DNA from: an uncultured virus (IMG/VR IMGVR_UViG_3300034110_001238)
Taxonomy: Duplodnaviria; Heunggongvirae; Uroviricota; Caudoviricetes
Direction: 5' to 3' (one strand)
IMG/VR virus record: IMGVR_UViG_3300034110_001238
Length of the DNA stretch: 22,466 nucleotides
Below, piece after piece: positions 1 to 22,466 of this stretch. A program made the position numbers and the translations under genes. Each line of letters begins with the position of its first letter. Positions within the stretch are counted from its first letter, which is position 1. Below the pieces are notes generated by a model. It had not been told where the DNA came from. It was given only the letters and a program-made list of their open reading frames with translations, and searched no databases.

Positions 1-1943
1 CTGGATATCATATTAGCAGCGGCAACTTCACAACGATAAAGTTTGGCTCCTTTTTTTGAAAATTCTTCTAATTCTGGCCTACTAAACCATGATGTCATCT
101 GTTCCTTTGATTCAAAAGCAAATTGATAGGCGTCGGAATATTTATTTGAAATAATATAGCGACAATCATAAGCTAAAAATAATGTAGAAAGTCCTTTGTC
201 TCTTTGTGGAATTTTACGTTGATCATATTCTAAAATAGTTGCATCATTTGATTTCATGAAATCATCATCACTGTTGTCACTTTTATAGACACCTTTACCA
301 TCAGGCATTTCTAGCCTAAATACATAACATGGTTCTTTGTTTGTTTTGATAGCTCCTGATGCAGAAAGCGTGTCATAAAGTGAATGATAACTGTAAGTTA
401 AAAACTCTTTATTATTGTTTTCATGAGTGGCTATTTGTTGTGATTGATTAATACTGTCGTAAACCGCCTTATAAACATCTTGTGTATAAGCAATATTCTG
501 ATTTACCAAAAAATCTTTTACTAAATTTAATAGATCCGTTGTTCCATTGCCATCAAGAGGTAATCTAAACGCAAAATCCATACCATCATAATAATTTTGC
601 AAGTAATATTTATAATCATTTTCACCATGTTGAGAAACAAAACATCTTCTGATAAATGTTTCTCTGTCTATGTCGTCTGCTTCATTATTTGTTTTTGGAT
701 ATTTTTGTAAAACATCAATTTTAAATTTATCCATTAATAGGTCAATTGTAGATTCATTTTGATTATAAGAATACTCAAATAAATCACCATCATTAATTAA
801 CTTATTATGTTTAATAATAATGTTTTTGTAAAAATCTTTTTTTATCTTTTCGTTCTGGTTAGCAAGTCCATTTAATTCAATAAAAGATTCTAATATGAAA
901 TAAGCACTTTTTTCACGTTCAGTGAAATAAAGAGGTCTATTTTTATATTGATTTCTTAATTCATCTTGTAACCCATATGTTTGTATTTCTGGTGCCGTAA
1001 TAAACACTGATTGACTGACACTATCACTTGATAATATTTCGTCTAGAATTTTTTTATAATTGTCTCTGTTGGCAATAGATTTTTTCATAGAGATATGTCG
1101 AATTTCATTCACACTCGCATTAGAAACTATAACGCCGCCTGCATAACGATTATTTTGGTGTAAAAGAATCCACTTATGGTCAACATTTCGGCTATATTCC
1201 ATATGATCATTAACACATGGCATATAAGCAAGATCTAATTCATCGTGCATAAAATGACATTGTTTATTAAAAGCATGAGCCGAACCTATATACTCTGGGT
1301 AAAACTCATACGGAAATGTTTTCTTTAATAACTGATAATGATCTGCAAAGTTTTTGCAGAAAACAGCTTGAACAGGTGTGTCCATATTCAATTTATCTTG
1401 AATTAAAGTTTTGAGGGTTTGATTTTTAAAATTAACATTATAATGACTGCCAATATCTGATTTAAAAAAGCTTTCCTGAAAAGCAAGTTCTCTTTCATTC
1501 ATTGAGTAGTCAACAACTTTCATTTTTTCAATATACTTTTTTCTTTTTGTTATAAAGTTGTCTTCACTATTATAAATGCTAGCTTCTATGTCATCAATAA
1601 ACTTTGATATTTGTTCAACATAAGCAATTCCATTGATAGGGTATTTATCTTGAATTGCTTGATAGGTATCACCAGAAATATAGAGATTATTCATAGGTGA
1701 ATCATTACTGGTATCATGCATAGTATAATGGTTATGATCATCATGCTTAGATAGTTTATATTTGCCACCAATAAATTCATTAAATACGCCACTGTTGAAG
1801 TAATTAACCATTACTTTACTAAACATGTTATAGTCATCCATATTAAGCTTATCATCATAGGTGAGTTTGAATTCAAGTAACTCATTAAAAAAATTACTCA
1901 ATTTACTACCATAAACTTTATATTTTAAATCATAATCATCCAT
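1..1943 (-). CDS. Large hypothetical protein (>=647 aa), 3' end beyond the window edge; C-terminal region has a possible ADP-ribosyltransferase-like pattern
   Basis: Absent from the ORF track because it has no stop in the window. Manual translation from ATG at 1943 (MDDYDLKYKVYGSKL...) stays open to base 1 (...KLYRCEVAAANMIS). AGGA SD 5 nt upstream; extended -10 TGCTATAAT at 1981-1989. Confidence 0.9.
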   Translation of the reverse strand, partial: MDDYDLKYKVYGSKLSNFFNELLEFKLTYDDKLNMDDYNMFSKVMVNYFNSGVFNEFIGGKYKLSKHDDHNHYTMHDTSNDSPMNNLYISGDTYQAIQDKYPINGIAYVEQISKFIDDIEASIYNSEDNFITKRKKYIEKMKVVDYSMNERELAFQESFFKSDIGSHYNVNFKNQTLKTLIQDKLNMDTPVQAVFCKNFADHYQLLKKTFPYEFYPEYIGSAHAFNKQCHFMHDELDLAYMPCVNDHMEYSRNVDHKWILLHQNNRYAGGVIVSNASVNEIRHISMKKSIANRDNYKKILDEILSSDSVSQSVFITAPEIQTYGLQDELRNQYKNRPLYFTEREKSAYFILESFIELNGLANQNEKIKKDFYKNIIIKHNKLINDGDLFEYSYNQNESTIDLLMDKFKIDVLQKYPKTNNEADDIDRETFIRRCFVSQHGENDYKYYLQNYYDGMDFAFRLPLDGNGTTDLLNLVKDFLVNQNIAYTQDVYKAVYDSINQSQQIATHENNNKEFLTYSYHSLYDTLSASGAIKTNKEPCYVFRLEMPDGKGVYKSDNSDDDFMKSNDATILEYDQRKIPQRDKGLSTLFLAYDCRYIISNKYSDAYQFAFESKEQMTSWFSRPELEEFSKKGAKLYRCEVAAANMIS

Positions 1944-1980
1944 GAAATTCCTATGCGTTTTTAATTATTATCTTTCTAAT

Positions 1981-1989
1981 ATTATAGCA
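1981..1989 (-). promoter_or_regulatory. Extended -10 promoter (TGCTATAAT) for the 1..1943 ORF
   Basis: attatagca on + reads TGCTATAAT on -; no good -35 seen. Confidence 0.55.
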
Positions 1990-2003
1990 TAGAGGTGGAA
2001 AAT

Positions 2004-2023
2004 AAAAAGACGCTCAAAGCGTC
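2004..2023 (-). terminator. Intrinsic terminator overlapping the stop of the 516-aa ORF
   Basis: GACGCT-TTG-AGCGTC hairpin followed by TTTTT on the minus strand. Confidence 0.6.
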
Positions 2024-3564
2024 AATTTATTTTGTTGTTTTAGTTTAGCTTGAAAAGTCTTGATCATCTCATCAGTGCTACTGTTTTCTGGTAGTAAAGG
2101 AATAACTGTTTTAAGTGCTAAAAACTCAGCATAGGTGGCATTCATGTCTTTAATAATAACTTTATAAGGTAGAAGATGATCTAAATTATCAAAATTATTA
2201 CTTTTATCAAAGCTAGCTACACCAGTGTGAGCTTTAATAATTTCTTTTACACGTTCTGAAATGTTTTCTCCATCATAAGCACACACGATATTCTTTTCTT
2301 CACAAAGCTTTAGAAAACGGTTCAAACAAATAATTTCATTTTCATCATTAAGGCTGGTTTTCATTTTGATTTCGTCTAAATACAAAACACTTAAATTTTG
2401 ATTAGGTGGAAAGGTATGTCTCCCCCCAACTTCCATTAATACACCAAAAGGTGATGTGGCATAGACTCTGGTATGTTTAGTGTCTTTATTGAGATGTTCA
2501 CTATATTCTTTATCCTTGAAACAAAACTGATTGACATCTTCCATAAATTCTTTTTTATTAACTTCCATTTCATCATGTGTTGTATCCGCTGTCTCTAAAA
2601 TGGTTTTAATTTGAATCATATCATTTTGTTCTATATTGAAATAAGGATACTTATCATACATAGCTTCAACCATTACATTAACAACAGGGTAACGTTCATA
2701 CATCTCATTAACTGATGGTGCTAATAACGCTTTCTTGACTGAACGCAACGTTGTTTCTTTATAGGTGTCAAACCACTCACCTTCAAAAATAGCTTCAATA
2801 CAGACAGATGGTTCATCACTGCTTAACAATTTTGATAAAAAGCTATCTTCTTCAAGTTCATTGTTTAGATAGGCTTCTTTAAATTTCTGAACGCTCGTAT
2901 AAGTAACACCATCAATTGATGAAAACGTGCGAAAAAGCATATCTTTTTCTGCTAAGTAGTCTAATTTTCCATTGATATCTTTATTCACAAACTCCATAAA
3001 ATCAGGAGTAACATGATTCATCTGAATTTCTCCAAAAGGTTCTACAATTAAATGAGTACGATTATTTTTACCTTCTTTTACAGTATTTAATAATGAATAA
3101 GCTTCCAATAATGTTTTTTCAATTTTTGAACGGTATGCAAAAGGCTTTAAAATAGCTTCGTCCGTATTTTCTAAGAAATCAGAGTATTTTTTACAAAAAT
3201 CACTAAAAGATTCACTGGATTTTACAACATTGAAAAAATCCAACTCCGCTTCTTTCACAACATTCTTTTTAACTTCTTGAACATCTTTATCACCAACAGA
3301 AAAACTTTTTTTATTTGATTTAACCGTGCAATCATGATCAATAATAAAATGTTTCGAAAATAGATCATCGTCCATAATACCTAACATTATGTTATTATCA
3401 TTTTGATGTTCTAATTTATGCTTAGTAAACTCTGTTAATAATGCAGGAGATTGAAGTAATTTAAACAATGCTAAGGTCAACACTTCATTCATTTCAGAAG
3501 CATCTTTGATCCCCGATTGTTCAGCAATGGTTTTCATCTCTTTCACGTAATTGTTTATATTCAT
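2014..3564 (-). CDS. Hypothetical protein (516 aa)
   Basis: Long ORF; its ATG overlaps the TGA of the upstream 602-aa gene (ATGA, translational coupling); no motif confidently recognised. Confidence 0.85.
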   Translation of the reverse strand: MNINNYVKEMKTIAEQSGIKDASEMNEVLTLALFKLLQSPALLTEFTKHKLEHQNDNNIMLGIMDDDLFSKHFIIDHDCTVKSNKKSFSVGDKDVQEVKKNVVKEAELDFFNVVKSSESFSDFCKKYSDFLENTDEAILKPFAYRSKIEKTLLEAYSLLNTVKEGKNNRTHLIVEPFGEIQMNHVTPDFMEFVNKDINGKLDYLAEKDMLFRTFSSIDGVTYTSVQKFKEAYLNNELEEDSFLSKLLSSDEPSVCIEAIFEGEWFDTYKETTLRSVKKALLAPSVNEMYERYPVVNVMVEAMYDKYPYFNIEQNDMIQIKTILETADTTHDEMEVNKKEFMEDVNQFCFKDKEYSEHLNKDTKHTRVYATSPFGVLMEVGGRHTFPPNQNLSVLYLDEIKMKTSLNDENEIICLNRFLKLCEEKNIVCAYDGENISERVKEIIKAHTGVASFDKSNNFDNLDHLLPYKVIIKDMNATYAEFLALKTVIPLLPENSSTDEMIKTFQAKLKQQNKLTL

Positions 3565-5369
3565 ATTTTTAATCCTGTTTTTTTAGGTTTTTCTTTATAG
3601 TCGCCTAGATTATATTTTTCTTTCATTGTTTTTGAGTATTCGTCATTAAGTTTAAATTGATTGAAATCATTTTTTAAGACTTCTAAATGTAATGCACTAT
3701 AATTCGTCAAAAATGTAAAATCGTCATCATTTTTTAAATGGCTCGCCAATATTGATCCATCTTTTTTTATCGTAAATCCAATCATTGAATTATTACTTGT
3801 TTCTTTTTCATTGAAATCATACATAAAATATTGACGTGCTCCATTTTCAGTATAGTCTTCAAAGTAATTAGATGTACGTGAAATGCACCAAGACGGCGAT
3901 CCTAATTTTTTAGACAATCCAAAGTTCTCAACATGGAAAATAACAACGCCATCTTTATCATAACAAGGCGTAATCCCGTTGCCTTCAAGTTTTGAACTTA
4001 ACGCAGTATGGGTAAAACCAGAGAAGTGATCTTTTACTTTGGTTACATATTCTAAAAACTCTTCTGGTGTTTTTAAAGCTGCAATCTTTTTACCAACATA
4101 ATTTTGCAAGGATTGTTTATTAACGCCAGCATCATAGATAATTTTTAACATGTCACGAGCTGCTGGGGTTAACAGATGTTGATATTTATTACTCAGTATG
4201 CTGTTTATATATTGATTAGTCTTGTGCTCCAAGACGACTTCGTTGATACTGTCATCCACTGCTTCCATTGATTTATCGGTCATTTGTAAAACGTTAATAC
4301 CTGCACGAGCCACTACATCACTGTATTGCTGATAGGTATCTAATACTGGAATAATATCCATTGCTGATTCACTGTCTTCAATAAAGCGTTTAAAAAAGTT
4401 GGCGACTTTTGGTTTCTTTCTAGACAAGTGAGCAATCGCTGATTCATGTAACTCTTTACGAGAGTCATAGAAATCATATTCAGTAAGTGTGTGTTTATAT
4501 TGTCCATTATCAGAATAAGCATAAGATCCATCTATGAATAAAATATTGTCTGGTTTTGATTGACCTTTTAATTGAACTCTTGTTTCAATTAAATGATCAA
4601 AGTCTTTTGATTTTAAGAAACTTGAAATATCATTATCTGTCTCAACTTGTGAATCACAAAATTTATTTGCCATTGTTTTCATGACTTCAGGTGTTTGTTT
4701 TTTTATGGTATCTTTCATTGTTTCAATATCAATGGTCATTTTATACAAAATATTTTCGTAAAGACTGATATTCTTATTGATATTCATGAAGAAATTATTT
4801 TGAGATCCTACTTTATCATTAAACACTTCCATAAAATCCTGAATCAATGCACGAACATACGGTGCATTATTATTGGCTTCTTTAATTTCTTTAATGGTTT
4901 TAGATAAGTCTTTTACTATTAAGCTAGACTTCTTGAAAAATACAGAGCAATCTAACAGTGTTTTTTTTAATTGATCAAAATTTTCATGAGATTCTACACC
5001 ATTTACGTTTGCAAAATCAACCCACTCTTTATACATAGACATCTGACCATTCACAATACGTTTATCAATAACACCGCCGGTGTCATCCAGCGTAAAATAA
5101 GAGCGTGAGACGGCTTCTACGACATTAGCAAGGTCTAAATTTGAGGTAGACTCATTAAATTTTTCTTTGAATATTTCATAAGCTGTCACAACACTGGTGA
5201 AGTCAGATTTTATTTGGGAAACATAGCCTCTATTTATAATAAAGTTAGGTGTATCTCTTGTGAAGCCCAAGAGCATTTCCTGAGTAATATCACGTTTCGC
5301 AACTTCTTTAAAATGATTTTCGATGATGTTTAAACTGTCTTTAACTGCTTCATTTTCTTTAAAATGCAT
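3561..5369 (-). CDS. PcfJ-like domain protein (602 aa), paralog of 19901..21787
   Basis: C-terminal LQNYVGKKIAALKTPEEF...LGSPSWCISR...YFEDY...QYFMYDF...SMIGFTIKKDG...H closely matches the 19901 protein; the GSxxWCI pattern recalls phage PcfJ-like domains (family call tentative). Confidence 0.7.
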   Translation of the reverse strand: MHFKENEAVKDSLNIIENHFKEVAKRDITQEMLLGFTRDTPNFIINRGYVSQIKSDFTSVVTAYEIFKEKFNESTSNLDLANVVEAVSRSYFTLDDTGGVIDKRIVNGQMSMYKEWVDFANVNGVESHENFDQLKKTLLDCSVFFKKSSLIVKDLSKTIKEIKEANNNAPYVRALIQDFMEVFNDKVGSQNNFFMNINKNISLYENILYKMTIDIETMKDTIKKQTPEVMKTMANKFCDSQVETDNDISSFLKSKDFDHLIETRVQLKGQSKPDNILFIDGSYAYSDNGQYKHTLTEYDFYDSRKELHESAIAHLSRKKPKVANFFKRFIEDSESAMDIIPVLDTYQQYSDVVARAGINVLQMTDKSMEAVDDSINEVVLEHKTNQYINSILSNKYQHLLTPAARDMLKIIYDAGVNKQSLQNYVGKKIAALKTPEEFLEYVTKVKDHFSGFTHTALSSKLEGNGITPCYDKDGVVIFHVENFGLSKKLGSPSWCISRTSNYFEDYTENGARQYFMYDFNEKETSNNSMIGFTIKKDGSILASHLKNDDDFTFLTNYSALHLEVLKNDFNQFKLNDEYSKTMKEKYNLGDYKEKPKKTGLKI

Positions 5370-5392
5370 AATAATATTGTATATTTTTTATT

Positions 5393-5401
5393 ATTATAAC
5401 A
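5393..5401 (-). promoter_or_regulatory. Extended -10 promoter (TGTTATAAT) for the 602/516-aa operon
   Basis: attataaca on +; possible -35 TTTAAA at 17 bp spacing (5416-5421). Confidence 0.5.
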
Positions 5402-5460
5402 TAGAATACAGTTTTTTTAAATCAACACCTTACAAAATATTATACAATTATTGAAAATCA

Positions 5461-6033
5461 TTAAGATTGTAAGAGTTTTTTAATTTTGTCTACGTTACTA
5501 TTTGTTTTTCTAAAATGAGCCACGTCTTCTTGGCTAACTGAGATGTAGGTATTATGGGTTGCGTCAATAACGTGTTTACGTCTAATGTTATGGATATGCT
5601 CATCAATATCAAAAACAATTTGCGTTTTCATTGGGTTTTTGCTGTCCCATGTTTCTAGCTTCTTGACAGCTTCTTCCACAGGCAGTAACTTACTGTCTCG
5701 CTCGAAGTCATTATTGGTGATGTAGTAATTGATACCTGCAGGATAAATATGAAAAATATCACGAATTTGTTTACCACTAATAGTGGTTGGCATTCGTGTA
5801 TTGATATGAATAGACAATCTCGTTTTTAAATTTTTAGCTACTTCGGTCATTTTAACCATTGTAGTATATCCATCACGATAGAAGACGGGATTGATGAAAG
5901 GATCAATATCACCAGAGACAATAACGGTATAATAAGAATCCTTACCAGCCACAATAGCAGCTTCCAAGCCTAATAAGAAATCATTCAAGTTGCTGTATGC
6001 GTCGTGTTTCATTACTATAATTGATTTGTTCAT
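5461..6033 (-). CDS. Hypothetical protein (190 aa)
   Basis: ORF with AGGA SD upstream of the ATG. Confidence 0.8.
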   Translation of the reverse strand: MNKSIIVMKHDAYSNLNDFLLGLEAAIVAGKDSYYTVIVSGDIDPFINPVFYRDGYTTMVKMTEVAKNLKTRLSIHINTRMPTTISGKQIRDIFHIYPAGINYYITNNDFERDSKLLPVEEAVKKLETWDSKNPMKTQIVFDIDEHIHNIRRKHVIDATHNTYISVSQEDVAHFRKTNSNVDKIKKLLQS

Positions 6034-6079
6034 GTCACATTCCTATGTCTATTAGATGTCTTTAATTGAAGCATTTATT

Positions 6080-7309
6080 TTATATTTTACAATAGTTGCT
6101 TTTAATATAGTTATTTAATTCTTTTTTATTATAACCAAAATGAATATCAACAACATTGTTGGTTCTATTTTCTTGATGTGATTTCAATGCTTCAATGCTA
6201 TCCAAAAACACATATTTATAGTCATCTTTATTGAACAAGTGATTAACTGTGTGATTGAATTCATTGACTAATCCATGACTAATGATTATGTCATTAAAAA
6301 TATCTAGACGATTTAAAGCATTAAAATGGCAGAATTCTTTCATAACCCCGAGTTCTTCATCAGTGACGGGGGGAAGATTGAATCGCTGTTTAAACATTCT
6401 TTTAACGGCATAACTATTTCTTATATGAGCACTACGAATATATCCAGTGGTTTCACTGTCTAGTTTCATAAATGTGGCTTTATAATTGTTATAAAAAATA
6501 AATGACAATAACTGTTTATTGTTGAAATCAACCTGATATGGATTAAACAATAACACAGAGACAGATTTAAGCCATACTGTTACATAGCGAACAATATCGG
6601 TGTATTCAATTGTTTTTAATGCATTCAATATCTCATCATCCATTGAACGAAATAAAATTAGAGCAGCTTCGGTGCCATGTACTCGACTTCTATTACAAAT
6701 ATGTCGGCTATAATGAAAGAAATTAGCGGTTTTAAGCCTCATTATCAAAGTATCATCAATTAATGAAATGGATTCTGTTAAGTTTAAATTTTCATGTTTT
6801 ATGCTGTATATAATACCTGAAATATCAGCATTTATTTCATGTTCATGACTAAAAACGGTTAAAATGTTTACAAAGTGAGCATGAGCGAGTTCATGATACA
6901 GAATAGCTTTGAAATTATTAAACTCATTTTTAAAATTACCATCTTGTACGTTTGATTTTTTTATAACAACTTTAAAAGAACCAAAGTATTTTTGTTTTAA
7001 AATAGTTGTATCATTCGTTATCATATAAGAAGAATCGTTTTCTATTTTTTTAATAGGATTTAACTCGATTAAGACATGTTTACCACTAAAAGGATTGAGA
7101 TATATCCTCATGCAAGGTTTCTCAATACTCATCAAGGTTTGATACATCTCTTCAAGATTAGACATAACCTCAAAATCACCAGTAGGCTGTTCACTCCCTT
7201 GAATAAAATACTTATCCAAAAGAATATCCTGAACATGAGCGGGTATCTTTACTAGTTTCTCAAAGATAGATTCATCTTTTATTTTCGGCTTGAAGAGTTT
7301 AAATAACAT
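6080..7309 (-). CDS. Putative zinc metallopeptidase-like protein (HEXXH)
   Basis: AILYHELAHAH followed by HEINADISG, the HEXXH...ExxAD gluzincin-type ligand arrangement; AAGGA SD. Confidence 0.65.
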   Translation of the reverse strand: MLFKLFKPKIKDESIFEKLVKIPAHVQDILLDKYFIQGSEQPTGDFEVMSNLEEMYQTLMSIEKPCMRIYLNPFSGKHVLIELNPIKKIENDSSYMITNDTTILKQKYFGSFKVVIKKSNVQDGNFKNEFNNFKAILYHELAHAHFVNILTVFSHEHEINADISGIIYSIKHENLNLTESISLIDDTLIMRLKTANFFHYSRHICNRSRVHGTEAALILFRSMDDEILNALKTIEYTDIVRYVTVWLKSVSVLLFNPYQVDFNNKQLLSFIFYNNYKATFMKLDSETTGYIRSAHIRNSYAVKRMFKQRFNLPPVTDEELGVMKEFCHFNALNRLDIFNDIIISHGLVNEFNHTVNHLFNKDDYKYVFLDSIEALKSHQENRTNNVVDIHFGYNKKELNNYIKSNYCKI

Positions 7310-7342
7310 AATAATCCTTTAAGTATAACATAACATTGCGTT

Positions 7343-7370
7343 ATTATAATTGATTATTAAAATTAATCAA
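7343..7370 (-). promoter_or_regulatory. Sigma70-like promoter
   Basis: TTGATT-16bp-TATAAT upstream of the HEXXH gene. Confidence 0.55.
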
Positions 7371-7374
7371 CTAC

Positions 7375-7399
7375 AAAAAAAGACCTTTTGAAAGGTCTT
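7375..7399 (-). terminator. Intrinsic terminator after the 152-aa ORF
   Basis: AAGACCTTT-CA-AAAGGTCTT inverted repeat followed by a T run on the minus strand. Confidence 0.75.
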
Positions 7400-7420
7400 G
7401 ATTCATGTAGTGAGTGTAGT

Positions 7421-7879
7421 TTAAATTTTTGCAATCTTTTTATGAGTAGGCTTATCAATAATAACTTGATCATTGGAGCTTTCATCTTTTCTTGAACGGT
7501 GAAAATCATCAACTATCAACGTAACGCTTTTCATATCCATTCTTGGAGTAACGGCTGCTTCATTAATAAGTAACTTAATGGATTCATTGACACTCACATC
7601 CAATGCTTTAATTTGTTCCAATGAGTAACGTTTGCCCACATATTCATTAATTCTGGTGGTTGAACGGCTTGCAGACATTTTATTCAACATATCTTTTTGT
7701 TCTTCAAAACTTAACCCTTCCATTTGTATTCCAAGTGCAGACTTTTGTGGGGCAACTTCTGGTTGGGGGTCTACAGGTTCATTTCTAATTCGTTTGAGAT
7801 GATTTAGTAAATCAATTTTTATCATATCGCTATTGAATGAATCGAATTGGTGTTTCTCATTTTTATTAGTATATTCCAT
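7421..7879 (-). CDS. Hypothetical protein (152 aa)
   Basis: ORF bracketed by its own promoter and terminator; basic C-terminal tail KPTHKKIAKI. Confidence 0.8.
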   Translation of the reverse strand: MEYTNKNEKHQFDSFNSDMIKIDLLNHLKRIRNEPVDPQPEVAPQKSALGIQMEGLSFEEQKDMLNKMSASRSTTRINEYVGKRYSLEQIKALDVSVNESIKLLINEAAVTPRMDMKSVTLIVDDFHRSRKDESSNDQVIIDKPTHKKIAKI

Positions 7880-7904
7880 CTCATTTTCATAAGTTTATAA
7901 TATT

Positions 7905-7932
7905 ATTTTAGCACATTATAATAATACGTCAA
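7905..7932 (-). promoter_or_regulatory. Sigma70-like promoter
   Basis: TTGACG-16bp-TAAAAT with TGn extension. Confidence 0.6.
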
Positions 7933-7950
7933 AAAGTTAATTAAATAAAC

Positions 7951-8232
7951 TTAATCAAATTCATAAGATTCTAAAATATTTTTAGTTGATTTGTAATGTT
8001 CATTAATCAATTTAATTTTTTCTTTATCTTCTACTGTTAAATCGTCGTCACTACGTACTGTTCTGACAACATCGTACAAGACTTGAACATAGATGTTTCC
8101 GACTTCTAAAATTTCGACAATTGCTTTTTTTGCTTTATCCGAGAGGATGTATTCACTTTGAATGCCATTTATCTTAATGTTGTTTTGTTCTAACCGACTT
8201 GCCAGTTGCTTTGTTCTTTCTATGTAATTCAT
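7951..8232 (-). CDS. Hypothetical protein (93 aa)
   Basis: ORF with strong SD (AGGAGAGG) and upstream promoter. Confidence 0.85.
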   Translation of the reverse strand: MNYIERTKQLASRLEQNNIKINGIQSEYILSDKAKKAIVEILEVGNIYVQVLYDVVRTVRSDDDLTVEDKEKIKLINEHYKSTKNILESYEFD

Positions 8233-8256
8233 TTAACCTCTCCTGAAAGTTGTTGA

Positions 8257-8285
8257 ATACTAATCTTTATCCTTAAAAATGTCAA
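8257..8285 (-). promoter_or_regulatory. Sigma70-like promoter
   Basis: TTGACA-17bp-TAGTAT. Confidence 0.65.
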
Positions 8286-8312
8286 TAAAATTGATGCTAA
8301 AATATGCTTATC

Positions 8313-8447
8313 TTATCGTTCTTCATGAATTGGAACTTCGAGTTTCATATTTTTAGTTTTTCTGTCTATCCTGTTCCAGTCTTCATTAGTGCAACTAGAT
8401 ACCAGTGTAGTAACCGCTAGTAAAAGTATCATAATTATTTTGTTCAT
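8313..8447 (-). CDS. Small putative lipoprotein (44 aa)
   Basis: Manual translation MNKIIMILLLAVTTLVSSCTNEDWNRIDRKTKNMKLEVPIHEER*: basic N-terminus, hydrophobic core, lipobox V-S-S-C19; fills an otherwise empty gap. Confidence 0.7.
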   Translation of the reverse strand: MNKIIMILLLAVTTLVSSCTNEDWNRIDRKTKNMKLEVPIHEER

Positions 8448-8515
8448 AATCTTCAAATTGTTGGTTCATTCATCTTAGAAGATTATGATAGCTTTTCAAG
8501 ACCACAAAATTTAAA

Positions 8516-9028
8516 TTAGATGAAAATCATATTCAATAATGTATAATGACGGTCAGTAACTTCATCAAAATCAACACGTTCACCAGTTAAAGAAAAAAGT
8601 TTTTCTTTTACAACTAAATTGTACATCACTTTATCAATATGCTTTTTAATTTCTTCCATGTCATCATTTTGATAAACAAAACAACACTGATCAAAATCTC
8701 GATCATATTCTTTGTTCATTTTAAAGCCAATAGTATTCGTGATTTGATTAAATTTAATTGAAAAGTATTTTGAATTTTTGACAAGATCATCTTTAAAAGA
8801 CAACAATTCCATGACCATTGCTTCCATAGCCATTGTCCCTGTTGGAATAGAATCCACTCGCATAACACGAAGATGCATGGTTTTCAATGAATGTTTGACA
8901 TCAAAGTCTCTATAAGAAATAGGTGTAAACTTACCACCTGTCCTAACGAGAGCAAGCGATTTAAGCACGCAATTGATGACTTCATCGTATTTTTGATAAG
9001 TGGCTGGATTTCGATTGGTTAGACTCAT
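8516..9028 (-). CDS. Hypothetical protein (170 aa) with shared C-terminal motif
   Basis: ORF with AAGG SD and promoter; ends DRHYTLLNMIFI. Confidence 0.85.
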   Translation of the reverse strand: MSLTNRNPATYQKYDEVINCVLKSLALVRTGGKFTPISYRDFDVKHSLKTMHLRVMRVDSIPTGTMAMEAMVMELLSFKDDLVKNSKYFSIKFNQITNTIGFKMNKEYDRDFDQCCFVYQNDDMEEIKKHIDKVMYNLVVKEKLFSLTGERVDFDEVTDRHYTLLNMIFI

Positions 9029-9055
9029 GTTTAGATACCTTTCTGAATTTGCAGT

Positions 9056-9084
9056 AGTATATCATTTCATGGTTAATTTATCAA
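9056..9084 (-). promoter_or_regulatory. Sigma70-like promoter
   Basis: TTGATA-17bp-TATACT with TGn extension. Confidence 0.65.
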
Positions 9085-9088
9085 TACT

Positions 9089-9901
9089 TTAATACTTGGA
9101 CATCTCATAAACTTTCAAATTATCTTCGTTGTAGTCATTAATCGTAAAGTTTCCTAACACATCCCTGATTTTTTTAGTGTAATGTGTGTTTTCAAATACA
9201 GCGAGCTTTATATAGTTAAACAATTCAGCCATATCATCTATCAGGAATAGCTGGTTTTTTCTCAAGGATGTAATGTCTCTCATACCATAGAGATAAGATC
9301 CATCTTCTTGGGGCAATACAAAGAGTTTAAGCATGGTATTTTTCTTAATAGGTAATCGAAGAGACAAAGCAATCATGAATGTATTATTGACAGTGGGGTA
9401 TAAACACATGTTGCTTGCATTATTAATTGTAATTTCAGCTCCTTTGTGTTTTTCCCACGTAAATGAGTTCACAACAGGAAAATTAAAAGTGTTACAATAT
9501 TTCATAATGTCATCTTGTGTTTTGAAGATTTTCATTCTATTTGAATTAATCACTTTAAAATAAAGCAATTGTTCAAAATGGAAATTCATGATTGAAGAAA
9601 TTTTATCCACATCAGGAAATGCCAATGTCATGGTTTTAATATAGTCATGCTTTTCATAATAGATATTAAAGTTGTTTTTCAAAACAGGAACTTGAAATAA
9701 CTCTTCAGTAGACCAAAGTTTCTTAAAAATGTATTCGGTATTTTCAAAAGGATATCCAGTATAGCCAACTGTTATTCTGGCTGTTGATGGTGCAGACTTT
9801 TTAAACATGAGTTTATGCCCTTTAGAATAAAAATCGCTTCCACTAGGGAATGTAGAAAAATTTAAATTTTTAATTTGTTCTTCATCAAAAAACATAGCCA
9901 T
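9089..9901 (-). CDS. Hypothetical protein (270 aa) with shared C-terminal motif
   Basis: ORF with GAGGA SD; ends EDNLKVYEMSKY. Confidence 0.85.
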   Translation of the reverse strand: MAMFFDEEQIKNLNFSTFPSGSDFYSKGHKLMFKKSAPSTARITVGYTGYPFENTEYIFKKLWSTEELFQVPVLKNNFNIYYEKHDYIKTMTLAFPDVDKISSIMNFHFEQLLYFKVINSNRMKIFKTQDDIMKYCNTFNFPVVNSFTWEKHKGAEITINNASNMCLYPTVNNTFMIALSLRLPIKKNTMLKLFVLPQEDGSYLYGMRDITSLRKNQLFLIDDMAELFNYIKLAVFENTHYTKKIRDVLGNFTINDYNEDNLKVYEMSKY

Positions 9902-9918
9902 AATCCTCTGTTAACAAA

Positions 9919-9984
9919 ATAATACCAGAAGAATAAGATAAATCAATAATACAAAATTGACTTTTTTCTATGGTGTTGTATAAT
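9919..9984. promoter_or_regulatory. Back-to-back divergent sigma70-like promoters
   Basis: Minus: TTGATT(9946-9941)-16bp-TATTAT with TG extension. Plus: TTGACT(9957-9962)-16bp-TATAAT(9979-9984). Confidence 0.6.
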
Positions 9985-10008
9985 TTTGCAAGATTAAGGA
10001 GATCTCCT

Positions 10009-10386
10009 ATGAAAATTAAAACAGTTAAACCTATTCCAAAAGAAACAATCGATAAAATTTTTGATGAGTCTGTATCCTTGAAAGAATATTTGAATACATT
10101 GCCTTTAATTGAGTCAAGAATTAACTACATTGCTGCCTATATTGGTAGTGTAATTGGATATGAAGTCAATTATATTACACTGAGTAATGGAGACAGAGAG
10201 TTCTTTGGTTTCTTCAATCCAAGAGAATATAACAATTTAATAGAAATCAACGTCTTTAAGGAAAGAGGTGGTGAGGATGATGTATATCTTTACGAAGATG
10301 GCTTTCCAACTCGTTTTTTACATGAAGAATTTGAATCAGAAGTTAAAGCTGAATATAAAAAATACATGGAACAATTTCCAGACTAA
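10009..10386 (+). CDS. Hypothetical protein (125 aa; start revised from 9970)
   Basis: ATG 10009 follows AAGGAG SD; the 9970 ATG lies inside the promoter spacer. Confidence 0.8.
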   Translation: MKIKTVKPIPKETIDKIFDESVSLKEYLNTLPLIESRINYIAAYIGSVIGYEVNYITLSNGDREFFGFFNPREYNNLIEINVFKERGGEDDVYLYEDGFPTRFLHEEFESEVKAEYKKYMEQFPD

Positions 10387-10398
10387 TGTATAGTCTGG

Positions 10399-10614
10399 TT
10401 ATTTCTTAATATTTAATTTTTTTAAATAACGCTTAAATGTTTTTGTATTTTTTACTTTCTCATAAACGACCCAAACAACGTAAAGAGTAAAGAATACAAA
10501 AATCCATCCTGAAATATCCATATTAGTAATTGAAACCAACATGGCTGAAAATAATACAAAACTATGGAATGCGATAGTAATCCAATCTGCGTGCTTTTTA
10601 ATAAATGAAATCAT
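10399..10614 (-). CDS. Small membrane protein (71 aa, 2 predicted TM helices, basic C-tail)
   Basis: Hydrophobic segments WITIAFHSFVLFSAMLVSI and ISGWIFVFFTLYVVWVVY; upstream TTGATC-16bp-TATATT. Confidence 0.7.
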   Translation of the reverse strand: MISFIKKHADWITIAFHSFVLFSAMLVSITNMDISGWIFVFFTLYVVWVVYEKVKNTKTFKRYLKKLNIKK

Positions 10615-10707
10615 GGTTTAAATTAATTGTTTTCTTCAATATAGCGAATATTTTCAATAGATCAATATCAAAACAAAAATGCAAATAATTATCTTTTTCA
10701 TTGGCAA

Positions 10708-10736
10708 TTGAATACTTTAATATTTCATGATAATAT
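10708..10736 (+). promoter_or_regulatory. Sigma70-like promoter
   Basis: TTGAAT-17bp-TAATAT with TGn extension. Confidence 0.5.
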
Positions 10737-10756
10737 GAGGTTAAAATGGAGGAATT

Positions 10757-11149
10757 ATGGAATTTCTAGACAAAGCACTATTTGAAAAAGACTTAGAATC
10801 CATAGCACTTTGGCTTAATGTTGAAAGTGTGAGCCATGTTGACGTAAAAATAAAGAAAATCAGTATCAGTTTGTTTGAAAAACAAATCAATGAAATGGAA
10901 GATTCCTATAAAGAATTTCCGCTTGAAAAAAAACGTACCCAAAAAATCTTTGATAAACTCAACAATGGCGAAATGCCTCAACCTATCTATGTAGGTAAAG
11001 ATGATCCTGATAACTTCATCATGGAAGGTCGTCATCGTATTGTCGCCTTTAAATGGTTTGGCCTCAATGAAATCATAGTAGCCGAAGTATCAGAACTAAA
11101 ACCAGAACTCAAATTAGAAGCTAAACCACACAAAAAATTTAAACCTTAA
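10757..11149 (+). CDS. ParB/Sulfiredoxin-like N-terminal domain protein (stand-alone, 130 aa)
   Basis: PQPIYV...FIMEGRHRIVA matches the ParB/Srx PI.V...I.dG.HR..A motif; GGAGG SD. Confidence 0.75.
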   Translation: MEFLDKALFEKDLESIALWLNVESVSHVDVKIKKISISLFEKQINEMEDSYKEFPLEKKRTQKIFDKLNNGEMPQPIYVGKDDPDNFIMEGRHRIVAFKWFGLNEIIVAEVSELKPELKLEAKPHKKFKP

Positions 11150-11154
11150 ATATC

Positions 11155-11183
11155 TTGATAACATGAGTGTTATTGTGTATAAT
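11155..11183 (+). promoter_or_regulatory. Sigma70-like promoter
   Basis: TTGATA-17bp-TATAAT. Confidence 0.7.
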
Positions 11184-11208
11184 ACGACCTTAATTTAAGG
11201 ATTTAATA

Positions 11209-11865
11209 ATGATTACCGAACTAGACGACATTCCTTTGGATAAACTATTAGACACCATTATTTCTCTTCAAAAAGCCATCAATGTGACGGTGACTCGTGA
11301 CCAAATTTCATTTACTGAAAAACATAATGAAACCTTTTATTACCGAATCAATGGTAAATCACAAGGTAGAGTGACTGTCAAAAGTCATTGTAAATCCAAA
11401 ACTACAGAATCAGGATTTGAAACTGAGATTCAGTTTTCTGCTGATGATATTTATGGAAATTTCTTGCTGTTTCCTAAAATTAATAAAACTCTTTATTGGT
11501 ATATGGATGATAACTTAAATCTAAAATATCAATTTACTGTTATTCAAGATAAAAGAAGTGAAAATGACCCCTATGCTTATTGCATTCAAATTGTAGGCTA
11601 TTTAGATAAATATAACAATTTAGAAAAAATCACTTACATGTATTATGGGCACACTCAAGAAAATCAAAAAGTCATCGAAAAAACAGGTCAACAACTTTTA
11701 TCAATAGAAGATGAAAACTTGTTAGCCCGATACAGCTACCATCAGTTTAAACATCCAGAATCATTCAGGGAAATGTTCGATGATCTCGAAGGGCCAATGC
11801 TCAATCCATTAACAAACGATGAAATTGAAAAAAGATTGACTATTTTAGAAGCATTAAAATATTAA
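11209..11865 (+). CDS. Hypothetical protein (218 aa), probable distant paralog of 11883..12524
   Basis: AAGGA SD; shares blocks with the next ORF; ends EKRLTILEALKY. Confidence 0.85.
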   Translation: MITELDDIPLDKLLDTIISLQKAINVTVTRDQISFTEKHNETFYYRINGKSQGRVTVKSHCKSKTTESGFETEIQFSADDIYGNFLLFPKINKTLYWYMDDNLNLKYQFTVIQDKRSENDPYAYCIQIVGYLDKYNNLEKITYMYYGHTQENQKVIEKTGQQLLSIEDENLLARYSYHQFKHPESFREMFDDLEGPMLNPLTNDEIEKRLTILEALKY

Positions 11866-11882
11866 GAATTTGGAGACTACGA

Positions 11883-12524
11883 ATGATTACAATTGATTTT
11901 AAAAATACAGGAAACGTGCTTTCAAGGCAGAAAGCTGTTTCTTTGTTTGAATATGCCAACAACGCGACGAAAATGATTAAAACTGGTCACATTGTCATTG
12001 GTAGACAATCATCAGGTATTTTTCATATTCAATGTGATGGTAAAACTGTAGGCAGAATCCAAATTACAAAAAATGGGAATAAAATAAAAAACTACATCAC
12101 TACACTTGTATTAAAAAGCGGTGTAGGTTATTTAAGAATGCCACACACCTATACAATGCGTTCTAAATCATCGAAAGATTTGTCCCCGATGTATGAAGAA
12201 TGGACCTATCACACAATAGAAAACTCTGCTGATTTGGATATCAGCTATAAAATTATTCAAGATGAAGGTTGCGTTCATTCTTATGATATTGACGTTTTAA
12301 ATTATGGCGAAGAGCTTAAAATAATAAATCTTAATGCACGACTGCAGCGTAAAGAACATGAAGCTAATCAAGCATTATACTTTAATCGTTTAGCATTAAG
12401 TTATATAGCCTTTACACAACAAGATTTCTTTATTGACTTATTTGGGACAAATGACTTTATTGAGGCTTTAAACAGTCCTCATTATCAATCTAATCTCGAT
12501 GTTATCAACATGTGTGAGATTTGA
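11883..12524 (+). CDS. Hypothetical protein (213 aa), probable distant paralog of 11209..11865
   Basis: GGAG SD; ends QSNLDVINMCEI. Confidence 0.85.
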   Translation: MITIDFKNTGNVLSRQKAVSLFEYANNATKMIKTGHIVIGRQSSGIFHIQCDGKTVGRIQITKNGNKIKNYITTLVLKSGVGYLRMPHTYTMRSKSSKDLSPMYEEWTYHTIENSADLDISYKIIQDEGCVHSYDIDVLNYGEELKIINLNARLQRKEHEANQALYFNRLALSYIAFTQQDFFIDLFGTNDFIEALNSPHYQSNLDVINMCEI

Positions 12525-12582
12525 CTATGTGCATTCAAAAATTATGTTCTAATCCTAGAAATGGCTAATCTATGAGAATATT

Positions 12583-13017
12583 TTAATCATCTATTGAATA
12601 AGAAAGTTTGTTATTTGCTATCACAATTTTCTCACAAACTGTATCATCTGAATCACCACTCTTTCTAATCGGTTCATAATTATAATTAGACACATTTCCA
12701 AATGTATAGTCAACAAATGATTTATTGTTATCAGTCCCATCAAAAAATAATATATAATTTGAGTTTTGATAATAATTATAATAAGTAAAATCTTTTGAAG
12801 CATTAATTAATTCACTTTCTAATTGAGCGAAAGCATCAAGTTGATTATTGATATCATTATGTGATTGTTCATAACGTATTTTTGCTGCATCAATAAACTT
12901 TTTGATGTCTTCATATTTTTCAACTTTTTCGACAATGACTGTTAACTCAGCAGTTGTCCCAACCCAACCACCCTCAGTCAAAAGCTCATTCAGCTTAATA
13001 ATACTCTCTTTATTCAT
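12583..13017 (-). CDS. Hypothetical protein (144 aa; start revised from 13086)
   Basis: ATG at 13017 (MNKESII) follows AGGAG SD at 13026-13030; promoter TTGACT-16bp-TAATAT at 13082-13055. Confidence 0.8.
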   Translation of the reverse strand: MNKESIIKLNELLTEGGWVGTTAELTVIVEKVEKYEDIKKFIDAAKIRYEQSHNDINNQLDAFAQLESELINASKDFTYYNYYQNSNYILFFDGTDNNKSFVDYTFGNVSNYNYEPIRKSGDSDDTVCEKIVIANNKLSYSIDD

Positions 13018-13108
13018 AAAATAAACTCCTAATAGAAAACCGATCTTCAACAATATATTAATTGAAAAACACTTTAAGTCAAGCAAAAAAGACCATCGAA
13101 GATCTCTT

Positions 13109-14545
13109 TTAAGCTTTGAAGGTTAAGATAGGACTAAATTTAGCAATAACTGAAACAGTCTTTTCATCCACTTGTGATTGAATGACTGGGCCAATCTCTT
13201 TGTAAGCTCCCGGTGCTTCTTCAATCAAACGTTCTTCTTTCAATGTAATACATTCAACACGGTCCAAACCCAGTATGCTTTTGTCTTTTTTAGCTTTATA
13301 TGAAATCTCATTTCTGGAAATACTTCTCCCAGCCCCGTGGCTAGCTGAATTAATCCAGCTTTCATTACCTAATCCACTCAACATATAGCTGTCATGTCCC
13401 ATACTCCCCGGAATTAAAAGATCTTGTCCTGCATGGGCGGGTGTTGCTCCTTTTCTGTGAACATTACCGATATCTTCTTTTAAAACAATATTATGTGGAA
13501 CGTCAACCAACAAGGAACAATCTACATTGCCAAATACTTCCATTGTGCGTTGTCTTACGAGTTCTGCAATCAAAGCTCTATTTAAGGTCGCATAATGAGA
13601 CGCACTATGCATTGCAGCCATATAATCATCAACACCTTCACCATAGATAGGGAATATCTTGCTGTCTGGATGTTTATGTCCAGTAGGCCATTTTTGTTTA
13701 GCTTTATCCGCCCAACGAGTACCTACATAGAAACCTACATCGCGTGAACCTGTGTGAATCATTACCACCAGTTGACCAACTTTGATACCATACTCATACG
13801 CTTTCTGTCTATCAGTGATTTCAGTCACTACCTGCAACTCACAAAAATGATTGCCACCGCCTAATGTTCCCATTGAAGGATCTCTAATAAGATCTCTACT
13901 CATGTTTTGTAAAGCTTCTGGGGCAAAGCTTGAATTTCCTTTTTCAAAAGATGATGAATGTAACTTGTAGATTTCTTTTTCAATTTGTTGATAATCTATT
14001 TTCTGAAAAATACCTTCTTGCTTACTGTTTCTCATCGTTTCAAAAAAATCACCAACACCATTATCAAATAATGCTTTCATAGCATAAGGTGTCACTGGAA
14101 TGTTTCTTGTACCTTCCAACAAGTCGCCTTTAAGTTTTTTCACCCATTGTTCTTTATTTGCCATGAACTTGTCATAGGTTAAGTCAAGTTTGTGCAATCT
14201 CATACCACAATTGATATCTGTACCGATAGCTTGTGGAATCACCATGTCGTGACTGGTCACTACGACACTGCCTACTGGAATCGTGCTACCTGTGTGGAAG
14301 TCGGGTGTTGCACAAGAACATTTCACATGTCCACCGTCTGGATGTTGAATTTTTGCAAAATCCATAAGCTGATGAATAGCCTTCTCTTCAATAGGGAATG
14401 TGTCTGGCATTAATATTTTTGATTCTAAGCCTACGTCATTGGTAGATTTAACACTTAACACGTTAGGACTTTCACGATCAATCAATAAACCACTTTTTTG
14501 TAGTTTTTGTTGAATACGTTTAAACGGAATTTGTTTGTTTTTCAT
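13109..14545 (-). CDS. rtcB: RtcB family RNA 3'-phosphate/2',3'-cyclic phosphate-5'-OH ligase (478 aa; start revised from TTG 14614)
   Basis: All hallmark motifs present: PDFHTG..IPVG, GTDINCGMR, GTLGGGNHFCE, HTGSR, PHN, HRKGAT, PGSMG, SASHGAGR (guanylylated His), EEAPGAYK; GAGG SD 8 nt before ATG 14545. Confidence 0.96.
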   Translation of the reverse strand: MKNKQIPFKRIQQKLQKSGLLIDRESPNVLSVKSTNDVGLESKILMPDTFPIEEKAIHQLMDFAKIQHPDGGHVKCSCATPDFHTGSTIPVGSVVVTSHDMVIPQAIGTDINCGMRLHKLDLTYDKFMANKEQWVKKLKGDLLEGTRNIPVTPYAMKALFDNGVGDFFETMRNSKQEGIFQKIDYQQIEKEIYKLHSSSFEKGNSSFAPEALQNMSRDLIRDPSMGTLGGGNHFCELQVVTEITDRQKAYEYGIKVGQLVVMIHTGSRDVGFYVGTRWADKAKQKWPTGHKHPDSKIFPIYGEGVDDYMAAMHSASHYATLNRALIAELVRQRTMEVFGNVDCSLLVDVPHNIVLKEDIGNVHRKGATPAHAGQDLLIPGSMGHDSYMLSGLGNESWINSASHGAGRSISRNEISYKAKKDKSILGLDRVECITLKEERLIEEAPGAYKEIGPVIQSQVDEKTVSVIAKFSPILTFKA

Positions 14546-14546
14546 G

Positions 14547-14629
14547 ATACTGGCCTCTGATTTTTTAGATAAAGTATTACCTCGGAAATATTCCGATAAA
14601 ATTATCACACTCAATCAGCAGCCAGCTAT
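14547..14629 (-). promoter_or_regulatory. Structured 5' UTR of rtcB sequestering the SD (candidate cis-regulatory RNA)
   Basis: Nested helices: CUGGCU-G-CUGAUU with AAUCAG-A-GGCCAG, GAUAA/UUAUC, and apical UCGGAA-UAU-UUCCGA. Confidence 0.6.
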
Positions 14630-14645
14630 TAGAATGGATATGTAT

Positions 14646-14674
14646 ATACTAGCATTATTTAAAAGACAAGTCAA
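14646..14674 (-). promoter_or_regulatory. Sigma70-like promoter of rtcB
   Basis: TTGACT-17bp-TAGTAT with TGn extension; predicted TSS near 14639. Confidence 0.7.
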
Positions 14675-14705
14675 TAAAAAAAACAATCTACTTAATAAAT
14701 ATTCT

Positions 14706-14734
14706 TTGACATTTTAAGCCAAAAAGTGTAATAT
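14706..14734 (+). promoter_or_regulatory. Sigma70-like promoter divergent from rtcB
   Basis: TTGACA-17bp-TAATAT. Confidence 0.65.
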
Positions 14735-14762
14735 TGTGCAATCTAAAATAAGGGGACTTTTA

Positions 14763-16181
14763 ATGAAAGATATCTTTAATTCGCTCTATGGAAACAATGG
14801 CTGCACTGTTATCAAGATGGCCCAACCTGTCAACAAGAAGACACCAAAATCCATTCAAGATTTAGGCTTTGTGTATTATGAGAAAGATAAAACAAAAACC
14901 TACAATGCTGCTATTAAGTCTTTAAAAGATATGTCGGCTATTGATTACGAATATTCTCGATTAGGTATTTATTGTGCGGTTGATCATATGCTTGAATCTT
15001 TAGGTGATTTGAAGATGGGTTTCGGTCAGCTTGTCGATTTCAAAACAACAACTGATGTTTTTGTTGGTCTTTTTGCCACAATGGAAGAATATTTTGAAGA
15101 AATGAGTCAAGTTAAACCTAAAAAGATCAATAAAAAATTGGTTAAAGCTGAACTTGAAGCTGCAACGTCGTTTGTTGAAGGTGTCTTGTTTTTGAAAAAA
15201 GTAGCTGAAAAAGATAATTCGCTTATGCCATTGATTTCTAAATATGAACAGATTCAGCAAGCAGTCTTGGATCAAGTGAATAGTCATCAAAAAGCTCTAA
15301 AAGAAGCCAAGCCAGAATATGTGGTCATTAAAAATGAAACTATATTCAAAAATGCACAAGTTGAGCTTGATATTTCAATGAAATTCAAATATGACACAAT
15401 TACATTTGAAAACTTTAATAGAATCATGTTGGAAGTTGGTGGAAAGAGAGAATATTGGCATGCCATGCAAGATCAAGCAAAATGGGATGAATTGTATAAA
15501 GACAACAGTAGACAAGCACTCAGTAAAGATACACTAAAAGAATTTCGAGTGTTATTGCCAATTGTGTTTGAACAGTATCAAACATTACATCATTTATCAT
15601 TTACGAATATGTTTAAAGTGCTGTTAGTAACTTCAACCTATTACGCCAGTAGAATGGGGGCATTTAATGAGAGACTACCTAAGAATGAAACAGAATACAA
15701 TGAACATGAAATTGAGCGTAAAAAAGAAATTGAACGCAATAAAAAAGAATATATTCATAAGCAACCACCAAAGCTTACACAAAAACCAGAGATTACATTA
15801 GAGAACTTAGAGTTTGCCAGTCAGATATTGTCAGCCTCCATGTCAGTGAGTAGCTTGATTGATGAAGTCTGTGGTTTTACAGATGGTAATCAAGTTTGTT
15901 TAAGTTTAGAAAATTTTAATGATACTTATAACATTGTTAAACTAAGTAATTCAGATCTGGCTATTTTGTTAACAAAGGGTCAAGATCGTATTCATGGTGA
16001 TTTGGTTGACATGCTTGATTTAGAAACCAGTGATATTAGCGTATCCATTGGTAAAAAATCAAAAGGTACATCATTTGTTGGGATGACGAATTTCTTGCGA
16101 GAAATTAAAGAACCATTTGTTCAAGAGTATTTCTTTGGTAAACAAAACGCTGTATTAAGTTTTGTGGATAAAAGAAATTAA
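14763..16181 (+). CDS. Hypothetical protein (472 aa; start revised from GTG 14736)
   Basis: ATG 14763 follows AGGGG SD; the GTG at 14736 lies upstream of the predicted TSS. Confidence 0.85.
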   Translation: MKDIFNSLYGNNGCTVIKMAQPVNKKTPKSIQDLGFVYYEKDKTKTYNAAIKSLKDMSAIDYEYSRLGIYCAVDHMLESLGDLKMGFGQLVDFKTTTDVFVGLFATMEEYFEEMSQVKPKKINKKLVKAELEAATSFVEGVLFLKKVAEKDNSLMPLISKYEQIQQAVLDQVNSHQKALKEAKPEYVVIKNETIFKNAQVELDISMKFKYDTITFENFNRIMLEVGGKREYWHAMQDQAKWDELYKDNSRQALSKDTLKEFRVLLPIVFEQYQTLHHLSFTNMFKVLLVTSTYYASRMGAFNERLPKNETEYNEHEIERKKEIERNKKEYIHKQPPKLTQKPEITLENLEFASQILSASMSVSSLIDEVCGFTDGNQVCLSLENFNDTYNIVKLSNSDLAILLTKGQDRIHGDLVDMLDLETSDISVSIGKKSKGTSFVGMTNFLREIKEPFVQEYFFGKQNAVLSFVDKRN

Positions 16182-16194
16182 AAAATGAAGGTAT

Positions 16195-16225
16195 AAAAAA
16201 ATGTGCTTCTAGGAGCACATTTTTT
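16195..16225. terminator. Bidirectional intrinsic terminator
   Basis: AAAAAAATGTGCTT-CTAG-GAGCACATTTTTT between convergent genes. Confidence 0.8.
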
Positions 16226-16236
16226 ATGACTATAAT

Positions 16237-16461
16237 TTAATAAAATCCTCGAAAAGTCCTATCATTGTCGTCATTATTAGACTTTGGTTTTGGTGTGGCT
16301 ATATTATCGCTTGGTTCCGTTTTTGAACTGGATGGTGTTGTTCTCGATACAGTCTTTGATTTTTTGCTTTCTTCTTTCTTATGACTTGAAGAACTTGATG
16401 ATGTTTTAGCTTTTTCTATTTTTGGCGTATTCAAATAGCCATAATCGTCGCAATCACTCAT
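16237..16461 (-). CDS. Small low-complexity Ser/Lys-rich protein (74 aa), probably disordered
   Basis: ATG 16461 (MSDCDDYGY) 7 nt after GAGAGG SD; ends at the bidirectional terminator. Confidence 0.65.
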   Translation of the reverse strand: MSDCDDYGYLNTPKIEKAKTSSSSSSHKKEESKKSKTVSRTTPSSSKTEPSDNIATPKPKSNNDDNDRTFRGFY

Positions 16462-16509
16462 AATCACACCTCTCTTATTTAATGTAGATACATTTTAATT
16501 ATTAACAGT

Positions 16510-16986
16510 TTATTTTATTTCAATTGTTTTGAAGTAGTCAGCTAAATCACATGAACCAGATTCATAAACAAAACCTCTACCAACAAGATCTTTAAAGACA
16601 TCAAGAGCAAATATTTTCTCATCTTCATCTAATTGAATTGCAAATGTATTTTCAGCAATCTCAGCAAGATAATAAGGCGTAAAATGATTAACCAAGTATT
16701 GCATGTGAGCTTCAGCATTATGAAGCTCATCAGAAATGAAAACGCCAAACCCCGGTTGGTCAGAATCATCATCGTCTAATTCTGTATCTGTAAACTTTAT
16801 TTTTGCAAACTCCTGTGCTGTCATCCCATTTTTATCGGCTAAGAAATAAAATCCGATATAGTTGGGGACAGCTTCAAATCCCGCAGCATTTGGATTGACA
16901 TCAAGATCTTTAAACAAGTAGTCATCAACAATTTATCGTGCCAGTTTAAGATCAGATTCTTTAAATTTTAACATTTTAACTTTTAT
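16510..16986 (-). pseudogene. Acidic hypothetical protein gene with an in-frame stop near its 5' end (track ORF 16510..16917 is its 3' part)
   Basis: Frame reads ATA-AAA-GTT-AAA-ATG...MLKFKESDLKLAR*IVDDYLFKDLDVNP, with TAA at 16935-16933; SD GAGGA sits 6 nt from the ATA; the track TTG start lacks an SD. Confidence 0.6.
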
Positions 16987-17010
16987 ATAAAATCCTCACA
17001 TTATGGCTTA

Positions 17011-17039
17011 ATTTTAACATTTATTAACAAAGTTGTCAA
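17011..17039 (-). promoter_or_regulatory. Sigma70-like promoter for the 16986/16461 unit
   Basis: TTGACA-17bp-TAAAAT with TGn extension. Confidence 0.7.
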
Positions 17040-17084
17040 TTTGTTTAACATCTACTATATTTTCAAGCCATCAGATTATTTAAC

Positions 17085-17114
17085 TTGACTTCTTAATAAA
17101 CAAAGAGCTATAAT
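17085..17114 (+). promoter_or_regulatory. Sigma70-like promoter of the leader-aspS transcript
   Basis: TTGACT-18bp-TATAAT. Confidence 0.7.
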
Positions 17115-17137
17115 AGAAGAATATAGAGGATTATTTT

Positions 17138-17209
17138 ATGACTATTCGTTTTATCGCTGACAATAATGATAATTTTGCACAATTGAGTGTCGGATTATCT
17201 GTGGCGTAA
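17138..17209 (+). CDS. Asp/Asn-rich attenuator leader peptide (23 aa, MTIRFIADNNDNFAQLSVGLSVA)
   Basis: GAGGA SD (17126-17130) 7 nt before the ATG; control codons GAC AAT AAT GAT AAT at 17159-17173; directly upstream of a terminator and aspS. Confidence 0.85.
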   Translation: MTIRFIADNNDNFAQLSVGLSVA

Positions 17210-17227
17210 AAAAGTCGAAGATAACAC

Positions 17228-17255
17228 AAAGGCACTCACAAGAGTGCCTTTTTTT
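17228..17255 (+). terminator. Attenuator terminator (3:4 helix) upstream of aspS
   Basis: AAAGGCACTC-ACAA-GAGTGCCTTT plus a T7 run; its 5' arm GGCACTCA can alternatively pair with leader TGAGTGTC (17184-17191). Confidence 0.85.
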
Positions 17256-17307
17256 GTGCCCTAATTTTAACAATGCTTAGCCCTAACTTAACTAACGGAG
17301 ATTCATC

Positions 17308-18576
17308 ATGAAAATTAAAACAAGTCAAATCACAAGCTACATTGGTCAAACCATTACCATGCATTTAACACTGGAAGCCTTACGCGACCAGAAACATCTG
17401 CAATTCTTAATTGGTGGAGACAAATCAGGTAAACTTCAACTGGTTGTACAGAAATCAAAAGTTGAACAACATGCCGAAATATCAGAGCTTTTAGAAGGTT
17501 CTACATTTTCTGTGACTGGATTGATTGTGGAAGCGAAACAAAGCAAAACGTTTGGTGTAGAGATGCAAGTTGACTCAATTATTATCCATTCTAAATCATT
17601 ACCACGTCCAATTATGGAGGACTCATCTATTGACCTTCGTTTTGACTACCGTGTTGTGGACTTGAAACATCCAAAAAGACAACTGATGTTACAATTACGT
17701 TCTGCGTTCGAAGCTGGCTGCAGAGAATACTTATTACAAAAAGAGTTTACTGAAATTCACACACCTAAGCTAATGGCTCAGGCCAGTGAGAGTGGTTCAC
17801 AAGTTTTCGAGGTAAAATATTTCGATAAAAAAGCTTATTTAAGCCAAAGTCCACAGTTCTACAAGCAATGTTCAATTGCCAGTGGGCTGGAAGCAATTTT
17901 TGAAATAGGGCCAGTTTTCCGTGCAGAAGAATCACACTCAACCAGACACATGACAGAGTTTACTGGATTTGACGTTGAGTTTGCATGGTGCTTTGAAACA
18001 GCAGACGTTATGAAACTTGAAGAAGATATCTTAACTTATGCATTTTCAAAGTTGGAACCATTCAAAGAAAAGGTAATGGAACTCTATGGTATAGAATTGA
18101 TGACAAAGCCTACTGTTCAATATATAACCTTAGCCGAAGCTAAAAAAATCTTAGCTGATGAGTTAAAACTATCGGTCGGTCAAGACTTACCAGACGAAGG
18201 TGAAAGGTTGTTGTATGAAAAATTAGGCAAAGACTTGATATTTATTTCAGACTATCCGATAGGCAAGCGTCCATTTTATCATATGAGAGAAACGGAAAAA
18301 GGAACAACCAAGAGCTTTGACTTGATATTCAAAGGGATTGAAATCACAACTGGTGCTATTCGTGAGCATAGAATTGACATCTTAGAACAACAAGCCATTG
18401 AAAAAGGTATTCAACCAGAGTCAATACACCACTATTTGGACAGTTTCAAATATGGTTGCCCACCACACGGTGGTTTTGGACTGGGTATCGAACGAGTAAT
18501 TGCAAAACTGTTGGGATTGGGGTCAGTGAAAGAGGTAAGCTTCGTGCCACGAGATCCAGACAGATTGACACCATAA
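17308..18576 (+). CDS. aspS: Aspartyl-tRNA synthetase, short archaeal/eukaryote-like type (possibly non-discriminating tRNA(Asp/Asn) ligase)
   Basis: 422 aa; OB anticodon domain (LRDQK..QF...D.SG..Q.V), motif 1 EIHTPKL, AYLSQSPQFYKQ (AspRS-type, not AsnRS xSxQL), motif 2 FRAEESHSTRH.TEF, motif 3 PPHGGFGLGIER; too short for the bacterial GAD insertion; GGAG SD. Confidence 0.93.
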   Translation: MKIKTSQITSYIGQTITMHLTLEALRDQKHLQFLIGGDKSGKLQLVVQKSKVEQHAEISELLEGSTFSVTGLIVEAKQSKTFGVEMQVDSIIIHSKSLPRPIMEDSSIDLRFDYRVVDLKHPKRQLMLQLRSAFEAGCREYLLQKEFTEIHTPKLMAQASESGSQVFEVKYFDKKAYLSQSPQFYKQCSIASGLEAIFEIGPVFRAEESHSTRHMTEFTGFDVEFAWCFETADVMKLEEDILTYAFSKLEPFKEKVMELYGIELMTKPTVQYITLAEAKKILADELKLSVGQDLPDEGERLLYEKLGKDLIFISDYPIGKRPFYHMRETEKGTTKSFDLIFKGIEITTGAIREHRIDILEQQAIEKGIQPESIHHYLDSFKYGCPPHGGFGLGIERVIAKLLGLGSVKEVSFVPRDPDRLTP

Positions 18577-18584
18577 TAGTAGAC

Positions 18585-18609
18585 AAAAGCCTCAAAAGAG
18601 GCTTTTTTT
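18585..18609 (+). terminator. Intrinsic terminator after aspS
   Basis: AAAAGCCTC-AAAA-GAGGCTTTTTTT. Confidence 0.85.
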
Positions 18610-18611
18610 CA

Positions 18612-18640
18612 TTGACTTAATAATGTAAAAAGTGTAATAT
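18612..18640 (+). promoter_or_regulatory. Sigma70-like promoter
   Basis: TTGACT-17bp-TAATAT. Confidence 0.6.
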
Positions 18641-18683
18641 CCTAAATCTAATTATATTAGTGATACTTATATGAGGTTTTAAA

Positions 18684-19103
18684 ATGACAGAGACAAAAGA
18701 AAAAAGTATTGAGGAAATATTGGAAGAGCTTAGCTTTGCATTCGCTTCACCCGAAGCGAGTGAATTCACAACCTATATTGCTGAAAAAAACTATCGTAAA
18801 GCAAAGAATATGCTACTCAAGAAAATAGCTGCTGATGAAGCTACTCTTGTTATTAATCATTTCAAAAGTGAAATCAAAAAGAAATTTAACCTTGTTGAAA
18901 TGAGTTATGAAGAATTCAACATCAAATTCCCATACACTGGAGTTAATAGCAAGCAACAAATCGTTGTTAACTACAGAGGTGAAATGGTATCTGCTTATCC
19001 AAAAAAAGGCTATATTTATCCAGATGGTTGGATTATATATGTTGGACATAATGAGGTAGCAATAAAAGATGTTGATCAAATATGGTTAGTTGAGAAAAAA
19101 TAG
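18684..19103 (+). CDS. Hypothetical protein (139 aa)
   Basis: GAGG SD and own promoter. Confidence 0.85.
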   Translation: MTETKEKSIEEILEELSFAFASPEASEFTTYIAEKNYRKAKNMLLKKIAADEATLVINHFKSEIKKKFNLVEMSYEEFNIKFPYTGVNSKQQIVVNYRGEMVSAYPKKGYIYPDGWIIYVGHNEVAIKDVDQIWLVEKK

Positions 19104-19117
19104 TAAATTCTTAAAAA

Positions 19118-19146
19118 TTGATTATCATGCATTGTTTTGTTATAAT
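19118..19146 (+). promoter_or_regulatory. Sigma70-like promoter
   Basis: TTGATT-17bp-TATAAT with TGn extension. Confidence 0.7.
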
Positions 19147-19164
19147 GAATAAATAGGAGAGCTT

Positions 19165-19806
19165 ATGAAAAAACTATTTATTTTTGATATTGATGATGTT
19201 ATTTACGATTTAAAATCAATGATGTATGAAGCATTAAAAGAACACACTGGTAAAGATATTCATCATGATACATGGAAAACATTGAACATGAATGAAGTTT
19301 TTGATTTGGACTACAAAGAAGTGGTTGATGTATTTTTAAAACACGATGTGTTGAGAAGTGGGCAGTTAAATTTTGGAATCTATCCATTACTTGATTACTT
19401 AAAAAAGAACAATATTGAAACAAAAGCAGTTACCGCACGCGGTTGGCATCCAGAAGCTGACCAGATTACACAAGCTTTTTTTGAAGAACATGATATTCAA
19501 ATGGGCGGTATCAAAGTAATTAAGTATACTGAGAAAAAGTCAGAATACATCGCTCAACTCACTGATTACAATATTGTAGGTTATGTGGATGATAGCGATA
19601 GACACATTATGGAAACAAAACTGGCATGTCAAGGTAATGTTAAAAACTATTACATTCAAGACCAACCTTGGAACAGACATGTGGAACTTGATACTGGTAT
19701 GCAGAGAATTAACGATATATCAGAAATAAGAAACCATCTTGAAATCTATCTTGGATCTGAGAAAAAGATTGAACCTATTCGAAGTATAAAATTTAAACAT
19801 CAATAA
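19165..19806 (+). CDS. HAD-superfamily 5'(3')-deoxyribonucleotidase-like phosphatase (NT5C type)
   Basis: Motif I FIFDIDDV, motif II VTAR, motif III K (EKKS), motif IV YVDDS, and the C-terminal QPWN typical of the family; AGGAG SD. Confidence 0.85.
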   Translation: MKKLFIFDIDDVIYDLKSMMYEALKEHTGKDIHHDTWKTLNMNEVFDLDYKEVVDVFLKHDVLRSGQLNFGIYPLLDYLKKNNIETKAVTARGWHPEADQITQAFFEEHDIQMGGIKVIKYTEKKSEYIAQLTDYNIVGYVDDSDRHIMETKLACQGNVKNYYIQDQPWNRHVELDTGMQRINDISEIRNHLEIYLGSEKKIEPIRSIKFKHQ

Positions 19807-19829
19807 AAGCACCTTCGGGTGCTTTTTTT
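19805..19829 (+). terminator. Intrinsic terminator
   Basis: AAAAGCACC-TTCG-GGTGC-TTTTTTT (cUUCGg tetraloop). Confidence 0.9.
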
Positions 19830-19900
19830 AACCAATTTATTAATAGTTTTTTCAATTAATTATGCTATACTTGATATATACAAATAAAAATGATAATTTC

Positions 19901-21787
19901 ATGAATGATTATAAAATAGCTCTATCAATACTAGACTCATATAAACGACAATCAATGAAGATAAAGCGAGAGCTTGAACCTTTATTGTATGATTACAAAA
20001 AGAAAATGATTCAGGACAATGAAAAAAATAAACCATCTGATCAATATTTTAAGAAGTTGAGCAATATGACTGAAGTCTATGGTATTGAATCAAAATATGC
20101 AAAAGTAGCTCATGAAGAAAAGTCTTTACTTGACAATGCAACCGTATCATTGAGTTATATTAGAGGCTATATGGATGTCATGAAAAAGCATATTTATTCA
20201 ATCCATCATACTGTTGCTTCAAAAATTGAAGAATACCAAATAATAGCTAATCAATTCAATATTAACATTGATAATGATGCAAAGGAAATACAAGCACATA
20301 TTGAATCTTATAAATCAACTGATGTTTTCAATGAGTTTTACAAAGAACATGATAGAAAAGATGAAATTTTAAAAGATCTAGACCGTTACATAAGACAATT
20401 AATGAAAGACAGTTGGGACGCTAGCATGAAAGGAGAGATACCGGGAAATACCTTCATTGGTCAAAACTATCCCACGGATTTCAGAAAATCGCCAGAGTTA
20501 TCAGGTCTTGTTGAAATTATTGACAGAGCAAAAGAAGAGTTCAAAAATTACTTTGTAGAGGGTAAGAATATTGTTGATTTAACTGATGCTTTTGCATTGA
20601 TAGACAACACTGATGAGATATTTAAATCCATACATTTAAAACTTAGAGCAGTTGGATATCAATCCTGTATTGCTGATACTTATGCAGACAAACAAAAAGA
20701 CAATTCAGTGTTAGGTTTCTTGAAAGCTAAAAATGAAGAAGATTCATTCGTAGATAAAAACAAAGATATATATACATTACCAGAATGGTCTAAGATCAGT
20801 AAAATTATTGTATTTGCTGATTCGTCAGCATTGATTCAAAATAAAAGAAATGAGTATCAAGAAGTATTATCTAGTAAAGACATGATTGAATTAAGAAGTC
20901 ATTTATTAGATGAATACATCAATGAACACTTTAAAAAGAACCCAACGATTGCTAAGACTTTTAAACAAATGAAAAACATTGCTTATGTTGAATACTTCGA
21001 CACCTTTACTAAAATATTAAATAAATACAAAGAAAATGAACCCATTTTGAAATTAAATGAATTTGCTTTGTTATCAACTTTTAAAGAAGCTGCAGCTAAC
21101 AATGAACATTCTTTTACTATTTATGAAAAGTTTGATGACGCGATGTCTAAAACTATTAGAGATCATAAATTAAAACAATATATTCATTCAATAGCTAGTA
21201 AAAAATATAACCACTTATACAATGAAGAAACTTATAAAATTGCAGGCGAATTATATGATTTAAACCTCCCAGACAATTCCTTACAAGAATATATAGGTAA
21301 AAAAATTGCGGCCTTTAAGACGCCAGAACAATTTAATAAAGCTCTTGGTTCTTTCTTAGAAAGTTTAAATAGTTTTACAATGGAAGCTACGCTCAACAAA
21401 GCCGAAAAATTTGGTATTGAAGTTATTTCTGAACATGATAATAAATTGATATTGAAAATCAATAATTTTGCTGAATCTAAAACAATGGGGAGTTCTTCTT
21501 GGTGTATAGCAAGAGATGAATCTTATTTTAAAAGCTATGCTGAGTATCGTGAACAATATTTTCTTATGGACTTCTCCAAGGAAAGTACAGAAAACTCATC
21601 CATGATTGGAATTACGCTTAAAAAGAATGGAGATTTCAGTGCCGCTCATTATAAAGACGATGAAGAATGCAATCCAGATGATGATGATATTATTGAGTAT
21701 GTGCAAGATGCAGTATATGAGTTCAAACAAGCTTTAAAAAATAAAAACGAAGCGACAGTAAAACAAGCGAAAAAACTTGTCATTTAA
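19901..21787 (+). CDS. PcfJ-like domain protein (~628 aa; track start 19862 overlaps the promoter), paralog of 3561..5369
   Basis: LQEYIGKKIAAFKTPEQF...MGSSSWCIAR...YFKSY...QYFLMDF...SMIGITLKKNG...H; extended -10 TGCTATACT at 19863-19871; exact start uncertain because no clear SD. Confidence 0.7.
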   Translation: MNDYKIALSILDSYKRQSMKIKRELEPLLYDYKKKMIQDNEKNKPSDQYFKKLSNMTEVYGIESKYAKVAHEEKSLLDNATVSLSYIRGYMDVMKKHIYSIHHTVASKIEEYQIIANQFNINIDNDAKEIQAHIESYKSTDVFNEFYKEHDRKDEILKDLDRYIRQLMKDSWDASMKGEIPGNTFIGQNYPTDFRKSPELSGLVEIIDRAKEEFKNYFVEGKNIVDLTDAFALIDNTDEIFKSIHLKLRAVGYQSCIADTYADKQKDNSVLGFLKAKNEEDSFVDKNKDIYTLPEWSKISKIIVFADSSALIQNKRNEYQEVLSSKDMIELRSHLLDEYINEHFKKNPTIAKTFKQMKNIAYVEYFDTFTKILNKYKENEPILKLNEFALLSTFKEAAANNEHSFTIYEKFDDAMSKTIRDHKLKQYIHSIASKKYNHLYNEETYKIAGELYDLNLPDNSLQEYIGKKIAAFKTPEQFNKALGSFLESLNSFTMEATLNKAEKFGIEVISEHDNKLILKINNFAESKTMGSSSWCIARDESYFKSYAEYREQYFLMDFSKESTENSSMIGITLKKNGDFSAAHYKDDEECNPDDDDIIEYVQDAVYEFKQALKNKNEATVKQAKKLVI

Positions 21788-21791
21788 GAAT

Positions 21792-21817
21792 AAAAAAAGC
21801 ACCCGTAGGTGCTTTTC
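21792..21817. terminator. Bidirectional intrinsic terminator
   Basis: AAAAAAAGCACC-CGTA-GGTGCTTTTT between convergent genes. Confidence 0.85.
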
Positions 21818-21821
21818 TCTT

Positions 21822-22466
21822 TTATCGGTTTACCACCGAGAGTAATGCTAATGATGTATCCTTTAAATCTGCTTGTGCAATATACATTTGGAATTGAGCA
21901 TATTCATTTTCTGTGACCAAATTATCTTTAAACATGTCATCTATCTTATTTTTAACATCTGTATTACTGATTGATGAATAGAATAGTTTCAAATTCATTA
22001 TTTGTTCAGCACTGATGCTATTATAATTTTTGATATTGTCTTTATAATCATTATATTTAACAACATTTCTATCTGCTTTGTCAACCAAGAAGTCTTTATA
22101 CATTTGAGTATCAACCACCCCAGCATAGCTTGTAATCATTTTGGTATTAATATTTGAGTATGCACGATCAATGGCACTGTCTTTAATGCTTTCTTTTTGA
22201 ACAAAGCAGTAAGCAACAAAAAATAGAGCTAAACCACCAACAATGATTCTAAAAATAGTGGTAGGTACGGACATTAAAAGTCCAATACTAAGTGTTAGCA
22301 TTATTGCACCTAAAAATAAAAACGCATAATTTGAAAAATCATTGGTAAAGGCAAATGAACCTATAGCGGTCATAATAGTAAATATAGACATTGCAATAAA
22401 AGTCACACCAAAAATAATGATTATAGCATCCAAATATTCAAAACTTCTTCTCTTTATTGTTGTCAT
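21822..22466 (-). CDS. Membrane protein (3 N-terminal hydrophobic segments plus a soluble C-terminal domain)
   Basis: Three hydrophobic stretches in the first ~90 aa; the ATG is at the window edge, so the true start cannot be verified. Confidence 0.8.
   Translation of the reverse strand: MTTIKRRSFEYLDAIIIIFGVTFIAMSIFTIMTAIGSFAFTNDFSNYAFLFLGAIMLTLSIGLLMSVPTTIFRIIVGGLALFFVAYCFVQKESIKDSAIDRAYSNINTKMITSYAGVVDTQMYKDFLVDKADRNVVKYNDYKDNIKNYNSISAEQIMNLKLFYSSISNTDVKNKIDDMFKDNLVTENEYAQFQMYIAQADLKDTSLALLSVVNR

Follow-up and report, generated by a model that had tools for sequence, protein, structure and literature searches.

Why does the rtcB gene of this DNA start so far downstream of its promoter, and what might the folded stretch between them do? 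We use "the window" for the whole stretch of 22,466 nucleotides that was analyzed, the record of an uncultured virus (IMG/VR IMGVR_UViG_3300034110_001238). A first-pass annotation had pointed to the leader of rtcB as an RNA that folds end to end on the minus strand and buries the Shine-Dalgarno motif of the gene, and had proposed it as a new cis-regulatory element. The features discussed in the following are, in the direction of transcription:

14646..14674, minus strand: sigma-70-like promoter found by consensus scan, with -35 TTGACT (14674-14669), a 17-nt spacer, and a TG-extended -10 TAGTAT (14651-14646)
14627..14639, minus strand: pyrimidine-rich 5' tail of the leader, unpaired in the minimum free energy (MFE) fold
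14629-14613 and 14562-14547, minus strand: basal helix as first listed, 5' strand AUA-G-CUGGCU-G-CUGAUU and 3' strand AAUCAG-A-GGCCAG-UAU
14613..14626, minus strand: 5' arm of helix P1, GCUGGCU-G-CUGAUU, from sequence reading and the ViennaRNA fold
14616..14622, minus strand: heptamer GCUGCUG, core of the P1 5' arm, positions 2-7 invariant in 37 of 37 leader clusters
14566..14609, minus strand: variable interior with P2 and P3 (ViennaRNA fold), kept in low-GC relatives without covariation
14606-02 and 14572-68, minus strand: P2, GAUAA/UUAUC
14596-14582, minus strand: apical hairpin P3, UCGGAA-UAU-UUCCGA (arms 14596-91 and 14587-82)
14549..14562, minus strand: 3' arm of P1, AAUCAG-A-GGCCAGU, which holds the Shine-Dalgarno GAGG and ends 3 nt short of the ATG
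14557-14554, minus strand: Shine-Dalgarno GAGG, inside the P1 3' arm
13109..14545, minus strand: rtcB coding sequence, 478 amino acids, ATG at 14545-14543, Pfam RtcB match with E 6e-97

The Pfam match and the nearest solved relatives (RtcB of Pyrococcus, Thermus, and human) assign the gene product to the RNA 3'-phosphate/5'-OH ligases, and within these to the long archaeal/eukaryal type. A TTG codon at 14614 lies in frame with rtcB, and the first-pass annotation had named it as the start that would undo the proposal. This start can be rejected because close relatives carry 1- and 2-base indels behind the TTG that break the frame. In L001, a relative with 99% identity, the A-run that separates TTG 14614 from the ATG is longer by one A, and the variant in run X15 has two additional bases in the same interval. 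The closest protein relatives, with 476-478 amino acids, also speak against it. In the low-GC relatives, the distance from the heptamer to the ATG is 74-81 nt, with differences that are not multiples of three.

The promoter hexamers are found at the same place in relatives, and the spacer sequence between them is not kept. Transcription is predicted to start near 14639, which gives a leader of 94 nt. Three RNA-library contigs lie on the 5' part of rtcB (X18, 14307-14519; X19, 14418-14557; X20, 14279-14420); none of them covers the leader or marks a start, the farthest reaching 14557. The X15 sequence spans the whole region and may be DNA. Because the window genes carry Shine-Dalgarno motifs, sigma-70-type promoters, and hairpin-plus-U terminators, expression is of the prokaryotic kind, and a buried Shine-Dalgarno is meaningful.

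Base-by-base reading of the minus strand recovered every segment of the reported hairpin at its coordinates, with GAGG inside the basal helix. The ViennaRNA fold of 14645-14540 gives the same nested structure with an MFE of -28.0 kcal/mol, which none of 200 dinucleotide shuffles reached (shuffle mean -17.9 ± 3.1, z -3.21); folding from the predicted transcription start gives a z of -3.59. According to the model, forcing positions -18 to +5 of the start region open would cost 10.9 kcal/mol. Between the window and its 99% relative there are three leader differences, all at unpaired positions, and the promoter spacer differs at many positions. The hairpin is confirmed as lying in the right place and folding better than chance.

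We gathered RtcB relatives from metagenomes (78 loci), viral contigs (5), and species genomes (35). Loci that reach 41% identity and have sufficient upstream DNA were treated as one clade (84 loci), and the heptamer was sought up to 170 nt upstream of the estimated start. Exact GCTGCTG was found upstream of rtcB in 75 of these 84 loci, and two more have the shifted form CTGCTGC. Among the seven clade loci that lack the heptamer, five have a protein match that begins at residue 40 or later, which leaves the start uncertain, and two are viral contigs with rtcB inside an operon. The heptamer is absent from all 22 distant rtcB loci (below 41% identity). Named carriers are Pseudomonas, Metapseudomonas, Massilia, Burkholderia paludis, Andreprevotia, Tahibacter, Lysobacteraceae, Enhygromyxa, another Myxococcota metagenome-assembled genome (MAG), and a cyanobacterial MAG (Leptolyngbya); the leader is also present on uncultured low-GC contigs and on viral-like contigs.

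The 79 leaders comprise 69 unique sequences and fall into 37 clusters at 80% identity. A -35/-10 pair with a spacing of 16-18 nt precedes the heptamer in 37/37 clusters, the heptamer follows the predicted start by 9-22 nt, and the leaders measured from these starts are 78-143 nt long. In the proteobacterial loci (L022, L044, L047, L096, L111, and others), a GC-rich, CCGCGC-like discriminator is located between the -10 element and the predicted start. GC-rich discriminators are typical of growth-rate- or ppGpp-sensitive promoters.

For each of five whole genomes, a covariance model of the Massilia-type leader ranks the rtcB leader first; the four remaining matches have E values of 0.28-0.64. 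The model recovers Pseudomonas-type leaders weakly (E 0.004-0.05) and misses the leader of the window; a match of this model at 11891-11980 lacks the heptamer and was discarded as spurious. In a scan of viral contigs for the 14-mer of the window, at least 116 stretches match, and the downstream partner of the 14-mer is present in 0 of 80 loci among the matches listed.

Searching by covariance model against Rfam 15 (4227 models) gave no match in the window at the gathering threshold. The leader region at E ≤ 10 gave a single lncRNA match, which we regard as noise, and twelve diverse rtcB loci at E ≤ 1 gave no match on the leader. We found no description of the rtcB leader motif in the accessible part of the literature, and the term rtcB is absent from the accessible full text of three motif-discovery papers (PMC5737381, PMC2864571, and PMC1950547), the supplements of such papers being a place where a copy under another name could stand. 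The leader of the window is one copy of a widespread and apparently undescribed bacterial RNA element, so that the proposal of a new cis-acting leader RNA is supported and extends to a multi-phylum family.

Which part of the fold is conserved? We folded one leader of each cluster from the predicted start to position +9 of the AUG. The mean fold z is -3.41, with 30 of the 37 clusters below -2. The heptamer is predicted to pair with bases between -28 and +6 of the AUG at a probability above 0.5 in every cluster, and the basal helix over the Shine-Dalgarno and start region thus recurs in all 37. Measured to the center of the P1 3' arm, the distance upstream of the AUG is 2-18 nt in 36 clusters; in the remaining cluster, the center falls immediately behind the AUG. 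What P1 encloses depends on leader length: a single long hairpin where the leader is short, a junction of three hairpins where it is long.

The flanks of the heptamer covary with their partners across lineages. Over eight P1 flank columns, 164 of 296 cells form standard pairs, compared with 100-119 when the partner is slid by 1-3 columns and 118.5 ± 7.7 when partners are permuted within GC class (z 5.9; 0 of 10000 permutations reach the native 164). The P1 register for this count was taken from each MFE and is partly fitted, which the slid and permuted controls answer in part. Columns -4 to -1 and +7 to +9 show 6-14 both-side changes each; at column +8, for example, U-A occurs 8 times, A-U 12, C-G 4, and G-C 1. 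A MAFFT alignment across lineages was dropped after its 3' arm proved to be misaligned. For 16 betaproteobacterial-type leaders aligned with MAFFT, 88.6% of the cells are paired versus 77.0 ± 1.1 in shuffles (0/500), 10 of 20 pairs have both-side changes versus 5.6 ± 1.4 (0/500 shuffles), and sliding the partner leaves 40-51% paired.

These data also bear on an operator at the level of DNA, in which the two arms would be an inverted repeat bound by a repressor. GCTGCTG and its complement indeed form an inverted repeat just downstream of the promoter. However, the arms are 40-120 bp apart with variable spacing, the interior hairpins covary inside the Massilia-type group, the leaders fold better than their shuffles, and G-U cells exceed A-C cells (58 versus 38, a modest excess only). 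We consider this reading highly improbable.

The covariation does not extend to all parts of the structure. Within the close relatives of the window (6 sequences), compensatory change was found in none of 14 predicted pairs. The upper half of its P1 (CUGAUU/AAUCAG) is not kept in L005, L006, and L017; like GAUAA/UUAUC and the UCGGAA hairpin, it is lineage-specific, and other hairpins stand there elsewhere. Further conserved elements are not general either: the A fraction is 0.24 as compared with 0.20 in whole leaders, and CGUC occurs in 12 of 37 clusters. Of the multi-helix fold that the first-pass annotation had described as a whole, GCUGCUG and its start-site partner are conserved and the inner helices are not; the covariation that it had asked about is found in the P1 flanks across lineages and is absent from the close clade of the window. 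The conserved unit is the invariant GCUGCUG together with its start-site partner rather than the entire multi-helix fold.

The leader thus has the features of a ribosome-site-sequestering leader, namely a helix over the Shine-Dalgarno and start region that is conserved with compensatory changes, except inside the close clade of the window. A paired start site would also fit an RNA thermometer, a leader-peptide attenuator, or a chance hairpin, a set of readings to which we give almost no credence. Release by temperature had been suggested as one trigger. The modeled pairing probability of the start-region helix is 0.88 at 15 °C and still 0.86 at 55 °C, and because P1 is predicted to be stable over this range in all 37 clusters (above 0.5 in each), the leader is not a thermometer. 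ATG-initiated upstream open reading frames (uORFs) of at least six codons are found in 8 of 37 clusters and encode unrelated peptides, a run of five or more T residues at the start is found in none of the 37, and the leader of the window (14546-14640) contains no terminator-like site. Since there is no shared uORF, U-run, or leader terminator, attenuation of this kind does not apply, and a chance hairpin is ruled out by the conservation at 75 of 84 clade loci. In the L021 leader only, a Shine-Dalgarno-like GGGAGG follows the heptamer and precedes an 18-codon uORF whose stop overlaps the rtcB AUG.

A small-molecule riboswitch, with an aptamer closed by P1, would share the 5' location, the closing helix that overlaps the ribosome site, and the conservation across phyla. 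Such an aptamer is very improbable because invariance is limited to seven bases and the interior is hypervariable: its architecture extends from a single hairpin to a junction of three, the sequences are unrelated, no conserved pocket is apparent, and no Rfam riboswitch matches. A hammerhead-like CUGANGA core that was seen by eye has no GAAA after stem II and no Rfam ribozyme match, and was rejected. Control by RtcR and sigma-54 is not indicated at this locus, where the promoter is sigma-70-like and Pfam finds no RtcR gene beside rtcB.

The heptamer could have other partners. In the window, 14636-14628 may pair with 14615-14608 to form a tentative alternative 5' hairpin that displays the heptamer in its loop. 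In general terms, this hairpin joins the pyrimidine-rich tail (5' tails are 72% pyrimidine across the 37 clusters) to a purine-rich stretch after the heptamer. Swapping partners gives a z of -5.0 that is confounded by GC; against composition-preserving shuffles, the mean z is -0.93, with p ≤ 0.05 in 6 of 37 clusters. The hairpin is weak in the window (z -0.85), and Tahibacter-type leaders have no room for it, so that it may exist on aggregate support only. In three carriers, the 16S rRNA also contains a single copy of the heptamer complement, ∼1020 nt from the 3' terminus of the rRNA. We treat pairing with 16S rRNA as a coincidence because the match does not continue into the leader flanks (1 of 37 clusters has the base that it would require at +7).

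With moderate confidence, we favor the reading that the leader of the window is a conserved, cis-acting translational clamp that travels with one RtcB paralog family. Transcription would start ∼94 nt before rtcB and bring GCUGCUG to within 9-22 nt of the 5' end, where it would pair with the Shine-Dalgarno-bearing bases right before the AUG, and the resulting P1 would close over the variable hairpin domain. With a P1 that is stable, spans a long range, and lies over the landing site of the ribosome, the rtcB mRNA would be translationally off by default. The heptamer may in addition be the recognition site of a trans-acting factor that opens or locks the clamp, since it is invariant while its partner varies, and since the element accompanies the gene through several phyla and onto mobile or viral-like contigs. 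In this role, a small RNA specific to one host is unlikely because the heptamer is invariant and the element stays with the gene in distant hosts; the recognizing factor should be universal or RtcB itself. As a matter of speculation, our preferred triggers are the titration of RtcB by broken RNA, which would amount to autogenous feedback, or a break in the leader.

All structural data would fit equally well with a constitutive damper or stabilizer, in which the clamp would keep basal translation low or shield the 5' end from decay and would never be opened in a regulated manner. The lack of generality of the A-rich and CGUC stretches, which leaves no second conserved, sensor-like element, points in the same direction. 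An invariant 7-mer with a varying partner nevertheless exceeds what a helix needs, and at a modeled opening cost near 11 kcal/mol, the gene would be all but silent. We regard a mere damper as unlikely, if worth keeping in mind.

The first-pass annotation had raised, as one of several possible triggers, cleavage of the leader by a host defense RNase. In such an RNA-damage fuse, loss of the 5' strand after the endoribonuclease cut would free the start, and RtcB could even reseal the break. It is in line with this idea that the gene encodes an RNA 3'-phosphate/5'-OH ligase, that the leader accompanies it into very different hosts and onto viral-like contigs, and that the alternative 5' hairpin would show the heptamer in a loop in some lineages. 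Against it, neither a nuclease, a cleavage site, nor a cleaved RNA was seen, and the alternative hairpin has the low scores and the limits of space given above. We consider such a fuse doubtful. A broader, repairable version is a long shot. Here, the heptamer strand would be cut or captured by a ribotoxin, by RtcB loaded with broken RNA, or by free RNA that carries the heptamer complement; the clamp would open, RtcB would be made, and the clamp would be restored once RtcB had resealed the break or cleared the broken RNA. If true, this would be a self-contained and horizontally portable sensor of RNA breakage inside the mRNA of the repair enzyme itself.

The proposed clamp belongs to a particular copy of the gene. 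Many bacteria carry extra RtcB paralogs, and the five genomes that we checked (G001-G005; loci L104, L099, L109, L110, and L090) each hold three RtcB copies. The canonical RtcB adjoins RtcR in 5 of 5 genomes, whereas the leader-bearing copy does not; the third copy has a split Pfam match (positions 1-75 and 141-425) in 4 of 5. Because these genomes also hold a canonical rtcB beside rtcR, the leader-bearing paralog is separately controlled. There is no conserved operon partner downstream of rtcB among the loci compared: the 167-amino acid open reading frame near rtcB in the window resembles only that of L005 (30%), and the other loci differ. In Pseudomonas danubii (L090), a TwoAYGGAY RNA (RF01731, 62.4 bits with a gathering threshold of 43) is located at 4169-4289 on the minus strand, ∼1.2 kb downstream of rtcB.

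The window has a GC content of ∼30% and Pfam matches for 2 of 23 open reading frames, and its DNA matches none of the deposited phages. Two further contigs carry the same DNA (99% at the protein level; L001 and L002), one of 181 kb that is recorded as viral and one of 1.86 Mb from a metagenome. Relatives sit on contigs of 0.45-1.5 Mb, and sequencing runs of 17 studies, with lake, plant, dairy, food, and rhizosphere material, contain parts of it. Such DNA may belong to a phage or prophage or to a bacterium with a small genome. Within 5 kb of rtcB (13109-14545, minus strand), the plus strand encodes a polynucleotide-kinase-like protein (PHROG 415/420, 19165-19806) and a class II Asx/Lys-type tRNA synthetase (Pfam, 17308-18576), which, with rtcB, may form an RNA-repair/translation cluster. 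A bidirectional, terminator-like hairpin at 17228-17251 separates convergent genes and has U-runs on each strand.

The leader marks one RtcB paralog family across several phyla and mobile DNA, and its seven bases and their partner offer a testable handle on when the repair ligase is made and which signal is answered. Should the core bind RtcB or damaged RNA, an RNA-repair enzyme would for the first time be seen to have a damage sensor at the level of RNA; even as a mere damper, the element is a new candidate Rfam family.

To our knowledge, the RtcR activator is the only well-understood control of bacterial RtcB. In Escherichia coli and Salmonella, RtcR acts with sigma-54 as a protein activator of rtcBA operon transcription. 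Both that system and the leader control an RtcB RNA ligase, presumably upon RNA damage, but a protein acts on transcription there, whereas a sigma-70-type promoter would be combined with an RNA clamp on translation here. A structured RNA that is genetically linked to rtcB is known from rsr-yrlBA-rtcBA operons, which encode the Y RNA YrlA together with Rsr (PMC4201824). YrlA is a trans-acting, tRNA-like RNA, in contrast to the rtcB leader, which has no Rfam match.

The translational operators of thrS, the ribosomal-protein leaders, and T4 gene 32 are autogenous and occlude the ribosome site. Like these, the rtcB leader lies over the start region and has a conserved recognition element, and its logic could be the titration by substrate. 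It differs from them in that a long-range helix with an invariant 7-mer takes the place of a mimic of a known substrate. Finally, long-range 5' clamps make the primary transcript translationally inert in the MS2 maturation gene and in the +1 mRNA of tisB. In both, as proposed for the rtcB leader, the 5' end is paired with a distant start region, and the RNA must be refolded or processed before it can be translated. Whereas those clamps belong to single lineages, the proposed rtcB clamp is a multi-phylum family with a fixed sequence core.

Follow-up and report, generated by a model that had tools for sequence, protein, structure and literature searches.

The aspS gene of this locus stands directly behind a short open reading frame (ORF) and an intrinsic terminator, which raises the question of what allows transcription to pass the terminator and reach the gene. 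The whole stretch of DNA analysed, hereafter the window, is 22,466 nt long. The initial annotation had read the region as a ribosome-dependent attenuator responding to aspartate and asparagine. The comparison with relatives supports this reading well, through conserved leaders, the constraint acting on them, the helices and folding with masked ribosomes, and we hold with good confidence that the region is a classical ribosome-mediated (leader-peptide) transcription attenuator gating an archaeal-type, probably non-discriminating aspartyl-tRNA synthetase (AspRS).

The promoter, Shine-Dalgarno sequence, 23-codon ORF, D/N codons and terminator named in the initial annotation were all found where it had placed them, on the + strand like every feature described below. 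The sigma-70-type promoter at 17085-17114 (-35 TTGACT, 17085-17090; 18-nt spacer; -10 TATAAT, 17109-17114) agrees with the consensus at 11 of 12 positions and shares the top rank among the 16 promoter-like sites in 16400-19200; transcription would start near 17121. In AT-rich relatives a TTGAC-type -35 and a TATAAT-like -10 are readable at the equivalent place upstream. The leader ORF, MTIRFIADNNDNFAQLSVGLSVA (17138-17209; ATG at 17138, TAA at 17207-17209), is preceded by the Shine-Dalgarno sequence AGAGG (17125-17129), which lies 8 nt 5′ of the ATG and is identical in three relatives (L001, L107 and L110). The control codons GAC AAT AAT GAT AAT (D N N D N, 17159-17173) are read from the sequence, and N/D runs occupy the corresponding position in all 26 distinct leaders. 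Among the 222 ATG ORFs of 12-45 codons in the six frames of the whole window, the leader ORF is the only one with at least five consecutive D/N codons, and such runs occur twice in all six frames of the 22.5 kb.

Downstream of the leader ORF, the intrinsic terminator (17228-17255) consists of the stem AAAGGCACUC / GAGUGCCUUU with the loop ACAA, forming 10 pairs (17228-17251), and of a T run (17249-17255) that ends 52 nt before the aspS ATG at 17308. The spacer between terminator and gene (17256-17307) contains the Shine-Dalgarno sequence of aspS, GGAG, at 17297-17300. The promoter scan of 16400-19200 listed no promoter-like site in this spacer; a separate aspS promoter downstream of 17255 was an arrangement that the initial annotation had named as speaking against attenuation. 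A second intrinsic terminator (18585-18609) closes the aspS transcription unit. Contigs from two RNA libraries (17095-17649 and 17102-17347) span the first terminator into aspS and so support the attenuator weakly, with carried-over DNA as a possible source and with neither ends nor levels of transcripts visible in them.

The regulated gene (17308-18576) encodes a 422-aa enzyme of the archaeal AspRS2 type. It scored 427.3 bits with NF003483, the model of aspartate--tRNA(Asn) ligases (cut-off 353), 343.4 with a second non-discriminating model, TIGR00458, which is below the cut-off of 368.4; it also matched tRNA-synt_2 (2.1e-75) and stayed far under the cut-offs of the asnS models. The best solved relative is AspRS2 of Thermus thermophilus (PDB 1N9W, E = 9.7e-85). 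These matches indicate that the aspS product is an archaeal-type, probably non-discriminating AspRS, which would be why Asn codons are sensed. In the three Burkholderiaceae genomes with the gene, AsnRS was above the cut-off in none, and GatB and a bacterial-type AspRS in all three. The Asn codons of the leader and the AsnRS-lacking, GatB-bearing carriers lend indirect support to the predicted charging of tRNA(Asn) by the enzyme.

The features by which a classical attenuator is recognised are present in the window: a short ORF near the promoter, provided with a ribosome-binding site of its own, cognate tandem codons, an intrinsic terminator before the gene, an antiterminator that shares a strand with the terminator and, in competition with the antiterminator, a 1:2 helix overlapping the control codons. 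Segment 1 (17157-17180) is the 5′ strand of the 1:2 helix and comprises CUGACA (17157-62), GAUAAUUU (17168-75) and GCAC (17177-80). Segment 2 (17184-17200) can pair either with segment 1 or, as antiterminator, with segment 3 (17219-17238), which consists of AGAUAA (17219-24) and the terminator 5′ arm GGCACUCA (17231-38); within segment 2, GAGUGUC mimics the terminator 3′ arm GAGUGCC. The helices of the initial annotation pair as it had written them, namely CUGACA (17157-62) with UGUCGG (17188-93), UGAGUGUC (17184-91) with GGCACUCA, and UUAUCU (17195-200) with AGAUAA. For the 1:2 helix, however, folding favours another register, in which GAUAAUUU pairs with GGAUUAUC (17192-99) and GCAC with GUGU (17187-90); it likewise overlaps the control codons, and the window thus allows two alternative 1:2 registers. 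For the 143-nt leader the folding energy is -40.4 kcal/mol (z = -4.45), which none of 200 shuffles equalled.

Folding with a masked ribosome gave the switch that the initial annotation had predicted. In the window, the terminator 5′ arm was paired at 1.00 with the ribosome on the D/N codons versus 0.02 with the ribosome at the stop codon, so that in these foldings segment 2 is free when the ribosome stalls and blocked when it stands at the stop. All 14 AT-rich leaders behaved in the same way, with 0.71-1.00 for a ribosome on the first control codon versus 0.01-0.24 at the stop. These values were obtained on transcripts cut before the terminator 3′ arm, on the assumption that the ribosome footprint extends 13 nt beyond the first base of the A site; cut transcripts were used because full-length equilibrium folding keeps the terminator at least half-populated in every masked state (0.50-1.00, 14 leaders computed). 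This would imply that the switch must be kinetic, like that of known attenuators. For the 12 GC-richer leaders the measure does not separate the states (0.07-0.79 stalled versus 0.29-0.49 at the stop); in these the antiterminator engages the base of the terminator stem, CCAAAGGC, instead. With no ribosome, the truncated transcript of the window still preferred the antiterminator (0.73), and in the folding model default termination depends on the 1:2 helix forming first.

The leader is retained with its gene. Scored by one fixed detection rule, an Asn/Asp-codon leader with a terminator precedes the gene in 23 of the 25 close loci (at least 59% identity) versus 2 of 142 distant ones, and the conservation of a D/N-rich upstream ORF among homologs, which the initial annotation had proposed as a check, is thereby borne out. 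The two close loci missed by the rule have NN only, and one of the two distant matches, L127 (47% identity), is visibly homologous. All 26 distinct leaders of relatives with at least 59% identity contain runs of Asn or of Asn and Asp (DNNDN, DNNNNN, NDNNNND, NNN, NN), those of L088 and L125 having just two Asn codons; the N/D run is the only peptide feature common to all lineages, and GC-rich Burkholderiaceae copies retain AAT AAT AAT. Judged from these leaders, Asn is the common denominator of the family and Asp codons were added only in the AT-rich lineage. Since the close relatives with the leader include chromosomes of Burkholderia, Paraburkholderia and Pandoraea, the attenuator is not phage-specific and travels with aspS; it is not peculiar to the virus-like setting in which the initial annotation had placed it. 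The pair of gene and leader would have moved between AT-rich giant replicons and Burkholderiaceae.

Among the relatives, the leader is kept far better than the synonymous sites of aspS. The leader ORF is identical at 72 of 72 nt in L001, 70 of 72 in L107 and 67 of 72 in L110, where third positions of aspS are 73, 56 and 46% identical, respectively; the spacer between terminator and aspS is identical at 47, 46 and 40 of 50 positions. The synonymous positions of the leader itself are conserved too, which points to a constraint at the RNA level. In relatives from four public runs, the leader differs only in the spacer between the Shine-Dalgarno sequence and the ATG (17137), in the stop-to-terminator spacer and in the terminator loop.

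The helices vary in a way that tends to preserve pairing. Compensatory changes occur at 4 of 9 terminator pairs, and in 22 of the 26 leaders no more than 8 of 500 shuffles equalled the best duplex that segment 2 forms with the 5′ half of the terminator. In alignments that had been fitted to the structure under test, the antiterminator 2:3 (23 leaders) had 84.6% of cells paired, compared with 29-44% in slid controls, with 7 of 13 pairs changed on both sides and a covariation reached by 0 of 500 shuffles, and the combination of 1:2 and 3:4 (22 leaders) had 93.6% paired and 13 of 22 pairs changed on both sides (again 0 of 500), the terminator (3:4) alone reaching 99.5%. The covariation on which the initial annotation had proposed to judge 2:3 and 3:4 thus holds in these fitted alignments, but it is not significant in an unfitted alignment of seven sequences, where pairing was 90-98% and the observed scores were reached by 243, 40 and 133 of 500 shuffles. 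On plain MAFFT alignments, in which the subgroups are out of register, RNAalifold returned the terminator alone or no pairs. A search of 151 Pandoraea-family genomes with the model R1, under strict filters and with 21 candidates scored per genome, matched only the centre genome.

Anatomy and comparison together suggest the following course of events. After transcription has begun near 17121, a ribosome would translate the 23-codon leader. When Asn-tRNA(Asn) or Asp-tRNA(Asp) is short, it would stall on GAC-AAT-AAT-GAT-AAT (17159-17173) and cover segment 1, leaving segment 2 to pair with segment 3; as this pairing occupies the terminator 5′ arm, RNA polymerase would read into aspS. When charged tRNA is plentiful, the ribosome would reach the TAA at 17207 and cover segment 2 towards its 3′ end together with the beginning of segment 3, and the terminator (17228-17255) could form and end transcription. 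Besides tRNA(Asp), the enzyme would very probably charge tRNA(Asn) and thereby begin the indirect pathway that leads to Asn-tRNA(Asn), so that more enzyme would relieve exactly the shortage that is sensed.

The same design recurs with other codons. In a near-identical 181-kb record, an IleRS gene follows the leader MKTLNTFVNSIIIIPKLPMS (IIII) with a terminator and a ProRS gene follows the leader MKTNIALFKTIRPLPLMLGV (PLP) with a terminator, so that a cognate leader precedes all three synthetase genes found there; the asparagine synthase gene of this record has no leader. Asp-codon leaders (KDDR, NDDR) with terminators also stand before the AspRS-like genes of two GenBank phage genomes (642 and 635 kb).

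We weighed these observations against other explanations. The promoter, the mini-ORF and the terminator might form a separate gene for a small RNA or small protein, with aspS expressed by constitutive partial read-through and no sensing. Such a gene would account for the promoter and strong terminator that the unit has of its own and for a C-terminal peptide half that is conserved as well, reading for example SPLGDRRLF in GC-rich leaders; for Sinorhizobium, the excerpts of PMC7968998 and PMC6614838 describe leader peptides and attenuator RNAs that can be active in trans. It would leave unexplained that the N/D run is the sole peptide feature shared by all lineages, that conserved synonymous positions point to the RNA level, that segment 2 tracks the terminator arm across lineages, that the unit always lies directly before the AspRS gene and that IleRS and ProRS have the same design with their own codons, and we think it improbable. 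About equally improbable is an attenuator that depends on the ribosome and reports general translation capacity or nascent-peptide arrest, not specifically the charging of Asn- and Asp-tRNA: AAT and GAT are common codons in the window's 30% G+C DNA, and two leaders make do with two Asn codons, but runs of at least five D/N codons are as rare as noted above, the GC-rich Burkholderiaceae copies keep AAT AAT AAT, and the IleRS and ProRS leaders on the same replicon carry Ile and Pro codons.

That the leader is a relic, acquired with a bacterial gene and no longer working in the replicon of the window, seems very improbable to us. The occurrence of gene and leader in Burkholderiaceae would fit it, as would the sequence upstream of the -35 box, in which the window differs throughout from its closest relative; within the AT-rich group, however, the leader is better conserved than the gene in relatives down to 70% protein identity, and promoter, Shine-Dalgarno site and all helices are intact. 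We give equally little weight to control of the terminator without a ribosome, through T-box-like tRNA contact, a riboswitch or binding of AspRS. Synthetase genes are under T-box control in Firmicutes and autoregulated in the case of E. coli thrS, which lends the idea some general plausibility, but the whole window has no Rfam match at the gathering score, its sole weak match is to a leader-peptide family, and the leader of about 135 nt is filled by the ORF and three helices.

That weak match, to Phe_leader (RF01859), is the only similarity to any Rfam family; at 29.4 bits, mostly from the terminator, against a gathering score of 55, it does not make the window a member. T-box and riboswitch readings were rejected, Rfam in E-value mode having given only sub-threshold matches, mostly driven by the terminator. 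A close parallel is E. coli pheM-pheST (RF01859), where, as in the window, a leader peptide with cognate codons in tandem is combined with alternative hairpins and an intrinsic terminator, and a synthetase gene follows directly; it senses Phe, whereas the window would sense Asn/Asp with an accessory archaeal-type AspRS as target. The enterobacterial trp, his, thr, leu and ilv leaders follow the same 1:2 / 2:3 / 3:4 logic and control biosynthetic operons, with no sequence relationship to the window by Rfam; one leader senses more than one amino acid in thr and ilv, and to our knowledge Asn or Asp leaders are not among them. T-box leaders of Firmicutes aspS and asnS share the aim of making more synthetase in response to uncharged cognate tRNA, but they sense the tRNA through direct contact between the two RNAs, with no ribosome involved; Rfam found no T-box in the window. 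The comparison with T. thermophilus AspRS2 (1N9W; transamidosome 3KFU), an archaeal-type enzyme of the window's type with about 422 aa that its depositors labelled non-discriminating, concerns the enzyme only, and we know of no attenuator for it.

Known examples of leader-peptide attenuation cover few amino acids. Outside the enterobacterial model, such attenuators were, like that of the window, predicted computationally on synthetase genes, namely classical ones for Streptomyces trpS and leuS (PMC1262725) and for hisS paralogs of bacilli (PMC2965389); as far as the excerpts of these papers go, they concern other amino acids and other lineages, and asparagine, aspS and asnS do not occur in either excerpt. 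An Asn/Asp leader was not described in the literature searched either, which together with the Rfam result is the outcome of the check on novelty that the initial annotation had called for. Most likely, the mechanism is the textbook one and the candidate Asn/Asp specificity an uncatalogued addition to the class. Such a leader on a non-discriminating AspRS would be regulatory, independent evidence for an accessory enzyme in the indirect Asn-tRNA pathway, and would represent a compact natural sensor of Asn-tRNA charging.

The initial annotation had further placed the locus on a phage-like element. A phage-like nature is plausible, but the near-identical 181-kb record yielded neither capsid nor portal nor terminase: terminase PF03237 is absent from it, its 185 ORFs (48 with Pfam matches) include no structural family, and of the 133 ORFs submitted to PHROGs 8 had a match, in no case a structural one. 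This search covered 181 kb of a larger replicon, and its negative outcome is compatible with a phage; close relatives sit on contigs of 1.5-1.9 Mb. GenBank phages gave no DNA match, and the 647-aa ORF had no phage match; RtcB is less than 31% identical to phage copies, a search of the protein Atlas brought no usable match, and the ClpA-like protein reaches just 39-47% identity with any species genome, the top matches being in Gamma- and Betaproteobacteria.

We propose only tentatively, at slightly under an even chance, that giant AT-rich phage-like replicons carry several synthetases, each gated by its own cognate leader (Asp/Asn for AspRS2, Ile for IleRS, Pro for ProRS), and that they read host tRNA charging amino acid by amino acid, deploying a synthetase only for the one exhausted by their AT-rich, Asn/Asp/Ile-rich proteome. 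If the carrier is a huge phage, translation genes encoded by phages would not simply be switched on; their regulation would follow the state of charging in the infected cell. This reading draws on the three cognate attenuators on synthetase genes and on the Asp-codon leaders of the two published phages of 642 and 635 kb, whose design suggests a general, so far undescribed feature of huge phages.

The upstream region of aspS (17308-18576) contains all the elements of the Asp/Asn-sensing attenuator that the initial annotation had proposed, from promoter to terminator, as read directly in the sequence. On the plus strand, a promoter matching 11 of 12 consensus positions (TTGACT at 17085-90, an 18-nt spacer and TATAAT at 17109-14) is followed by a ribosome-binding site (AGAGG, 17125-29) and by a leader ORF running from the ATG at 17138 to the TAA at 17207-09, which encodes MTIRFIADNNDNFAQLSVGLSVA and includes the control codons GAC AAT AAT GAT AAT (17159-17173). 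The terminator (stem 17228-17251, seven T at 17249-17255) lies 52 nt 5′ of the aspS ATG at 17308. Since the upstream gene is divergent, this terminator is not the end of any other gene, and the promoter scan listed no promoter-like site between it and aspS. Among the 222 small ATG ORFs found in the six frames of the window, the leader alone has at least five consecutive D/N codons, and the 143-nt leader folds with -40.4 kcal/mol (z = -4.45). A chance origin of these features is unlikely.

Homologous loci were gathered from IMG/VR, GTDB species genomes and metagenomes, and the clade sharing 59% identity or more provided 32 upstream regions, each of at least 330 nt, corresponding to 26 distinct leaders. 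An ORF of 23-26 codons, or more if an upstream ATG is taken as start, with an Asn or Asn/Asp run and followed by a terminator, was present in all 32. The leaders of AT-rich contigs carry DNNDN, NDNNDN, DNNDNN, DNNNNN, DDNNN, NDNNNND or NNNDNN, and NNN or NN leaders were found on the chromosomes of Pandoraea communis, Paraburkholderia phenazinium, B. multivorans and two further Burkholderia/Paraburkholderia genomes. A single fixed detection rule identified the device at 23 of 25 close loci versus 2 of 142 loci of at most 47% identity, as expected for a D/N-rich upstream ORF conserved in close aspS homologs; the two close loci that were missed have NN only. The distant locus L127, whose AspRS has 47% identity, encodes a clearly homologous leader peptide, MQSFSRNRRNNNMSPLGDRIVFGR (L127:1841-1948), and the leader family thus extends past the ≥59%-identity clade; the match at another distant locus, L005, is doubtful.

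In the more distant AT-rich relatives the third codon positions of aspS are near saturation, whereas the leader is nearly unchanged. Compared with the window, the homologous loci L001, L107 and L110 are identical at 73, 56 and 46% of aspS third positions, at 72, 70 and 67 of the 72 leader ORF positions and at 29, 30 and 27 of the 30 terminator positions, respectively. 5′ of the -35 box the window and L001 are unrelated, and 560 bp (16499-17056) are additional in the window. Contigs of relatives, taken from four public runs, show many differences from the window within aspS, and in the leader only at the SD-ATG spacer (17137), the post-stop spacer and the terminator loop.

RNAalifold predicts the terminator helix (3:4), and 4 of its 9 pairs show compensatory changes. 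For the 2:3 antiterminator, the pairing 17184-91/17231-38 plus 17195-200/17219-24 put forward by the initial annotation proved to be the best duplex between the segment following the run and the 5′ half of the terminator; its energy of -14.0 kcal/mol was equalled by 4 of 500 shuffles. Across lineages, segment 2 mirrors the terminator 3′ arm whatever its sequence: GAGUGUC and GAGUGCC in the window, GAGUGUC twice at L109, AGAGUGCU and AGAGUGCU at L118, GGUGCU and GGUGCC at L115. In the 1:2 helix a downstream AUUAU-type segment pairs with the Asn codons, with G opposite the AAC codons of L111 and L118. The outcome of the covariation analysis depended on the alignment. On a plain MAFFT alignment of seven sequences, three structure strings (2:3; the originally proposed 1:2 + 3:4; the MFE 1:2) had 90-98% of cells paired, against 25-58% in slid controls, and one or two pairs per string changed on both sides, but covariation was not significant, the score being reached by 243, 40 and 133 of 500 shuffles. 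On alignments fitted to the models R2 and R3, the score was reached by 0 of 500 shuffles both for 2:3 (R2, 23 leaders; 84.6% of cells paired, 7 of 13 pairs changed on both sides, slid controls 29-44%) and for 1:2 + 3:4 (R3, 22 leaders; 93.6%, 13 of 22, slid controls 39-56%); as fitted alignments are biased toward the fitted structure, these counts are support, not proof.

In known attenuators the decision is made during RNA synthesis. The same must hold here, since folding of the full-length leader at equilibrium retained the terminator in every state. Transcripts ending before the 3′ arm were therefore folded while kept single-stranded through 13 nt past the A-site base. Across 14 AT-rich leaders, the pairing of the terminator 5′ arm was 0.71-1.00 with a ribosome on the first control codon (window 1.00), 0.01-0.24 with a ribosome at the stop (window 0.02) and from 0.01 to 1.00 with no ribosome (window 0.73). 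The predicted switch was thus recovered in these leaders, including that of the window. In the 12 GC-richer ones, GCCUUUGG pairs against CCAAAGGC, at the base of the terminator stem, and the 5′-arm measure did not separate stalled from stop states. Sequence and comparison together lead us to predict, with good confidence, that a conserved leader-peptide attenuator with Asn/Asp codons controls an accessory AspRS of the non-discriminating type.

The 422-aa product of aspS belongs to the D/K/N group of class II synthetases. With the curated model NF003483, aspartate--tRNA(Asn) ligase, it scored above the cut-off (427.3; cut-off 353); it fell slightly under that of TIGR00458 (343.4; cut-off 368.4) and far under the cut-offs of both AsnRS models. 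Among solved structures, its closest relative is the AspRS2 of Thermus thermophilus (1N9W, E = 9.7e-85), an enzyme that the depositors call archaeal-type and non-discriminating. Three Burkholderiaceae genomes with leader and gene were searched with family models for AsnRS, GatB and bacterial-type AspRS: AsnRS was above cut-off in none of the three, the top match of the model being this AspRS2 itself, and both GatB and bacterial-type AspRS were above cut-off in all three. With GatB and no AsnRS above cut-off, these carriers must rely on the indirect route to Asn-tRNA(Asn); as they have their own bacterial-type AspRS, the leader-associated gene is an extra one. Stalling on Asn codons would induce an AspRS that probably charges tRNA(Asn), which would close a sensible feedback loop. 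The Asp codons added in the AT-rich lineage match the second substrate of the enzyme. Residue usage in the window ORFs is 6.6% Asn, 7.0% Asp and 7.9% Ile.

A near-identical 181-kb stretch in IMG/VR, classed as a provirus with a CheckV completeness of 58%, was scanned for a short ORF and terminator ahead of a gene, and the scan picked each of the three synthetase genes identified in it, AspRS, IleRS and ProRS. Upstream of the IleRS gene (L190:13758-16283 (-); TIGR00392 643.8, cut-off 621.4) lie a promoter, the leader MKTLNTFVNSIIIIPKLPMS with four consecutive Ile codons (L190:16382-16444 (-)) and a terminator. The ProRS gene (L188:2396-3526; TIGR00409 338.1, cut-off 306.7) encodes a short enzyme of 376 aa that lacks an editing domain, and it follows the leader MKTNIALFKTIRPLPLMLGV (L188:2224-2286 (+)) and a terminator whose 5′ arm can pair with CAUGUUGGGCGU within the leader ORF. 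Both leaders have antiterminator-type alternatives. The model R1, derived from the Asp/Asn leaders, matches the Ile leader with 40.8 bits, and the two may therefore share one module. Two genomes of uncultured phages, LR756502.1 (642 kb) and LR745206.1 (635 kb), also have AspRS-like genes (34-36% identity), preceded by the Asp-codon leaders MRKIIKLKDDRYLWTDCLAD (KDDR; L299:346-466) and MKNIRLNDDRFLLTNCKADW (NDDR; L300:349-468), respectively, each with a strong terminator; the leader folds have z = -5.2 and -7.5. By eye, segment 2 and terminator arm change together between the two phages (CUGAC with GUCAG versus CUAAC with GUUAG).

The mechanism of the attenuator is textbook; its Asn/Asp specificity and AspRS target are uncatalogued. 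The initial annotation knew of no such attenuator on a virus-like element, and Rfam 15 has no family for it. A full-text search of the openly accessible literature returned neither an Asn/Asp leader peptide nor a leader peptide on a phage synthetase gene. Attenuators were predicted upstream of Streptomyces trpS and leuS (PMC1262725) and a His leader upstream of hisS paralogs in bacilli (PMC2965389); neither article makes any mention of asparagine, aspS or asnS. The interesting part of the finding is the putative phage context together with the candidate set of cognate attenuators on the synthetase genes of the replicon.

The description of the replicon as phage-like is plausible. For two ORFs of the 181-kb record, the closest sequences among GenBank phages, at 40-56% identity, come from an uncultured 635-kb phage and from jumbo phages of Ralstonia, Xanthomonas and Stenotrophomonas; on the other hand, no capsid, portal, terminase or tail families were found in that record, and the contigs on which close relatives lie (L106, L109, L110 and the proteins P0006 and P0011) measure 1.86, 1.54, 0.60, 1.92 and 1.84 Mb, those of 1.54-1.92 Mb exceeding any phage known to us. 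The window has about 30% G+C, and most of its genes have their own Shine-Dalgarno site, TATAAT box and hairpin-plus-T terminator, indicating bacterial-style expression. All its 23 ORFs except aspS and RtcB are without a Pfam family, as are 28 of 34 ORFs in the flanks of 11 AT-rich relatives, and the GTDB species genomes include no close relative of this orphan-rich DNA. In the 181-kb record, a Pfam family could be assigned to 48 of 185 ORFs, including a Ser/Thr kinase, UvdE, Fpg, MGMT, GAPDH, AsnB, a ClpA-like ATPase, PTH2, Sir2, an Rnl1-phosphoesterase fusion, two OmpA-family proteins and HipA. Its two tRNA arrays (L188:17614-19500 and L192:16104-18247) total 25 genes, with 11 tRNA-Leu, 6 tRNA-Ala, plus Arg, Met and Gln; two odd tRNAs have anticodon loops of 4 or 2 nt.

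In the 181-kb record, the gene for a glutamine-hydrolysing asparagine synthase (L187:8948-10804; TIGR01536 324.6, cut-off 267.1) has neither leader ORF nor terminator upstream. Six tandem ORFs of 262-285 aa without Pfam family (L190:3613-8623 (-)) resemble a paralog array. RNA-repair-type genes surround aspS in the window (13109-14614 (-), 19165-19806 (+) and 10757-11149 (+): an RtcB ligase, a polynucleotide-kinase-like protein, phrog_420/415, and a weak nuclease match), to which the 181-kb record adds the Rnl1-phosphoesterase fusion and a 'Swiss Army Knife' HAD domain. Gene content around the constant aspS cassette varies: a 135-aa ORF of the window (16510-16917 (-)) is absent from L001 and L106, and in the 181-kb record (L185:1192-5278) about 4 kb with a 583-aa ORF, a DUF3892 protein and a Ser/Thr kinase separates aspS from a 139-aa ORF.
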